Below, piece after piece: positions 1 to 63,010 of a stretch of 63,010 nucleotides of DNA. Under the pieces are notes generated by a model. It was not told where the DNA came from. It made no database searches and saw only the letters and a program-made list of their open reading frames with translations. The position numbers and the translations under genes were made by a program. This stretch comes from a virus (lineage: Duplodnaviria; Heunggongvirae; Uroviricota; Caudoviricetes), in IMG/VR virus record IMGVR_UViG_3300028887_000002, positions 276,278 to 339,287 of that record; one strand, written 5' to 3'. Numbering within the stretch: position 1 is the stretch's first letter; each line of letters opens with the position of its first letter.

Positions 1-1
1 A

Positions 2-100
2 TACACTTATAATACACCATTATTCACTCCCAGACTTAAGTCATCGGAAAAAATAATAACAGAATTGAAAAAATTGGGTATGACTACGGTTATAGAATAA
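2..100 (+). CDS. C-terminal 32 aa of a probable Cas-lambda (Cas12L-like, type V) effector, 5'-truncated by the window
   Basis: Frame 2 reads YTYNTPLFTPRLKSSEKIITELKKLGMTTVIE*, 68 nt upstream of the array. It resembles the Cas-lambda C-terminus as I recall it (YNxP..aromatic..LK..LKKxG). Confidence 0.65.
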   Translation, partial: YTYNTPLFTPRLKSSEKIITELKKLGMTTVIE

Positions 101-168
101 CCATTACACATTTTTTTCATAACAAACGTTCTTTAACATATTGGAAAATAAGAAAATACGATATTCAT

Positions 169-733
169 ATTGTTGTAGACCTTGTGTTTTAGGGGTCTAA
201 CAACGAAAGGGTAATCTTGTCCGCGATTGTCCGTATTGTTGTAGACCTTGTGTTTTAGGGGTCTAACAACGTTACTGAACCATTCCTTAATACACTTTCA
301 ATTGTTGTAGACCTTGTGTTTTAGGGGTCTAACAACGGTACAATTTCAGTTTGTGGGTCAGGACTTATTGTTGTAGACCTTGTGTTTTAGGGGTCTAACA
401 ACGACATATCTGTAAAGGTTCCGCCTACACTTATTGTTGTAGACCTTGTGTTTTAGGGGTCTAACAACGTATCTTCTACCCTTGAACTATCAAAAGTGAT
501 TGTTGTAGACCTTGTGTTTTAGGGGTCTAACAACCACAGATAGGAAGCATTGCAATCTCAACCGCATTGTTGTAGACCTTGTGTTTTAGGGGTCTAACAA
601 CGATGGTCTTTGTCCTATCATACACCCGAAAATTGTTGTAGACCTTGTGTTTTAGGGGTCTAACAACTTCAGCACTATGGAAGGGTCAAAGTCGTTCATT
701 GTTGTAGGCCTTGTGTTTTAGAGGTCTAACAAC
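169..733 (+). CRISPR. CRISPR array, 9 x 36-bp repeat ATTGTTGTAGACCTTGTGTTTTAGGGGTCTAACAAC, 8 spacers of 30-31 bp
   Basis: Repeats start at 169, 235, 301, 367, 433, 499, 566, 632 and 698. The last has 2 substitutions (degenerate trailer, so leader 101-168 and + orientation). ATTGTTGTA...AACAAC with an internal TAGACC/GGTCTA stem is Cas-lambda-like. Confidence 0.98.
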
Positions 734-841
734 GATAAAAATCCGTCCCACACAAAATTAATGTAATATCTTAGTTTTGTTACATCAACACTATATAATT
801 AAAAAAATAAAAAAATATTTTGTGGATTCAAAAAATCATTA

Positions 842-849
842 TATATTTG
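842..849 (+). promoter_or_regulatory. Bacteroidota sigma-A -7 box TATATTTG
   Basis: Matches TAnnTTTG, ~50 nt upstream of ORF 900. Confidence 0.65.
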
Positions 850-899
850 CGTCCGAAAATTAACACTTATGTCAAACAAATTTAAAATGTAAAAGAACT

Positions 900-2078
900 A
901 TGCAAACAGAAACACAGAATTTCACAGGCGAGTTGAGAGCAATCAACACAACAATGGGTTCAAGCAAGAGCTACAAGACAATCTGCCGTTGCGCACTTGA
1001 CATCCTCAAGGGATATATCGTTACGCACGACATTAGGGACAACTTCTCAGAGGTGGCAAAGCCGTCAGTCATCAAGGGGATGGGCAGATACATGCGTACA
1101 CTCCCGAAGAAGAACGGCAAGCACTATAGTCAGAACACCATTGACGTGTACTGCAAGTACCTTGAGTCGCTGTTCAATCTATACAAGACTACTGCAAACG
1201 GATTGAGAAAGAAGACCAAGTCAGCCTCGCCGCAGGTCAACTTCACACATACGGTTGAGACAATCACACCAGAAACGGCAAAGAAGTACCTCGCCACGAT
1301 GGTGGTCAACAGGAAGAGAAGCCTCAACCATACCAACTTCCTGGCAAGACAGATGCAGGAGGGCAAGTGGAAACTGAACGGCGAGAGCATCAAGTTCAAC
1401 ACCGACGGTCAGTTGTGCGACGGACAGCACCGCCTTGAGGCATGCATATTGGCAAACACCCCGTTCCAGACACTGGTGCTCAGGAACTGCAACCCAGACG
1501 ACTTCACGACCTACGACACAGGCAAGGTCAGAAGCGCCAGCGATGTGATTTCAATCAAGTTCTCGGACGCCAAGAACATAAACGTCATGAGTTCCATTGT
1601 CGGAAAATATCTGAAAATCAAGAACGGCGGCAACAGTTACAGTTCCATCAACGGGTCAAACACCAAGTTCAACATCACCAACGAGAAGGTGCTTGACGAG
1701 ATAACCTCAAGGAAGGAATACTGGGACGGAATAACAAGGTTGCAGGGCAAACTCAATTCACGCACAATCAAGGTTCCGAGTCTTAACGTTGTGATGGCTG
1801 AGATTGCATACCTTGAGGGCAACGGATATGACAGCGAGAAGATGCGCGAGTTCCTGCTCAGGACTACCGACAGCCGTGACACCGAAAATACCACGGTCAA
1901 CACCTTGAGGGACTACATCTACAAGGAGGCTATGAAGAAGACCAACAGGAAACAGGCCAACAGCGACGATGCCGTCAACTGCGCGGTGCTCTATGCTATG
2001 AAGTCCTACCTGAACGGACGTACCGTGAAGACCTTGCAGTTCGACAAGTACATTGAGACGACGCTAAAGACATTCTAG
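900..2078 (+). CDS. ParB/Srx-like (DGQHR motif) phage protein
   Basis: ITPETA..L...NR.....A.QM..G.W..NGE.I.F...G.L.DGQHRL.A motif; visibly more GC-rich than flanks. Confidence 0.75.
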   Translation: MQTETQNFTGELRAINTTMGSSKSYKTICRCALDILKGYIVTHDIRDNFSEVAKPSVIKGMGRYMRTLPKKNGKHYSQNTIDVYCKYLESLFNLYKTTANGLRKKTKSASPQVNFTHTVETITPETAKKYLATMVVNRKRSLNHTNFLARQMQEGKWKLNGESIKFNTDGQLCDGQHRLEACILANTPFQTLVLRNCNPDDFTTYDTGKVRSASDVISIKFSDAKNINVMSSIVGKYLKIKNGGNSYSSINGSNTKFNITNEKVLDEITSRKEYWDGITRLQGKLNSRTIKVPSLNVVMAEIAYLEGNGYDSEKMREFLLRTTDSRDTENTTVNTLRDYIYKEAMKKTNRKQANSDDAVNCAVLYAMKSYLNGRTVKTLQFDKYIETTLKTF

Positions 2079-2104
2079 ACCAACACTCATAAAATTAGCA
2101 GCCG

Positions 2105-2138
2105 ACCGCACATCTGAAATATGGTGTGCGGTTCTTTT
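2105..2138 (+). terminator. Intrinsic terminator
   Basis: ACCGCACA/TGTGCGGT stem followed by TCTTTT. Confidence 0.75.
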
Positions 2139-2163
2139 GGAAAAAGAAATAATCGATTAGTTT

Positions 2164-2616
2164 ATGAATGAACAAATTTTGAAGCAAAAGATATTGCAAT
2201 TGGTAGGTGACCTAAATAGTGATTCCAAGGCCGAATCATCAAAAGTAGAAAAGGAAATTATAAGGATTTGTGAACCAATCATAAAGGAACACTGGTATAT
2301 TGCCGACAAATATAAAGTCCTTTCAAAGATGGGATGGGATGACATCTATATGCCCAAAAGAGGTGAAATTGTTGGTGTTTCATACGGAATAGCCGACCAC
2401 ATTAATTTCGTATATCATGATGTCTGTATGTCCGAACTATTCGAGTGTACAGTGAAAATGCCAATCCATTGGCTGGACAACGACTCGTTGGAAAGATATG
2501 AGAAAGTGTGTAAGGGCAAAAGAATTTCTGCACTTGAAGGAATGGTGGAATATCACAAAAATGAACTTGAATGGATTGAAAAGGAGTTGAAGGAATTAAC
2601 AGAAAATGGCGACTGA
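2164..2616 (+). CDS. Hypothetical phage protein
   Basis: 150-aa ORF, co-oriented, overlaps next gene. Confidence 0.8.
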   Translation: MNEQILKQKILQLVGDLNSDSKAESSKVEKEIIRICEPIIKEHWYIADKYKVLSKMGWDDIYMPKRGEIVGVSYGIADHINFVYHDVCMSELFECTVKMPIHWLDNDSLERYEKVCKGKRISALEGMVEYHKNELEWIEKELKELTENGD

Positions 2617-3007
2617 TATGGAAGAATCGAAACAAAAATTCACAGTGGTGGAAGACAAGACCCTCGGCGAGGGTGCCTGGGACAAACGCTATATTGTGGT
2701 AGACACCGAAACAGGTGAGGTACTTGACAATGCACAGGGCTATGGATACAAGTCCATCCAAAATGCATACAAGGCATATGGTTATAAGTCGAAGCACAAG
2801 AATCCGAAGCAACATTCAAAAATGATGAAGAAGAAAGTGCTTGCATTTATTAAGAATAATAACAAGGTGTTTGACGAACTAAGTGATATAGCGTTTTATG
2901 CCGCGAAGGATGGGGAAGAATTAACCGAGACACAGATAAAGGACTTCCTCAAGGAGCACAACGTTGAACTTCCGTTCACATACAAGGAGTTAAGAAGATA
3001 CTGGTAG
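2606..3007 (+). CDS. Hypothetical phage protein
   Basis: 133-aa ORF in operon. Confidence 0.8.
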   Translation: MATDMEESKQKFTVVEDKTLGEGAWDKRYIVVDTETGEVLDNAQGYGYKSIQNAYKAYGYKSKHKNPKQHSKMMKKKVLAFIKNNNKVFDELSDIAFYAAKDGEELTETQIKDFLKEHNVELPFTYKELRRYW

Positions 3008-3038
3008 AAAAAAAAAATAAACTTAACAATTATATAAT

Positions 3039-3632
3039 ATGGATACAAAAAATAACAATTTAAAGATAGTCAAGTACCTAAAGGCAGTTCATCACTTTCT
3101 ATGTGATGCAAACAAACTGTTCAACCAGAATGCTGCGTTCTATATGGCGATAGAGGAATGCATTGAAGCCCTATTTCAAAACACCATATATTTCACAATA
3201 TGTTCTGAATACTATGACTTCAATTGTAGGGAACACGATGTTAACTTGAAATATATTCAAGGTCGGTGTGAAGGCATACTTAATTTTTCACGGCATTACC
3301 GTAAAATGTCTGACAACCAGTGTGTATATTTTGTTTTTCACAATTTAGAAAATATGCTCAATGAGGTTATAAACCTAATCAATGACGTACTACCAACCGA
3401 AAAACCAAAAAGTGTAGGTTTAGTTGTAGGCTGTGACAAGAAGACCAACGACATACTCGAACCAGCAGATGTACTTGAGTTTCTTACCCAAAAAGTGCCA
3501 CTTGCGCCGATTGTAGATGACTTGAAAAACGTAGAACTGCCACGAGAAACACTTACATCACGCATAGCAAGGCTTTGGATTGAACAACTGGCGGATGCAA
3601 CAGACCTCAAGTGCATAAAGCAAGAATTCTAA
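3039..3632 (+). CDS. Hypothetical phage protein
   Basis: 197-aa ORF. Confidence 0.8.
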   Translation: MDTKNNNLKIVKYLKAVHHFLCDANKLFNQNAAFYMAIEECIEALFQNTIYFTICSEYYDFNCREHDVNLKYIQGRCEGILNFSRHYRKMSDNQCVYFVFHNLENMLNEVINLINDVLPTEKPKSVGLVVGCDKKTNDILEPADVLEFLTQKVPLAPIVDDLKNVELPRETLTSRIARLWIEQLADATDLKCIKQEF

Positions 3633-3723
3633 TTATAACCAATGGGTGGAAGAAATAACAAAAAATGTTTGGTAATATTAAAAAGAAGATTTATTATTGC
3701 AGATAATAAAAATTATTAAAAAT

Positions 3724-4536
3724 ATGAAACCAAAGAAAGAAAACAACAAGGCAAAGGAAAATACAACAATAACGCCGAGCCAGTACTTTGACTACCTCAA
3801 GGGTGCAAAGAAAACAATTACAACCGAAGCATTGAAGGAATCATATGATGTGTTCCTTGCGCTTGCTGAAAAGTATAACAAACTTGGACAGAAGGAATCG
3901 CTTAAGAAACTCACCTTCCTCGCCGACACGCTTATCAAGGAGGAGAAACTGATTGAACTGGGCATCACAACCTACATCTACAAGGATGTGATTGAGGACT
4001 ATATAGAGAATGTCGCAGACAAGACGGTCAAGATTATCGAACTATCACGATATATGCGTGAGATTCCAGATGAACTGGTTGAAACCATTGAAAAGTCAAG
4101 GGAACTGTTTGATGAACTTTATGTCATCTTCACCGACTACACAGGCAAGGAGGAACGAAAGGTTGAAAAGGAAAAGAGAGACAAAGACCCGATACTTTTC
4201 GGAGTTTTCAAGAATAACACGAGTGTGGCTGACAGGTTCTATTTCCTCGGTGATTGGGTGGATGAATATTGCGACCTTACGCTTGACAAGATGGTTGAAC
4301 AGTACAAGGCAAAGAAGGAAGTATCCCCGACACACACGGTTGAATTACCCCAAAACAGTGAGGAACTGGTTGCAATACTGAAAACATATCAAATTGATGA
4401 CAAGGACGAAACAAGAATAATTATGTCAAATAATGAAGGCACCGAGAGTTTTGAACTACCAACCTTTAAAGTATCCAATAAAACAAAGGTAATTAAAGGT
4501 TTCTTCAACAAGATACGTAGCATATTCAAGAAATAA
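3724..4536 (+). CDS. Conserved-looking hypothetical phage protein (DPILFG...YFLGDWVDEYCDLTLD)
   Basis: ATG at 3724 preferred to the upstream TTG; 270 aa. Confidence 0.8.
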   Translation: MKPKKENNKAKENTTITPSQYFDYLKGAKKTITTEALKESYDVFLALAEKYNKLGQKESLKKLTFLADTLIKEEKLIELGITTYIYKDVIEDYIENVADKTVKIIELSRYMREIPDELVETIEKSRELFDELYVIFTDYTGKEERKVEKEKRDKDPILFGVFKNNTSVADRFYFLGDWVDEYCDLTLDKMVEQYKAKKEVSPTHTVELPQNSEELVAILKTYQIDDKDETRIIMSNNEGTESFELPTFKVSNKTKVIKGFFNKIRSIFKK

Positions 4537-4994
4537 TGATTTCAGACAAGATAGACCTTACGGAATACGGGGATTTTGGAAATGGGAATCCTTTCGGTGC
4601 AGTTGATGGTTTTGACACATCAGATATCCAGCGTTATGCAGAATCCGTGAATATGTCTCTCACGGAGTATAGACAGATTGAAGGATGGAAGAAAATCTTT
4701 GGAAAGAGTTGGCATGATAATGAAAAATATATAATATTTGATGATGTCTACACCCAAAGGCTTCAAGATGAATACGGGCATATCTGCCAATGCTGCGGTT
4801 CTGAAATAAGAAGACCTTGGGCATCTCACTACGGATTGTGTGAGAAATGCAATTCGGAAATTGAAAACAGTGAATATGAAAACTTCAACAACTCACGAAT
4901 GACTAAGGTGGGTGCGTCCAGTAAGTCTATTCCGTGGCGAAGGACGAGGTTAATCCCTGACTTAGCCCGTAGCGGATTGTTTGATTTGAAATAA
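4536..4994 (+). CDS. Hypothetical protein with CxxC...CxxC zinc ribbon
   Basis: CQCCG...CEKC; stop/start overlap with previous gene. Confidence 0.75.
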   Translation: MISDKIDLTEYGDFGNGNPFGAVDGFDTSDIQRYAESVNMSLTEYRQIEGWKKIFGKSWHDNEKYIIFDDVYTQRLQDEYGHICQCCGSEIRRPWASHYGLCEKCNSEIENSEYENFNNSRMTKVGASSKSIPWRRTRLIPDLARSGLFDLK

Positions 4995-5165
4995 AATGTA
5001 AGTAATTAACTTAAAAAATATATCATGAAAAAAGAAAAAAAGGAGAAATAACTGATTATGTATAATAATTATTCATAAAAAATTTTTAAAAATATTGTAA
5101 TTTTTTTTGAAAAAGAAAATGAAAAAAACTTGTAATTTTTGAAAAGTTACACTATTTATTAATAA

Positions 5166-5274
5166 GACGAATGAAGCAGCAAGACATTCGGAAAGATATT
5201 AAACATAAAACCAACGGAGGTAGTCCCTATCGGCTCTTGCTGCCCTTTGTCGAATGGATTTTACCTCCTTTTTT
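5166..5274 (+). ncRNA. Structured leader RNA upstream of large tnpB
   Basis: Complementary pairs 5176-5184/5235-5243 (9 bp), 5185-5190 with 5168-5173 or 5251-5256 (6 bp), 5216-5222/5262-5268 (7 bp) followed by T6. Confidence 0.5.
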
Positions 5275-5281
5275 ATGTAGC

Positions 5282-6925
5282 ATGGAGATAGCAAGCAAAT
5301 ACACAAAGGTCTTCGTAAGCGATGACTTGACCCGCCAGAAGTATGACGAGTTGGTCGGATTTGCCGTTATGCTGCGCGGCCACAAGAACATTGTCTCCGA
5401 ATATGTAAATTCTAATCTTGAACACTACCTTGAATATTCAAAACTTGAATTTTTGAAGGAAATGCGTGCAAGGTACAAGGACGCTGTTCCGAGTTCGTTT
5501 GACGTTCAGTTATATACCCAAGTGTTTAACTGTTATCAGAACAAGTTTGAAGCAATCCGCAAGCATCTTGAATTTGAAATAGTGAGGTTCAATGGATTTG
5601 AATTTTACAAGCGTGACACCAAGAAGAACAAGAGTGGCAACTTGAAGAAGGTCGTGACAGAGAAAAGCAAAACCCCTCTGTCAATCTGCTTGACCTACCT
5701 TGCAAGATATGGAAACGATAACACTCTTGGCTATATCAGCAAACAATTAGAATTGTGTGACGATAAGAAACGCAAGTTCTACGAGAATATCATTCGTTGC
5801 TGTGACAAGTTCGGGTTTGACAGACTTATGGAACTCGCTTTACGGAAACGAAACAGAATCATTAAGCGTTATTCCGAGCATCCGATTGTGTTCAAGTCAT
5901 TGTCATTTGGTGGTAGATGTAGGAAGACGAGAATCATTGACTACAATAAATGCTTCGGTTCGGTAATCAACTCCTTTGTCAGTCTGTCTGGAATCGGCAG
6001 GAAGTCGTTTGACATCCCCGTGAAGTTTAACAAGGATTGGCACGGAAGTATGAAGGACTATGTGAAGAAAACTAATGACTACGAATATGTCCTTACATTC
6101 AATGAAAAGTACCGTCAAGTGAGCATCAACTTGTGCAAGGACGGAGAGAGATACATACCAGAGGCAGGTGACAACATAGTCGGGATTGACGTGAACTGCA
6201 AGCATAACCTGTTCAGTCTGTCAAACAAAACAACATACGATTACAACAGAAAGTTAGTCAATGACTTCTGCAAACTTTCGTTGGAGGTTGATGAACTGAA
6301 GAAAGACAAGAACTATACCATCGGCAAGCGCAAGCAATGGAAACTTGACACGTTGAAGATGAAGATGGTTAAATCCGAACAGCAACTCATTTCAAGAATG
6401 TGCAAGTCGTTGATGTTTGATGGTGTAAACCACATTGTTATGGAAGACCTTGACAACGGATTCGGAAAATGCTACGTCAAGGACAAGGACAACGAGGACA
6501 TAAACTATAACAGAAAGGTCAAGTTTCTTGGATTAAGTTCATTGAAGGATGAGGTTGAACACATTGCAAGGAAGTACGGTATCACATTGTCAACCGTGCA
6601 GGCGAGTTACACAAGCAAGATGTGTCCGATTTGCGGTTGCATTGCAGACGAAAACAGACCAAACCAAGAGACCTTTGAGTGTGTTGAGTGCGGACATACT
6701 GACAATGCCGACCACAACGCATCCAAGAACATAAAGAACAGAGTGACCGTAACCGTGTTACGTGATTCGCTCTTAAAACAACTTGGCAACGGTGCTTACG
6801 AACCGAGAAAACTGAAAAGGGAGAAGGTGAAGGAAGTGCTGTTGTCGTTCCGAAGGAGTTTGATGGTAACATCAAAAAGTGAATGTAGTGAAATTATTAA
6901 CTTGAATACTTTTGACTATGTTTAG
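5282..6925 (+). CDS. tnpB: Large TnpB-like RNA-guided nuclease (547 aa from ATG 5282)
   Basis: RuvC-I VGIDVN, RuvC-II IVMEDL, CPICG..CVECG zinc finger, RuvC-III NADHNASKNI; all catalytic D/E/D present. Confidence 0.9.
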   Translation: MEIASKYTKVFVSDDLTRQKYDELVGFAVMLRGHKNIVSEYVNSNLEHYLEYSKLEFLKEMRARYKDAVPSSFDVQLYTQVFNCYQNKFEAIRKHLEFEIVRFNGFEFYKRDTKKNKSGNLKKVVTEKSKTPLSICLTYLARYGNDNTLGYISKQLELCDDKKRKFYENIIRCCDKFGFDRLMELALRKRNRIIKRYSEHPIVFKSLSFGGRCRKTRIIDYNKCFGSVINSFVSLSGIGRKSFDIPVKFNKDWHGSMKDYVKKTNDYEYVLTFNEKYRQVSINLCKDGERYIPEAGDNIVGIDVNCKHNLFSLSNKTTYDYNRKLVNDFCKLSLEVDELKKDKNYTIGKRKQWKLDTLKMKMVKSEQQLISRMCKSLMFDGVNHIVMEDLDNGFGKCYVKDKDNEDINYNRKVKFLGLSSLKDEVEHIARKYGITLSTVQASYTSKMCPICGCIADENRPNQETFECVECGHTDNADHNASKNIKNRVTVTVLRDSLLKQLGNGAYEPRKLKREKVKEVLLSFRRSLMVTSKSECSEIINLNTFDYV

Positions 6926-6939
6926 TTCTTCGGAAGAAC
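6848..6939 (+). ncRNA. Putative omega-RNA scaffold overlapping the tnpB 3' end
   Basis: TTCCGAAG (6848-6855)/CTTCGGAA (6928-6935) closing stem; internal TTTGATG-GTAA-CATCAAA GNRA hairpin. Confidence 0.5.
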
Positions 6940-7646
6940 ATCCATTCCCCAATAGCCCTACAAGATATAACCGAACAAAGTTTGAGACGCTTGCGGACAA
7001 GGATATGCTGACGGAAGGGTTGATAAGAACCTATCCGATGGAGTGGGTCGAAAAATATCTATCAAACCGTATAACATCCGACTTTGTCAATGGAGGTGTT
7101 GATTATGACAAGATGCAATTCTGGTTCATCCTGAAACAAGGTTCAAAGTCAATAGAACCATTGAAGAAGAAGATGGAAACATTCGGCTACTTCTGTTCAG
7201 TTGAAGATAATGTCAGCGAAGGCGTATATCTCCAGTTTGAACCGAAGTTTGATATCTATCGCAAGGGAAGTGAGTTCAGTTCAAGGAACAACGGCATCGT
7301 GTTCTATCACGTAGCACCTATAAGGTTCAAGAAAAAGATTCTGAATGTCGGATTGGTTCCGAAGGCAAAGAATAAGTACTTGAAATATCCCGACAGGATA
7401 TACCTGATGCTGTCTTCAGAGGGAAAGGACAATGCCTACGATATGGCGGATATGTTGTATACACAGGATGAAAACACCTTGAACCAGGGCAAGTATTCAT
7501 TGTTCGGAGTGACTGTTGATGGGTTGGATGAAGTTAAATTCTATCCCGACAGGAATACACCCCATGTGCTTTCATATTTCACATACGAAAACATTCCAAG
7601 CAAAAACATAACATTCATTGAAGATTTTGATGCTTATAAATTTTAA
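6912..7646 (+). CDS. Putative ADP-ribosyltransferase/Tpt1-KptA-like fold protein; true start uncertain
   Basis: FYHVAP....KKILNVGLVP...DRIYL resembles the YH-x-T...I...GL-x-P motif of ART/KptA-like proteins. Confidence 0.5.
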   Translation: MTMFSSSEEHPFPNSPTRYNRTKFETLADKDMLTEGLIRTYPMEWVEKYLSNRITSDFVNGGVDYDKMQFWFILKQGSKSIEPLKKKMETFGYFCSVEDNVSEGVYLQFEPKFDIYRKGSEFSSRNNGIVFYHVAPIRFKKKILNVGLVPKAKNKYLKYPDRIYLMLSSEGKDNAYDMADMLYTQDENTLNQGKYSLFGVTVDGLDEVKFYPDRNTPHVLSYFTYENIPSKNITFIEDFDAYKF

Positions 7647-7652
7647 GATATT

Positions 7653-8156
7653 ATGGCCAAACAAGATAAAAGAAAGACAAAGGAAGAACTTGACAAGAAA
7701 CTGGAAGAGTTGAGAAGTTGTTTCGGAGCACTTACAGTCAAGCCGACTCTCGGAGACCTTATGGCGTTCTTCAAGGAGAGTTTCAACAGGGACATCGTGA
7801 AGGTTGGAGACAGGCTGATATTCGATTTCACACAGTTGTTCTTTATGGCTGGCAACAAATGTGAACTATATAAACGTTTCAAAGGAGAACCAATCCAGTC
7901 AATAACAGTGACATATATCAGGTGTTCAGTCATTTTTTACACCTACGACAGCGAGAAGGATGGCAAGGAGGAATATATGGACTACAACAGCAACTGGAAC
8001 AAATATCTGTTCCTTACAATCGTTAGACAATCCGAACTATTCAAGAACAAGATGTTCCTTAAGGAGAAGGACTTTGATGAGTGGTACTTGCAGACGAACT
8101 TCCTTGAAATCAATGATGAACATTGCAAATATATAAGGGACTTGAACTATGAGTGA
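7653..8156 (+). CDS. Hypothetical protein
   Basis: 167-aa ORF. Confidence 0.8.
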   Translation: MAKQDKRKTKEELDKKLEELRSCFGALTVKPTLGDLMAFFKESFNRDIVKVGDRLIFDFTQLFFMAGNKCELYKRFKGEPIQSITVTYIRCSVIFYTYDSEKDGKEEYMDYNSNWNKYLFLTIVRQSELFKNKMFLKEKDFDEWYLQTNFLEINDEHCKYIRDLNYE

Positions 8157-8255
8157 TTTTATGCGTATTTTTAGGAAACGAAAAAAATAAAGAAAAAACT
8201 TGCATAGTTCAAAAATAGTGTTTACCTTTGTCCCATCAAACTAAAAAGAAAGGAA

Positions 8256-8675
8256 TTGATTATGATTACTGAAGACAGAGTGACATTTGAAATTGCAAAA
8301 CTCTTAGAAGAAAAGGGCTTCAAAGGTGAATTCAAAGGCTATTATGATTGTAATGGCTTTTATTTTGATACGCCCAATATAGTTCTAAAGGAATCTGGTT
8401 ACGCTTATTATCCCATACCATCCTTGTCGGTCGTATTGAAATGGCTCAGGGAAGTGCATAATATCTATATAGCAGTTAATATTACTTATAGTGAAGAACC
8501 TAAATTATTTCCTCCAGAGTATTATGTGTATATAAACAATACATTAACAGGAGAATCTCTTATAAAAGAGGTATGTTCACTTGTACAAGATAAGACATTA
8601 ACTCCAAAAGGATTTAAGCGCAGTGAAACTGCTTGTGAAGCAGCAATTAAATATGCACTTGAAAATTTAATTTAA
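8256..8675 (+). CDS. Bacteroidota-phage paralog family A (EDxVxFEIAKLL.EKGF...LKWLRE.H)
   Basis: Motifs shared with 9129, 10374 and 12037. Confidence 0.8.
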   Translation: MIMITEDRVTFEIAKLLEEKGFKGEFKGYYDCNGFYFDTPNIVLKESGYAYYPIPSLSVVLKWLREVHNIYIAVNITYSEEPKLFPPEYYVYINNTLTGESLIKEVCSLVQDKTLTPKGFKRSETACEAAIKYALENLI

Positions 8676-8683
8676 TAACCGCT

Positions 8684-9124
8684 ATGACTAAGACAAAGAA
8701 TAAAAATAGTAGAAAACACCGTAGAAGTGGTAAAAACCTTTTTTGGCTTGTTAGAAGTATAAGGACAAATGAATTAATACTTTATTCAAGGAAGCCGTAT
8801 CTTATGCAATTGCCCAAAGGAAATTTTTATTGGTTCAGTGTTTATTCCGAATGTTACCCAAGTATTAAGGTGGCGGAAAGAATGGAAATTGACAACAAAA
8901 CTCCGATTATGGTGAGATTGGAAATATGTAATCATGAGCCTGACATGTACATTCAGCGATATAAAGATTGTCTTTTCATCAATAGTCATACTCAGACATA
9001 CTACATTGGCTGCAAAGAAAAAGTGACCGAAGTCCCGCATGTTTTCAGGATTTCCAATAAACTTTTCCCCGATGTCACAGAAAAAAGCGGAATTGTTGGG
9101 ATTAAAATAATATCTTTAAAATAA
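8684..9124 (+). CDS. Hypothetical protein
   Basis: 146-aa ORF. Confidence 0.75.
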   Translation: MTKTKNKNSRKHRRSGKNLFWLVRSIRTNELILYSRKPYLMQLPKGNFYWFSVYSECYPSIKVAERMEIDNKTPIMVRLEICNHEPDMYIQRYKDCLFINSHTQTYYIGCKEKVTEVPHVFRISNKLFPDVTEKSGIVGIKIISLK

Positions 9125-9128
9125 CATA

Positions 9129-9530
9129 ATGAATATGATTACAGAAGATTACGTAAATAAAGAAATAGCCTTATTACTTCGTGAGAAGGGATTTGATGAA
9201 CCTACTTTATATCATTATAATGGAGATAATAAAGAACCTAATCATACGATTGACTATGATTTGATAAAAAATTCAGAGGCAAAAGAGTTTTGTTCTGCTC
9301 CAACTCTCCAAATGGTATTGAAGTGGCTCCGAGAAGTGCATAAAATTGAGATTTGGGTTCACTATGATATAGACAAAATCACTTGGTGGGGAGAATGTAA
9401 TCCAATGTATGAAGAAGATGAAGAAAACTCTAACACGTTTCAAAGTCTTCTTAACTTTGATTATCCCAGCAAAACCTACGAAGAAGCCTGTGAAGCGGCA
9501 ATTAAACATTGTCTTGAACATTTAATTTAA
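9129..9530 (+). CDS. Paralog family A protein
   Basis: ITEDYV...APTLQMVLKWLREVH...CEAAIK..LE.LI. Confidence 0.8.
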   Translation: MNMITEDYVNKEIALLLREKGFDEPTLYHYNGDNKEPNHTIDYDLIKNSEAKEFCSAPTLQMVLKWLREVHKIEIWVHYDIDKITWWGECNPMYEEDEENSNTFQSLLNFDYPSKTYEEACEAAIKHCLEHLI

Positions 9531-9582
9531 TTATGCCACCAACAAAGTATTTATTGGCTCATTACGCAGAAAACAAAAATAA

Positions 9583-9798
9583 TTGAATACGATGAAGCAT
9601 CTTAAAGTAACCACTACAGCATCGGCACAAGTTACGCTCGATGGTCTCGATATTGACAAAGTAATTAAACAGGCAGCTGACCTTGCACACGAGGTTCTTG
9701 AGGAATTGTCGATATACCGACAGGAACATGATTTGGATCCTCTTACGTTTTCATGTGAAGGAAGTTGCTGTGAATTTTTAGATTTAATTGATGATTGA
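9583..9798 (+). CDS. Small acidic hypothetical protein
   Basis: 71-aa ORF. Confidence 0.6.
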   Translation: MNTMKHLKVTTTASAQVTLDGLDIDKVIKQAADLAHEVLEELSIYRQEHDLDPLTFSCEGSCCEFLDLIDD

Positions 9799-9874
9799 TT
9801 ATAACAAGACAAGAAGAAATAGTACAAGCAGTAATTAAAAATATTCTTGAAAATTTAATTTAACTATAAAATAT

Positions 9875-10159
9875 ATGGACTGTAAGTTTTTTCATTGTGA
9901 CCAAAGAGAAGGTGAATGGTGTGAGAAATACTCCGTTCTAAGATGCCATAATAGAGGTAGTTGTGAGTATGAAGATGAAGGTAAACGAAAGGACACTATA
10001 TTAATAACAGAAGACAAGAAAATTGAAGATATTTGTGACTATATCTTCAAATATGAACATTATAATACATTCTATCAATATGCTGTCGCTTGCGCAAAGG
10101 CAGTTGCTGATTGGAAGAATAGAGAAATAGCACAATTAAAAAGTAGAATAAATGACTAA
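9875..10159 (+). CDS. Hypothetical Cys-rich protein
   Basis: 94-aa ORF. Confidence 0.7.
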   Translation: MDCKFFHCDQREGEWCEKYSVLRCHNRGSCEYEDEGKRKDTILITEDKKIEDICDYIFKYEHYNTFYQYAVACAKAVADWKNREIAQLKSRIND

Positions 10160-10334
10160 GATAGAAGACATAAAGCCAGGCCAAAAGGTTTTATATAAAG
10201 GAATTGAATGTGTAGTCATGAGAATAGACTTACCTAATCAATCATTTCCTTTTATACCTTCTAAACATACTATAACCTTATATTATGACCCTGGAATTAC
10301 AACTTCTTCAATAGAAGATATTTTTCTAATATAA
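10152..10334 (+). CDS. Small hypothetical protein
   Basis: 60-aa ORF overlapping previous stop. Confidence 0.65.
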   Translation: MTKIEDIKPGQKVLYKGIECVVMRIDLPNQSFPFIPSKHTITLYYDPGITTSSIEDIFLI

Positions 10335-10373
10335 AATTATAAATATGATTAAGATAGCAATGGAGGAATAAAT

Positions 10374-10805
10374 ATGATTACAGAAGATTACGTTAGCTAC
10401 GATATAGCAAAACTCTTGAGAGATAAAGGTTTTGATGAACAAACTGTAAGATGCTATAATTTAAGGAAAGAATTATGCATATGTCAGTGCAGAGGCAATG
10501 AAACTATTAACTCTACACCAAATTATCTTATTGCTGCACCAACATTCCAAATGGCACTGAAGTGGCTGAGAGAAGTGCATAAGATATTCATAAATGTTTC
10601 CAATGAAGTATCGTTAACTGATGACATAACATACCAATTCTTTGTATGTACAAAAGAAAAGTCAATACTTCACAGAGGTGAAGATATAAAGACATTTGAA
10701 GATGCATGTAACGAAGCGATGAAGTTTGCGCTTGAAAATTTAATAGTACGGGCAAGAAGTCCCCTTCCTTCAGGTGGGGGTAGTTCATTAAAGACGAATT
10801 TATAG
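10374..10805 (+). CDS. Paralog family A protein carrying an in-frame 45-bp IS relic near its C-terminus
   Basis: Family motifs; tail VRARSPLPSGGGSSL derives from the insert. Confidence 0.8.
   Translation: MITEDYVSYDIAKLLRDKGFDEQTVRCYNLRKELCICQCRGNETINSTPNYLIAAPTFQMALKWLREVHKIFINVSNEVSLTDDITYQFFVCTKEKSILHRGEDIKTFEDACNEAMKFALENLIVRARSPLPSGGGSSLKTNL
10744..10788 (+). mobile_element. 45-bp IS200/IS605-derived single-hairpin element (PATE-like), copy 1
   Basis: TAGTACGGGCAAGAAGTCCCCTTCCTTCAGGTGGGGGTAGTTCAT after TTTAA. Confidence 0.75.
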
Positions 10806-10841
10806 AATCATTTAAACAAGCAATGATGGAGGAATAGAATT

Positions 10842-11210
10842 ATGATTGGATATACAACAATAGAACAAAGCAAGAAACTCGTTGAACTCGGCATTGATGC
10901 TGATAGTGCGGATATGTCATATATATTAACAACAAACAAATATGATGAGCATATATGGCAACCAATGTTAGACCAACCTTCGATACGATTTGGTGAAATA
11001 CCGTGCTGGTCAACGGAAGCACTATTGAAGTTGTTGCCAAGGGAAATTAATGATTATTCGTTGAAGGATATACAACCTACCATAACTGGAAAATATAAGA
11101 TATCCTATTCGTATCGGGGGATGTATGATGAGTTCACAATTGTTCGTGATACCCTGTGCGAATGTACATACGAAACAATTTTAAAACTTAAAGAATTGAA
11201 ACTGATATGA
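10842..11210 (+). CDS. Hypothetical protein, distantly related to family A
   Basis: TTIEQSKKLVELGID...PCWS...LL.LLP. Confidence 0.8.
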   Translation: MIGYTTIEQSKKLVELGIDADSADMSYILTTNKYDEHIWQPMLDQPSIRFGEIPCWSTEALLKLLPREINDYSLKDIQPTITGKYKISYSYRGMYDEFTIVRDTLCECTYETILKLKELKLI

Positions 11211-11626
11211 AAGCGACAGATTTAATGATTGGTGATTGGGTGTTTAACACGCATCATAATAAAAATATACAAATAACACCATACGACTTTTTCACACATG
11301 GACATTATGAAGATGGTACGCAATACATTACGGAATCACACAAAATAGTATCAGGCAATGATTTTGTACCAATACCACTAACGACAGAAATATTGGAGAA
11401 GAATGAATTCAAAGAAGATTTTGAAACAAACGGAATTTATTGGAGACCTGATTGTAGAAAATTTTGTATTGTTAAAGAATTAGATACTTGGTATTTTGCT
11501 TTTAGAGTTCTTGGTGAGAGAGTTGATAAAAGTTCTGGATATATTTGTATTTCAGAATGCAATTATGTCCATAAACTACAACACATAATGAGACTATGTG
11601 AAATTAATAAGGAGATTATATTATGA
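11207..11626 (+). CDS. Hypothetical Bacteroidota-phage protein (DLMIGDWV...PIPLT.EILEKN)
   Basis: ATGA overlap; common phage family motif. Confidence 0.8.
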   Translation: MKATDLMIGDWVFNTHHNKNIQITPYDFFTHGHYEDGTQYITESHKIVSGNDFVPIPLTTEILEKNEFKEDFETNGIYWRPDCRKFCIVKELDTWYFAFRVLGERVDKSSGYICISECNYVHKLQHIMRLCEINKEIIL

Positions 11627-12030
11627 CGAGAAAAAGAAACAAAAATAAATTGAATATGGAATACGATAAATACATGGACAAGGAATGCATTGCCTTGTGT
11701 GACAAGTTGAACTCCCTTTCAAACGTCAGGACAACCGAGAGTTGCTGTGGACACTGCAAATCGCCATATATGATATTCTTCCAATGCAACGATTTTGTCA
11801 GATTGGGGAGACTATATAGGTGCGTGAACAGAAACTACTCGGACGGCAAGTGGCGCATTGAATGCTGTTGCAGTGATATAATACCATCTTATGGTTTCTT
11901 ATTAACAACCCACGAGCCATTCGCTTCCGTTGAAGAAATGACGGAAAGCGTGGAAGCACTAATTGAAAATATTGACTACTGGGAAGACACAAGATTTGAT
12001 GAACATTTTAATTGTAAAAGTTTAATTTGA
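11623..12030 (+). CDS. Hypothetical protein (T.ESCCGH motif)
   Basis: 135-aa ORF, ATGA overlap. Confidence 0.8.
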   Translation: MTRKRNKNKLNMEYDKYMDKECIALCDKLNSLSNVRTTESCCGHCKSPYMIFFQCNDFVRLGRLYRCVNRNYSDGKWRIECCCSDIIPSYGFLLTTHEPFASVEEMTESVEALIENIDYWEDTRFDEHFNCKSLI

Positions 12031-12036
12031 AAATAT

Positions 12037-12426
12037 ATGGATTTTGTGACTTTTGAAATAGCAACGCTTTTACGGGAGAAAGACTATCCGCAAGCCAGTC
12101 GGGAAACCAATTATATTGGACGAAAATATAGTCCTGACGGAGAATTAACTTCTGCGCCGTATGCCAATGGATATGCTTGCCCGACACTTAGCGAAACATT
12201 GAGATGGTTGAGAGAAACCCATAATATTGACATCACTATTACAGTTGGTCTTGTGACGATAGACGGAACCAAAGTGAAAAAATATTTTTGGACACCAGTG
12301 TTATTCAGGGCAGGACTTTTGACATATCCTATGAACTTTCCAGATGGTTCTGGCGAAGAAATGGCTAACACCTTTGAGGAAGCATGTGAAAATTCCATAA
12401 TGTATTGTTTAATCAAATTGTTATAG
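12037..12426 (+). CDS. Paralog family A protein
   Basis: FVTFEIATLLREK...PTL.E.LRWLRE.H. Confidence 0.8.
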   Translation: MDFVTFEIATLLREKDYPQASRETNYIGRKYSPDGELTSAPYANGYACPTLSETLRWLRETHNIDITITVGLVTIDGTKVKKYFWTPVLFRAGLLTYPMNFPDGSGEEMANTFEEACENSIMYCLIKLL

Positions 12427-12608
12427 CAATATGCAACCAACATCAATTAGAGAACTATTAACCGACTGGGTGAAACTGTGTGAGAAATCTTGGGTTGAAA
12501 AGAAACGCGAAGATTTTCGCATAGTTAACAACCACACCAACAATCTTGAAACTGAATTAGGTGATATTAATGATTATAAGATATTAACCAAATTAATGTA
12601 AAAAAAAT

Positions 12609-14390
12609 ATGCAAAAGATAACAAAGAAAACGGAACTGGCGACAACATTGAGGCTTATTGCCAAATATTGTGAGAATTCGGGGTGCGAAATACTTTCATG
12701 GTACAATTCGGGTTATGAATTGGCTAATGAAATAAACCAATGCACCACAACAAATTACATTAACCAATTACCTTCACCAAAAATCACAAACAATAAAATT
12801 AATTACTTAAAAGAACATAAGTCTGAAATAAAACGAATTATCAAGATTGCATCAGAATGGATGAATCTTGATAATTTTGAAACTATAATCCTATCAATTC
12901 TCTATAGCACGAAAACAACATATTCTACTGATGAATATATAACTTTTTTTAACATCACCAGGTTGGATGCTATTGATATGTACAACATTAATAACAACTT
13001 AGTATATAAAGGGTATTTTTATGTGAGTTCAATCAATACTTGGGGGTTGCTACCAAAAATAAGAAACTTAATAAATGGAAATTCAAAAGAAATAACGCCA
13101 GTGCCATTTTCAAGAAGCCGTATGATAGCAATACTTGGGCAATTAGTTAATAATTACGAAAGGGATGAGAAATCAACGCGCGATGCCATTTATCAAAATG
13201 AAAATTTATTACCAAATGATGAGTTTATAAAGTTTCTTAAAGATAAGTTAACTACATATGAACGGTTACTTATATATTCTTTGTTATACAATACAGAAAC
13301 TAGAGATGAATATAAGTGGAACTTGTCTTTGGCATTAAAATGTGTCTATAGTGATAGTTCACCAATAGAAATTAGCTCACGAATAGGAAGATATATTGAT
13401 GGTTCCGAAGGTGTAGTTAGGCAAGGTTTTGTTGAAATAATCCCCAACGAAGACAATGAATTTGAACCAATGATATGCATAACTGACAAATGTGCTGAAT
13501 TATATTTTGGGGATTTATATGATGGGTACAAGAAAAGATTAGAAAAGGTTAATGCTTACCTCAATAAGTCAACTATCACTATCAAGAGCGACACCATCAA
13601 GGAAAAGGTGCTCTACTACAATGATGAGAACAAATCCGATATTGACTTCCTATATAAGTCGATGGACGACAACAACCTTACCCAACTGAAACAACGGCTT
13701 GAGAAGCATAATCTACCCAATGGCATATGTGCTATACTATATGGTGCACCAGGAACTGGAAAGACTGAAACTGTAATGCAGATTGCAAGGGAATGCAAGC
13801 GAGACATATATCACGTTGATATAGCCGAAAGCAAGTCAATGTGGTTCGGCGAGAGCGAGAAGAAGATAAAGAAGATTTTCACAACCTACCAGTCGCTCTG
13901 CCAGAAGGCAAGGAATTTAGGTAATAACCTCCCGATACTTCTGTTCAACGAAGCTGATTCGATATTCAGCAAACGAAAGGATGTCATGGTCGGAAGTGTT
14001 GTACAGACCGAAAACACTATGCAGAACATCCTGCTGGAGGAAATGGAGAAACTTGACGGCATCCTCATAGCAACTACAAACCTTATTGACAACTTAGACC
14101 CAGCCTTCGAGAGACGCTTCCTCTTCAAGGTTAAACTTGACAAGCCGTCTGTTGAAAACAAAATGAAGATATGGGCTAACAAGGTTGAAGGACTTGAAGA
14201 ACCCCAATACCGCAAACTTGCCGAACAGTTTGACTTCTCTGGCGGTGAGATTGAGAATGTTGCGAGAAAGATAATAATGCAGGATGTCCTCTACGGAAAA
14301 CTCCCAGAGTTCGACAGGATACTGGAATTCTGCAAGGCTGAAAAACTATCATCAGCAAAGAACGCAGTTATAGGGTTTAAAAATAATTAG
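12609..14390 (+). CDS. AAA+ ATPase
   Basis: Walker A GAPGTGKT, Walker B variant LLFNEAD, sensor/SRH ATTN..LDPAFERRF. Confidence 0.9.
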   Translation: MQKITKKTELATTLRLIAKYCENSGCEILSWYNSGYELANEINQCTTTNYINQLPSPKITNNKINYLKEHKSEIKRIIKIASEWMNLDNFETIILSILYSTKTTYSTDEYITFFNITRLDAIDMYNINNNLVYKGYFYVSSINTWGLLPKIRNLINGNSKEITPVPFSRSRMIAILGQLVNNYERDEKSTRDAIYQNENLLPNDEFIKFLKDKLTTYERLLIYSLLYNTETRDEYKWNLSLALKCVYSDSSPIEISSRIGRYIDGSEGVVRQGFVEIIPNEDNEFEPMICITDKCAELYFGDLYDGYKKRLEKVNAYLNKSTITIKSDTIKEKVLYYNDENKSDIDFLYKSMDDNNLTQLKQRLEKHNLPNGICAILYGAPGTGKTETVMQIARECKRDIYHVDIAESKSMWFGESEKKIKKIFTTYQSLCQKARNLGNNLPILLFNEADSIFSKRKDVMVGSVVQTENTMQNILLEEMEKLDGILIATTNLIDNLDPAFERRFLFKVKLDKPSVENKMKIWANKVEGLEEPQYRKLAEQFDFSGGEIENVARKIIMQDVLYGKLPEFDRILEFCKAEKLSSAKNAVIGFKNN

Positions 14391-14409
14391 AAGACGAACT
14401 TCTAGCAAC

Positions 14410-14442
14410 AAAAAAAGCGCCCCAACAAAGGACGCTTTTTTT
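14410..14442. terminator. Bidirectional intrinsic terminator between convergent genes
   Basis: A7-GCG...CGC-T7. Confidence 0.75.
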
Positions 14443-14458
14443 ATGTGTAGGCGAGAAG

Positions 14459-15487
14459 TTATTCGGCCGTTGACAGGTCAATTCCGAGATATGGTACCAA
14501 TGCTTTATATTGGTTGAGCAATTCCTCATTCACCCATCTCTTTCTGTCCTTTGTGTTTCCTCTTTCGATAGTGTAAGACATCCATAAGGTCTTGTTACGA
14601 TGCAACGTGTGTGCTGACGGGTAGTCGGCGTTTAACTGTGCAAGAGCCTTCTTATATGCAAGTTCATCTTCCTCCAAGTCTTCAACCTTGTCCTCAACCT
14701 TCTTACCGAAACTATCTTTCAAAACCTTGAAGAGTTGATTGTTCATCACCTCAACATCACCTGTGGCCTTATCAACCAAGAAGTACAATTTCTTTACCAG
14801 TACTGGCGGTCTCTGACGGAATACGACATCCCCTTCTTCACTCTTGAAAATATCGCGTTCATCTTCTTCACCACGTTGATTAAATTTGCTTGTATCGGCA
14901 ACATGCGCGTTCTTTATCGGCATTATGCCAGCACCTCCATAGACATAACGTTTTTCACCAGCATTCTTGCCAGTCTTATAGAGACTGAACTTTCCTCGCC
15001 AAGTATCTTCTGCACCCTCAGCACCGAAACCATGTTCCTTGCGAAGTCTCTTCAACGCATCAGACTTTGTGGCTTCCAGTTCTGCGACACCCTGTGCGTT
15101 AAGCCAGTTCAATTGGAACACGCTATAGGAAACAATTGCGATGTCTGAATTGAAGTTGAACTTCATTGTCTTGGTCTTGCCATTCTGAAGGTAATCTTCC
15201 ATATCCCCACGGACATTTCCCAAATATTTCCTTTGCAACGGATATTCGTCACTATCGGTATAAGAGTTCACAAACTTTGCATAGTTGTCAGCATTGACAT
15301 AGCGCAAGCCTGTTGATATTTCCTCCGAGTTGATATATCCCATCGTGACAAAACGACCTCTCGGAATGGTTCCAAGATAGTCAATTAGGTTGTCACCCGT
15401 AATGTTCCTGTTCTGAAGTGCCTCTTCCAGTACACTTTTTACAATATCACTTATCTGCGATTCATCAAAATTATTTATCATGTTCAA
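14459..15487 (-). CDS. Hypothetical protein, possibly virion-associated
   Basis: 342 aa; N-terminal FDESQISDIVKSVLEE motif; CTATTTAT upstream. Confidence 0.8.
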   Translation of the reverse strand: MNMINNFDESQISDIVKSVLEEALQNRNITGDNLIDYLGTIPRGRFVTMGYINSEEISTGLRYVNADNYAKFVNSYTDSDEYPLQRKYLGNVRGDMEDYLQNGKTKTMKFNFNSDIAIVSYSVFQLNWLNAQGVAELEATKSDALKRLRKEHGFGAEGAEDTWRGKFSLYKTGKNAGEKRYVYGGAGIMPIKNAHVADTSKFNQRGEEDERDIFKSEEGDVVFRQRPPVLVKKLYFLVDKATGDVEVMNNQLFKVLKDSFGKKVEDKVEDLEEDELAYKKALAQLNADYPSAHTLHRNKTLWMSYTIERGNTKDRKRWVNEELLNQYKALVPYLGIDLSTAE

Positions 15488-15516
15488 ATCAATTTATATT
15501 ATTAATAAATAGTCGG

Positions 15517-15876
15517 TTATTTTTCCTTTTTCAGACTTTCCAAATATTCTGCAACAGTTTCAATGCCAAACTCTTTCCGTTCCTCGTCGGTCAGTTCACG
15601 TTCCTCGCCACAATGAATGCAACGCATCCTGCTCATGCACTTGGGACTGCAACTTGTTAGTTTCCAGACGTGGTCTTCGCACTGGCATTCGCACTTCTCA
15701 ACCTCAAAGTCGAATATGACGCTCGGTGTGATATTCAACACCTTTTCACAATGAGGACATTCATATTGGAACATCTTTTCGTTAACACAATCCTCGATTG
15801 AAACATATTCGAGTTCATCCCAACTCAAATCCAACTCTTTCCCACAATAGGGACATTTGTAATCGTCGTACAACAT
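15517..15876 (-). CDS. Multi-zinc-ribbon hypothetical protein
   Basis: CPYC, CPHC, CxC, CxxC, CIHC. Confidence 0.8.
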   Translation of the reverse strand: MLYDDYKCPYCGKELDLSWDELEYVSIEDCVNEKMFQYECPHCEKVLNITPSVIFDFEVEKCECQCEDHVWKLTSCSPKCMSRMRCIHCGEERELTDEERKEFGIETVAEYLESLKKEK

Positions 15877-15889
15877 AATCCTATATCAT

Positions 15890-16594
15890 TTATAAATTCT
15901 CGTATTCGTCTTTTCTTTTCTTCAGTTCGTCATACTTCTCGTCAATCAACTTTATTATGACCGCAGGGTTGCTCTGGAATTTAACCCCCGCCAGCCAGTT
16001 CCTCAAATCTTCATCCTTTTGGTAGGCGACAACCTCACATGCTTCAACAACTTCTTCAAATGTACAACGTGTTGTTCCTTCAAGTGTAAACTCCGTTGCA
16101 ACACTAATTGCAAGGTCGGCATTAGAGCCTTCATTCTCGTCAATATAAGCATATCTTGTCCCAAGAACTGCATTGTGCGGTTCGTGTGGAAATGGTACAG
16201 ATTCTTCAACAATAGGTTCAACAACTTCGCTAATCCAATTCTCAGAAGTTAAAGGTGAACCTATTGGCCAGCCCATCCGCAGATGTTTCTTCTTCCACCT
16301 GACAACTCTGCGCCACGTTTCATCAACAGCGTCAATCCAGGATGCGTTCATATCCATATTCTCCTTTCTGAAGAACCAGTTTTCATCATCCTCACCAATT
16401 GATGTAATTTGAAATCTGTTATATTCTTTTGTTTCTTCATCATAACAATTGTATATAACAAATCCCATTATTTCACCAAGTTCGTAATGTCTCCATAGAT
16501 TTTTGTTAACGTTGTCAATCACGGTGAGGGACATAGGGCATGGATTATTCTGCCAGTATTTGCTTAAATCCTTTTCAATATCATTCTTTATCAT
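15890..16594 (-). CDS. Hypothetical protein
   Basis: 234-aa ORF. Confidence 0.8.
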   Translation of the reverse strand: MIKNDIEKDLSKYWQNNPCPMSLTVIDNVNKNLWRHYELGEIMGFVIYNCYDEETKEYNRFQITSIGEDDENWFFRKENMDMNASWIDAVDETWRRVVRWKKKHLRMGWPIGSPLTSENWISEVVEPIVEESVPFPHEPHNAVLGTRYAYIDENEGSNADLAISVATEFTLEGTTRCTFEEVVEACEVVAYQKDEDLRNWLAGVKFQSNPAVIIKLIDEKYDELKKRKDEYENL

Positions 16595-16677
16595 AGTTAT
16601 AATTTTTAGTTTTCAAGTTCACCAATCTTAAACGACTGCTTGCCATTATGTGGAAGATATGAACGATAGTTCTTCAT

Positions 16678-18236
16678 AAAAATACTGACGCGGAAACCCA
16701 CGTGTTTCAACAGTGGGGGGGGGGAAGCGTCTCTCAATTTATTAAGTTAATAATATTGTTAATTCTCTCTGTCATTGACGTCTGTCTTGTTTGACCTCGC
16801 AAATATACAACGTCTTTTTGAATTGACAAAATATTTTTTAAAAAATTTTAATAAATATTGAGAAATTTTTCAAATTCCCTTATATTTATATATAGTAAAA
16901 AATTACAGAACTATGTACCTGACGACGACCGTATTGCAGACCCCAAAGAACCACGAGGTTGACCTCGCGGTGCTAAAGGCTCTGTGCTACCAGTCGGCAA
17001 GACTGTACAATGCAAGCCTGTACAACATCCGCCAGCACTACTTCGCCACGACCCGCTACCTGTCGTACAACGACAACTGGCGCATGACGAAGGACAATCT
17101 GAACTATAGACTGCTGATATCCGACTCGGCACAGCAGATAATGCGTATGGCCGACAGGGACATGCAGTCGTTCTTCAAACTCCTCTACCTCAAGTCGCAG
17201 GGGAAGTACTCCGCAAGGGTTAATCTCCCCCGCTACAAGAAGGGTGATGACTGTTCGACCTACGTCGTGTGCGGACGTTCAGCCCGCATCCAGAAAGACG
17301 GCACTGTTAACATAGGCGTGACAAAGGAGTTCCGCGAGAAGTACGGCTACGACAGCAGGTACATCAAGTTCACAATCCCCCGCAACCTCCGTGACGTGAA
17401 GGAGTTCAAGGAGGTTCGCATCAACCCCCAGTACAATGCGACCCAGTTCTGCGTCCAGTTCATCTACGAGTCCGCACAGGCGCCACAGCAGGCATCTGGT
17501 GACGGCTGGATGTCGATTGACCTCGGACTGGACAACCTAATGGCTTGTACGGCCTTTTCTAATGGCGGCTCCCGACAGTTCCTAATTGACGGGAGGAGAC
17601 TAAAACACATTAACCGCTATTACAACAAGGAAATCGCACACCTCAAGGCTGCCCGACCCGACAAGTTCGACCTGTCCAAAAGGATGATAAGGCTTATGAA
17701 CGGACGGAAAAACAGGATTTCGCAGTACTTCGACCGCACGGTGAAGTACGTTGTGGGCGAATGCCTCGCCCTCGGCGTGACCCGTGTTGTCGTGGGGCAT
17801 AACGAGGGGTGGAAGCAGGAGGTCAACCTCAAGGACTTCAACAACCAGAACTTCACGTTTATCCCGCACTACCTGCTGTTGAGGAAACTGCGCTCGAAGT
17901 GCGAGTTCCACGGCATCAAGTTCCTTACGGTCGAGGAGAGTTACACCTCGAAGGCCAGTTGCCTGGATATGGACGACATACCAACTTATACACCGAACGA
18001 CCATGTGAAGTACAAGTTCTCTGGCCGTAGGAAGTATAGGGGACTGTATAAATCAAAGGAGGGCCTGTTGATTAACGCCGACATCAACGGGGCGGTCAAT
18101 ATCCTGCGGAAGTATTTTGTTAATGGCAAGCTGGACTGGATATTCCAGGACAGTGTGAGAGCGCTCGTCAACGCGCCGTGTCCGAGGGTTCATCCCTTCG
18201 GCTCAAGCCCACGCACTTCAGTCGTGGGTGGTTGAC
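16678..18236 (+). mobile_element. Non-autonomous IS200/IS605-family element (tnpB only, IS1341-like)
   Basis: Left-end hairpin GACGC-GGAAA-CCCACG...GTGGG...GGAA-GCGTC; right end AAGCCCACGCACTTCAGTCGTGGGTGGTTGAC; left ~160 bp repeated at 61683-61842. Confidence 0.85.
16913..18235 (+). CDS. tnpB: TnpB RNA-guided endonuclease
   Basis: N-terminal HTH (RLYNASLY), SIDLGLDN, EESYTSK, NADINGAVNI; RuvC-II appears as VVVGHN (no canonical E at that position); GC-rich. Confidence 0.9.
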   Translation: MYLTTTVLQTPKNHEVDLAVLKALCYQSARLYNASLYNIRQHYFATTRYLSYNDNWRMTKDNLNYRLLISDSAQQIMRMADRDMQSFFKLLYLKSQGKYSARVNLPRYKKGDDCSTYVVCGRSARIQKDGTVNIGVTKEFREKYGYDSRYIKFTIPRNLRDVKEFKEVRINPQYNATQFCVQFIYESAQAPQQASGDGWMSIDLGLDNLMACTAFSNGGSRQFLIDGRRLKHINRYYNKEIAHLKAARPDKFDLSKRMIRLMNGRKNRISQYFDRTVKYVVGECLALGVTRVVVGHNEGWKQEVNLKDFNNQNFTFIPHYLLLRKLRSKCEFHGIKFLTVEESYTSKASCLDMDDIPTYTPNDHVKYKFSGRRKYRGLYKSKEGLLINADINGAVNILRKYFVNGKLDWIFQDSVRALVNAPCPRVHPFGSSPRTSVVGG

Positions 18237-18373
18237 CCAGGGATTAGCACATTGTCATAGTACTGATTTCTCGTTACAATGTGATTCACATCAAAACTCT
18301 TGCTTACTGCGTTAGTATACGCAACATCCTCAAGTAATTGGTTGAAATCAACCTTTAATGTAATCTGTCCCAT
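18218..18373 (-). CDS. Small ORF MGQITLKVDF...NVLIPG whose 3' end abuts the IS right end
   Basis: 51 codons directly downstream of cassette promoter 18432-18446; last 5 codons are IS-derived. Confidence 0.5.
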   Translation of the reverse strand: MGQITLKVDFNQLLEDVAYTNAVSKSFDVNHIVTRNQYYDNVLIPGSTTHD

Positions 18374-18414
18374 TTTTTACTTCCTTTCTTTTTTTAGTTA
18401 AAAATTCTTTTACC

Positions 18415-18456
18415 CATTTATAAGCCCCATTAAGTTGATACGTTCAGAATGGGGTG
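18415..18456 (-). promoter_or_regulatory. Divergent copy of the phage promoter/stem-loop cassette
   Basis: Core AAGTTGATACGTTCA at 18432-18446 inside a CCCCATT/AATGGGG stem. Confidence 0.65.
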
Positions 18457-18464
18457 ATGTCTTT

Positions 18465-18852
18465 AAAAAACAGGCCTGTGGAACCTGTGTTTATGGTCTT
18501 ATCGCCATATCGGAGACCTTGCGCAAGAAGCCAGTCAACTCTCTACGTCGGGAATGCGTTTTCTACTAAAAGTACGCGGCACTGGCTGTCCCCAACTTAA
18601 GCGTCTTCCTTTTGTTATAATATTTCACATAGCGATTTTTCATCTTTACAGGGCTTAGCACCTTATGTGACCATATCATTCACCCACTGCGTTATCCTTG
18701 CACATTATTGTTTAGTGTCCCAGTCTTTTGAGGTGAAACAAACTCGCAACTGGGTAGGAAAGGGTTTCCGCTGATTTCGGAAGATTAAACACGAGGTTGT
18801 TCAGCCCCGTGCACCACAGAAAAATATCAAAGAACATGTGTGTCATTCATTG
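18465..18852 (-). ncRNA. Stand-alone group-I-intron-like structured RNA, copy 1
   Basis: -7 box at 18859-18866; GTTCTTTGA leader; P3-like TCTTCC/GGAAGA; P4-like AAATCAGCGGAA/ACGCAG; loop TAAACAATAAT shared with copy 2; ACAGG/CCTGT-T6 terminator. Confidence 0.65.
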
Positions 18853-18909
18853 ACAATGCAAAGATATGTATTATTTTTGAAACTACAAAGAAAAAAATTA
18901 TTTTTTTTT

Positions 18910-19332
18910 TCAAACGTGAATTCCATGTATGCCATCCGTCACCCCTTCCAGATAGTATAGTGTCTCGGTTGTGAGGAGAAAGTGGTATAGGTGTGCTTGC
19001 AACCATCTGATACAGTTGCCGTCCGTAATATCAAAATCTGTCAAATCATATATCTTCCATATCTTGTCAAGATTGGAGAACAAATCCTTCGAGCGTAGGT
19101 ATGCGTCATCTTCCGTGAAACCATCCTTTAAAGTGAGTAGAGGGAGAATATCTTCATTGAACAACCTATCGTGTGCGTCTTTCCGTCTAATCTCCAATTG
19201 ATATGGCGTATGATTGTCAGCAGCATCAACCTTATATGTCACTATCGCTTGCAATATTTCAAGGTACTCCAAAATATCATCAGCCAATTTATGGTTGATT
19301 GTTAAATCACTCTTTCTAATTAATCCGTGCAT
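18910..19332 (-). CDS. Hypothetical protein
   Basis: 140-aa ORF. Confidence 0.75.
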   Translation of the reverse strand: MHGLIRKSDLTINHKLADDILEYLEILQAIVTYKVDAADNHTPYQLEIRRKDAHDRLFNEDILPLLTLKDGFTEDDAYLRSKDLFSNLDKIWKIYDLTDFDITDGNCIRWLQAHLYHFLLTTETLYYLEGVTDGIHGIHV

Positions 19333-19343
19333 AACAAATAGTC

Positions 19344-19550
19344 CTATCTTTCAAATGTCAACTTGAGAGCATATATCACTATTATCACAACTAACGAGAC
19401 AGGCCATAGCAACTTTGAAACCACTGATAACCAGTACCGTGGCTTAATATACTTGTTGAAAACTTCCAGTTCTTCAAATAGGCAAGACACTATAAATAGT
19501 GTGAGAAAATACCCAATAAAGCACACTAATATGTTTAAAAAAATATCCAC
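19344..19550 (-). CDS. Small membrane protein
   Basis: Two hydrophobic segments. Confidence 0.65.
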   Translation of the reverse strand: MDIFLNILVCFIGYFLTLFIVSCLFEELEVFNKYIKPRYWLSVVSKLLWPVSLVVIIVIYALKLTFER

Positions 19551-19562
19551 AACTTTTTAATT

Positions 19563-20168
19563 TTAATTATACTTTCCTAAAAATCCATTCGCCAGCATAA
19601 GCATAGCATTATCAAAAATGAGTTCGTGTTCAACTGGAACTATATTAACTTTATCATCATCAACTAGTGTTTCCTGCGAGTACCATATGGTTTTTCCACC
19701 TTTGTTAACAATTTCCTCTACCTTGCGGACATCTTCGTCATTCCGTCGGTCAAACTCCATTGAAATGTTTTCATTTGGTTGCCAATAAAGGATATTTGGT
19801 TCTATATGCAGTTTGCACAATATCTGTAGATAGAAATCATCCCAAAACGTTGACACTGGCATTGGGACTGGTGCTATATAGTCTTGTTTTATATAACCAG
19901 TACTCCAATGCAGATTAGTCGTTTTATTATCATATTCGCCCCAGAGGTTATGCCACTTGTTGCTGATGAAACGCACACCGTATTCACAGTTGAGTATTGG
20001 TGTGAACCCATATTTCTTTATCTCCCTACAGAAATCATCACGGAGTTTCTTTTCAAACTTCCTGTTCTCGCTCTGCTGGTTAATTAGCCTAAGTTCCTCC
20101 TTAACCTTCAGTTGTTCGGACGAAAGGTTCGGTTTGCTGCCATATATGAAAGGGACTGGGATGAACAT
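19563..20168 (-). CDS. Hypothetical protein
   Basis: 201-aa ORF. Confidence 0.75.
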   Translation of the reverse strand: MFIPVPFIYGSKPNLSSEQLKVKEELRLINQQSENRKFEKKLRDDFCREIKKYGFTPILNCEYGVRFISNKWHNLWGEYDNKTTNLHWSTGYIKQDYIAPVPMPVSTFWDDFYLQILCKLHIEPNILYWQPNENISMEFDRRNDEDVRKVEEIVNKGGKTIWYSQETLVDDDKVNIVPVEHELIFDNAMLMLANGFLGKYN

Positions 20169-20285
20169 AATGTTATTATTTTATTTCATAATTTCAATTT
20201 CTTCCAATTTTTTCAAGTATCTGAAAATCTTATAGCATAGTTCGTCTTGGTTTTCAAAAGGAAAGGATTCCAAGTATGTGATTAG

Positions 20286-20594
20286 CTAATCCATCAATGT
20301 TTCATTTCGTTGGCTATAATAACCTTTCTCATTCAGCCAATCAATGATTTCGTCATATTGACGGACTTTTTCATAGTCAGGGGCTATTACTTCCCAGTTT
20401 GTTGAAAAATATTCTCTAACTGTCAGTTGGAGTTTGTCAATATTCTCTGGCAATAGTTCTTCATGACTTATAATTCTGTCGCCTATTTTCAAGCCATATA
20501 ACTCATTTTTCTCATTTGTCACAAAATTGATTGCATTACTAAATGCCAAACTATCATATTCGTTCACCTTAACGGTTTTGTAAAATTTAGTCAT
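20286..20594 (-). CDS. Hypothetical protein
   Basis: Start MTKFYK preferred over the track start at 20636. Confidence 0.7.
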   Translation of the reverse strand: MTKFYKTVKVNEYDSLAFSNAINFVTNEKNELYGLKIGDRIISHEELLPENIDKLQLTVREYFSTNWEVIAPDYEKVRQYDEIIDWLNEKGYYSQRNETLMD

Positions 20595-20607
20595 AGTTCT
20601 ATTATTT

Positions 20608-21222
20608 TTAAAAGTTTTCTTCAACACGTTCAACAATCACTTCTATTTTGTCAGGGGACGAATCATCATTATAATAGACACTGCTGAATAAGCAATGGGC
20701 AATAACTTCACGCTCTTTTTCCCTACAGTGAATAGTTATAAACATATCATCGTGTGATGTCAGGTTGAGGATTTTTTCTGCAATAATAGAAAATGTTGTT
20801 TCATCACATTTAAACATGCCATCCATAGAAAATTCTTTCACACCAAAATCATTTATTCTTCTTTCGGTGTTATATCTAAATTCTGTAGCGGAATATTCAC
20901 CGAAGTTAGTTATAACTTCAATTTCGTATTTATCCGCAGTGAATACTCGTTTAATAATTTCTTTAGTTTCCATATCCTTTTCAATCTTTTTAAAAATTAC
21001 ATATTTACCATCTTTTCTTGCTTGCGCCTTACATGCTCCCGCAAGTTGTCTCGAAAACGCATTGTGTTTGCATTGGTTAAGTTTGTCTAGTGTGTCTCTG
21101 TGCATAAAACAACCTTCACACTTATCAGTCGCCTCAACTACCTCGAAGGTTCCTACCGATGTGGCGAATTTTGTACCGATTTTACGACACTTTCTTTTTT
21201 TATTGGCAATCCAGTTCATCAT
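20608..21222 (-). CDS. Hypothetical two-part protein
   Basis: 204-aa ORF. Confidence 0.7.
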   Translation of the reverse strand: MMNWIANKKRKCRKIGTKFATSVGTFEVVEATDKCEGCFMHRDTLDKLNQCKHNAFSRQLAGACKAQARKDGKYVIFKKIEKDMETKEIIKRVFTADKYEIEVITNFGEYSATEFRYNTERRINDFGVKEFSMDGMFKCDETTFSIIAEKILNLTSHDDMFITIHCREKEREVIAHCLFSSVYYNDDSSPDKIEVIVERVEENF

Positions 21223-21236
21223 ATATTCTCCTATTC

Positions 21237-21498
21237 CATATAGTTATCATAAACATATATTTCCATCTTAATGAACTACCCCCACCTAAAAGGAAGGGGA
21301 CTTCTTGCCCGTACTATTAAAATCAACAATAAGAGACGGTTGTTCCATCAAGAAAGAACAATGAATACTATCTATTGTTTCTTCTTCGGGGCGGGGATAC
21401 TCGTAATAGTCCTGCAAAGCCTTCAAGTCTTCCAACGAATTGATTTCAATTTCCCTCTTGAATTTATCGTTACTTGCTTTTAATAGTTTGAATTTCAT
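21237..21498 (-). pseudogene. Small gene interrupted by the 46-bp element
   Basis: Removing 21271-21316 restores ...LIVDFNKMEIYVYDNYME*. Confidence 0.6.
21271..21316 (-). mobile_element. 46-bp IS-derived single-hairpin element, copy 2
   Basis: Reverse complement of copy 1 with one extra base, again after TTTAA; truncates ORF 21286-21498. Confidence 0.75.
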
Positions 21499-21613
21499 AG
21501 TTTTTTATTTTTTATTTCTTCAATTTTCTTCTCAATCCAGTCACAGAACTTGTCTTGTAGATAGTTGAAGCCTTCAGAAAATACCCAAAACGCCAGGACA
21601 ATCCCGATTAATC

Positions 21614-21745
21614 CTATAAGTGTTGATGCATCGTATCTAATTTTTCTGGGTTATCTTCACAGTAATCCTCATGATAAATATAGATTCCATACAGCAACCT
21701 GCAACACAGTTCTTGTAGCAATATCTTCTTCTGTTCGTCTGTCAT
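21614..21745 (-). pseudogene. 43-aa remnant of the EEKQLLLKxLCARLPYG family (see 55853, 56465)
   Basis: MTDEQKKILLQELCCRLLYG then early stop. Confidence 0.45.
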
Positions 21746-21776
21746 TGTTTTGAAAATATTATATTATTCTTTGTTT

Positions 21777-22400
21777 TCACCACGAAAATTCGGCACAGCA
21801 TTCCCCGTCAGTGAAGTTGTCAATGATATTCCGCTGGAATTCTTCCTTGGCATCCTCGCCGTCACAGTATTCCTCCTTATACCTCTCAAGTTCTTCCTTA
21901 GTCCATACAAAATACCCAATCTTGCCAGCATTATAATCCTCGTAGAACTTTTTGTTCAAACCTTTCCGTTGGTAGCCAACCTCATCCTCCCATATAACAT
22001 CAACATCATATGTTGGTACACTGTGCAGGTCTATCACAACCATATGCGCGTTTCTGTAGGCTTCGTAGGCATCAGTGTCATATATGTTTTTTCCTTCTTC
22101 ATCTTGACCAATTACATAGTCCAGCATATCAGCCTTCTTGTATTCCTTCGGCCATACATTCATACTATACTCCTCCTCGCCGTAGGTAGTACCACGCCAT
22201 TCGTAGTCATTGATGTCAATGCCAGTCTCTTCCTTGTATTTCTTCCAGTCAAAATAATGAAGGGTCATCTTGCTCTTCAACTTCTTAGCCCATTCTGGTA
22301 CTTCAACAACTTCTTCTCCCTTTTCGTTGGTCAACTGGATGAAGTCGTAATCATTAACATTAGCCTTGTAAAGCCTTTCAACATAAATGCTGAGTCCCAT
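21777..22400 (-). CDS. Acidic hypothetical protein
   Basis: Start MGLSIYV, downstream of -7 box 22428-22435. Confidence 0.8.
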   Translation of the reverse strand: MGLSIYVERLYKANVNDYDFIQLTNEKGEEVVEVPEWAKKLKSKMTLHYFDWKKYKEETGIDINDYEWRGTTYGEEEYSMNVWPKEYKKADMLDYVIGQDEEGKNIYDTDAYEAYRNAHMVVIDLHSVPTYDVDVIWEDEVGYQRKGLNKKFYEDYNAGKIGYFVWTKEELERYKEEYCDGEDAKEEFQRNIIDNFTDGECCAEFSW

Positions 22401-22541
22401 TGTTTTATATATTAAAAATTTCAACGGCAAAGATATGCAATCTTTTTGACACCGCCAAACTTTTTTGAAAAAAAAAAAATACAATATTCCAGTCATACCA
22501 ACTATTTATAAAATAAAATAAGAATAAAAATATCTGTTACA

Positions 22542-23027
22542 ATGAAGAAAACTATAGTACTTAACGAATCAGACCTTCACAGGATTATAAGCGAATCTGT
22601 CAAGAGAATATTGAACGAAGGATTTTTTAACAGGGGAAATTCAAACCAGCAAAACGGACAGCAACAAAGACAACAGCCTAATTTACCAAAGGGCGTTTAT
22701 GATTCAATTGATGGCGCAACATTTGGCTACGCTTCAAGTGAAACTGTTCCAATCTATACACTTAGCACAAACATCGGTAACTTATATGTTGGCGGTAATG
22801 CAACAAGAAACATTAAAACCATAATGCAAGAACTACAACAGAATGGCATTAATGTATTTAACTGCGATAATACTCGCGTTAAGAACCCACACTATAACGG
22901 TTATAACGATAATTATGACAACAGTGCGGCATATCAGAATAACGGTTCGTACAGACAGACTAATCGCACGACACAAGGCGGACATATAAGACCATATAGT
23001 GACGAACTGGCTGCTTGGGACTTTTAA
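22542..23027 (+). CDS. Jumbo-phage protein with N-terminal LNESDLHRIISESVKRILNE motif, probably head-packaged
   Basis: Isolated + strand gene with CTATTTAT upstream; Q/N-rich. Confidence 0.8.
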   Translation: MKKTIVLNESDLHRIISESVKRILNEGFFNRGNSNQQNGQQQRQQPNLPKGVYDSIDGATFGYASSETVPIYTLSTNIGNLYVGGNATRNIKTIMQELQQNGINVFNCDNTRVKNPHYNGYNDNYDNSAAYQNNGSYRQTNRTTQGGHIRPYSDELAAWDF

Positions 23028-23073
23028 TAAAACGGGCAAGAGGTCCCCTTCCTTCAGGTGGGGGGTAGTTCAT
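23028..23073 (+). mobile_element. 46-bp IS-derived single-hairpin element, copy 3
   Basis: TAAAACGGGCAAGAGGTCCCCTTCCTTCAGGTGGGGGGTAGTTCAT immediately after TTTTAA (stop codon). Confidence 0.75.
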
Positions 23074-23105
23074 TCAGACATTTATACACATTATACAAAA
23101 ATACC

Positions 23106-23138
23106 AAAAGCGTCCTCAACAACGAAGACGCTTTTTTT
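23106..23138. terminator. Bidirectional terminator
   Basis: AAAAGCGTC...GACGC-T7 between convergent genes. Confidence 0.75.
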
Positions 23139-23159
23139 ATTATATACTCTACTACTGTT

Positions 23160-23360
23160 TTAGCCTTTCTCCACTACGGCGAACCTGTATAGGCCATCTT
23201 CAAAGGCTATATATGACTTGCCTTCGTAGGTGAATTCATACGCAGTTATATTAGTTCCTTCAACCTTTTTGCCACTTTTGCAAGGTTCACTCTCTATCGA
23301 ATTGCAACTTCCTAACAGTGCGCCCATTGCGACTAATGCTATTATTATAAATCTTTTCAT
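23160..23360 (-). CDS. Small lipoprotein
   Basis: K/R + hydrophobic stretch + LLGSC lipobox. Confidence 0.7.
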   Translation of the reverse strand: MKRFIIIALVAMGALLGSCNSIESEPCKSGKKVEGTNITAYEFTYEGKSYIAFEDGLYRFAVVEKG

Positions 23361-23383
23361 AAAAATTCTGAAATTAATTGTTA

Positions 23384-23773
23384 TTAAATATACCTAACCT
23401 TTCCGTCGGAACCCACCGTGCGGTACTTGTATGAAACTCTTTTCTTATCGCGCTTCGGGAACTTGAAGGGGACAAGTGTCTTAATGAACTTTTCAACGCA
23501 CTTTTCTGCGTAATCCCTACTGCTTTCAAGCATGGGAGAGATCCTTATAAGTTCAGTCTTTACCCATATAGTATGCCTATCCTCATCATACGACAACGGA
23601 GCAAAGTACCTCCAAATCCCCAACTTCCCAAGGATACCACCTTTCACTTGGGGATAATACCAAACGTCATCGTCGATTCTTTCCTCCCTTATCCTGAACT
23701 CCATATTGGAATGAAGCCAATCAAATAACTTGCCTATCATATTATTTCTCGTTTTAATAATATTTTCTTTCAT
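23384..23773 (-). CDS. Hypothetical protein
   Basis: ~120-129-aa ORF. Confidence 0.7.
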   Translation of the reverse strand: MKENIIKTRNNMIGKLFDWLHSNMEFRIREERIDDDVWYYPQVKGGILGKLGIWRYFAPLSYDEDRHTIWVKTELIRISPMLESSRDYAEKCVEKFIKTLVPFKFPKRDKKRVSYKYRTVGSDGKVRYI

Positions 23774-24515
23774 TATAATGCCTCACAACCACAGCGTTAT
23801 CCAACTTATCAATCTCCACACCAGTCTTCCAGGGGCAGATGGAACGAATATCATTCATAGGGACACCAGCCTCACAAAGTATCTCGTATAACGGGAGATT
23901 CGGGCTGTAGTCACAGTAGAGGTCTATCTTCCATTCTTTTCCATCATCAAATTTCCATATGCATCCGTTGTGATAGAACTTCTCAAATCCCTTGCGGGCG
24001 TTCTCAATAACTTCAAGACTTATATCTTTCTGTGCGTCAGATTTAAGCATACTGCCCAGCAACATCATCATATCCGAATATCCGCTCCTGTCACCGTTGT
24101 CCTGGTTCCTATTACCAAATATCATCTCGCACCATTTGTCAGCAGCAAGACTACACGCTTTCTCATATGTCCGCCTATTACCTTTCAATGAATGGAATTC
24201 AAACTTCACTCTTTCCACCCAAAAATGAAATCTGTCCACTGTGTAGTTATAGTACTTGTCAGTATAGTCATAATAGTTGTCTTCCACAAGTCCGTTCTTC
24301 AGCCTTTCTTCCCATTCGCTGTATGCTAAATATGGAAAAACCTTATGCAAGGCTTCATACAGGACATCACTTACCTCCTGATAATAGTTCACCCCACCAT
24401 TGAATATGAACTTCACTGCTTCGCTAATATCACTTTTCTTAACTTCTTCACTTTCTGGAAACTCATTCATGAGAAGTTCCACTACCTTGTTAATTGTTTC
24501 AATATTAATTTCCAT
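23754..24515 (-). CDS. Hypothetical protein
   Basis: 253-aa ORF. Confidence 0.8.
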   Translation of the reverse strand: MEINIETINKVVELLMNEFPESEEVKKSDISEAVKFIFNGGVNYYQEVSDVLYEALHKVFPYLAYSEWEERLKNGLVEDNYYDYTDKYYNYTVDRFHFWVERVKFEFHSLKGNRRTYEKACSLAADKWCEMIFGNRNQDNGDRSGYSDMMMLLGSMLKSDAQKDISLEVIENARKGFEKFYHNGCIWKFDDGKEWKIDLYCDYSPNLPLYEILCEAGVPMNDIRSICPWKTGVEIDKLDNAVVVRHYNERKYY

Positions 24516-24527
24516 AATTCAAATATC

Positions 24528-24920
24528 TTAATTTTTCATCACAAATAAACTATAAATCATATCGAACAGATAGCCAATAATTTTCCATTCGTCTTCATCG
24601 TCGCGGTCTATCTTGTTCTTTTCCGTTTTTATTCGCTCGTCTTTCTCGGCATCACTTTCCTGTTGTTCCCAGTTCAAGCCAACCCAAATATCACTATTTT
24701 CATCACCTGAATATTCTATGCTGACAACTAAGTTTTTAAAGTTAACACCTTTTTTCGTAAGATAATTATATTTTTCAGTTCTTCTCAGTAAAATGTCATT
24801 AATCTGCTCTTCAGACAAATATATAATCGCATTATGTATGTCCCTATCCATACTGTGAAGATAGTCAAAATGTTCAATCCAACGATTAGAATCATCAATA
24901 TGTCTTCCTTTATATTCCAT
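24528..24920 (-). CDS. Paralog family B (MEYKG.HI.D...ESD.EKD.RI..EK)
   Basis: Motifs shared with 29600 and 30052. Confidence 0.75.
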   Translation of the reverse strand: MEYKGRHIDDSNRWIEHFDYLHSMDRDIHNAIIYLSEEQINDILLRRTEKYNYLTKKGVNFKNLVVSIEYSGDENSDIWVGLNWEQQESDAEKDERIKTEKNKIDRDDEDEWKIIGYLFDMIYSLFVMKN

Positions 24921-24991
24921 ATTCTTTGAATTTTAAAATCGATGCAAAGTTAAAACAATATTTTGGTATGGTCAAACTTTTTTTAACAAAA

Positions 24992-25528
24992 TTATTCGTA
25001 GTATGCAAGTGCCTCATAATTATAATGTACGAAAGGTAAATCAGAGAAACTTGCTATCTCTTGAAGATTCATTACCCAAGCGGAGTATGGAACTTGCCTA
25101 CGGAGCAAAGCGTTTATTGAAACAGCAAACTTTATGTTTTCAGATGTAATATCTTCTTTTGTTGCATTGAAATTCAAGTTAATGGCTTCGTTCACATTCG
25201 ATATAAACATTGATGTAAAGAAACCATGCAAGCCATACTTGTCGGCAAAATTCCCAGCGTAGCACCAAATGCCAATGACATTTCTATTTCTTAATAAATC
25301 AACATCCTTGCTGCTGATTACATATCCGTCCATCCGAACATTGTACAATCCGTTCTCATCACCATGCCCGAACAATACAAGGTCATTAGTCGAACTACGG
25401 AGCAAACGCCTAACAGCACTCTTGGATGGATTTATGAGAATATTGTTGCCTTCTTCAAAGCCATGTGTAAGACACTCAAAATCCTTTGTGTCTTCCTGTG
25501 CGTTTATAATTATAAAGTCTATCATCAT
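24992..25528 (-). CDS. Hypothetical protein, possible caspase/CHAT-like His-Cys fold
   Basis: LVLFGHG...VIGIWCYA. Confidence 0.7.
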   Translation of the reverse strand: MMIDFIIINAQEDTKDFECLTHGFEEGNNILINPSKSAVRRLLRSSTNDLVLFGHGDENGLYNVRMDGYVISSKDVDLLRNRNVIGIWCYAGNFADKYGLHGFFTSMFISNVNEAINLNFNATKEDITSENIKFAVSINALLRRQVPYSAWVMNLQEIASFSDLPFVHYNYEALAYYE

Positions 25529-25571
25529 AGTTTATATGTTATATCAACATTTATTTTCAGAGTGTGAAGTT

Positions 25572-26540
25572 TTATTTTTCCGAAAAAATCATCCTCATTT
25601 GTTCAAGACACTTTTCAGTATATTCCTCATTGATTGAAATTATGTTGTAGTCCTTTTTGCTTAAACCCAACACAATCGGCGAATGGCTCACCGCAATTAT
25701 CTGCGTATTGTATTTATTGTGCAGGTACGGCAAGACATCGTTGAAATATACTAATTCCGAAAGCACATCTAACGATTTGTCGGCTTCATCCAAGAGCAGT
25801 GTTACAGGGCATTCCTTCTTGAAGTTGGGAAATTTTGAAAAATATTCAGTTTGTTTCTTATCAGCCAACTTCCATAAATCGTTGGCAACCTGGTTAAGTT
25901 TTATATGTTCCGCCAATGTGCGCTTGTCCGATACAACCCTTACCAGTTTCCTCTGCATATATACACACATCTGCCCAGCAGACAATTTCCCCTTAATCAA
26001 ATGAAATTCCATTTCTTCGCTAACATTGGCTATCATACCGCCCGTCAAGTTACCGAATACCCCGCACGACTTATCTTTCAGATATTCAAAATTGTGATAA
26101 TATATGGGGTTGCCGTCCCATTCGATATCCGCCGAATTCAACATCACCCTTTTGACATAGGCTTCAACATCAAATTTATCCCCCCAATCATGATAGCGCA
26201 AAGGTTCAATATATATCGGAAAGCCATCACCTTCAATACCAGCATACCCAGCCAACGCCCTTATAATCGTTGTCTTTCCCGAACCATTATAACCGAATAT
26301 TATATTAATCCCATCTGTGAACTCAATCTTCTTGCCAATCAAGTTGTATGAACACGGAAGTTTATATTCCCCCTTGTGCTTCTTGTATATCTTCAACTCA
26401 GCCTCATATTTCGACATGTCATCCTCATACCTTGTACGGGAGTAACCGTAAGTATAGTCCCGTTTGTTCGGCTTGGTCGGCTTTTCGTATCTTTCACTAA
26501 GATAACCACTTTCACCAGTAAATGTCAACGATTTAATCAT
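25572..26540 (-). CDS. ABC-type ATPase (soluble)
   Basis: GYNGSGKT, LSAGQ signature, LLLDE, VSHSP H-loop. Confidence 0.85.
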   Translation of the reverse strand: MIKSLTFTGESGYLSERYEKPTKPNKRDYTYGYSRTRYEDDMSKYEAELKIYKKHKGEYKLPCSYNLIGKKIEFTDGINIIFGYNGSGKTTIIRALAGYAGIEGDGFPIYIEPLRYHDWGDKFDVEAYVKRVMLNSADIEWDGNPIYYHNFEYLKDKSCGVFGNLTGGMIANVSEEMEFHLIKGKLSAGQMCVYMQRKLVRVVSDKRTLAEHIKLNQVANDLWKLADKKQTEYFSKFPNFKKECPVTLLLDEADKSLDVLSELVYFNDVLPYLHNKYNTQIIAVSHSPIVLGLSKKDYNIISINEEYTEKCLEQMRMIFSEK

Positions 26541-26552
26541 AAAAAATACCCT

Positions 26553-27302
26553 TTAAAAATTAAACTTGTACATATATTCCTCCATGAGAAAAACTTCGTG
26601 AGCCTTGCAGTCCCCGACAATCAATTCGGCATACTTCTCAACATCATCATAGGTATCAAGCACCACATACCCATTGGCTTCAACCTGTCGCCTTGTCAAC
26701 GGAAATACTTCCCACGATTTCATATTAGGCTGGCAGTTTTTGATTTCACTGATACTTTCAGCAATCTCAACAACGCTCCTCTTGTCATCCCCAGCATTGA
26801 ATGCCATAGGAGAAAACGCCTTGTTGAGAAGATACATCAGCATATAGAAATTGTAGTCGTCATATACCCCAATGGTAAACTCGGTCTGATTATCGTCTTT
26901 CGGATTGTAGGCGCCATACGCCCATTCCTCCTTGAACCCCTCAAGATAATGACTATGAATCTTGTTATTATCCTCACAATTCCCGTCATACACACCATAC
27001 CTCTCCAGTATGTCGGTAGGCAGATAGCCAACGGGCAACGGCCTCGGCGCCTTCACGCTCAATACCCACCCATAGAAATTCTCCCTCGCCACGATAACTA
27101 TGCCGTTATCCATAACAAAGCCATACACTGGAAGTTTGATTGACTTTGATGTATGTTCGGAAACCTTAAACGGTATCACACCCAATAGCCCACGACATAC
27201 AATGTCCCTTATGAAGTTGTTCTGTCGCCACGCGGCATCCTTGTAAATCATGTTGTCACTGATTTCCCATACTCTGTTGAAATCCAATAAGTTCTGATTC
27301 AT
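26553..27302 (-). CDS. Hypothetical protein
   Basis: 249-aa ORF. Confidence 0.8.
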   Translation of the reverse strand: MNQNLLDFNRVWEISDNMIYKDAAWRQNNFIRDIVCRGLLGVIPFKVSEHTSKSIKLPVYGFVMDNGIVIVARENFYGWVLSVKAPRPLPVGYLPTDILERYGVYDGNCEDNNKIHSHYLEGFKEEWAYGAYNPKDDNQTEFTIGVYDDYNFYMLMYLLNKAFSPMAFNAGDDKRSVVEIAESISEIKNCQPNMKSWEVFPLTRRQVEANGYVVLDTYDDVEKYAELIVGDCKAHEVFLMEEYMYKFNF

Positions 27303-27355
27303 AAAACTTTCATATTTAAAATTTCTTACATACGTTAATTAATCACGTCACAAAG

Positions 27356-27586
27356 TTAAATCATGTTTTTGATATAACCAAATCTTTTTAAGATTTTTTT
27401 TTCTTCGGGAACCAATGAATGCACATTACACTTATAACCACAATCTAAACACTCAACAGGATTCATATCTTTGTACTTTTCAGGGTGACGTGAGTCAAAT
27501 ATATATGCTGCTAAACCCTGTGCAACATTTTTGCTGCCGCATTTAGGACAGCACTCGTGTTGTCTATAATAATCTTCTCTTGTCAT
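27356..27586 (-). CDS. Zinc-ribbon protein
   Basis: CPKCGS...CLDCGY. Confidence 0.75.
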   Translation of the reverse strand: MTREDYYRQHECCPKCGSKNVAQGLAAYIFDSRHPEKYKDMNPVECLDCGYKCNVHSLVPEEKKILKRFGYIKNMI

Positions 27587-27629
27587 AATTAACCAATATA
27601 ATCTGTAATTTTTCCATAGCCTTATAATG

Positions 27630-27959
27630 TTACTTCTTCTCCGTTGATATGCACTTCGGTTCTGGGGCTGGATTGAGTTCCCCCCAACGCCTTAATATTA
27701 CTTCCTCTTCCTCCGTTGATATGCACTTCGGCTCTGGGGTTGGATTAATTTCCCTCCAGCACCTCCGTATAGCATCTTCCGCGTCCGCCTTTATCGGATA
27801 GCCGTAATCGTTGCCCAAACACGGTGTATCGTAAATTATGTTGCGCCATACTCCGAGCAAGCCCCACAGCCCGCACTTCGCCATAGGCACATACCACACC
27901 TTGCCGTCATCGTATGTCTTGGTGACTATCTTGAACCTTATTCCTTTCTGTAAATCCAT
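27630..27959 (-). CDS. Hypothetical protein with duplicated C-terminal module
   Basis: RCWREINPTPEPKCISTE / RRWGELNPAPEPKCISTE; ~50-bp DNA repeat at ~27640 and ~27712. Confidence 0.7.
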   Translation of the reverse strand: MDLQKGIRFKIVTKTYDDGKVWYVPMAKCGLWGLLGVWRNIIYDTPCLGNDYGYPIKADAEDAIRRCWREINPTPEPKCISTEEEEVILRRWGELNPAPEPKCISTEKK

Positions 27960-28375
27960 ATCCCGAAGTTTCTAAATTTCATTATGTCGTATATCTCGTT
28001 GAAAAGTTCACCGATTACACCATCGTCAAAGCAAGAGTTGGCAAAGGCGTTGGAAAGCCACACCACGCTGTCGGGGCAGAACTTGCTGTGATACTCCACA
28101 TTTTCTGGCATACAGTAGTCTGGCTCGACCTTCGCCACATAGTCGGCAAGCAACGGCAACGCCTTATTGAACAAGTTGCGGCCAATCTTCACATTGTCTA
28201 TCGAACTGTCCTCCGAATATGTACTTATGTAGTCGTACTCCTGTCTGGCTATTTTGAGAAGGTCGTAGAACGGCTTGAATGTAGCCTCGAACTTCTCCGC
28301 CTTCTCCAGCGTATCGAACTCTATGCTCTCGTCAATGTCCGAGCGGTAAAATGTCTTCTTTATTTCCTCTATCAT
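27938..28375 (-). CDS. Hypothetical protein
   Basis: 145-aa ORF. Confidence 0.75.
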   Translation of the reverse strand: MIEEIKKTFYRSDIDESIEFDTLEKAEKFEATFKPFYDLLKIARQEYDYISTYSEDSSIDNVKIGRNLFNKALPLLADYVAKVEPDYCMPENVEYHSKFCPDSVVWLSNAFANSCFDDGVIGELFNEIYDIMKFRNFGIWIYRKE

Positions 28376-28379
28376 AACT

Positions 28380-28661
28380 TTAAAGTATATAAGTATTTAC
28401 ATCTTTGTTTACCATGCTCTTATACAAGTGCTCACCATATGTCTTGAAGTATATGTAGTCATTCATTTCCCTCTTATATCGGGTAAATGAAGTCTTACCA
28501 CTATCAATTAAGTCATATAAATGCAGTATTCGGCTATGACTAACATTATATGCTGAACCACTCCACCTAACGTCTATATCTTCAAGCGTTTCCATACATT
28601 TATTATATAGTCGCGCCCATTCCCAGTAATCTCTTTCATGTTTTTCTTTTTGCTTTGACAT
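28380..28661 (-). CDS. Hypothetical protein
   Basis: 93-aa ORF. Confidence 0.7.
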   Translation of the reverse strand: MSKQKEKHERDYWEWARLYNKCMETLEDIDVRWSGSAYNVSHSRILHLYDLIDSGKTSFTRYKREMNDYIYFKTYGEHLYKSMVNKDVNTYIL

Positions 28662-28663
28662 AA

Positions 28664-29035
28664 TTATAAAATATTTTCGTTATTAATATAATCACTTACC
28701 ATGATAATGGCCTTTTTAAAATTAGATTGTATTTTTGCATGTTCTGCCTTAATTTCTTCAAAATCTTCTTTCAGATTCTTTAAAAACTCATCTAAATCTG
28801 CAATCGCCCATCCAGAATCAATCGCTTCACTATCCATTTCTCGGTAATCGAGGCTTATATAATCATACTTCTCATAATCGTCATCTTTAAGATTCATCTT
28901 GCCATTAAAACAAAAATAGAAGTCATAACCATGATTATCCTGTATGTCAGTGATAACCCTATATGTAATCTCATAAGTGTCTAGGTCAAAACTGTATATC
29001 TTGTCGCCTACCTTTAAATCATTAAATGTCTTCAT
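28664..29035 (-). CDS. Hypothetical protein (DLKVGDKIY)
   Basis: 123 aa, downstream of -7 box 29062-29069. Confidence 0.75.
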   Translation of the reverse strand: MKTFNDLKVGDKIYSFDLDTYEITYRVITDIQDNHGYDFYFCFNGKMNLKDDDYEKYDYISLDYREMDSEAIDSGWAIADLDEFLKNLKEDFEEIKAEHAKIQSNFKKAIIMVSDYINNENIL

Positions 29036-29110
29036 ATCTTTCTTAATTTATTGAAACCGCACAAAGGTAAAACATATTTTTGATATGGCCAAGGAATTTT
29101 GAAAATTTTA

Positions 29111-29596
29111 TTAGCATTCATAATACATTAGAAAATATTTCTTCTCATTATATGTCGGGAATAACAGATACCCACTATAAGAATCTACACCATCAGTTCT
29201 TTGCCAACACGCATAATTGACATCATGTTCCCATTGCACTTTATATGAATTATTGCCATCTTCAAATGTAAGTTGAATATGCCCATTATCGTCAAGTTCT
29301 TTCTTAGGCTCAACATATCCAATAAAAACATTTACGTCATTCATCGCAACAGATTCTATAATATGTTCATTACTGCCACAGCATGATTCCGACAAATATT
29401 TCATAAATTCAGAATAAAATTTTATTTCCGTTTGCAAACGCTCAACAAAAATAGCATCAATGTCGTTGTCCATATATGCATTAGAAACCACATACTCTAA
29501 ATCCGTTGTCGTAAAATTCTCAATCACTCCGTTATCACCAACAACACGGTTTTCAAGTTCTCTCTGAACCGTATTCTTTAATTTTTCGATGTCCAT
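29111..29596 (-). CDS. Hypothetical protein
   Basis: 161-aa ORF. Confidence 0.75.
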   Translation of the reverse strand: MDIEKLKNTVQRELENRVVGDNGVIENFTTTDLEYVVSNAYMDNDIDAIFVERLQTEIKFYSEFMKYLSESCCGSNEHIIESVAMNDVNVFIGYVEPKKELDDNGHIQLTFEDGNNSYKVQWEHDVNYACWQRTDGVDSYSGYLLFPTYNEKKYFLMYYEC

Positions 29597-29599
29597 TTC

Positions 29600-30037
29600 T
29601 TATAAATTATATTTTTCTTTAATCCGTTGATATTCTCTCATATCTGCTTCCTTCTGCTCTTCCAGCGCTTTTTCTTCTTTAACCTTCTTATCGTTTTCAA
29701 CACCATCCCAGTATTCTTTCTCCCGTTCGATTCGTGCATCACGCTCTTCATCAGTTTCCAAACGAGAATAGCAAGGAATAAATGTTAACTCGTAACAACC
29801 TGCTATGCGGTTATATTCTTGTTTTATTTTGAAATAAGTGTCAGCATCAACATCTTCGGGATTCACATACGTTTTTTTAACCTTTTTCAACTCCCCTACA
29901 AGCCTAACCACTTCAATCTCGTTAAGAAACCCACTTCCAACGCCTTCATGCACATAATATTTAAACGGTTCATCAACTTTCAGCGAAAACGTTATTCTCT
30001 TTTTCTTGTCAGTAATATGATGCCCTTTATATTCCAT
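29600..30037 (-). CDS. Paralog family B protein
   Basis: MEYKGHHITD...ETDEERDARIEREK. Confidence 0.75.
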   Translation of the reverse strand: MEYKGHHITDKKKRITFSLKVDEPFKYYVHEGVGSGFLNEIEVVRLVGELKKVKKTYVNPEDVDADTYFKIKQEYNRIAGCYELTFIPCYSRLETDEERDARIEREKEYWDGVENDKKVKEEKALEEQKEADMREYQRIKEKYNL

Positions 30038-30051
30038 ACCAATTTCGTTTT

Positions 30052-30552
30052 TTACTTTGACAATATTTTATTCTTTTCACACCACTTATCATATGATATC
30101 GTCTTCACGCCATATTGTTTAAGAACATTCATCTGGTACCAATATGCGGCATAATTTTTATCACCCAAAATACGGGCAACTTGCTTTTTGTGATTTTCCT
30201 CTAACTTGTCGTACACTTCAACCCAATGGTCACATTGCTTCTTCCATTCGCTAATCCTAGCCTCACTTTCCAACGATGTTTCTTCACGCTCTATGACTTG
30301 CGTAAAGTTAACCACGTAATCGCTACACATCCCATCCTCATTATACACTGGCTCCTCTACCGATACTGATATATGGTAGCCCTTGACCTTGAAACCATCA
30401 TTCTCCATCTTCACAAGACGATTATCACACTTTTCCAAATATTTCCTAAACGTTTCCGCCGTCACGTCACAATCTTCAACACGTATGTATGTCTCCACAC
30501 CACACTCGGTGACGCTCATCTTGTCCGCTATTTCATAACCTTTATAATTCAT
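30052..30552 (-). CDS. Paralog family B protein
   Basis: MNYKGYEIAD...ETSLESEARISEWK. Confidence 0.75.
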   Translation of the reverse strand: MNYKGYEIADKMSVTECGVETYIRVEDCDVTAETFRKYLEKCDNRLVKMENDGFKVKGYHISVSVEEPVYNEDGMCSDYVVNFTQVIEREETSLESEARISEWKKQCDHWVEVYDKLEENHKKQVARILGDKNYAAYWYQMNVLKQYGVKTISYDKWCEKNKILSK

Positions 30553-30646
30553 TGTTATTCCTTTCTTTTAAATTAAACATCCGCAAAGTTAAACTTTATT
30601 ATCCAAACTACAAAGAAAAATCCTTTATTTCTTTGCCTCGTCAAGC

Positions 30647-31234
30647 CTACAGCATAAATCCGAACAACTCGGCAAGGTGAACATCATCTTCAATCTCCCT
30701 GAACCTCTCAATGCTATATGGTGTATCGTCAAGCCCGAACAGAAGTTTCCCGCCGTAGTGTGTTTCGCCGTACACACATATTGCTTCCTTCTGCGCTGGG
30801 GTAAGCGGTGTCGGCTTCTTCCCGTCCAAGCAGAAATACCCCTCGTGCATCACGCGGTTGCCACAGGTCTTCACATACCCAAGAACACCAAGCAGATAGA
30901 AATCCTTGCCCCGCTCGTAGTCGTCTGGCATCCTTATGCCACAGTGCTCCATAATCGCATCGGCAAGTTGGATATGCAGGAAGTTCGCGGTCGTGCCGTT
31001 AAGCCCGTAGAATGTCCCGTCGGGAGCAATGAACCCAGCATCATACTTCTCCTTTATGTCGCACGGCTTGAAGTTGCCGACCGCCTCGTCTATCGCCCTT
31101 TGGCTTTCAAGGTATGTGTCAAGCGCAGCATCGTCCGTGCAATTCTGAGCCGAGATATTTTTCGTATTCAACCTGATAAGTTCTGTGTTTTCCGTATCCA
31201 TATTTTTTTCTCCCATTTTTAATTCTGTTACCAA
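30647..31234 (-). CDS. Hypothetical protein (GFIAPDGTFY...HIQLAD)
   Basis: ORF; start may be 31204. Confidence 0.75.
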   Translation of the reverse strand: MVTELKMGEKNMDTENTELIRLNTKNISAQNCTDDAALDTYLESQRAIDEAVGNFKPCDIKEKYDAGFIAPDGTFYGLNGTTANFLHIQLADAIMEHCGIRMPDDYERGKDFYLLGVLGYVKTCGNRVMHEGYFCLDGKKPTPLTPAQKEAICVYGETHYGGKLLFGLDDTPYSIERFREIEDDVHLAELFGFML

Positions 31235-31285
31235 TCAATTCAACCGCAAAGGTATATACTATTTTGAAACCACCAAAGAAAATTC

Positions 31286-31774
31286 TTATTTATTTTCCTC
31301 CAGCAGTTCCTCGTTGGTAAGCATCCTTCCCTTCCCCCTAACCACGCTTGCAATAGAACTGTTCGTCATAAGTGCGACCTTCATGTGTTTCTCTAAAAGC
31401 AACCTGATTTCTTCCTCTATCCCGTCCATTGTCTTCTTCCCTTCAGCATATATGCCTTCAAGCAACTCAGCAGTACCGCCGTCAACCTCATATATCCCAC
31501 GCCCATTGCTGTTATCTTCACCCGATAGTTGAGGTAGTTCAAAGTTATTCCCGTAAATGAACGTATCGTTTTTACTATGGGTAAAACTAACCTCCTTGCT
31601 TAATGAAATATTATTGATGTTATACACCTTAGCAAAATAATTCATAAACAATTCTGAATAAACAACCTTGGGCAACTTGTCAATAATGCCAGCCCCAGTG
31701 GTCTCATGCGCCTCGCCGTCACTGGCCTCATAATACTCGCCAGTTGACAATAGGACATACTTCTTATCTTCCAT
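31286..31774 (-). CDS. Hypothetical protein
   Basis: 162-aa ORF. Confidence 0.75.
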   Translation of the reverse strand: MEDKKYVLLSTGEYYEASDGEAHETTGAGIIDKLPKVVYSELFMNYFAKVYNINNISLSKEVSFTHSKNDTFIYGNNFELPQLSGEDNSNGRGIYEVDGGTAELLEGIYAEGKKTMDGIEEEIRLLLEKHMKVALMTNSSIASVVRGKGRMLTNEELLEENK

Positions 31775-31779
31775 AACTA

Positions 31780-32157
31780 CTACTCCACCTTGACAACCTT
31801 GTACCCGAAACCCCGCAGAAGTTTTATGGCGTCAGAAATCTCCTTACCCATGTCAACCTTCTCCACAATCGCATTGTACCTTGTAAGGGACATCTTGTTC
31901 GGTCTGCATTCATAATTTGCAATTACATTATTAACTTCATATCCTGCCATCTTATCTGTCCAGTTTTCAGTCTCTGGACGGCTATCCAAAAAACCATTCA
32001 GATGTTTTATCGCTTCCTCTTTCGTAGCAAAGTCATACGAGTTCTTGACTGTAATTCTTTCTTCCATTCCCGAATATACATCCCACTGATTGCCTTGGCC
32101 ATTGTTGATAACCTCCGTCTTTAAAAGCCTTACCCGATAATAAACCTCATTCTTCAT
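31780..32157 (-). CDS. Hypothetical protein
   Basis: 125-aa ORF. Confidence 0.75.
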   Translation of the reverse strand: MKNEVYYRVRLLKTEVINNGQGNQWDVYSGMEERITVKNSYDFATKEEAIKHLNGFLDSRPETENWTDKMAGYEVNNVIANYECRPNKMSLTRYNAIVEKVDMGKEISDAIKLLRGFGYKVVKVE

Positions 32158-32193
32158 AGCACTTTCATATTTAAAAATTCTTACATACGTTAA

Positions 32194-32640
32194 TTAAAAC
32201 ACCTTGTCAGTCATCTCATACCACATGCCAACCTTCGCCCCGTCAAGCAGATGCTCGAACTCATCCTCAAATATCTTCAATACTGCATCCTTCGCCTTCC
32301 AACCTTCCCTTACGGAGTTGATATACATCTCCCCTACAGCATCATACGGCAGGTCACTGTAATTATGCTCTTCCGCATACTTCATCGTACTGTCAAGCAC
32401 AGCCTTAACACTGTCATCACTGAATACGTATTTGTAGATGATTGTATGACCGCAACTTTCATACGAACTGTAAAGAACATATACCCCGTAGCCGTTCTCA
32501 ATGCTAAATTCCCTCACCCACAGCTCAGACTTGTAAGAACGTCCATCCACCTTGGACTGCAAATCACTCACACTGCCGAACACATTCTCCAATACCTCTT
32601 CAAACTTCAGTTTTTCTTGCATAACTTTATCTCCTTTCAT
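32194..32640 (-). CDS. Hypothetical protein
   Basis: 148 aa, downstream of cassette promoter 32677. Confidence 0.75.
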   Translation of the reverse strand: MKGDKVMQEKLKFEEVLENVFGSVSDLQSKVDGRSYKSELWVREFSIENGYGVYVLYSSYESCGHTIIYKYVFSDDSVKAVLDSTMKYAEEHNYSDLPYDAVGEMYINSVREGWKAKDAVLKIFEDEFEHLLDGAKVGMWYEMTDKVF

Positions 32641-32659
32641 CTTTAAATTCTTACATGCG

Positions 32660-32706
32660 TTATTATAACACTCCCGAAGCTGAAACGTTCATTTTCGGCG
32701 TGTGAA
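32660..32706 (-). promoter_or_regulatory. Phage promoter/stem-loop cassette
   Basis: Core AAGCTGAAACGTTCA 32677-32691 with CCGAA/TTCGG arms. Confidence 0.75.
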
Positions 32707-32724
32707 GTTTTATTTTTCCGAATG

Positions 32725-33060
32725 TCAGCAACTTCCATAGCGGTAACTCGACACACATTCGGAAAGTTGGTCTTTCACCGCCTCCCAGTCGGCTTCGGTC
32801 ATCTCCTCATCGGCATAGGAGGAAATATCGAACTGCCTGTCGGTGCGTTTGCCATCCTTGTCCCAGATGTGATAGTCGTCATACTCACAGTCCCCGACAA
32901 TGAAGCCGAGAGCGTCGAGTTTTTTCACATCTTCAAGCGACATAGCATTCACATCAACATCCCAGATGCGCATAATGTCGTGCTCGCAAGCCACAAGGTG
33001 CTCCTCTGGATTCTTTATAAACTTAAGCAGGTACAGCAATGCTTCTATCAACTGTTTCAT
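32725..33060 (-). CDS. Acidic hypothetical protein
   Basis: 111-aa ORF. Confidence 0.75.
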   Translation of the reverse strand: MKQLIEALLYLLKFIKNPEEHLVACEHDIMRIWDVDVNAMSLEDVKKLDALGFIVGDCEYDDYHIWDKDGKRTDRQFDISSYADEEMTEADWEAVKDQLSECVSSYRYGSC

Positions 33061-33085
33061 ATTTTTAATATTTATTTTATATAAA

Positions 33086-33712
33086 TTATTTTTTATTTTC
33101 GCCTAATAAGTTTTGTAACTGTCTTTTATGTTCTTCCGCTTGTGGAACGCCAGAGAAATTATAATAGTTGAACAATATTATTAGTTCCCTATCTGATATT
33201 TCACTAAGCCTTTTATCATTTATAAAGGAATAATATACGTTTGCAGTTAAAAAATTGATTCTTGTTTTTAAAAATCTAATTGCTGACGCATCGAAATCCT
33301 TATAATATATCGTTTTTCCATTACAATTTATTGGAAACTCATTGTGTAAAAATTTGTACAATGTAAGTATGCGCTGCTTACCATCTATAACTTTGATAAT
33401 CGCCTTATCATTATCGCGCTGAGCATTGTCCCTAAACTCCACTACAACAAACGGAAGTATCGGTTTCTCCAAAAGTAAATCCGTTATAAAATTATTTTGC
33501 TGGTACCACTCCCATACATAAGGGCGTTGTAGATTAATGCCATATGTCGGAAGGAACACATCAAAATCATATGTCTTGTAATCGTTTTCAATTGTTTCTG
33601 ACGATATTGCATCAAACAAAAAAGGGTCAAAACATAACCCAGTATTCACTATAATGTCTTTCGGTAATGAATTTAATTCGTTAAGTTCTTCTATACTTTC
33701 CCTTGTAAACAT
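33086..33712 (-). CDS. DUF262 (ParB-like/GmrSD N-terminal) domain protein
   Basis: LQRPYVWE...FI..LL...P...VIDGKQR..TL..F. Confidence 0.8.
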   Translation of the reverse strand: MFTRESIEELNELNSLPKDIIVNTGLCFDPFLFDAISSETIENDYKTYDFDVFLPTYGINLQRPYVWEWYQQNNFITDLLLEKPILPFVVVEFRDNAQRDNDKAIIKVIDGKQRILTLYKFLHNEFPINCNGKTIYYKDFDASAIRFLKTRINFLTANVYYSFINDKRLSEISDRELIILFNYYNFSGVPQAEEHKRQLQNLLGENKK

Positions 33713-34075
33713 ATACTAATTCTTTTAAAGTTTCACAGCGCAAATATAAACCATGTTTTTGAGACCACCAAACTTTTTATCGTTTATTTTATATACGGTA
33801 GGGTGGCAGTTGATACCCCTTGCACACCACTACAATATAACCCCTCCGAAGTTGGTACGTTCATTTTTACACCCTCGTTTTAGGTTGATTTTCTTGTCAT
33901 TACCAACTTGTTGTAAACCAATGTGTTGGAAACACAAAATTTACAACGGACATATAATGAGAGAGTTACGAGGGGACGGACGGACGTCCGCAAGGGTTGC
34001 CATTGGAACAGTAAACGGTTGATTCTGAGGGACGTGGGCAACCCGCAGGGTGGACGGTCTGTTTAAAAAGTCGGT

Positions 34076-34108
34076 GGGGGTTTGTGGGACGTTGTGGGGG
34101 AAGGTGGG
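34076..34108 (+). other. Canonical G-quadruplex motif in a non-coding G-rich region
   Basis: GGGGG-TTTGT-GGG-ACGTTGT-GGGGG-AAGGT-GGG. Confidence 0.55.
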
Positions 34109-34349
34109 CGGATAGGACTGTGGGGCGTCCCCTCCCACCCCCAAACGCCTAAAATTTTTTTCGTCCTGTTTCATTTTATTTTTTATCCAATATTATATTG
34201 CCCGAATATCTTTTTTGCTTCATATTAATTAATAAATCAACTACCGTCCCCAAGGGCGTGTGTCTGGGGGGTGGATAAGTAAAAGGGGACGGGCTAATTT
34301 CATCAACCGAAGCCCATCCCCTCAAAAGAATATGGAAGTTAAAGAAAAG

Positions 34350-35234
34350 TTAAAGTATAAAAACAGAAGGGTCAACCCCATAGGGATTTTTCTTCTGATG
34401 TGTATTTTGTATAAGTAATTTGCAGATTGTGGAAATTTCGTTAATGACTGGGTGAGCCTCCGTTGATATTCGTCTGAAGAAGAGGTTATACCAATCTGTT
34501 TCAAAACCGCACATTACGATTTCAGCCTTAACGCCCAGTGGTAGGACGTCCCTTGCGTCCTGTGGGTGTAATCCGTCAGCCAGCATATTGAGGTAATCTT
34601 TTTCGTCCCGTTCGTATGCTTTGATTTTTTTATCGGCAGACGCGCCCGTTGGTCTTATGAAAGTTAGTTCGCCGTTGAACTTACCAGCGGAGTAGTTGCA
34701 GAGGCGGGTTGACTCCATGAGTGAAGATATGGCTGTGTGCGTCTTGAACTCATCGCATATTCCACGGGAAGCGGTTATGAAGAGCATGTGTCTTTTTGGG
34801 TGGTGTGGCGTTGGTTCAGTCCAGTATATGTTCATGTCGTCGATGAGGTTGTCCTTGTAGCCAGTACGGATAGCAGTTTCGGCGTCCTTAGAGAAACCTT
34901 CCATAATGACGCGGAAGTTTGTCGTGACGTATAGGTGCTGGCCGTCGGTGGTGCACATTGAAAATTTGTTGTTGTTGAAGAACGCCGTCAGCCTTGCGGT
35001 CAGTTCCCTGTGCTGGTCGGTGAAGTTGAATGGGATTGTGAGGTAGACTGTGCCGAACTCAAGTGGTCTTGAGTGTCCTTTCGGGAGGAGAATATTTTCA
35101 ACGAATTCCTTTGGGGATAGTTTTGACTTTTCAGTCTGGTAGCAGACCCAGGCGGCCTTCTGTATAGCCTTGTACATACCTTCAAGTCCTGGTTCCTGCT
35201 GGTAGTAGGTTACGGAGTTATTTACTAGTTTCAT
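34350..35234 (-). CDS. thyX: ThyX-like flavin-dependent thymidylate synthase with aberrant signature
   Basis: H.RPLEFGTVYL, R....E...H......ESTR.CNYS, PQDARDVLPL; start MKLVNNSV at 35234. Confidence 0.75.
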   Translation of the reverse strand: MKLVNNSVTYYQQEPGLEGMYKAIQKAAWVCYQTEKSKLSPKEFVENILLPKGHSRPLEFGTVYLTIPFNFTDQHRELTARLTAFFNNNKFSMCTTDGQHLYVTTNFRVIMEGFSKDAETAIRTGYKDNLIDDMNIYWTEPTPHHPKRHMLFITASRGICDEFKTHTAISSLMESTRLCNYSAGKFNGELTFIRPTGASADKKIKAYERDEKDYLNMLADGLHPQDARDVLPLGVKAEIVMCGFETDWYNLFFRRISTEAHPVINEISTICKLLIQNTHQKKNPYGVDPSVFIL

Positions 35235-35330
35235 ATTTGTGATAAATTTATTTGTTGAATAAATATAGTGAGATAGGATATTTGAACCAATAGATAATGC
35301 GGGGTTTGTCTGTGGGGGGTGGTAAAAAAA

Positions 35331-35348
35331 TGTACTCAAACGAGTACA
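35331..35348. repeat. 18-bp palindrome TGTACTCAAACGAGTACA, copy 1 of 9
   Basis: Exact copies at 35331, 35914, 38095, 39865, 42041, 43641, 45641, 48222 and 51745. Confidence 0.95.
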
Positions 35349-35503
35349 GGGGGTGGGGGTATATGTTTTATAGGGTTTTGCCTGTCGGGGGTGTAGGATA
35401 AAAAAAAATGACCGCCCCGAAAAAGAAAGGAGTAGTAAGTAAACGGGGTGGTCGGTGTTACTTTAATTAAAAATAAGATATTTATGGATAAAATTGTAGA
35501 TGC

Positions 35504-35767
35504 TTAGAGCAGTGCCACGGCAGACCAGAGGGCTGATGCAATAATTATCAGTATTATGAAACATCCCATATTGTTTATTCTGAGTGACGTTGGTTTTGAT
35601 GCGCGGGTATATACGTGCTTTATACCAAAGGCAATGAAAACAATCCAGAATATCAGTATTGCCGTTGTTGATATTGCGCCCGACAGGGCAAGCCAGTAAA
35701 TCCACATAGTCTTAAATCCTTTCGTTGTTATTAGACGATGCAAATATATATGTAATATTTCAAACAA
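35504..35767 (-). CDS. Small membrane protein (start uncertain)
   Basis: Two hydrophobic segments; downstream of -7 box 35741-35748, so probably starts at MWIYW. Confidence 0.45.
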   Translation of the reverse strand: MFEILHIYLHRLITTKGFKTMWIYWLALSGAISTTAILIFWIVFIAFGIKHVYTRASKPTSLRINNMGCFIILIIIASALWSAVALL

Positions 35768-36045
35768 CCAAACATTTTTTTATTTTTTTTTGTTATGGAC
35801 GTAAATTTTATGGGTATCAAAATAAGTAATGGGATTGTTGCTGGCGGCGATGAGGTGTATGGGGATATACTTTATATCATTTGATATGGGGATTTGAAAC
35901 TACACTATAAAAATGTACTCAAACGAGTACAGGGGGGGTGGGGGTATCGCTGGGGAACGAAAAATGCAGTTCATATAAAGTGAAGGAAAAATTCCCATAG
36001 GGATTTTTGAAAAAGTGTGTATTTCGTATAAAAACGAGTAGATAC

Positions 36046-36084
36046 AAAAAAAACCTCCGACGGATTGGGGGTCGCTGTCGGAGG
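36046..36084 (-). terminator. Intrinsic terminator
   Basis: CCTCCGAC/GTCGGAGG stem with A8 on the + strand. Confidence 0.7.
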
Positions 36085-36137
36085 AAAAGACATAAGTAAT
36101 TAAATGAAACTAAAAAATGTGAAAAATGAGTGCGTTG

Positions 36138-36362
36138 TTAGTTGGTGTCCCTGTCCCTGCGGTGCTGTCTATACTGACGTAGGGCGAGGATGAATATTAC
36201 TGACAGGAGTATGTCGAACACTATTGTCACAGCGTAGAGCGTCCTAATACCCACCTGGGGGTTGCATTCAGGTCTGAACACCTGCCAGTTGATAAATGCT
36301 ATTGCAAGGAGGGGGATTATGAGTCCCGTAATCTCCATTATGCTTTCAAGTCTGTTTTCCAT
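36138..36362 (-). CDS. Small membrane protein
   Basis: Two TM-like segments, basic tail. Confidence 0.65.
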   Translation of the reverse strand: MENRLESIMEITGLIIPLLAIAFINWQVFRPECNPQVGIRTLYAVTIVFDILLSVIFILALRQYRQHRRDRDTN

Positions 36363-36363
36363 A

Positions 36364-36858
36364 TTAGTCGTTGCTGTCTATTGTTATTCCGTTCTGCTGA
36401 AGTTCCTCAGGGGTTGCGAGGCGATAATGGCCGTCGATGATAATCGTCGGGTGGATGTCTTCGGTATCATTGCACATTGGTGCGTTGCTGGTTTGGAAAG
36501 TGTAGTATAATAGCACCCCGCGTAGCACAATGTCCTTTATCTGGAATATCGTTCCGTTATCATCCTTCCTGACAATCCAGTCGCCCTTCTTGAACTTGAC
36601 TAAGGGTTGCGGGACTGGTGCCACGCGGTCGGAACAGATAACTAGGTCATCTACGAACTTGTTGAGACTATTTTCCTCCCCGCGTAGTGTGTACAACTTA
36701 TGTGCATATATACCTAGTAGGCATAACAGGCAGAATATGTTGACGCACAGGATTACCATGGCTGGTGCTGAGACTGGGATTAGCATTAGTGTTATGTTGA
36801 AATTGATGTTCCCTATAATCATCAGGAGCATTATTATTAAGTCTGTCTTGTTGTTCAT
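36364..36858 (-). CDS. Membrane protein with KFKKGDWIV...YRLAT.EE module
   Basis: Module shared with 47104, 54671 and 57138. Confidence 0.7.
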   Translation of the reverse strand: MNNKTDLIIMLLMIIGNINFNITLMLIPVSAPAMVILCVNIFCLLCLLGIYAHKLYTLRGEENSLNKFVDDLVICSDRVAPVPQPLVKFKKGDWIVRKDDNGTIFQIKDIVLRGVLLYYTFQTSNAPMCNDTEDIHPTIIIDGHYRLATPEELQQNGITIDSND

Positions 36859-37043
36859 AGTACGATAATTCCTTTCTTATTTTTCAGATGTTGCAAATAT
36901 ATGTTTTATTTCTGAGACTGGCAAGAAAAAAGTTTAATAATTTATGAGTGGAAGTTTTGCGGCGCTATCAGAGGAGAATTCTTGATTCGCAATAATAGTT
37001 TTATTCACTTTGGCGATATCTTTCTCCTTTCAATTTATTTGAA

Positions 37044-37466
37044 TTATTGATTTGGTTCGCCAAACCCGCACGACAACATTTTCTTGCAGGCGTTGTCGTA
37101 TGCAGCCATGAATTCCTCCTTTGTGATTTCTTGCAGCATATCAGATTCGATGTACGAATAGTCCTGTGTGTGGTCGAGATGGACTTCGTTGTTGTGGGAA
37201 TCAAACCTGAAACAGATTCTATCACATACAAAATCGGCGCTATCATTGATATCTCTGACAAGGACATATTCTGTCCATATTTTAGAATCTTCTACAATCT
37301 TGAAGTACTTTCCGACGAATCTGTCGTGCAAGTCATTCCGTAAGAATTCATGGTATTCTTCCTTGGCTTCGTTGATTTGCCTGCCGATTCTGTCGAGTTC
37401 AGACTTCCGACCGTAATACATTTCTTCAAGTTCGGCGATTTTCGCCTTAAATTCGTTGCAGTCCAT
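37044..37466 (-). CDS. Hypothetical coiled-coil protein
   Basis: 140-aa ORF. Confidence 0.75.
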   Translation of the reverse strand: MDCNEFKAKIAELEEMYYGRKSELDRIGRQINEAKEEYHEFLRNDLHDRFVGKYFKIVEDSKIWTEYVLVRDINDSADFVCDRICFRFDSHNNEVHLDHTQDYSYIESDMLQEITKEEFMAAYDNACKKMLSCGFGEPNQ

Positions 37467-37486
37467 TTCTTTTCAATTTATTTGAA

Positions 37487-37684
37487 TTAATAATTTGGTT
37501 GTTTCATTCTTGTGTTCGCGATGAAGGACTTGTTGGAACCGTTCAGGGTTATTTCCCCGCATGGAACCCAGTCGCCGTTGGAATATACCTTCACCTTTGT
37601 GCCCTTACAGTTCTTCTGCTTCATCTGCTTCTTTGCTTCCGATAGGGAGAAGTATTCTTCCCCGTCAACATAATAGATTGTCAT
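37487..37684 (-). CDS. Small basic protein
   Basis: 65-aa ORF. Confidence 0.7.
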   Translation of the reverse strand: MTIYYVDGEEYFSLSEAKKQMKQKNCKGTKVKVYSNGDWVPCGEITLNGSNKSFIANTRMKQPNY

Positions 37685-37688
37685 GGTT

Positions 37689-38072
37689 CTATTCCTCCCA
37701 AGTTATTTTAACTGTTGTAATGTATTCTTTACCATCTTTACCGAGTTCTACTGCTTTTTCAAATGTGTCATGGATTAGACTACTAGTATATCTCATGTTT
37801 TTTTTGCCATATATATTTAGATATCCTTCATGCTTTTCGGTAGCCATCATAAGGTCTTCTCCATATTCACATATACCAAACCTGCCTTCGCCGAACTTGC
37901 CTTCATTAGTATAGTGGTAATGTTTTTCCACTCCATTGTATTCTACAAGAGCTACAATCGGAAACATGTTATTTGGGTTTTTCCTGTCGAAACATATAAT
38001 TCTCGCGTTTCTTCCGTCCCTTGTGCATACTGGGGTTCCTTGTTTTGCCAGTTCTAAGTCAAATGGTTTCAT
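37689..38072 (-). CDS. Bacteroidota-phage protein (MKPFDLE.AK.G.PV.TRDGR.ARIICFD)
   Basis: Recognisable recurrent phage motif. Confidence 0.8.
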   Translation of the reverse strand: MKPFDLELAKQGTPVCTRDGRNARIICFDRKNPNNMFPIVALVEYNGVEKHYHYTNEGKFGEGRFGICEYGEDLMMATEKHEGYLNIYGKKNMRYTSSLIHDTFEKAVELGKDGKEYITTVKITWEE

Positions 38073-38121
38073 AATCTTTCCTTTCTTTTAAAAATGTACT
38101 CAAACGAGTACATATGGTTTA

Positions 38122-38418
38122 TTATTCAATGGTTATCTCTCCGTTGCAGTATCTCACGAACCCCATCCGCTTTCCGTTGCTACCGTTCTCGTAGTAGAAC
38201 CTGTATGATAAAGACGGATGGTCTTCGAGCCATATGGGTTCCACGATTTTGCTTTCATTGGCGCTGATATATGGCGCATTATCCATGTATTTGAGAGTCA
38301 CGCCGTTCAATGTGACCTTCTGTGTTATAAGCGTGTCATCTATGTGGGTGGATACTAACACGCACTTTCCAGTCTTCTCAATGGCGTCCTTCAGTTCATT
38401 TAACTTTTCTTTTGTCAT
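38122..38418 (-). CDS. Hypothetical protein
   Basis: 98 aa; stop 10 nt from an 18-bp palindrome. Confidence 0.7.
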   Translation of the reverse strand: MTKEKLNELKDAIEKTGKCVLVSTHIDDTLITQKVTLNGVTLKYMDNAPYISANESKIVEPIWLEDHPSLSYRFYYENGSNGKRMGFVRYCNGEITIE

Positions 38419-38496
38419 ATGTCTTTTTTTAGTTTGTTAATGATGCAGCAAAATTAATAAGGATATTTCAATCCTGCAAGAAAAAAATAATTTATT

Positions 38497-38892
38497 TTAT
38501 TTTCGGCTGTTTCCGAAGAATTCCTCCCACCTCTCAATCGCCTGTGGGGATGCTGACCAGTTGTCCTGTCTGGAGAACCTTATGGAGTTTCCGTCCGTTG
38601 GTGACGGGGCAATCATTGTCCATCCCGCAGCCTCAAGGGTATGTATCGCTTCATCCTTCGTGTTGAAGGTTGTGTCGGAGTGGCATACGTTCAGCCAGTA
38701 CCACTTGTTTAGGTAGGATTCGTTGGGGATGATTTTCCATCCTTCATTGGTCTTCCGTACCTCGCAGGTATATGTTCGTGGCGATTGTTGCGATGCCCTT
38801 GCATGAAGCGAGGGTAGTATGTAGCCGTCCGCAAGGGTTACTAATGCGGCAAATAATAATGCCGTTAGGAATAATGCTTTTCTTACACTCAT
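38497..38892 (-). CDS. Secreted/membrane-anchored hypothetical protein
   Basis: Signal-peptide-like N-terminus. Confidence 0.7.
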   Translation of the reverse strand: MSVRKALFLTALLFAALVTLADGYILPSLHARASQQSPRTYTCEVRKTNEGWKIIPNESYLNKWYWLNVCHSDTTFNTKDEAIHTLEAAGWTMIAPSPTDGNSIRFSRQDNWSASPQAIERWEEFFGNSRK

Positions 38893-38896
38893 AGTT

Positions 38897-39166
38897 TTAT
38901 AAGTTCATTATGTTGATAATCTGTGATATTTCAGCCGTTGTGGGGGTTTCGCCCTTTACTTGGGCGTTATAAGCCTTGAGGAACTGTCCGTACTGCTCGT
39001 AGGTGTACTTGTGTTCGTTTAGGCATTCGTTAAGCCTTTCAAATGCGGTGAAACCAATAACACCATCGTTGGGGGATGTTGATAGTATCTTGTCGGTCTC
39101 AGCCTTAATTGAGACCATTGTGTCGTAGTCCTTTCGTGTGAATCTATTTTTCTTTTCCTTTGCCAT
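38897..39166 (-). CDS. Hypothetical protein
   Basis: 89-aa ORF. Confidence 0.7.
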   Translation of the reverse strand: MAKEKKNRFTRKDYDTMVSIKAETDKILSTSPNDGVIGFTAFERLNECLNEHKYTYEQYGQFLKAYNAQVKGETPTTAEISQIINIMNL

Positions 39167-39170
39167 ATTA

Positions 39171-39470
39171 TTATTTTAGTATAATGTTTTCCATCTCCTT
39201 GCTGAATATGGGCATATACTCTTTAAGGAATATGCCGTATATGTCCTCGTTCTCCCTTTCGCACACCTCAAAGCATTCGTCAAGCAGACGCTCGTATAAC
39301 ATTGCTTCATCACTTGTAAGGTTCATTTCCTTCAGTTGTCCCTCCGTCAAGACGGCAAGGGAATCGTCTGGGTGGATGATGATATGCCGTTCAAACAGCA
39401 CATAGTGAAAGAATTCCTTTACCTCATCGGTGGTTGTGATATGCGAATCGTTTGTGTATGTGTAGTTCAT
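39171..39470 (-). CDS. Hypothetical protein (I.T.DEVKEFF.Y...ER...HPDD)
   Basis: 99-aa ORF. Confidence 0.75.
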   Translation of the reverse strand: MNYTYTNDSHITTTDEVKEFFHYVLFERHIIIHPDDSLAVLTEGQLKEMNLTSDEAMLYERLLDECFEVCERENEDIYGIFLKEYMPIFSKEMENIILK

Positions 39471-39487
39471 AGTTAGTCCTCCTCGTT

Positions 39488-39748
39488 TTAATCATTATAG
39501 AATTCCAACTTAATTGTCGTGTGTACACCTTTATAATATAGGCAATTATCAACCACGCCAATTCGTGGGAAGTCTTTGTAGACAACAGTCCCTCTGTTGT
39601 TGCCCCGCAAATCGTATTCAACATCCACTATAGGATGCCAAACTTTGAAGTCGTCATTAATCCGAAGGATTGCCCTATCTATTTCAGCATAGTCTTTGCA
39701 TTCGCTCAGTTCCTTTGCATACATATGTGCTTTTTCTGTCTTGTTCAT
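39488..39748 (-). CDS. Hypothetical protein, cassette-driven
   Basis: 86 aa, follows promoter core 39809-39823. Confidence 0.7.
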   Translation of the reverse strand: MNKTEKAHMYAKELSECKDYAEIDRAILRINDDFKVWHPIVDVEYDLRGNNRGTVVYKDFPRIGVVDNCLYYKGVHTTIKLEFYND

Positions 39749-39888
39749 AATATTTCCCTTTCTTTTTTAAAACGTTTGACATTCACATAGGCATATATAA
39801 CACCCCAGAAACTGATACGTTCAAAATTGAAACGTCAGTTTCTTGGGGAGGTGCAGTTTTTTTTTGTACTCAAACGAGTACAAGGGGG

Positions 39889-40707
39889 CTATTCTTCGTA
39901 GAAATCGTAGAGACCGATGACCTTTCCTTCGGAGTTGATTACCTTGTCGTATATGAAGGCATAGGCGTTTCCGCTTTCAAGTTCGTAGCCTTTCAACGGG
40001 TGGTCGAAGTCAAGTTCGCCATTGTCCTTTTCGGTGTAGAAGTCTTCGTGCATATCGTAGTTCCAAATCTCACCGCTACAAGTCTTGGTATAGTCTCCGT
40101 CATAGTAGTTGTAGTACTGGCTGCAACCAGACTGGTGGAGTTCACAGAATTCGTATTCGTCTTCGGAATCATAGAATATGTTGTTTTCACAATCAATCAC
40201 GATGTCTTCAGGAGCAATGTTTTTGAGGTCGGGAAGCCACAAACCTTCCTTAACGGCACGGTTAATGACATTGAGGTCACGATTGTTGAAGTTCCCCTCA
40301 ATGAACTGCTCGAACTGTTCCCTTGCAAGGTCGTAGTCATAGTAGTCCTCGCAGGCTGGGTCGTCAATAAGAAGGACTGAGTTGCGTATCTCTGGCTTTG
40401 TGTTCGGCTCGTACATTTCAAGCCTATAGTAGCCACTCATTGCTTGATTCATACGGAAGGCAATGTGGTCTCTCTTGTAGTCTTCAAATTCAAGGTTGTA
40501 GTCGGCGATGTTCTCGTAGGTGTCAATAGTCTCCCCATTCTCATCGTCAATATGACATATCACCCTATAAGGCTTTCCATCGTGTTCGTGTACGAATTTT
40601 GATGCGTATTCGCAAGCATCGTTGATGTTTTCAAAGTCCTTTGATGTATAGACCTTGCTTTCATTGTCTGTCCAAACTTTGTACTTCATAATAATTTCTC
40701 CTTTCAA
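39889..40707 (-). CDS. Acidic hypothetical protein
   Basis: ORF; start probably 40689. Confidence 0.8.
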   Translation of the reverse strand: MKGEIIMKYKVWTDNESKVYTSKDFENINDACEYASKFVHEHDGKPYRVICHIDDENGETIDTYENIADYNLEFEDYKRDHIAFRMNQAMSGYYRLEMYEPNTKPEIRNSVLLIDDPACEDYYDYDLAREQFEQFIEGNFNNRDLNVINRAVKEGLWLPDLKNIAPEDIVIDCENNIFYDSEDEYEFCELHQSGCSQYYNYYDGDYTKTCSGEIWNYDMHEDFYTEKDNGELDFDHPLKGYELESGNAYAFIYDKVINSEGKVIGLYDFYEE

Positions 40708-40716
40708 ATAATAGTT

Positions 40717-41010
40717 TTATTCGCTTTTTGCGTATGTGAAAATCTTTAGAATTTCATTCTTGTTAATTCTCTTGAGCAATCCTACGATAGTGTATGTCTT
40801 TGGCACTACCGAATGCGGTTGCGACCAAACAAGAAAGTCCTTGCCGTCCAATCGTTCCTTTGCAAGGTGATAGCCGTACTGCCAATCGTGAAGGGGTTGT
40901 AGGACGGTGTATCTATCTTTGAGTTCGGTATTGCGCCATTGAATTATTTCTTCAACGCTCTTGTTGGCTTGTGCCTCAAACAATCTTATCGTTTCTTCCT
41001 TTGTTCTCAT
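40717..41010 (-). CDS. Hypothetical protein
   Basis: 97-aa ORF. Confidence 0.75.
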   Translation of the reverse strand: MRTKEETIRLFEAQANKSVEEIIQWRNTELKDRYTVLQPLHDWQYGYHLAKERLDGKDFLVWSQPHSVVPKTYTIVGLLKRINKNEILKIFTYAKSE

Positions 41011-41076
41011 AGAAAATTCAGTTTTAATGTTCTACACCACACTATATAAGTCCCATGAAGCTGGAACGTTCAAAAT

Positions 41077-41502
41077 CTAAAGTGTTTCGTAAAAGTCTTC
41101 AAAGGCGGTTATCACAAAATCCTCTCCGTTGTCTGGCTCGGTCAACGTCAAGAGTTCATCAATACCATCGCAATAGAAGAAAATCTCGCCGTCTTCGTCT
41201 TCTTTTATATCAGTTGAGAGTTTGATTGGAACGTCAGACGGCTCTCCGCAGTCTTTCCAAACTATTTCAACACAAGCATAAAGGATTGGTTGTTTGTTGC
41301 CGACAAGTTCGTCATACCTATCCCTCATCTGCTTCTTGATGAGGTTTTGCTTTGCATCGTTTGAGGTTGCCATTTCAACTGCTTTCATTGCCACTTCATA
41401 CACACGATAGTTCATTTGTGCGTATTGTACTGGGTCGGAAACGTTTGCACATTCCTTGATTGCGTCCAATACTATCTGCTGTCTCTGTTCTTCACTCATC
41501 AT
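41077..41502 (-). CDS. Hypothetical protein with module M2 (IKL.TD...EDGEIFFYCDGIDEL..LT.P.N.EDF)
   Basis: C-terminal module shared with 50408. Confidence 0.8.
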   Translation of the reverse strand: MMSEEQRQQIVLDAIKECANVSDPVQYAQMNYRVYEVAMKAVEMATSNDAKQNLIKKQMRDRYDELVGNKQPILYACVEIVWKDCGEPSDVPIKLSTDIKEDEDGEIFFYCDGIDELLTLTEPDNGEDFVITAFEDFYETL

Positions 41503-41586
41503 AATAATACCCTTTCTATTTTAAGTTTAACATTTTCAATTACATAATATTATATAAGTTCCCCGAAGCTGATACGTTCAAAGTTG

Positions 41587-41970
41587 TTAAAACCGATAAT
41601 ATGATTTTTTGTATTCGGTTGTTGGGGTATAACCCTCTCGCTTGTAGTTTTTGAATTCACTAACGATATATGTGAAATCAACACAACCTTTGGGGTAACG
41701 GTATTCTTCGACAAAAATGTAATAGCCGTTTTCGTTTAGGACATCAAAGGCTGTCCGCATTTCTTCTTCGCTTGGGTATGTTCCCTTTTTATAGTTTGTA
41801 AATTCCTTTTTTTCTAAATTAACACAATCAAAATTTGCGTAAACTTTTGAGGAAATAAAATGTCCGCCTTTCAAAAAAGCATCAACAACTGCTTGCACAA
41901 CTTCCTTGCGTATTGGCGTTTCCAATAACTTTTCCTCGTTCGGGTTTCTCTTTATTACAATTCCTTCCAT
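41587..41970 (-). CDS. Hypothetical protein
   Basis: 127-aa ORF. Confidence 0.75.
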   Translation of the reverse strand: MEGIVIKRNPNEEKLLETPIRKEVVQAVVDAFLKGGHFISSKVYANFDCVNLEKKEFTNYKKGTYPSEEEMRTAFDVLNENGYYIFVEEYRYPKGCVDFTYIVSEFKNYKREGYTPTTEYKKSYYRF

Positions 41971-42065
41971 AATATAAATATTTTTAAGTTACACCAATCT
42001 ATATAACCTCCCCGAAGCTGATACGTTCAGTTTCGGAGGTTGTACTCAAACGAGTACAAAACTTT

Positions 42066-42686
42066 TTATTCCTCAATTCCGAGCCTCTTCTTCAGCACCC
42101 TCACTAATGCAATATCAACATCACCAGAGTGCCAATTATGCGGGTCAGCAGTTTCCTTCACATCTTCAGCAACCTCATCGCATATACAATATGCGATTGC
42201 TTGGGCATCCGAATACTCCATGATGTTGGAAAGCCTCTTGATAATCATGTCATCAATACCATCAATGCAGTCATCGGTCAGTTCAATGGTAAAGTCTTGT
42301 GTCCTTCCGTCATCAAAGTCCAATTGTATTGAAACATACAAGTTGTCCACATTCCTTATGAAACCCCAACCGCTTCCTTCAAACAATATGTAGTTGTCCT
42401 CGTGGAGGCGTTCCTTGAGATAGTGGTCAGTAAAATGTTCACTACCCATATTGATGATGGCGAGTGTGTCATCGCATTTTATGAACTTGGTCTTGTTCGG
42501 CTCAAGGTAGCGTGTAATAAGCATTCCTCCGTTGGGGATGTTTACATTCATCATCACATCCTCAATGATGCCTTCTTCATACTTGTATTTCTCTCCCCAA
42601 GTCTGGGAAAACCATTTGGCGTCTACAGCAAATGAAGGGTCTGTAATTGCACAACCCTTTTCAAATCTAAATCTCTTTTCTTCCAT
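42066..42686 (-). CDS. Hypothetical protein
   Basis: 206-aa ORF. Confidence 0.8.
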   Translation of the reverse strand: MEEKRFRFEKGCAITDPSFAVDAKWFSQTWGEKYKYEEGIIEDVMMNVNIPNGGMLITRYLEPNKTKFIKCDDTLAIINMGSEHFTDHYLKERLHEDNYILFEGSGWGFIRNVDNLYVSIQLDFDDGRTQDFTIELTDDCIDGIDDMIIKRLSNIMEYSDAQAIAYCICDEVAEDVKETADPHNWHSGDVDIALVRVLKKRLGIEE

Positions 42687-42729
42687 AATAATTCCCTTTC
42701 TATTTTAAATCATTTAACATTAGTGCCTA

Positions 42730-43023
42730 TTAGTCTTCGGTTGGCACATAGACCATTTTCTCTCCGTTGTAGGGAGAAAACATTTCGTCCGTGCATTCAC
42801 AGAACTCTGTTTCAACAGCAAATAGTCCATAACCCTCTTGATAATATATTTCAAGTTCAATCTCCGATTCAGTCACATATCTCTCTGCTTCTTCGGGGGT
42901 CATTCCTTGCTCAACCAATTCATTGACCTTGTGGTTAAAAGCGATTGGGTATTTATCCTTTGAAAGTTTTACATTGCAAAGGTGTTCATAATTGTCCGAA
43001 TTGTTAATTACAGTCTTTACCAT
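42730..43023 (-). CDS. Paralog family C (PIAF..KV.ELVE.GM..E.AE...ELEIYYQ.G.GLFAVET)
   Basis: Highly similar to 48621. Confidence 0.8.
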   Translation of the reverse strand: MVKTVINNSDNYEHLCNVKLSKDKYPIAFNHKVNELVEQGMTPEEAERYVTESEIELEIYYQEGYGLFAVETEFCECTDEMFSPYNGEKMVYVPTED

Positions 43024-43113
43024 TTTTTATCTCCTATTTTTAAATGTTTAACATTCAATTTACATAAATCTATATAACCCCCATGAAGCTGAAACGTTCA
43101 TTTTCGGGGAGGT

Positions 43114-43554
43114 CTAATATACAAAATCTTTTGTTTTTATATATATTCTCTCACCGCGTTCATTAAAATCAGCCTCATATACATTTCCGTCCCAATCAGC
43201 ACTTATCGGGTAAAACCCTTGTTTCATCTCATCGTCAAATGAATTGATATAACATTGTTCACTTCCCCAACAATGAATATTTAACCCTTTGGCTGTTTCA
43301 ATGTTATCGGCTGTAGTTGGAAATCTCCCATCTTTTAAATTCAACTCAACACCCACATTAATAAATGCCGCCCGTCTTCCACCGATTTTATTCATTTTTT
43401 CGTTGAAAGTACCACCGAGATAGACATCAACACCACCCCAACCCTTCACTGTTCGTATGCAGTTGTCTAACATATCATACAATGTTCCAAAGGTCAGTTT
43501 TATTTCAAACCTATAAGGGTATCTACCTATTGTTATTGTCTTTTCCATAACCAT
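43114..43554 (-). CDS. Hypothetical protein
   Basis: 146-aa ORF. Confidence 0.75.
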   Translation of the reverse strand: MVMEKTITIGRYPYRFEIKLTFGTLYDMLDNCIRTVKGWGGVDVYLGGTFNEKMNKIGGRRAAFINVGVELNLKDGRFPTTADNIETAKGLNIHCWGSEQCYINSFDDEMKQGFYPISADWDGNVYEADFNERGERIYIKTKDFVY

Positions 43555-43661
43555 TTCATTTAAGTTTCACATAAATTTATATAAGTCCCACGAAGCTGAA
43601 ACGTTCATTTTGGGAAGGTGTTGTTTCATATAAATCTATATGTACTCAAACGAGTACACAT

Positions 43662-43696
43662 AAAAAAATGCCCACCGCCAAAAAGCAATGGGCATT
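43662..43696 (-). terminator. Intrinsic terminator after DUF932 gene
   Basis: AATGCCCA/TGGGCATT stem with A7 on +. Confidence 0.7.
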
Positions 43697-43731
43697 CGTA
43701 ACATTAAACAACTTAAATTATTATGGTAGAA

Positions 43732-44847
43732 TTAGCAAGCAAGTAGGTAGTCGTAACCCTTTTGAACTTTCCTTGCGACATCACCATCAAGGATTGAGTT
43801 GTACTTGTCTTCTGCGGTAGTCCACTTCTTGTTGTTGCCGTAGAAAGTCGTGAGTCCGTTCAGCAGCCACAACTTTGTGCCACGATGTTCGTGCTGACCG
43901 ATGCCGTTCTCAATGGCATTCATAAGGTCGGTGATTTGGTTGCGCTTGCGTGTGGAGATTTCCTCAACACCATATGGGTTGCCGTTGTTCTGTTCAATGA
44001 GTTTCAATTCGGCTGGTGTGCAGAAGATTTGTGTGACGAACTTCATTGCATCGCTCTCGCTGATAGTCTGCGACCTCAACTTTGTCATATCCTCAATGAA
44101 CTGAGTCTTGTATCTCTTGTGCATCTCAAGGACTGCAACTGCTCGTTGCACATTCTCTTGGCGTTCCCAATCCAATCGGTCACCGACATTCTTTGTGTGC
44201 TTGAAGACGAGTTTGTTCTTTGCGCCCCTTAATGCCATGTTGAGAGTGTTCTGGCAAATGACACGAATTGGTGTGAACAAGCATTCAACCGCACCGCTAC
44301 CATCGTGGGTATTTGTAAAGAGAAGGTAGTCCGAAATACCATCGTTGTCTCCCTCAATGCGTATGTTTTCGGGGAGTTTTGCAGTTATATACATTCTTGC
44401 ACCTCCCTTTAGGATGCCCGCAGTCTCAATGATTGGTCTTTGTTCGCCACCGATTGAGCCGCTTGTCATAAGGTCGATGAACTCAAAGGCTTTGGTGTTT
44501 TGTACGACACCATAGTCAGCACCGACAACTCCCAATGTCTTGTTTGAGTCCATGCGGACGGTTGCCTTGTGCGAATCTATAAGGTTATCTGCTGACACCT
44601 CAAGGTCAAATGCCTCGTTGTTTCTTATCTTGGTTGCGATTTCGTCACTTACACGGAGAAGGCTCTGCTTCTCAACATTGTAGTTAGCACCAACGGCTTC
44701 TACTGCCTCGTTGATTGTTACGGGAGTGCTGAACGATTTGCAACCTTGAATACCTTGCCAAGCAACTGGCTGTGCAGCCGATACCTTGATGGTTGCTTCG
44801 TTGTTGTTAATAACCTCTGCTGTGTTCAAATTAATAATTCTTGCCAT
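43732..44847 (-). CDS. DUF932 / LGT_TIGR03299 phage-plasmid protein
   Basis: VR.D....LGVVG.DY..VQN..AF.F; YLLF.N.HDGSG....FTPIRVICQNTLN.AL. Confidence 0.85.
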   Translation of the reverse strand: MARIINLNTAEVINNNEATIKVSAAQPVAWQGIQGCKSFSTPVTINEAVEAVGANYNVEKQSLLRVSDEIATKIRNNEAFDLEVSADNLIDSHKATVRMDSNKTLGVVGADYGVVQNTKAFEFIDLMTSGSIGGEQRPIIETAGILKGGARMYITAKLPENIRIEGDNDGISDYLLFTNTHDGSGAVECLFTPIRVICQNTLNMALRGAKNKLVFKHTKNVGDRLDWERQENVQRAVAVLEMHKRYKTQFIEDMTKLRSQTISESDAMKFVTQIFCTPAELKLIEQNNGNPYGVEEISTRKRNQITDLMNAIENGIGQHEHRGTKLWLLNGLTTFYGNNKKWTTAEDKYNSILDGDVARKVQKGYDYLLAC

Positions 44848-44943
44848 AATAAAATAAATTTAAGTTTAACATTTATTCAATTTTCATATTAGTTTATAAG
44901 TCCCCCGAAGCTGATACGTTCATTTTCGGGGAGGTGTTTCATA

Positions 44944-45117
44944 TTATCCTATTTCCTCTGCTTCATAATCAGCATCAAGATATTCATCGTTGGGATTTTC
45001 ACCCCATTCATCGTCATCATATTCTTGTGCGATTTCTATTGCTTCGTCCTCGTTTTCTGCTTCTACCTCAATATATAAGGTGCGTGGCGGATACATCTTT
45101 GTTACTTGATACAACAT
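44944..45117 (-). CDS. Small acidic protein (EVEAENEDEAIEIA, DpnD/PcfM-like motif)
   Basis: 57-aa ORF below the track cutoff, between two cassettes. Confidence 0.7.
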   Translation of the reverse strand: MLYQVTKMYPPRTLYIEVEAENEDEAIEIAQEYDDDEWGENPNDEYLDADYEAEEIG

Positions 45118-45198
45118 TTTCTTGTCCCTTTCTTTTTTAAGTTTAACATAAATCTATATAAGTTCCCCGAAGCTGGAACGTTCATTTTCGGGAGGGAC

Positions 45199-45549
45199 TT
45201 ATTCATCGTCCCTCTCATCTTCGTCTTCGTCCTCTTCTTCATCTTCACCATCCTCACACCACCACCATTCCATAATCTCGTCATCAGTGCTTTCAATGAT
45301 TATTGACCACCATTGGTCGCTGATTTCTTCGTGGTTGAAATCATCAGCAAAATCTATCATATCAGCCAAGCGAGAACCATCGTTCAAACAATATACCTTG
45401 TGGATTGGTACATTTTTATCTATCAATGTCTTGATAGGATTGCTCTCATACGACAATTCCAAAGGTGCAATACCAAATACATCACTATCATCTCTTGCGT
45501 TCACATCGTAGAACACCAAATACTTCTTTGTGTTTTTCTTTTCGTCCAT
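45199..45549 (-). CDS. Very acidic hypothetical protein
   Basis: 116 aa, D/E tail. Confidence 0.75.
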   Translation of the reverse strand: MDEKKNTKKYLVFYDVNARDDSDVFGIAPLELSYESNPIKTLIDKNVPIHKVYCLNDGSRLADMIDFADDFNHEEISDQWWSIIIESTDDEIMEWWWCEDGEDEEEDEDEDERDDE

Positions 45550-45713
45550 AATAATATCTCCTATTTTTAATTGTTTAATCTTTTCAATTTACATAAATCT
45601 ATATAACCCTCCCGAAGCTGAAACGTTCACTTTCGGGAGGTGTACTCAAACGAGTACAATATAAGGGGAAACGAACCCTTTAACAAGTCCGTCCCCTTTG
45701 GCTGTTGGTAAGG

Positions 45714-46361
45714 TTAAGCATAATCGCCCTCAATTATATCCTTTTCGATTTCCTTGTAGGTGCGACCATCGTATTGCAGTGCGGTGTAGATTTCCATTGC
45801 CACTCCGTAAAGTTCGGCGGCGCAAACTCTATCAACTTCATACTCATAGCAATCCTCTGTGCAGAGTTCAACATTGCCGTTTTTGTCAAGGTGTACATCA
45901 ATTACATCGGAGAATGCATTTGAAGCATATTCGGGGTGATTGCCACCATCGTAGGTGACTGCAACGCAAATGTCAAGCACTTCAAAGTTGATTGTGCCGT
46001 TTTCCTCACAAAGTTTCTTGAGGTAGTCAAGGCTTTCGTCCCACAACTTTCTACCCAAGTCCATGAAACGGTTTCCAGTTTCCACAAAGGCTGGCTTTCG
46101 CTTGATGTCAGCCTTGTATAACAATTTTCGGTATTCCTTCTTGTTAAGACCGCAGAATGATTTGAGGTGTGTGCAAGTTGTATTACTCAACACATTTTCA
46201 ACTGCCAGAGGAATGAGGTCGCCATTTGCGGTGCGCTCAATTATTGGCGTGTTGTAACTATACAACACCTCGCTACCATTTTCCTTGCGTTCAACAAGTG
46301 CTTTGCCATAGAACGACTTGCGACCATTGGTCGGCATTAATTCTCTTACATTGTTTTTCAT
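45714..46361 (-). CDS. Two-module protein with C-terminal module M1 (VTYDGG.HPE..SNAF..V.DVHLD..GNVEL)
   Basis: M1 shared with the N-terminus of 50408. Confidence 0.8.
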   Translation of the reverse strand: MKNNVRELMPTNGRKSFYGKALVERKENGSEVLYSYNTPIIERTANGDLIPLAVENVLSNTTCTHLKSFCGLNKKEYRKLLYKADIKRKPAFVETGNRFMDLGRKLWDESLDYLKKLCEENGTINFEVLDICVAVTYDGGNHPEYASNAFSDVIDVHLDKNGNVELCTEDCYEYEVDRVCAAELYGVAMEIYTALQYDGRTYKEIEKDIIEGDYA

Positions 46362-46471
46362 GTCTATTCCCTTTCTATTTTTAATTGTTTAATCTTTTCA
46401 ATTTACATAAATCTATATAACCCTCCCGAAGCTGAAACGTTCACTTTTGAGGAATAGGTTGTTTTATAATT

Positions 46472-46846
46472 TTATATTTCAAAATTATATTGGCTTTCGT
46501 ATGGTGCAAGCGTCATATGGATATATGCCTTTTGCGCACCCCATTCATTGAGGAATCTTTCAAGCCTATGTAAATAATATTCTTTGTTGTATGAATGATT
46601 CCAAGTTTGTGTTTCATCGTCATAAATATCATCATGACTGTCCCAACCATGCGAACCAGTACGATATAACACTTTGCCGTCTTTCAGTTCAATGTAGCAA
46701 GTGTAATATACGTGATGCGGTGCATCGCACTTAATGGTTTTTGTGTAACTGCGTTCAATCGCATGGGGGTAGGTCGCTTTGATGTATTCAACCACCTTGT
46801 GAAAGTTTGATTTCAATAGTTCCTCATACTTGCTAATGTTTTCCAT
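46472..46846 (-). CDS. Hypothetical protein
   Basis: 124-aa ORF. Confidence 0.75.
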   Translation of the reverse strand: MENISKYEELLKSNFHKVVEYIKATYPHAIERSYTKTIKCDAPHHVYYTCYIELKDGKVLYRTGSHGWDSHDDIYDDETQTWNHSYNKEYYLHRLERFLNEWGAQKAYIHMTLAPYESQYNFEI

Positions 46847-46947
46847 AATATTACCCTTTCTATTTTTTAAGTTATTTAATTATTTCGTTTCACATAAATC
46901 TATATAAGTTGATGAAAGCTGGAACGTTCAAAATCCATAGGTTGCTT

Positions 46948-46987
46948 AAAAAAAATCCCGACAAAATAAAATAATTTCATCGGGATT
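46948..46987 (-). terminator. Intrinsic terminator
   Basis: AATCCCGA/TCGGGATT stem with A8 on +. Confidence 0.65.
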
Positions 46988-47103
46988 GATAACAAAAAAA
47001 CAACTTAAATTATTATGGATAAAGTATTTACATTTTAAAAACCCCCAAAGGACATTAGGTAGTCCGATGGGGGAAAAAGTAATATAAATGAACGATTAGA
47101 GAA

Positions 47104-48129
47104 TTACCAAGTCTTGTATTTGCCGTTGTAGTTGCTTGTCGTACCTATCAGATGTGCAGTCTCGCTATTGTAGGGGATGCATTGTTCCCAATATACACCA
47201 CCACAAGTGACATATTGATAGCCATTATTATCTGTCGGTATATGGCTGAAAAAGTCGGCAATCCAAGTGCAACTTTCATCGTCCCTTACAAGTACCTTGT
47301 CAAAGGGCATGAGGTCGGTTTTTGCAAAGGTGTATTCCTTTTCCTTTGTGGAAATATCCTTGTCATTGTCAATGCTCTCAATGGTTGCAGCACCGAGACT
47401 TTCAAAAGTGTATACACCATTTTCAATTTCAATTATCTTCTCATATTCGCCATTTCTTGATAAAGGACCTATAGTATCTCCCACATTGTACTTGTGGCGT
47501 GCTTGATAGTATTGCTTTATTTCTTCATCGGTTGCAAGACGGAAATCGCCATTAATGTCAAGATATTCTATATCATCCTCCTTGTCATCGCTGGTAATGT
47601 ATTTACCATCTCTTATGTCGGTTATTTGGAATAGGATTAGTTTGTCAGAATTTAACCCATAACGCTTAATACTATCAATTGATATGAGATAGTCTCCGAC
47701 ATTGTATTTGGGGTACTCCACTTTTACCTCATTTATTATCTTGAGTTCCCAATCTTCTGCAAGGTGATATTCCTCGCTATAGTCAAGGTCATCAATCTTT
47801 TCATACTCGCCATCGCTACACTCGTATTCACCATCATCGGTTATACCTACTATGGCAAAGTTAACTTCTATGTTGTCGTTGGAGATAAGAACATCGCCAA
47901 CCTTGTATTTGGGTTGCGGTGTGGTAGGGTTGTCTTCTTCAACATCGCCGTCAAGAATTACTTCTTCTTCAGCATAGTCTGCCGTTGCTTCACCAAAGTC
48001 CCAATTAATGCAGTCAACATTTTCATATAGTTTGTTTTGTGCAATGTCAAGTGCTTCAAAGCTATTTTCAGCATCAACGAACATTATGCCGTTGTGTATC
48101 ATCGTACACGTCACAATAAACCTTTTCAT
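47104..48129 (-). CDS. Modular protein: EVEAE-like N-terminus, three KY(K/N)VGD repeats, PFDKVLVRD C-terminal module
   Basis: 341 aa with visible internal repeats. Confidence 0.8.
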   Translation of the reverse strand: MKRFIVTCTMIHNGIMFVDAENSFEALDIAQNKLYENVDCINWDFGEATADYAEEEVILDGDVEEDNPTTPQPKYKVGDVLISNDNIEVNFAIVGITDDGEYECSDGEYEKIDDLDYSEEYHLAEDWELKIINEVKVEYPKYNVGDYLISIDSIKRYGLNSDKLILFQITDIRDGKYITSDDKEDDIEYLDINGDFRLATDEEIKQYYQARHKYNVGDTIGPLSRNGEYEKIIEIENGVYTFESLGAATIESIDNDKDISTKEKEYTFAKTDLMPFDKVLVRDDESCTWIADFFSHIPTDNNGYQYVTCGGVYWEQCIPYNSETAHLIGTTSNYNGKYKTW

Positions 48130-48239
48130 CTCTATCCCTTTCTATTTTAATTAGTTTAACATTTTCAATTTACATCATATTATATAACCCTCCCGAAGCT
48201 GAAACGTTCATTTTCGGGAGGTGTACTCAAACGAGTACA

Positions 48240-48587
48240 TTAGAATTCGTCATCCAAATCGTCTCCGTAGTCAACATCGTAGTCAACAATCTCGTTGTAG
48301 CAGTCGTTGTTTTCGTGTACCTCAAATTCAATTGGGGTGTCAACGACAATCGTTGCAATATGATTTACGCCTACTCTCCGTTCAATAGTAGCCCATTCTT
48401 CGCTGTTGTCAGCAGAACGGATTTCATACTTGAAAAGACCTTCGGGGATATCGTTATCGGCAATGCGTTCATCAGTAAAGAACGCTTCAATCGTTGTTTC
48501 CTTGCAGTTTGCCTTGTAGGTGATTTCGCACTTGTGCAAATCGTGGTTGCAGACGAAATCGGGCATTTCAAAAAATAAGTTTCTCAT
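48240..48587 (-). CDS. LPD28-like (large polyvalent protein domain 28) protein
   Basis: AFFTDERI....IPEGLFKYEIR..D......TIE..V.VNH..TI. Confidence 0.6.
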   Translation of the reverse strand: MRNLFFEMPDFVCNHDLHKCEITYKANCKETTIEAFFTDERIADNDIPEGLFKYEIRSADNSEEWATIERRVGVNHIATIVVDTPIEFEVHENNDCYNEIVDYDVDYGDDLDDEF

Positions 48588-48620
48588 GGTATTTCCCTTT
48601 CTTTTTTTTTATTGTTATTA

Positions 48621-48899
48621 TTATTCAAGTCTTGCAACATCGCCATTGTAGGGAGACATAATTTCCTCGCAGTTCTCAACGATATCAGTTTCAACTGCAA
48701 AAAGTCCCCAACCTTGTTGATAGTAGATTTCAAGTTCAAATTCAGTCTTGGAAACAAACTTTTCTGCGTCCTCAACACTCATACCCTCTTCTACAAGTTC
48801 GTCAACCTTGTTTTGAAACGCAATCGGTGTCTTTTCCTTTGATAACTTGAAAGCACCGATGCTTTCATACTGGTTGTAATGATTTAATTTAAATTTCAT
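48621..48899 (-). CDS. Paralog family C protein
   Basis: Highly similar to 42730. Confidence 0.8.
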   Translation of the reverse strand: MKFKLNHYNQYESIGAFKLSKEKTPIAFQNKVDELVEEGMSVEDAEKFVSKTEFELEIYYQQGWGLFAVETDIVENCEEIMSPYNGDVARLE

Positions 48900-49002
48900 A
48901 GTTTTATTGTTTTATTGGTTATACTTCTTGTTTCGTTTCGCATAAATCTATATAAGTCCCCCGAAGCTGAAACGTTCATTTTCGGGGGACGTGATTTAAT
49001 GT

Positions 49003-49482
49003 TTATTCATCTTCTTTTTTTATTCTTCTGCAAGTTTCCTTTACTTCATCAAGGATTGGTGTTAGGTCGCTTGACACTTGTTGTGGTGTAAAGAAAACTT
49101 TGTCATCAACCCACAAGCAAATGCTCGGAGTCCATTCCTTTTCGTTAATATAAGCCTTATGGTATGATATGCCACCTATTTCATACGGCTTTCCGTCAGC
49201 AAGGACGATAACCCTATCGTAAAGGTCAAACTCGGTATCACCGATTTTTTCCAACATATTTGCAATCTCTTCCGCTTGTTTCTTTATTATGTCGGATAAA
49301 GCAGAATCAACAACAACCCCATTCATTTCGCATTCGGGGTCGCTACATTCCTCAAGATTGTCCACCAACTGCGAACCGCTGTCAGTTTGGTATGCAATCT
49401 CTATTGCTTCTGCCTCGTTTTTTGCGACAACATCAATATCACAATAGGTGTGATAAAATAATCTTACTGTGTACCTCTTCAT
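49003..49482 (-). CDS. Hypothetical protein with V.A.NE.EAIEIA N-terminal module
   Basis: 159-aa ORF. Confidence 0.75.
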   Translation of the reverse strand: MKRYTVRLFYHTYCDIDVVAKNEAEAIEIAYQTDSGSQLVDNLEECSDPECEMNGVVVDSALSDIIKKQAEEIANMLEKIGDTEFDLYDRVIVLADGKPYEIGGISYHKAYINEKEWTPSICLWVDDKVFFTPQQVSSDLTPILDEVKETCRRIKKEDE

Positions 49483-49558
49483 ACTAATTCTATTTTAATT
49501 GTTAAACATCTGTTTGCGTTTCACATAAATCTATCTAACCTTTCGGAAGCTGAAACGT

Positions 49559-49858
49559 TCAGTTTCCTATTGGGTTATGAAATGTGAAAACTAACTCGCT
49601 CGGACAACTACCATCATTCCTTACGAAATGTGCCGACCTCAACAAATCCTTGTGTTCTGCAACAAACTTGTCCAAGACCTTCTGCGGAAAGTGTCTCTTA
49701 TCGTTAGTTTTCAATTGGACTTCAATTGTCCTTGACCAAACGGTTATCGGACAACATTCCGTCACACTACCACTTGTCCAAGAGTTGTATTGGATATGTT
49801 TTCCGAATGCAACTTGAATGTCCCTGATAGTTTCGGTTATTCTTCTTTCTAATTCCAT
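49559..49858 (-). CDS. Hypothetical protein
   Basis: Start MELERR; TGA stop lies inside promoter core 49547-49561. Confidence 0.7.
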   Translation of the reverse strand: MELERRITETIRDIQVAFGKHIQYNSWTSGSVTECCPITVWSRTIEVQLKTNDKRHFPQKVLDKFVAEHKDLLRSAHFVRNDGSCPSELVFTFHNPIGN

Positions 49859-49999
49859 AAAATTGTTTTTAAGTTTCACATAAATCTATATAACCCCCAA
49901 AAAGCTGGAACGTTCATTTTCGGGAGGGGGAAAATAAAAAAAAATAGGGGCAACCGAATGAACGATTGCCCCATCATCAGTTAAACTATTAAAATATAG

Positions 50000-50398
50000 T
50001 TAAGGGAAATATGTTCTTACCATTTGGTTAAGCCGTTCCTTGTTGGTGTATCTTGAACCCTCAATGGTACTGGTCGGATTGGTTTCGTAGTAACCGCACC
50101 AATCAATAGTGTTTTTCAAGTCCTTAAAAACAGCCTTGAACATTATGCCGTTGGCTATTGAATGCCTTGCAGTTTTCAGCATAAGCATAAATAGGTCTGG
50201 CTTGGTCGTGCGCAATGAGAATGAAATTATATTGTCTTCATTTACCGCCAAATTATCTAACTTGACATATTTGGGAGTTAAGGTTGGCAATGCCTTTATT
50301 AAATTGTTTGCAGTCCCAACCTTGACAATTATTTTCATATTTAACCACTTTGCACCTCTTGGCACAAAGCCTTCAAGATTTATCTTTTTGCGTCCCAT
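50000..50398 (-). CDS. Basic hypothetical protein
   Basis: 132-aa ORF. Confidence 0.7.
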   Translation of the reverse strand: MGRKKINLEGFVPRGAKWLNMKIIVKVGTANNLIKALPTLTPKYVKLDNLAVNEDNIISFSLRTTKPDLFMLMLKTARHSIANGIMFKAVFKDLKNTIDWCGYYETNPTSTIEGSRYTNKERLNQMVRTYFP

Positions 50399-50407
50399 AA
50401 GCCAGCC

Positions 50408-51043
50408 TTAAAGTTTTTCACTAAAACTATCAAACCCGACTACCACAAAATCCTCCTTGTTGTAGGGATTCGTCAACTTCTTGAGTTCATCAATCCCATC
50501 GCAGTAGAAGGTGATTTCATCATCCTCGTCAGACACCACATCGGTATTCAACTTGATGGTGGCAAGGCTGAATTCGCTATCTTCCATATCATCGTCATTC
50601 CACCTAATGAATACATTGGCAAAAGTTGGCTCAAAGATATGCTTTGCCTTGTATTCGTCATATTCCTTCTGCAAGGTTTCACGCAACTTCTTGGGATAAT
50701 CAATGTGTTCCAAGTAACTATGGATGTGATAGGCAATGCTGTACAATTCACCGACATCACATATGCGGTAGGTTTCATAGTGTTCGTCTTCCTCAATTGC
50801 AAGTTCAACGTTACCTTCTTCGTCAAGGTGAACATCATACACTTGTGCAAAGGCATTGCTATTCCGTTCAGGATGTCCTCCGCCATCGTATGTGACAACA
50901 ACATAAAGGTCAGCATCTTCCAACGAGAACGTGCCGTTATTCTCCTCGCATACCTTCTTGAGATAAGCAATGGTTTCTCTCTTTAACGACTGCGAAATCA
51001 CTTCATATCCCTTTCCGATTTCCAAAAATCTCTCACTTTTCAT
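50408..51043 (-). CDS. Fusion of modules M1 and M2
   Basis: N-half like 45714 C-half; C-half like 41077 C-half. Confidence 0.8.
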   Translation of the reverse strand: MKSERFLEIGKGYEVISQSLKRETIAYLKKVCEENNGTFSLEDADLYVVVTYDGGGHPERNSNAFAQVYDVHLDEEGNVELAIEEDEHYETYRICDVGELYSIAYHIHSYLEHIDYPKKLRETLQKEYDEYKAKHIFEPTFANVFIRWNDDDMEDSEFSLATIKLNTDVVSDEDDEITFYCDGIDELKKLTNPYNKEDFVVVGFDSFSEKL

Positions 51044-51108
51044 AATCTTACTTTTTATTGGTTAAACGTTTCACATTATACTATATAACCCTCCCGAAGC
51101 TGAAACGT

Positions 51109-51648
51109 TCAAAATCCCCAAGTGCTTTTGCAAAAATTAATGTTCTTGGAATAGTGTGAATTCGTCCATAATATGTTGTGTACCTCTTCCTCACTTCTTT
51201 TGTCATCAAGGTTATAATTCCATTTATTATAATGCCTAATTCCATCTTCAGTCACCTCCTTGACTACCCAATGGTCGCACCCATCGTGGTGGTAGCCTTT
51301 AACGTGGAATTCGCCATAGCCGCCCTTGTTCACCTCATATATTTCAAAGTCCCAATAGTCATCGTGCGCCCAAGCCTTCCTTACACCATCATAGCCGTAA
51401 ACCAACTTACCGCCTTTAAACTTTCCATCCCATAGTCCGCACTCGCCAACGATAAGGTATGCCTTTCCGTCCTTGAAGAACGACTTCAATTCCTCTCTTA
51501 CGATATCCCAATCGCTATCGATTAGGTTGTCGATTTCACATTTTATTTCATCGTCAGTCGGGAATGCAATACCCTCTTCCCTTTTCAAGAGTTCAATTGC
51601 GTCATCCCTATAGGATTTCTTATCCCTTGTGCTAAAAATGTTTCTCAT
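51109..51648 (-). CDS. Hypothetical protein (GLWDG...H...HHDG)
   Basis: 179 aa; TGA stop lies inside promoter core 51097-51111. Confidence 0.8.
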   Translation of the reverse strand: MRNIFSTRDKKSYRDDAIELLKREEGIAFPTDDEIKCEIDNLIDSDWDIVREELKSFFKDGKAYLIVGECGLWDGKFKGGKLVYGYDGVRKAWAHDDYWDFEIYEVNKGGYGEFHVKGYHHDGCDHWVVKEVTEDGIRHYNKWNYNLDDKRSEEEVHNILWTNSHYSKNINFCKSTWGF

Positions 51649-51749
51649 ATGTCCTATATTTTATTGGTTTTTACATAAATCTATATAAGATATAAAAAGC
51701 TGAAACGTTCATTTTCGGGAGGTGTTGTTTCACATAAATCCATATGTAC

Positions 51750-51938
51750 TCAAACGAGTACATACTTGCGTTTTCCGTACTCTCCGCTTGCGTAGATGGT
51801 ACAATATGATATCTCCTTGAATTCGCCTCTCCTAATCATATCCTTGATTTCAAGGTCTCTTTCCATTGCACCATTAACTATTGTAGTATCCTTCATACCA
51901 TCTTTCCAAGTCCAATATAATGCGTATCTCATCGCCAT
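51750..51938 (-). CDS. Small hypothetical protein
   Basis: 62 aa; last codons and stop are encoded by the 18-bp palindrome. Confidence 0.65.
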   Translation of the reverse strand: MAMRYALYWTWKDGMKDTTIVNGAMERDLEIKDMIRRGEFKEISYCTIYASGEYGKRKYVLV

Positions 51939-51991
51939 ATAGTTTTTAAAAGCCGTCCGAGAAAATCCCCAGACGGCTTCGGTTGGTTAGG

Positions 51992-52516
51992 TTATCTTTC
52001 GTAGTAGGTGCGACTGCCTTGCCTTACGGAGATGATGTTCTCCATATTCACCATACGGAAATCAACTTGGTCGCTTCCGTGCAGTCCATAGGCGGCTTGT
52101 CTCTTATTTTCACTTTTCTTTACCAAGAAGGTTTTGATTTCCTCTACCTCGCTCGGTGTTGCGGCACGACCATCAAGCAGCCAAATAGTGCGCTCGGTTG
52201 TGTCCTTTTCAAGTGTAAAGGTAAGGTACATATCTCCACTTGATTTCTTTTCAATGAAGAATTTATTTACCCTATTTGCCCAGTTTGGTAATGGCGCTGG
52301 TTCGTATGTTTCTGCAATGCCTTGTCGATTGCCGTAGTTCGTCACACAATTGCCGTAGCGACATCCAAAGTAAGCATTGGTATACCAAGTGTGCTTCTGC
52401 ACTCTATTTAAAAATGGATTACCCGTCTTGTTCATTGATGGTGTTGTCAATGACTCAATTACTAAACCCTTACTTCCAATTGTGTAGGTGCTGAATAAAT
52501 TTTCCGATACTTTCAT
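51992..52516 (-). CDS. Hypothetical phage protein (MNKTGNPF..RV.K)
   Basis: 174 aa, first gene of the cassette array. Confidence 0.8.
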   Translation of the reverse strand: MKVSENLFSTYTIGSKGLVIESLTTPSMNKTGNPFLNRVQKHTWYTNAYFGCRYGNCVTNYGNRQGIAETYEPAPLPNWANRVNKFFIEKKSSGDMYLTFTLEKDTTERTIWLLDGRAATPSEVEEIKTFLVKKSENKRQAAYGLHGSDQVDFRMVNMENIISVRQGSRTYYER

Positions 52517-52721
52517 TTTACTAATATTTTAAATTGTTTTAACTTTCAAATTACATTATATTATATAACCTTGCAGAAGCTGAAACGTTCAAAATTGGTT
52601 GGTTGCATATAAATCTATTTGAAAAATATCCATCCCACAATAGAACGATTTTGACAATAGTTTTAGACGATATTATTTTTTGCTAATAGTTTTCCCACGC
52701 ACCGCATAAAAGTCCCAGAAT

Positions 52722-53100
52722 ACCCCCTCTAAACACCCCTACCGATACCCTCCCTACATACCCCTACCTCCGTAACCCCTTACTCACACCCCTCCCTTTT
52801 TTGTGGCTTTTTGGGGGCGACGGTTCCCCATGCGTCCCCTCAAAAAATTTTTCCAGAAAAATTTTTCCAAAAAATTTTGACCTCCCTCCCTCCAACCAGA
52901 CCCTCCTTCCCAACGGACGTCCCCCAACCACACCGTCCCAACCCGAACGTCCTGTAGCAGACGGACGGGCTATCAGCCACCAATGCCGTCCGTCAGACCG
53001 TACTCTTACCAAAACGTCGCCATCGGTTGCCCCATCACCCCACCCAGCGTGGCGACCTTCCCGTATGCGTGTGTTGTATTGCCCATCCATCCGTTGCTCC
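52722..53100 (-). other. C-rich (+)/G-rich (-) non-coding tract with G4 potential and A5T5 palindromes
   Basis: Eight C3-5 runs in 52723-52796; three AAAAATTTT(T) units in 52841-52882. Confidence 0.5.
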
Positions 53101-53203
53101 AAGTCCGTCCATGCCGTTCCTTACTTATACATCTTGCATATATGAAATAATATTGCCAATAAGTTCTCTTGTGTACTATTTATATGGAAAAAAATATAAT
53201 ATT

Positions 53204-54463
53204 ATGACTTCAAATTTACAATTATTTACCCCCTCTCCACAAGGTGATGTGACATTCGGTGAGTTTGTTTCAAGGGTTGCGATGTCCCATCCTGAGACTG
53301 GCAGGGCGTATATGGGGAAGGTATCGTTTTCGGAAGGTCTTCCAGGAGGATATAATGAGGGTACGATGACTGTTACAGTGTTGTCGGACGGGTTGGTTAA
53401 GTATACCTTCAATTCTATTGTCAGTCCTTATTCGCAGTACGAGTGCTACTCGGTGAATGGTGGTGAACCCACTGGGTGGAATGAAGATTCTGGCAACCCA
53501 ATTAATATGGACGAGTACAACTTCATCAAGGCTATGGTTATGCCTTCTGTCAACGGATATGGGAATATGCTGTATATTGAGAGTCCTATTGAGAGGGAGT
53601 TCTATTATAGGCTTGAAAGTTCTGACGGGTCATTTGACTACTGTGACGGTAATGTATATGAATATGGATGCGAGGGGATATATAGCGAACCGATACCTTT
53701 GGCTGGGGATACGAATGTTTATCTGAGTGTTGTTGATTCGGATGGTAGTACTGTTGCATTTAATGTTAACACCGACCCAAGATACGAGTATGCTCTTAAT
53801 ATGAGGTTCAGTAGCACTGAAGGCGATAATATGGGAGATGTGTTTGGAAGGTGGGTCGACCAATTCAATTATGATTTGGCTTCTAATGACGGTTGGCGGC
53901 CTGCTGAGAGTGGGAATTATAATTATGTTATGTATGCCCAACAGCCTACTGGTGGCACTTGGCCTAATAGTTTTACGATTGATGATGTGTGGGTCACTGG
54001 CGATGACTATGTCGGTATAGACTGGAGTCACTGTGAAGAAATCAATAAAACCTATAATTTTGATACCCCCAGTGGCACCCGACAGGTATGTTATCCGATA
54101 ATGTTGAATAGTGAATCAAACATAGGAAAGATGTTCAAGGCGTATGACTGGCTGTATGAGAACTGGGACAAGATACCATCGGATATTGTATGGCTTGACG
54201 GTAAGGAACCGATGTATGAAGGGAATGTAATAGGATTCAACAAGATTTGGTATATTGGGACGCCATATCTGTTCGGGATGCTGTGCTATATAATGTTGGG
54301 TATTACCAATAAGGCTGTAGATATGTGGAATAATACCGTATCAGTTCTTTATGGGCTACCCCAAAAGCCAACTATTACCGCCAATGACATGAACAACATA
54401 TATGTTTCCTTCACCTATATGGTTGAATGCTTGAAGGAGGGAAGGTACAAGGTTGTTGAATAG
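53204..54463 (+). CDS. Acidic Y/G/N/D-rich protein, probably structural/virion
   Basis: ATG at 53204 after CTATTTAT; the upstream 59 codons of the track ORF cross the non-coding C-rich tract. Confidence 0.75.
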   Translation: MTSNLQLFTPSPQGDVTFGEFVSRVAMSHPETGRAYMGKVSFSEGLPGGYNEGTMTVTVLSDGLVKYTFNSIVSPYSQYECYSVNGGEPTGWNEDSGNPINMDEYNFIKAMVMPSVNGYGNMLYIESPIEREFYYRLESSDGSFDYCDGNVYEYGCEGIYSEPIPLAGDTNVYLSVVDSDGSTVAFNVNTDPRYEYALNMRFSSTEGDNMGDVFGRWVDQFNYDLASNDGWRPAESGNYNYVMYAQQPTGGTWPNSFTIDDVWVTGDDYVGIDWSHCEEINKTYNFDTPSGTRQVCYPIMLNSESNIGKMFKAYDWLYENWDKIPSDIVWLDGKEPMYEGNVIGFNKIWYIGTPYLFGMLCYIMLGITNKAVDMWNNTVSVLYGLPQKPTITANDMNNIYVSFTYMVECLKEGRYKVVE

Positions 54464-54496
54464 GTGGATTATTTGATAATAATAGTCTAAAATAAT

Positions 54497-54530
54497 AAAA
54501 GCACCTCGAATAATTGGGGTGCTTTTTTTT
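54497..54530. terminator. Bidirectional terminator
   Basis: AAAAGCACC...GGTGC-T8. Confidence 0.75.
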
Positions 54531-54670
54531 GTTTTTGAATTAGTCAGTGTTATTTGGCTTGAACTGTTCCAAATAAGTATCCACCTGGTGTTCGGTGTCG
54601 CATTAGTTGTCGACTTGTTATTCCAGACGGACTGGCAGGATTATCTGTAGTGTTATTGCGAGTTTCATGG

Positions 54671-55825
54671 TTATTTCTCCAGTTGTTTTTGTTGTTTCAG
54701 AAGTTCTCCAAGGTTGTCAATATATTTTATTATATGGTCGGCGATGAGGTAGTCACGCATATTGAGTCTGGTATCAATGCCGTATTGGTTAAAGATAGTT
54801 TCGAGTTCCTTGGCGAGGTTTTCATGGTTGTATTGCCTTATGGGTTCTGGCGGTGTAATCTCTTCAACTACTGATGACTTTATCACGCGGTTGTCAGATG
54901 TGACTTCATAGCCGTTGTTTTTGATTGCCTCCTGGAGTTCGGTTCTTTCGTTAACGGTTGCGGGTCGGATTGTTTCTGGGGACAATTTGGTTTTTGATAG
55001 TGCAATTTCGTTAAAGACTTGCAGTCCCCACCCGTCCAATGCACAGGTGTAATCAGGACTGGTTGTATCTTCAAGCAAATGACCACTATATATGAATAGT
55101 GCCCTATATATATTACTTCCATGAACTTCACCATAGAGGATGTCACCTCTTTTTGCGTCCTCTATTGTCCATAGGTGATAGTTTTCTTCAGCGTACTTGA
55201 TTGGAAGGTTTTCGGTTTTATTCGCACAGTCCTTTATGGTAAGATAGTCGTTGAGGGTGGTGTCAATTTCAACAATTTTTCTTACGCTTCTCCCTGTATT
55301 CACAATCCAGTCGCCCACATTGAACTTTGGGTTGTTGGTTGGAATTTCTATCTTTTCAACCTGGTTTGTCTCCTCGTTCCACCTGTAGCCCTTTGCTTCC
55401 ATATCAGTTTGGAATTGTTTGATTTCATCTTCCGTGGCGAAGCGATAGTCCTCGATATCCAATGGTATTCTAAAGTTACCTTCATTAACTCCATAATATC
55501 CGTCAACATCATAACCGTCATATAGGAATGCTATGTCGTGGTGGCCGTCCATGTGTATTATGTCTCCCTTTTCAAACAGGACTGGTTGCCAGCAGTTCCA
55601 TAATTTCTTAATTGAGGATGGGAATAGCATACATTCGCCAGTTTCGTAGCCCCAGACCTGACCTTCTTCGTTGAATACTGCAAAGTTATTACCGCAGTCT
55701 AGGTATTTTGCGTATATTGAGCCGTTGTTGATGTTTATGCGGTCTAGTTCGACCTCCCCGTATAAAGGGGAATAGAGTTTGCGTCCCTTGGGGCAATCCT
55801 TTAAGATTTCGATTAAGTTTGTCAT
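54671..55825 (-). CDS. Modular Bacteroidota-phage protein (KFNVGDWIV, YHLWTI.DAK.GD, GY.WN modules)
   Basis: 384 aa; modules shared with 57138. Confidence 0.8.
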   Translation of the reverse strand: MTNLIEILKDCPKGRKLYSPLYGEVELDRININNGSIYAKYLDCGNNFAVFNEEGQVWGYETGECMLFPSSIKKLWNCWQPVLFEKGDIIHMDGHHDIAFLYDGYDVDGYYGVNEGNFRIPLDIEDYRFATEDEIKQFQTDMEAKGYRWNEETNQVEKIEIPTNNPKFNVGDWIVNTGRSVRKIVEIDTTLNDYLTIKDCANKTENLPIKYAEENYHLWTIEDAKRGDILYGEVHGSNIYRALFIYSGHLLEDTTSPDYTCALDGWGLQVFNEIALSKTKLSPETIRPATVNERTELQEAIKNNGYEVTSDNRVIKSSVVEEITPPEPIRQYNHENLAKELETIFNQYGIDTRLNMRDYLIADHIIKYIDNLGELLKQQKQLEK

Positions 55826-55852
55826 AAGTATTATTCCTCCAATAATTTTCGT

Positions 55853-56350
55853 TTAAAAGTTGTACATTCCATCGGGCGCTTTGATTGCTAAGCCCATTTT
55901 AATCAAGTTGCGATAGTCGAAATGATGTTCATTAAGCCAATCAATTCCTCGCCAATTTTCCAATGGTGAAGTTCTTGTCCTTTGAAAAATTACTGGTCGT
56001 TCTTCGGGGTGGCGTATTGATGAACAATAAAGATTTATGAAGCCCCTTCCTGGTGGGCAACGGTAGTCAACTATCTTGTAAGTATCGTCATTAGCAAAGT
56101 CATAGTTGGCATAGGAAATTAAATCTTCTTCAGTCATACTCTCCATTGGACGGAGGTATGGCTTGATGTCTTCTACCTTATAAACTTTACGGTAGTTGAT
56201 GTATCCATCCTTGTCTATGTCTTCCAGAATTTCAACAACGGGCATTTCTTGGTCCCACTCATAGTTCCAAGAATACCTGCAATATTTTACTCCATAAGGC
56301 AACCTTGCACAAAGGTCTTTGAGTAGTAGTTGTTTTTCTTCCATTGCCAT
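55853..56350 (-). CDS. Paralog family D (EEKQLLLK.LCA.LPYGVK...KPYLRPM.SMT.E...IDWLN.HHFDYR)
   Basis: Paralog of 56465. Confidence 0.8.
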   Translation of the reverse strand: MAMEEKQLLLKDLCARLPYGVKYCRYSWNYEWDQEMPVVEILEDIDKDGYINYRKVYKVEDIKPYLRPMESMTEEDLISYANYDFANDDTYKIVDYRCPPGRGFINLYCSSIRHPEERPVIFQRTRTSPLENWRGIDWLNEHHFDYRNLIKMGLAIKAPDGMYNF

Positions 56351-56464
56351 ACTTTTTAATTTTTTAGTTAAACAATTTATTTTTTTTAATTCGATGCAAA
56401 GGTAAATACTATTTTTGATATGGCCAAGGAATTTTTCAATTTTTTATTCCCTTGTTGCCATTAT

Positions 56465-56908
56465 TTAAAAATTGTACATTCCCTTTGGGGCTTCCAACGC
56501 CAAGCCCATCTCAATCAAGCCTCTATAATCAAAGTGATGGGCATTAAGCCAATCAATTGTCGTATAGGCATCTTGTAATTCAGAAAAACTTCCAAATTTG
56601 CTTTTTTGAATGCAAATCCGTTTATCACACATAAGAATTGCATTACAACAATTGTGCATCTTTCTCCATTCCTCGTCCGTCATACTTGACATTGGGCGGA
56701 GGTAAGGCTTGACATTTTCAAGTTCGTACTCAGCACCTTCAATGCAGATGTATGTCGCACCGTACTCATCGATGAAGACGCTATTGAGCACCCCATCATC
56801 CGTAATTTCCTGTCCGTTGCCGTCGGTGGTTTCCATCTTTCCTTTCACGCCATAAGGCAACATTGCGCAAAGGGTTTTCAGTAATAGTTGTTTTTCTTCG
56901 TTTGTCAT
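56465..56908 (-). CDS. Paralog family D protein
   Basis: Paralog of 55853, same GMYNF C-terminus. Confidence 0.8.
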   Translation of the reverse strand: MTNEEKQLLLKTLCAMLPYGVKGKMETTDGNGQEITDDGVLNSVFIDEYGATYICIEGAEYELENVKPYLRPMSSMTDEEWRKMHNCCNAILMCDKRICIQKSKFGSFSELQDAYTTIDWLNAHHFDYRGLIEMGLALEAPKGMYNF

Positions 56909-56911
56909 AAT

Positions 56912-57136
56912 TTATTCTCCTTTATATCTATAATATGCTAAAACTGTATCAATTAGATTATACCCACAGGAGTCTTCAAGAGGCTTGTCTTCTAAGATAG
57001 ATTCTCTAGCCTCTTTGTTTGTCCAGCTATTCTTACCAATTTTTGGCGCGCGCATAAAAATACCCTCTTCGCCATGCTTGGTAATTTCAGCATCTATCAT
57101 TTCCAGAGCAATCTGTTTTGCTTCTTCTCGTGTCAT
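56912..57136 (-). CDS. Small hypothetical protein
   Basis: 74-aa ORF. Confidence 0.7.
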   Translation of the reverse strand: MTREEAKQIALEMIDAEITKHGEEGIFMRAPKIGKNSWTNKEARESILEDKPLEDSCGYNLIDTVLAYYRYKGE

Positions 57137-57137
57137 A

Positions 57138-58832
57138 TTACATATTCTTAATTAGTTGTTTCTTTTTTGCATCCCATGTATAACCTGCTTCTTCCATTTT
57201 TTGAAACAAAAAGTCACGTTGTTCTTTGGTGGCGGGCTTCAAAGTTATTGTCCATGTTTTTGAATAATATGGTACCTCTTCTTGTAATACCAATTTTCCA
57301 TTCTTGAATGTATTACCATATCCCTCAATACCGTCTTTATTTAAGCCTTTGAAAATTACAATTTTTTGCCAATGAGATGCACCATTATCTTGTGTCCAGT
57401 CAAAAGCAAGCACATCACCATCCTTTGCATCTTGGATTGTCCATAAATGATAGTCGTTTTCTAAGTCATCGAAATAAAAAGCGTTAAAACTTTTACCATC
57501 AAGAATATAACTCTTGTTTGTCATTTCAACAATTTGTCTTATAACTTTTCTGCCATCTGACATATCATGTACAATCAAATCACCAACCTTGAACTTCGGT
57601 TCTGCTTTTGGTGCAAAGTCTTTCTGCTGGATATTAGCATTCTCATAATCAAAAGGCTTCTGTTCAATTTTCTTCAACTCTTTCTTTTCTGCATCCCATG
57701 TATAACCTGCTTCTTGCATTTTCTTGAATAACAAGTCACGCTGTTCTTTGGCTGCTGGAGTAAATCCTTCTACTTCCCATCTATCAGGTTTACTTGGACC
57801 AATCCCATAGAATTTATTAGAATCTGCAAAATACCAACTATAAATTATCGGTCTATTTTCAAAAGTTCCTAAATGGTCAACAATCAAAACTATCGTATCA
57901 TTTAAAACTATCGTTTCATTTGCAACCACATCACCTTCTTTGACATCATTTATAGTCCAAAGATGATAATATCTATCTACGAACTCACAGTTGGGTGCTG
58001 TGTATGAAATTGATGGTTTTATTATTTTGAATGTATAATAACCATTGGTTGAAACACCTTCAATTTGAGCAACAACAGAAGAATCATCGTTAGCAACATA
58101 GTCGCCTACTTTAAACTTTGGTTGGCACATATTAATAACTTCTTTATTGTCAAGACAACTATCAATAGCCTTATGATATTTTTCACATTCTTCAGTTGTT
58201 GATATGTTGAGACTTTCACCAATAGTTTTTTGGTTTTCAACCACATGGTATTTTTCGGAATATTGTTCTCCATTTTGAACTAAAGCATCCAATACCCTAA
58301 ACAAAGGAACTGTTGCTACTGGGTGGTTCCATTCATCCTTTCTTAAATCCCAATTAGCATAATCTATTATAAATTCTGCGATTGGTTTTAAGTTTTCATC
58401 AATATATTTCATTCTTGATGTAACCGCTTCCGAATCTTTAATTGGAGTTTCTGGAACAACATATTCTATTGGTTTCCGTTCATTTTGTTTTTCAAGTCCA
58501 TACTTTTGTGGATTTTCAAGTACGTCGTCTACACCATCTTGATATATCTCTTCTTTTTCCTTAATGTAAACATCTTCATATATCCACTTTTTGCCGTCAT
58601 GATTTTGTTTTTCGAGCCAAGAAACCCATTCCAAATACTGATATGAGTCAACTGGAGTTTTTTCTCTGTCAAGTTGTTTTAATGCCTCAATCAGTTCTTT
58701 CCTTATCCTTTCATCTTCACTTTCCACAAGTTCGGGGAAGATTGATTCCAAGATTAAACAATCAGGACTTTTTGTTTCATAAAAAGCCCTTGCCTTTTCA
58801 AGTGCATCTTTGTATTTTTCTTCGTAGTTCAT
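57138..58832 (-). CDS. Modular protein with duplicated KFKVGD...YHLWTI...KEQRD.LF.KM.EAGYTWDA unit
   Basis: 564 aa; DNA-level repeat ~57165-57230 vs ~57685-57750. Confidence 0.8.
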   Translation of the reverse strand: MNYEEKYKDALEKARAFYETKSPDCLILESIFPELVESEDERIRKELIEALKQLDREKTPVDSYQYLEWVSWLEKQNHDGKKWIYEDVYIKEKEEIYQDGVDDVLENPQKYGLEKQNERKPIEYVVPETPIKDSEAVTSRMKYIDENLKPIAEFIIDYANWDLRKDEWNHPVATVPLFRVLDALVQNGEQYSEKYHVVENQKTIGESLNISTTEECEKYHKAIDSCLDNKEVINMCQPKFKVGDYVANDDSSVVAQIEGVSTNGYYTFKIIKPSISYTAPNCEFVDRYYHLWTINDVKEGDVVANETIVLNDTIVLIVDHLGTFENRPIIYSWYFADSNKFYGIGPSKPDRWEVEGFTPAAKEQRDLLFKKMQEAGYTWDAEKKELKKIEQKPFDYENANIQQKDFAPKAEPKFKVGDLIVHDMSDGRKVIRQIVEMTNKSYILDGKSFNAFYFDDLENDYHLWTIQDAKDGDVLAFDWTQDNGASHWQKIVIFKGLNKDGIEGYGNTFKNGKLVLQEEVPYYSKTWTITLKPATKEQRDFLFQKMEEAGYTWDAKKKQLIKNM

Positions 58833-58835
58833 GGT

Positions 58836-59219
58836 TTATTCTCCTTTTATTCTGTCTTTGAGGGATTTGAGCCAATCAATCTCATTTTCATAAGCTAAAT
58901 GAGTTCCGCCATGTATTACATTAACAATAGTACTCAGATTCTTTTCATCTATCTCATTCCAAGATGGTTTCTGTTCACCTTGTTTCTCAAGCCAAGAAAT
59001 CATTTGCTCCCTACTAATACCAAGAAAATAATTCCAAGAATCAATTCCTTTGATAAGGTCAATTAATGATTTCCTTATTTTCTCATCTTCAGATTCTTTG
59101 AGTTCTGGAAATATAAATTCTGCTGCTTTTTTTGCTTCGCTAAAACATTCTGGGTGTTCACCTCTTGCCCATGATTTCATTCTTTCAAGAGCTTCTTTGT
59201 ATGCTTTTTCGTAATTCAT
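58836..59219 (-). CDS. Protein sharing the N-terminal module of 57138 (MNYE..YK.ALE...IFPEL.ESEDE.IRK.LI...WLEKQ)
   Basis: 127-aa ORF. Confidence 0.8.
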   Translation of the reverse strand: MNYEKAYKEALERMKSWARGEHPECFSEAKKAAEFIFPELKESEDEKIRKSLIDLIKGIDSWNYFLGISREQMISWLEKQGEQKPSWNEIDEKNLSTIVNVIHGGTHLAYENEIDWLKSLKDRIKGE

Positions 59220-59264
59220 AGTTTATTCCTCCTTCATTGCATCAATAAAAAATCCTAAATTTAC

Positions 59265-59500
59265 AAAAATAACCTGTGAAAGATGCCATCCCTTTAGGGT
59301 GGCATATGAAACAGGTGTAATATTTCTTCCTTTTATTAAATTCATCGGTGCAAAGATATAATGTTTGGTTGGAATCACCAAACATTTTTTTATTTTTTTT
59401 TTCATCCTTGTTTCTCGATGTAGTCCTTCAGTTTCTCCTCGCTTATGACGCCGACAGTCCCGCAGAAGTACCCGCGCGTCCACAGGTGGGGGTAGTTCAT
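59265..59500 (+). mobile_element. 236-bp internally deleted IS200/IS605 element
   Basis: After TTAC: left-end hairpin ACCTGT-GAAAG-ATGCCA..TGGCAT-ATGAA-ACAGGT; tnpA 3' remnant on - (VGVISEEKLKDYIEKQG*, ~59400-59456); right end ...CAGGTGGGGGTAGTTCAT. Confidence 0.7.
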
Positions 59501-59503
59501 TTT

Positions 59504-59794
59504 TTAGTTTTCTTCTTCACACCAGAACCAAGGACAATGATATGGTCTCAATGCTTGTTTGTACATTTCAAATGCTTCTGGCAAATTTTCTAGTTCATTA
59601 CCAAATGTCTTGTGCATTACCTTGACAAATTCCTGTTCAGAGGATTTTTCTGTCAAGTACCATATGTCAATGGTGACATTTGTTTCAAAACCATTATCAC
59701 AAGTAATATGAAAATGGTCGGCTTCCGAATAGCCAGTTCCACAACTCATGTTTGGAACGTCTCTCTTGATGTAATCAAAACTCTTAATTTTCAT
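59504..59794 (-). CDS. Hypothetical protein
   Basis: Start MKIKSF; the track's longer start overlaps the upstream gene. Confidence 0.7.
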   Translation of the reverse strand: MKIKSFDYIKRDVPNMSCGTGYSEADHFHITCDNGFETNVTIDIWYLTEKSSEQEFVKVMHKTFGNELENLPEAFEMYKQALRPYHCPWFWCEEEN

Positions 59795-59811
59795 AGTCGT
59801 AAGTTTTTCAA

Positions 59812-60393
59812 TTAGTTTGCTTCCAATATTTCTTCCAAAGTTCTCGGAGTATAGTCCATATAGGGTAACATGCAACCCACGTTGAAAGCGTTGAACACAT
59901 CTTCGGCAAGGATACCGTCCTTCTTTGCATATAATTCCTTTGTTCTACGCTTATGTGCTTCATACTCCCAGTAGTCTATGTTCATATGGACATGCCCGTA
60001 GAGATGAATCCATCCTCTAAATAAATTTCTATATGAAAAAATCGGAAAGTGGCTGAGAACGATTGACATATCCTTTCCTAAACTTAACTCCTTGTAGTCT
60101 GCTATTTCCACGAAGCACTTGCGGAACTCCAGGCTCTTGAGGAACTTGTGGTCGTGGTTGCCAACGATGAAGTGCTTGTGTCCGTTAAGCATCTCAAGTA
60201 TGTTGATTGTGGCGGTTGTATTTTTCCACGATATGTCACCGAGGATATATACGTCATCGTCAATGTTCACTGCCTCGTTCCAACGCCTTATGAGTTCGGT
60301 GTCGTGTTTGTCAATGTCAGTAAACGGCCTGTTGTCGAATAACAGGCAATTCTCGTGCCCAAAATGTAAATCCGATATAAAATAGTTTGCCAT
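59812..60393 (-). CDS. Calcineurin-like metallophosphoesterase
   Basis: SDLHFGH, LGD, GNHD, SHFP, HLYGHVH. Confidence 0.9.
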   Translation of the reverse strand: MANYFISDLHFGHENCLLFDNRPFTDIDKHDTELIRRWNEAVNIDDDVYILGDISWKNTTATINILEMLNGHKHFIVGNHDHKFLKSLEFRKCFVEIADYKELSLGKDMSIVLSHFPIFSYRNLFRGWIHLYGHVHMNIDYWEYEAHKRRTKELYAKKDGILAEDVFNAFNVGCMLPYMDYTPRTLEEILEAN

Positions 60394-60421
60394 ATTTAAT
60401 TTTTTATTTGTTTAACATAAT

Positions 60422-60930
60422 AAAAAAGGATGTGTGAATCCTTATAACCACTCTATGTTGCCATAGTCAAACAATGAGTGATGCTGAGACATATTTAATA
60501 CTGAATTATTTCATCAGGCACCATTTTTTAACGTCCCTATATTCTATTGTCTGTTGTGGTCTGTACTGTCTCATTACCATATTGAAATTCTTCGAAGTAA
60601 GTGCTGGCTACGTGTCATCTTTGGATTTGATATTTCCTCACCAGTGAGTCCACCATACACCAATTCCAACTTAGGTATCTCCCGTTCAGTCTCTACACGA
60701 TTATGAGACCCTCGGTGGTGCTCCACCGATATTCTTTCACGGCCTTAAGATGTCCTTAGTATCTCCAGACATCGTCTCATTTTCGCTCGGTATAGTCCTG
60801 GACATTATTGTTTAGTCCATAGCTTTACGTCCTATTACACTAAGGATTTCCACCGAATTTAGGAGATTCTACTATGGGATTTCTCGCCATAGCACACACA
60901 ATATTTTCAAAGAACGTTATGTCTTATTTG
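60422..60930 (-). ncRNA. Stand-alone group-I-intron-like structured RNA, copy 2
   Basis: -7 box 60937-60944; P3 ATCTCCT/GGGAGAT; P4 TCGGTG/TACCGA; P6a GAGAC/GTCTC; R-like GTAGAGACTGAACG; S-like ATGAGACAGTAC; GGAT/ATCC-T6 terminator. Confidence 0.7.
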
Positions 60931-60989
60931 ACGATGCAAAGATAAAAACTATTTTTGAAACTGCCAAATATTTTTTTTTATTTTTTTTT

Positions 60990-61685
60990 CTATATTCTAT
61001 AAAGAAAAGGTTTCTCCCTGTCAATAGTTCCGTCTTCCGACCTTATATACATTGACATATAACTGTCGGTGGCTGGTGTCCATTCCCCAACATCCTTGCT
61101 TCCGAGAATACCGTTGGCTCCAATTGTAAACTCATCAACTTCAAGGCCATGTTCATTGCAGAAGGCAATAACCTGGTTCACAAGTTTGTCGTGCAGTTCA
61201 GCGAACGCATTGTGCAAGTCCTTGTCGCGGTTGGTCTCAGTTTCAAATATGTTTTCCCAGTATTTGTCGGAACCGACATAGGTGTTTGTAATAGCATCCT
61301 CCGCAGAATATTCAAAGTTATATACACATTCACCTTGTCCGTACATATAGTCCATTCGCCAGTGGTTGTACTGGTATATCGGTTCACCATACTTTGTCTC
61401 TCCGACAACCTTTCCGTATCTTCCCATAAACTCAGCAATATAGTAATAAAGTGTCTGTGGCGGTATGATACCTTGTTTGTACCAATGGTTTTGATATTGT
61501 TTGGAATCATATTTGGTTATGATGGTGTTCATCCATTTATCTTGTTCATCAGGAGTCATATTTTTTATTCGCTCGAAGAACTTTTCCTTCACCTTGTTCT
61601 CGCGGTCTAACTTTTCAAAAAACTCTTTAGCCCTCTGCTGTCCTTCGGGACTGTTTATCAATTGTGTGAGTTTATCGTAATCCAT
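60990..61685 (-). CDS. Hypothetical protein
   Basis: Start MDYDKL at 61685, directly abutting the IS left end. Confidence 0.8.
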   Translation of the reverse strand: MDYDKLTQLINSPEGQQRAKEFFEKLDRENKVKEKFFERIKNMTPDEQDKWMNTIITKYDSKQYQNHWYKQGIIPPQTLYYYIAEFMGRYGKVVGETKYGEPIYQYNHWRMDYMYGQGECVYNFEYSAEDAITNTYVGSDKYWENIFETETNRDKDLHNAFAELHDKLVNQVIAFCNEHGLEVDEFTIGANGILGSKDVGEWTPATDSYMSMYIRSEDGTIDREKPFLYRI

Positions 61686-61920
61686 AAAAATACTGACGCG
61701 GAAACCCACGTGTTTCAACCGTGGGAGGAAGCGTCTCTCCATTTGTTAGGTTAATAATATTGTTAATTCTCTCTGTCATTGACGTCAGTCTTGTTTGACC
61801 TCGCAAAGATACAACGTCTTTTTGAATTGACAAAATATTTTTCAAAAAAAAAATAAAAAAAGTTGTAATTTTTGAAAATTACATTATATTTATAATTAGA
61901 AACTTTTAAAACGGACTAAT

Positions 61921-62325
61921 ATGAAGACGGTTGACAGATGGAGACGAAGCAGGACTGCGGTACATAAGATAGCGTACCATATCATATGGTGCCCGAAGTA
62001 CAGACGCAGTGTTCTCACGGACGGCATTGACACGAGGCTGAAGGAACTCCTGTCGGAAAAGTCGGCATCCCTCGGATGCGAGATTGTGACGATGGAGGTT
62101 ATGCCAGACCATGTGCATCTTTTCGTGAACGTGCCACCCACGATTGCGCCACAGTTTCTAATACAGCAACTGAAGGGGCATTCAGCACATATCCTGCGTT
62201 CGGAATTCCCACACCTCAAGACCAGGCTCCCCAATTTATGGACACGTTCGTATTTCATCGAGAGCGTTGGGGTTCTGTCCGAGGAATCCGTCAGAAGATA
62301 TATCGAAAACCAAAAGAACGTATGA
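61921..62325 (+). CDS. tnpA: IS200-type Y1 (HUH) transposase
   Basis: YHIIWCPKYRR, MPDHVHLF (HUH), LWTRSYF, YIENQ catalytic Tyr. Confidence 0.95.
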   Translation: MKTVDRWRRSRTAVHKIAYHIIWCPKYRRSVLTDGIDTRLKELLSEKSASLGCEIVTMEVMPDHVHLFVNVPPTIAPQFLIQQLKGHSAHILRSEFPHLKTRLPNLWTRSYFIESVGVLSEESVRRYIENQKNV

Positions 62326-63010
62326 TACGCAACTACACATATCGACTCTACTCCTCGAAGCACCACAAGGCCTTGTCGACTCTCATCACGACGGCAAACC
62401 ACACGTGGAACCATATCGTCGCCCTGTGTCACAGGTACTACCACCGATACGGAAAGTCCGTCTCGGAGGGACAACTGAAGCATCATATGGCAAAGATGGC
62501 AAAGAGGGACAGGTATATGTCGAAGTTGCACTCCCAGTCGCTCCAGGCAATATGCGAACGATACGAGGACGCCCTGAAACAAGCATTCAGGATAAAGGGA
62601 CGCGGCTTGCCCCACGACAGAAGGATGTTCGGCAAAGGCTCCGTCCTGTTCAAGGGCAATGGAGGGTATGTCCTTGAGGCCATCGGCAACAAGGGCGTAC
62701 TGCGCATAAACAAACTGGGGAAGAACTGGAAGTTCCGCTTCAAACTCACACGTCAGTGGGGTGAAGTAAGGAACGTCACGGTCAAGAGGGATGATGACGG
62801 CTATTACTACCTGACAGTATGTTGCAACGTCCCCGATGAACGTCTCGAAAGGGAAGGCTACGCCTCCATCGGGATGGACTTCGGGATGAAGACGTTCCTC
62901 ACGCTGTCGGACGGCACTGCCGTGCAGATTCCCGACTACCACAGGAAGGCGCTTGCCGAACTGAAGGCTGCCGACAGGTCGCTGTCGCACAAGCGCAACG
63001 CAAAGGTCTA
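62322..63010 (+). CDS. tnpB: TnpB, 3'-truncated (absent from ORF track)
   Basis: MIRNYTYRLY...WN...SQSLQ...IGMDFGMKTFLTLSDG (RuvC-I). Confidence 0.88.
   Translation, partial: MIRNYTYRLYSSKHHKALSTLITTANHTWNHIVALCHRYYHRYGKSVSEGQLKHHMAKMAKRDRYMSKLHSQSLQAICERYEDALKQAFRIKGRGLPHDRRMFGKGSVLFKGNGGYVLEAIGNKGVLRINKLGKNWKFRFKLTRQWGEVRNVTVKRDDDGYYYLTVCCNVPDERLEREGYASIGMDFGMKTFLTLSDGTAVQIPDYHRKALAELKAADRSLSHKRNAKV

What the first reader, a model, noticed from the sequence alone, without database searches (positions are those of the whole stretch)
60422..60930. Exon-less, self-transcribed group-I-intron-like RNA with a broken guanosine-binding site (copy 2)
Seen on the - strand, in order: host -7 box (60937-60944); GTTCTTTGA leader; a P2-like hairpin; P3 5' ATCTCCT (60861-60867); P element AAATTCGGTGGAA; a hairpin closing loop TAAACAATAAT; Q element TACCGAGCG giving a 6-bp P4; P6a GAGAC/GTCTC; GTAGAGACTGAACG; P3 3' GGGAGAT; P8 TTGGAATT/AATTTCAA; S-like ATGAGACAGTAC; more hairpins incl. 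CTATG-GCAA-CATAG; then a hairpin+T6 terminator. Established: this helix order is the group I catalytic core, where P7 needs G264-C311 (3' strand NAGUCC) to bind guanosine. Here the strand is CAGUAC, so that pair is G.A. No U.G P1 is evident and the RNA does not interrupt a gene: both neighbours are intact ORFs. Inference: an intron scaffold repurposed as a free phage ncRNA, e.g. hydrolytic ribozyme, protein/ligand scaffold or defence decoy. GTTCTTTGA resembles boxA-type antitermination leaders of stable-RNA operons.
Basis: partly seen in the sequence, partly recalled or inferred. Interest (0 to 1): 0.88.

Follow-up and report, generated by a model that had tools for sequence, protein, structure and literature searches.

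The report
Exon-less tRNA-type group I intron RNA
A 339-kb rumen phage carries a self-splicing-type (group I) RNA that in related phages interrupts tRNA genes, but here has no gene around it, has its own promoter and a damaged active site, so it is either an intron put to a new use or an orphan on its way out.

Summary
Observation confirmed. Rfam gives only a sub-threshold Intron_gpI match (19.8 bits against a cut-off of 50).

I found 43 related elements in IMG/VR. At least 26 of them are group I introns inside the anticodon loops of jumbo-phage tRNA genes. On five core blocks, 98% of cells pair and 13 of 49 pairs show compensatory change.

Copy 2 is nearest to a tRNA-Met(CAU) intron (95% core identity) and keeps its guide sequence. 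It has no tRNA exons. It sits between a Bacteroidetes-type promoter with the leader GTTCTTTGA and a weak hairpin-U6 in front of a phosphoesterase gene. That leader also heads the phage's tRNA operon and stands in the leader and spacer of a Bacteroidota rRNA operon.

Copy 2 is the only member with G.A at the guanosine-binding pair. Its ortholog L422 has lost the whole 5' strand of P7.

The same exon-less form recurs in L111, L280, L012 and L009. It is absent from some close relatives.

Exapted RNA (about 0.43) and decaying orphan (about 0.38) cannot yet be told apart. Earlier notes of this scan describe similar exon-less group I RNAs in other jumbo phages.

The parts
60937..60968 (-). Bacteroidetes-type promoter (TTTG ... 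TATCTTTG). The transcription start is inferred near 60928-60931.
   Evidence: Pattern TTTG-N17-23-TAnnTTTG: 18 matches in the window against 3.9 expected. Similar promoters recur across the window.
60904..60915 (-). boxA-like leader GTTCTTTGAAAA
   Evidence: The 9-mer occurs 6 times in the 339-kb genome. Three copies lie 21-32 nt behind a promoter: copy 1, copy 2 and the head of the tRNA array. The same sequence stands in a Bacteroidota rrn leader (-100) and its 16S-23S spacer.
60893..60900 (-). Guide-sequence equivalent UGUGUGUG. The last six bases with the next C (GUGUGC) are identical to the guide of the tRNA-Met(CAU) introns L002 and L007.
   Evidence: Flank comparison. The candidate P1 partner GACAU (60919-60923) is weak.
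60872..60892 (-). P2 hairpin with a GAAA tetraloop (L2)
   Evidence: Five of six P2 pairs covary. The pairs that close L2 covary across the family (GA/UC, AA/UU, AC/GU, GG/CC; read from the rows printed).
60786..60867 (-). P3 5' strand, J3/4, P4, P5, P5a, P5b with the invariant 11-nt loop (60804-60814), and the P4 3' strand
   Evidence: Blocks A1 and A2 match at E 8.7e-18 and 2e-10.
60698..60785 (-). P6/P6a/P6b domain (peripheral part unique to this copy)
   Evidence: No other sampled locus shares the insert.
60677..60693 (-). P7 5' strand G(A)GACUG, J7/3, P3 3' strand GGGAGAU
   Evidence: Block A3 matches at E 3.4e-12.
60577..60675 (-). P8 flanked by CCUAAG ... UAUGG (the 11-nt tetraloop-receptor motif)
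   Evidence: Sequence. The motif is nearly invariant across the family. Reading it as a receptor rests on established knowledge of the GAAA tetraloop receptor.
60563..60568 (-). P7 3' strand CAGUAC. The A at 60564 replaces the C of the guanosine-binding G-C pair.
   Evidence: Only member of 26 scored with G.A at this pair. The same allele stands in an independent RNA-run contig in X10.
60447..60560 (-). P9.0 (ACCAC/GUGGU), P9 (CAGACA/UGUUUG), P9 insert, and P9b with a GCAA loop
   Evidence: The insert is 83-89% identical to the inserts of the tRNA-borne introns L029, L011 and L103.
60422..60446 (-). Tail UAUAAG (G at 60441 stands where omega-G would be) and weak hairpin AAGGAU/AUCCUU plus U6
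   Evidence: -4.5 kcal/mol. Homologous hairpins follow L422, L111 and L280.
59812..60393 (-). Phosphoesterase gene with no promoter of its own; probably co-transcribed with the RNA
   Evidence: phrog_547 at E 2.6e-40. The next promoter match downstream is at 59351-59382.
18465..18852 (-). Copy 1: diverged exon-less paralog with the same promoter and leader, no G-C pair in P7 and no P9 domain
   Evidence: (block A2 at E 4e-4).

Best explanation
Copy 2 is an exon-less, promoter-driven derivative of a group I intron family that normally sits in the anticodon loops of jumbo-phage tRNA genes. Its nearest relative is a tRNA-Met(CAU) intron.

Shown:
- A phage promoter precedes it.
- An rrn-type boxA-like leader follows the promoter.
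- A complete group I fold follows the leader: P2 to P9, with an L2 GAAA loop and a receptor motif at P8.
- A weak hairpin-U6 closes it.
- A phosphoesterase gene without a promoter of its own comes next.
- No tRNA halves flank it.
- The guanosine-binding pair is G.A.

Inferred:
- The roughly 500-nt RNA is made as a stable, Rho-protected transcript or mRNA leader and no longer splices.
- It is kept as an accessory 'RNA moron', a folded scaffold with a free guide sequence that binds an RNA or protein partner rather than catalysing splicing.
- The partner is unknown.
For: Family membership and fold:
- Five core blocks match 42 other elements.
- For at least 26 of them, in-silico splicing gives tRNAs with U at -1 and G at omega. 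These include Leu-UAA split at U34/A35 and Met-CAU split after U36.
- 98.2% of cells pair, against 34-46% when the partner is shifted. 13 of 49 pairs are compensatory, against 1-4 when shifted.

No exons:
- None of 672 splice combinations gives a tRNA.
- The genome's ten tRNAs lie about 250 kb away and carry no intron of this family.

Made as a stable RNA:
- The promoter-plus-GTTCTTTGA arrangement is shared only with copy 1 and the tRNA operon.
- The leader matches a Bacteroidota rrn boxA.
- An RNA-run contig with the CAGUAC allele has depth 70, while the flanks have depth 3-5.

The exon-less form recurs:
- L422 is an ortholog with the same leader, hairpin and downstream gene.
- L111 and L280 have the same leader, guide and hairpin but unrelated neighbours and no tRNAs nearby.
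- L012 (two copies) and L009 sit between tRNAs.

P7 is damaged in most free-standing copies while the other helices stay paired:
- Copy 2 has G.A; L422 has a 12-nt deletion; L012_1 has G.U; L009 and L012_2 have G.A at the neighbouring pair; copy 1 has no G-C pair.
- 23 tRNA-borne copies could be scored at the guanosine-binding pair. 22 keep G-C; the other (L003) is poorly aligned there.

Copy 1 differs greatly in sequence yet still folds into P2, P3, P6a and P8.
Against: - No covariation has been shown to arise within the exon-less lineage.
- L422 has uncompensated changes: U.U in P3, U.C in P9.0 and an A.C pair closing L2.
- Peripheral domains are swapped by recombination with tRNA-borne introns. 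This could keep the core looking fresh without any selection.
- Close relatives lack the elements. L420 and L421 have another gene 10 nt upstream of the same phosphoesterase. L427 and L428 have unrelated sequence behind the copy-1 promoter.
- The RNA evidence comes from assembled contigs, not reads.
- L111 has an intact P7, so the class is not uniformly inactive.
- No function is demonstrated.
Confidence: 0.43

Rival explanations
1. Orphaned selfish intron in decay. A tRNA-type intron copy came to lie in the untranslated leader of a phage operon. Splicing is not needed there, so lesions accumulate. The RNA is transcribed only because it lies between a promoter and a gene, and it has no function.
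For: - The family is a multi-copy intron of tRNA genes, with up to two copies per locus.
- Lesions hit the active site first: copy 2 has G.A and L422 has a 12-nt deletion. L422 also has uncompensated mismatches in P3, P9.0 and L2.
- The element is sporadic among relatives at 92-93% nucleotide identity.
- The phosphoesterase gene has no promoter of its own, so 'own promoter' may simply be the gene's promoter.
- Broken tRNA contexts exist elsewhere in the family (L013, L035_2).
Against: - Both exons would have to be replaced precisely by a boxA leader and a hairpin, and that arrangement recurs in at least four phage backgrounds with unrelated neighbours.
- Every exon-less copy has GTTCTTTGA just upstream.
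- Copy 1 is highly diverged yet its helices still pair.
- The core blocks of copy 2 are about 95% identical to working introns, with no general decay.
Confidence: 0.38
2. Cis-acting leader of the phosphoesterase operon. The folded RNA together with the weak hairpin-U6 sets how much transcription or translation reaches the downstream genes, as an attenuator or a ligand- or protein-sensing leader.
For: - There is no promoter between the RNA and the ORF at 60393.
- The hairpin is weak and its U-run is only four long in L422.
- The same RNA-gene pairing is found in L422.
- A boxA leader would carry polymerase through.
Against: - L111, L280, L012, L009 and copy 1 sit before unrelated genes or tRNAs.
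- L420 and L421 express the same gene without the RNA.
Confidence: 0.08
3. Still an active ribozyme. Either it splices out of mini-exons (GACAU | ... G | GAUUC), or it acts in trans through its guide on CUCAU anticodon loops of tRNA-Met.
For: - The guide GUGUGC is identical to that of the tRNA-Met introns.
- The phage's own tRNA-Met has the cognate loop CUCAUAA.
- GACAU upstream can form a 4-bp P1 with U.G.
- A G stands at the omega position.
- L111 has an intact P7.
Against: - The guanosine-binding pair is G.A. Established work on Tetrahymena G264-C311 and the Azoarcus base triple (PMC13168695) makes binding of G unlikely.
- The P1 candidate is not conserved and not significant.
- The transcript ends in a U-run, not at omega-G.
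Confidence: 0.06
4. ORF-less IStron-like element moved by an IS200/IS605 transposase.
For: - A TnpB gene lies next to copy 1.
- ORF-less IStrons are known (PMC4227781).
Against: - The TnpB gene is on the opposite strand and lies outside the RNA.
- Copy 2 has no IS ends or ORFs.
- The conserved upstream sequence is an 11-nt boxA, not a 4-5-nt target site.
Confidence: 0.02

Closest known systems
[quoted passage not shown]
   Same: The relatives of copy 2 occupy exactly these sites in phage tRNA genes. They share the core order, a P7 with a bulged A and a G-C pair, a GAAA loop in L2 and a receptor motif at P8. Copy 2 keeps a guide that fits a CAU anticodon loop.
   Different: Copy 2 has no exons, has a promoter and boxA leader in place of the 5' exon, a hairpin-U6 in place of the 3' exon, and G.A at the guanosine site. 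It is much larger (about 450-500 nt against 205-250) through P5, P6, P8 and P9 inserts. The subgroup (IC3 or other) was not tested.
GIR1 lariat-capping ribozyme
   Same: An RNA descended from a group I intron that no longer splices and does another job.
   Different: GIR1 lies inside a twin-ribozyme intron before a homing-endonuclease mRNA and has a rebuilt core. Copy 2 keeps the ordinary P2-P9 layout, is transcribed from its own promoter in a phage, and no reaction is known for it.
Clostridioides difficile c-di-GMP-II riboswitch-group I ribozyme in a 5' UTR
   Same: A group I ribozyme in an mRNA leader rather than inside a coding or tRNA sequence.
   Different: That ribozyme is active and its splice-site choice is ligand-controlled. 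Copy 2 lacks a working guanosine site and no aptamer is evident. This comparison is from my own knowledge and was not tested here.
IStrons, including ORF-less forms (PMC4227781)
   Same: Group I ribozymes found at varied, often intergenic, places.
   Different: IStrons carry IS200/IS605 ends and splice. Copy 2 has neither IS ends nor exons.
Introns in megaphage tRNA genes (Lak phages, PMC6784885) and group I introns of Jug jumbo phages (PMC12880540)
   Same: Jumbo phages of Bacteroidales with intron-bearing genes. Lak tRNA introns were called enigmatic.
   Different: Those papers describe introns inside genes. Neither paper, in the intron passages I read, describes an exon-less, promoter-driven copy.

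Membership tests
Group I intron (Rfam RF00028 and the classical definition) | Core helices P3-P8 in canonical order with P, Q, R and S elements | tested here: met
   Full-length model alignment. Helices pair and covary in the family.
Group I intron (Rfam RF00028 and the classical definition) | Score at or above Rfam's gathering cut-off | tested here: not met
   19.8 bits against 50. Relatives are also missed at E<=1.
Group I intron (Rfam RF00028 and the classical definition) | G-C pair in P7 that binds guanosine | tested here: not met
   G.A from the A at 60564. Copy 2 is the only member of 26 scored with G.A there.
Group I intron (Rfam RF00028 and the classical definition) | Interrupts a gene whose exons join to a functional product | tested here: not met
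   None of 672 splice combinations gives a tRNA. The flanks are a promoter leader and a hairpin-U6, and both neighbours are intact ORFs.
Group I intron (Rfam RF00028 and the classical definition) | U.G pair at the 5' splice site in P1, and a terminal omega-G | tested here: inconclusive
   GACAU/GUGU is possible but weak and not conserved. A G at 60441 stands at the homologous place.
Group I intron (Rfam RF00028 and the classical definition) | Self-splicing activity | not testable with these tools
   Needs an in vitro GTP-addition or splicing assay.
Jumbo-phage tRNA anticodon-loop intron family (defined here) | Homology in five core blocks A1-A5 | tested here: met
   nhmmer E-values from 8.7e-18 to 2.7e-4. 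95% core identity to L002_1.
Jumbo-phage tRNA anticodon-loop intron family (defined here) | Sits in a tRNA anticodon loop | tested here: not met
boxA-type leader of stable-RNA operons | Sequence equal to the rrn boxA of the host phylum, placed shortly after a promoter | tested here: met
   GTTCTTTGAAAG stands in the leader and spacer of a Bacteroidota rrn operon. In the phage it lies 21-32 nt behind the promoter at copy 1, copy 2 and the tRNA operon. A second Bacteroidales genome has a variant, ATCATTGAAAG.
boxA-type leader of stable-RNA operons | Binds NusB/S10 and confers antitermination | not testable with these tools
   Needs biochemistry or reporter assays.
IStron | IS200/IS605 ORFs or ends within the element | tested here: not met
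   No ORF of 60 aa or more in copy 2. The TnpB gene near copy 1 is outside the RNA and on the other strand.
GIR1 lariat-capping ribozyme | Lies within a twin-ribozyme intron ahead of a homing-endonuclease gene | tested here: not met
   There is no enclosing intron and no endonuclease gene.

The most novel reading that the evidence does not exclude
The exon-less RNAs are guide-bearing group I scaffolds that act in trans on tRNA. Through the retained guide GUGUG they dock on the CUCAU anticodon loop of tRNA-Met/Ile2 (host or phage). They then mask it, or in copies with an intact P7 such as L111, cut it or reverse-splice into it. That would be an RNA-only way for a jumbo phage to manipulate the tRNA pool or blunt anticodon-targeting defences.
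Probability: 0.06. Interest if true: 0.9.

Novelty: new variant of a known kind. Interest (0 to 1): 0.6.

Why it matters
Group I introns are known as parts of genes. A version that phages transcribe on its own, behind the same anti-termination leader as rRNA and tRNA operons and with the catalytic site disabled, would be a second natural case after GIR1 of an intron fold reused for another purpose. It would also be a new class of large phage non-coding RNA.

Even on the ordinary reading, the work exposes a sizeable family of group I introns in jumbo-phage tRNA genes. Rfam's model does not detect them, and a nucleotide search with copy 2 found no match among 50,697 GenBank phage records. The family is abundant in rumen metatranscriptome assemblies. 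This matters for tRNA annotation in large phages.

Tried and rejected
- Hidden tRNA exons: ARAGORN on the window, on the whole genome and on 672 spliced joins of copy 2 found none.
- A homing-endonuclease ORF inside the element: none.
- IStron: rejected (see the rival explanations).
- Known Rfam family: none above cut-off.
- GenBank phages: no match at blastn sensitivity.
- Wasted scans:
  - My pattern GTTCTTTGAN{30,60}AATCTYCYNAAAT was mis-specified. It fits copy 1 only. The viral scan and the single metagenome scan returned only chance hits.
Nothing can therefore be said about bacterial genomes.
- Exact 25-mer from copy 1: no hit in IMG/VR.
- Synteny through the phosphoesterase gene in IMG/VR: relatives reach only 52% identity or less, and none carries the element.
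- Covariance model with the session tool: not attempted. The shortest useful alignment is 392-396 columns, with a model length well beyond the calibration limit. Covariation was counted by script instead.
- Selection test against synonymous divergence of the adjacent gene (pS 0.60): rejected as confounded. The hairpin, spacer and first 32 codons are a recently shared segment, and the peripheral RNA domains are recombinant.
- Metatranscriptome contigs:
  - Most cover only the conserved blocks and belong to relatives.
  - The 'goes back 340' joint in X23 rests on one contig and is not interpretable.

Full report
**1. What is there**

In order:
- A Bacteroidetes-type promoter at 60937-60968. The pattern occurs 18 times in the window against 3.9 expected.
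- GTTCTTTGA at 60907-60915.
- A run of helices that Rfam's Intron_gpI model aligns end to end (60561-60919). The score is only 19.8 bits against a gathering score of 50 (E 0.014 in an 801-nt search).
- A hairpin plus U6 ending at 60422.

No ORF of 60 aa or more lies inside. The window is the last 63 kb of a 339,287-bp virus record with direct terminal repeats.

**2.

A 20-nt core word from copy 2, and two further words, retrieved IMG/VR loci, mostly from large contigs. Profile searches with five core blocks gave 43 elements.

In most of them the element is flanked by the two halves of a tRNA gene. Joining the flanks in silico gives ARAGORN tRNAs for at least 26 elements, with U before the 5' junction and G at the intron's end. 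Examples are:
- tRNA-Leu(UAA), split between U34 and A35.
- tRNA-Met(CAU), split after U36.

Alignment of the flanks also points to Arg(UCU) and Lys(UUU) hosts.

On the block alignment, 98.2% of cells pair in the proposed helices, against 34-46% when the 3' partner is shifted. 13 of 49 pairs show compensatory double changes, against 1-4 when shifted. P7 itself covaries (GACUG/CAGUC against GGCCA/UGGUC).

L2 is a GAAA loop whose closing pairs covary. P8 is flanked by CCUAAG...UAUGG, the classical tetraloop-receptor motif; that identification is from established knowledge, and the sequence is.

So this is a genuine group I intron family of jumbo-phage tRNA genes.
- Rfam does not detect it.
- A blastn search with copy 2 found no match in GenBank phages.
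- Four rumen metatranscriptome assemblies hold many contigs over its conserved blocks.
- Two papers I read on large gut phages report introns. Lak phages have 'enigmatic' introns in tRNA genes. Jug phages have group I introns in protein genes.
- In the passages I read, neither describes this family.

**3. How copy 2 differs**

- *No exons.* None of 672 splice combinations gives a tRNA. ARAGORN finds no tRNA in the window. The genome's ten tRNAs lie about 250 kb away and carry no intron of this family.
- *Nearest relative.* The core is 95% identical to the tRNA-Met(CAU) intron L002_1, and the guide GUGUGC is the same. The phage's own, uninterrupted tRNA-Met has the cognate loop CUCAUAA.
- *Flanks.* Where the 5' exon would be, there is promoter, about 15 nt, then GTTCTTTGAAAA. 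Where the 3' exon would be, there is a weak hairpin (-4.5 kcal/mol, missed by the terminator scan) followed by U6.
- *Active site.* In P7 the family has 5'-G(A)GACUG / 5'-CAGUCC, the same layout as Tetrahymena C262-G312 and G264-C311. Copy 2 has CAGUAC, so the guanosine-binding pair is G.A. It is the only member of 26 scored with G.A there. The allele is not an assembly slip: a 305-nt contig in an independent RNA run (X10) matches 60521-60704 with three differences and carries it.

**4. The leader**

GTTCTTTGA occurs six times in the 339-kb genome. Three copies are inside coding sequence. The other three lie 21-32 nt behind a canonical promoter, at copy 2, at copy 1 and at the head of the tRNA array.

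In a Bacteroidota genome the same GTTCTTTGAAAG stands 100 nt before the 16S gene and again in the 16S-23S spacer. Those are the two places where boxA sits in rrn operons. A second Bacteroidales genome has the variant ATCATTGAAAG in its leader. The word also occurs in papers on mycoplasma and phytoplasma detection; I did not open them.

The inference is that the phage marks three untranslated transcription units with the host's anti-termination signal. That makes sense for a 500-nt untranslated RNA exposed to Rho.

**5. The exon-less form recurs**

- L111 and L280 come from contigs of 184 kb and 124 kb. They have the same leader, the same guide and a homologous hairpin-U run directly after P9.0. 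No tRNA lies within 5-9 kb, and their neighbours are unrelated to those of copy 2.
- L012 has two copies, and L009 (the same as L017) has one. They lie between tRNA genes in arrays, each behind GTTCTTTGAAAAA.
- Through the phosphoesterase protein I found L422, a true ortholog. It has the same initial transcript, leader and hairpin, and the downstream gene is 92% identical in protein.
- Copy 1 in the same genome has the same promoter and leader. Its sequence is very different, yet it folds into P2, P3, P6a and P8. It has no G-C pair in P7 and no P9 domain.

**6. State of the active site in exon-less copies**

| Copy | P7 state |
|---|---|
| Copy 2 | G.A at the guanosine-binding pair |
| L422 | 12-nt deletion removes the whole P7 5' strand |
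| L012_1 | G.U at that pair |
| L009, L012_2 | G.A at the neighbouring 262-312 pair |
| Copy 1 | A-U pairs only |
| L111 | intact (U-A replaces G-C at 262-312, as in the tRNA-borne L277) |

23 tRNA-borne copies could be scored at the guanosine-binding pair. 22 keep G-C; the other (L003) is poorly aligned there. Loss of catalytic constraint in the exon-less state is thus well supported. It is expected both for a reused scaffold and for a relic.

**7. Function or decay?**

*For retention:*
- The leader, core and hairpin form a repeated cassette in several phage backgrounds.
- Copy 1 keeps paired helices despite its divergence.
- The core of copy 2 is otherwise intact.
- The RNA contig has depth 70 against flanks at 3-5. 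This is contig-level evidence only.

*For decay:*
- L422 also has U.U in P3, U.C in P9.0 and an A.C pair closing L2.
- The elements are sporadic.
  - L420 and L421 carry the same phosphoesterase with another gene 10 nt upstream. Homology to L422 and to the window breaks 21 nt before the ATG.
  - In L427 and L428, which are 92% identical to this genome over 1.7 kb, the copy-1 promoter is followed by unrelated sequence from 1 nt after the -7 box.

*A rate test failed.*
- Synonymous sites of the adjacent gene differ by 60%.
- However, the hairpin, spacer and first 32 codons are a recently shared segment.
- The peripheral RNA domains are recombinant. The P9 insert of copy 2 is 83-89% identical to those of three tRNA-borne introns, while its other inserts are unique.

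Units bounded by a promoter and a terminator and present in only some relatives are what phage biologists call morons. This fits either an accessory function or a passenger.

**8. Verdict**

*Settled:*
- It is a real, complete group I fold.
- It belongs to a tRNA-intron family.
- It has no exons.
- It has a promoter and a boxA-like leader.
- Its guanosine site is broken.

*Not settled:* whether it does anything. I put an exapted stable or leader RNA at 0.43, an orphan in decay at 0.38, a cis-regulatory leader at 0.08, a still-active ribozyme at 0.06 and an IStron-like element at 0.02.

Earlier notes of this scan describe exon-less group I RNAs descended from tRNA introns in other jumbo phages. 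I did not test those. They suggest the phenomenon is wider than this genome.

Noticed in passing
window 16913-18235 (+) and 18112-18236 (-): An IS200/IS605-type TnpB gene (OrfB_IS605 plus Cas12f1-like TNB domains). Its 3' end is GC-rich and gives a sub-threshold HEARO-like match on the opposite strand. The gene abuts copy 1 and appears to truncate a 51-aa ORF (18218-18373).
   Followed up: partly
window 18465-18852 (-): Copy 1 is a diverged exon-less paralog with the same promoter and leader. P2, P3, P6a and P8 fold, but there is no G-C pair in P7 and no P9 domain. It ends in its own hairpin-U6. In the 92%-identical relatives L427 and L428 the same promoter is followed by unrelated sequence.
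   Followed up: partly
genome C1:87783 (-), outside the window: The phage's array of ten tRNA genes is headed by the same promoter type followed by GTTCTTTGA. Its tRNA-Met(CAU) has no intron and carries the loop CUCAUAA.
   Followed up: partly
L012:1716-1820 and L004:1530-1601: tRNA-like pieces (Rfam tRNA at 25 bits, with a T-arm GGGTTCGATTCCCAC) sit inside the P9 insert of two family members. This recalls the 'tRNA within a tRNA intron' noted for Lak phages.
   Followed up: no
L277:2032-2260: A different, small group I intron (Intron_gpI at 46.6 bits) lies in the tRNA region of a 410-kb viral contig.
   Followed up: no
L275:2149-3181: One family member has about 1 kb between its core blocks. 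The insert may hold a homing-endonuclease gene.
   Followed up: no
window 60893-60900 and 60430-60436 (-): The guide UGUGUG is complementary to CACACA in the loop of the terminal hairpin. L111 has UUGUG and CACAA at the same two places. This could be a leftover P10 or P1 mimic, or chance.
   Followed up: no
window 60804-60814 and 60468-60473 (-): The invariant L5b loop contains AAACAA, which is complementary to the P9 3' strand UUGUUU. Copy 1, which lacks P9, has UUUGUUU inside its P5a.
   Followed up: no
L420/L421 against L422 and window 60394-60414: The phosphoesterase gene is a shuffled module. Homology between genomes starts 21 nt before its ATG, and the upstream and downstream neighbours differ.
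   Followed up: partly
window, whole: There are 18 promoter matches of the form TTTG-N17-23-TAnnTTTG, almost all on the - strand. This points to a Bacteroidota host.
   Followed up: partly
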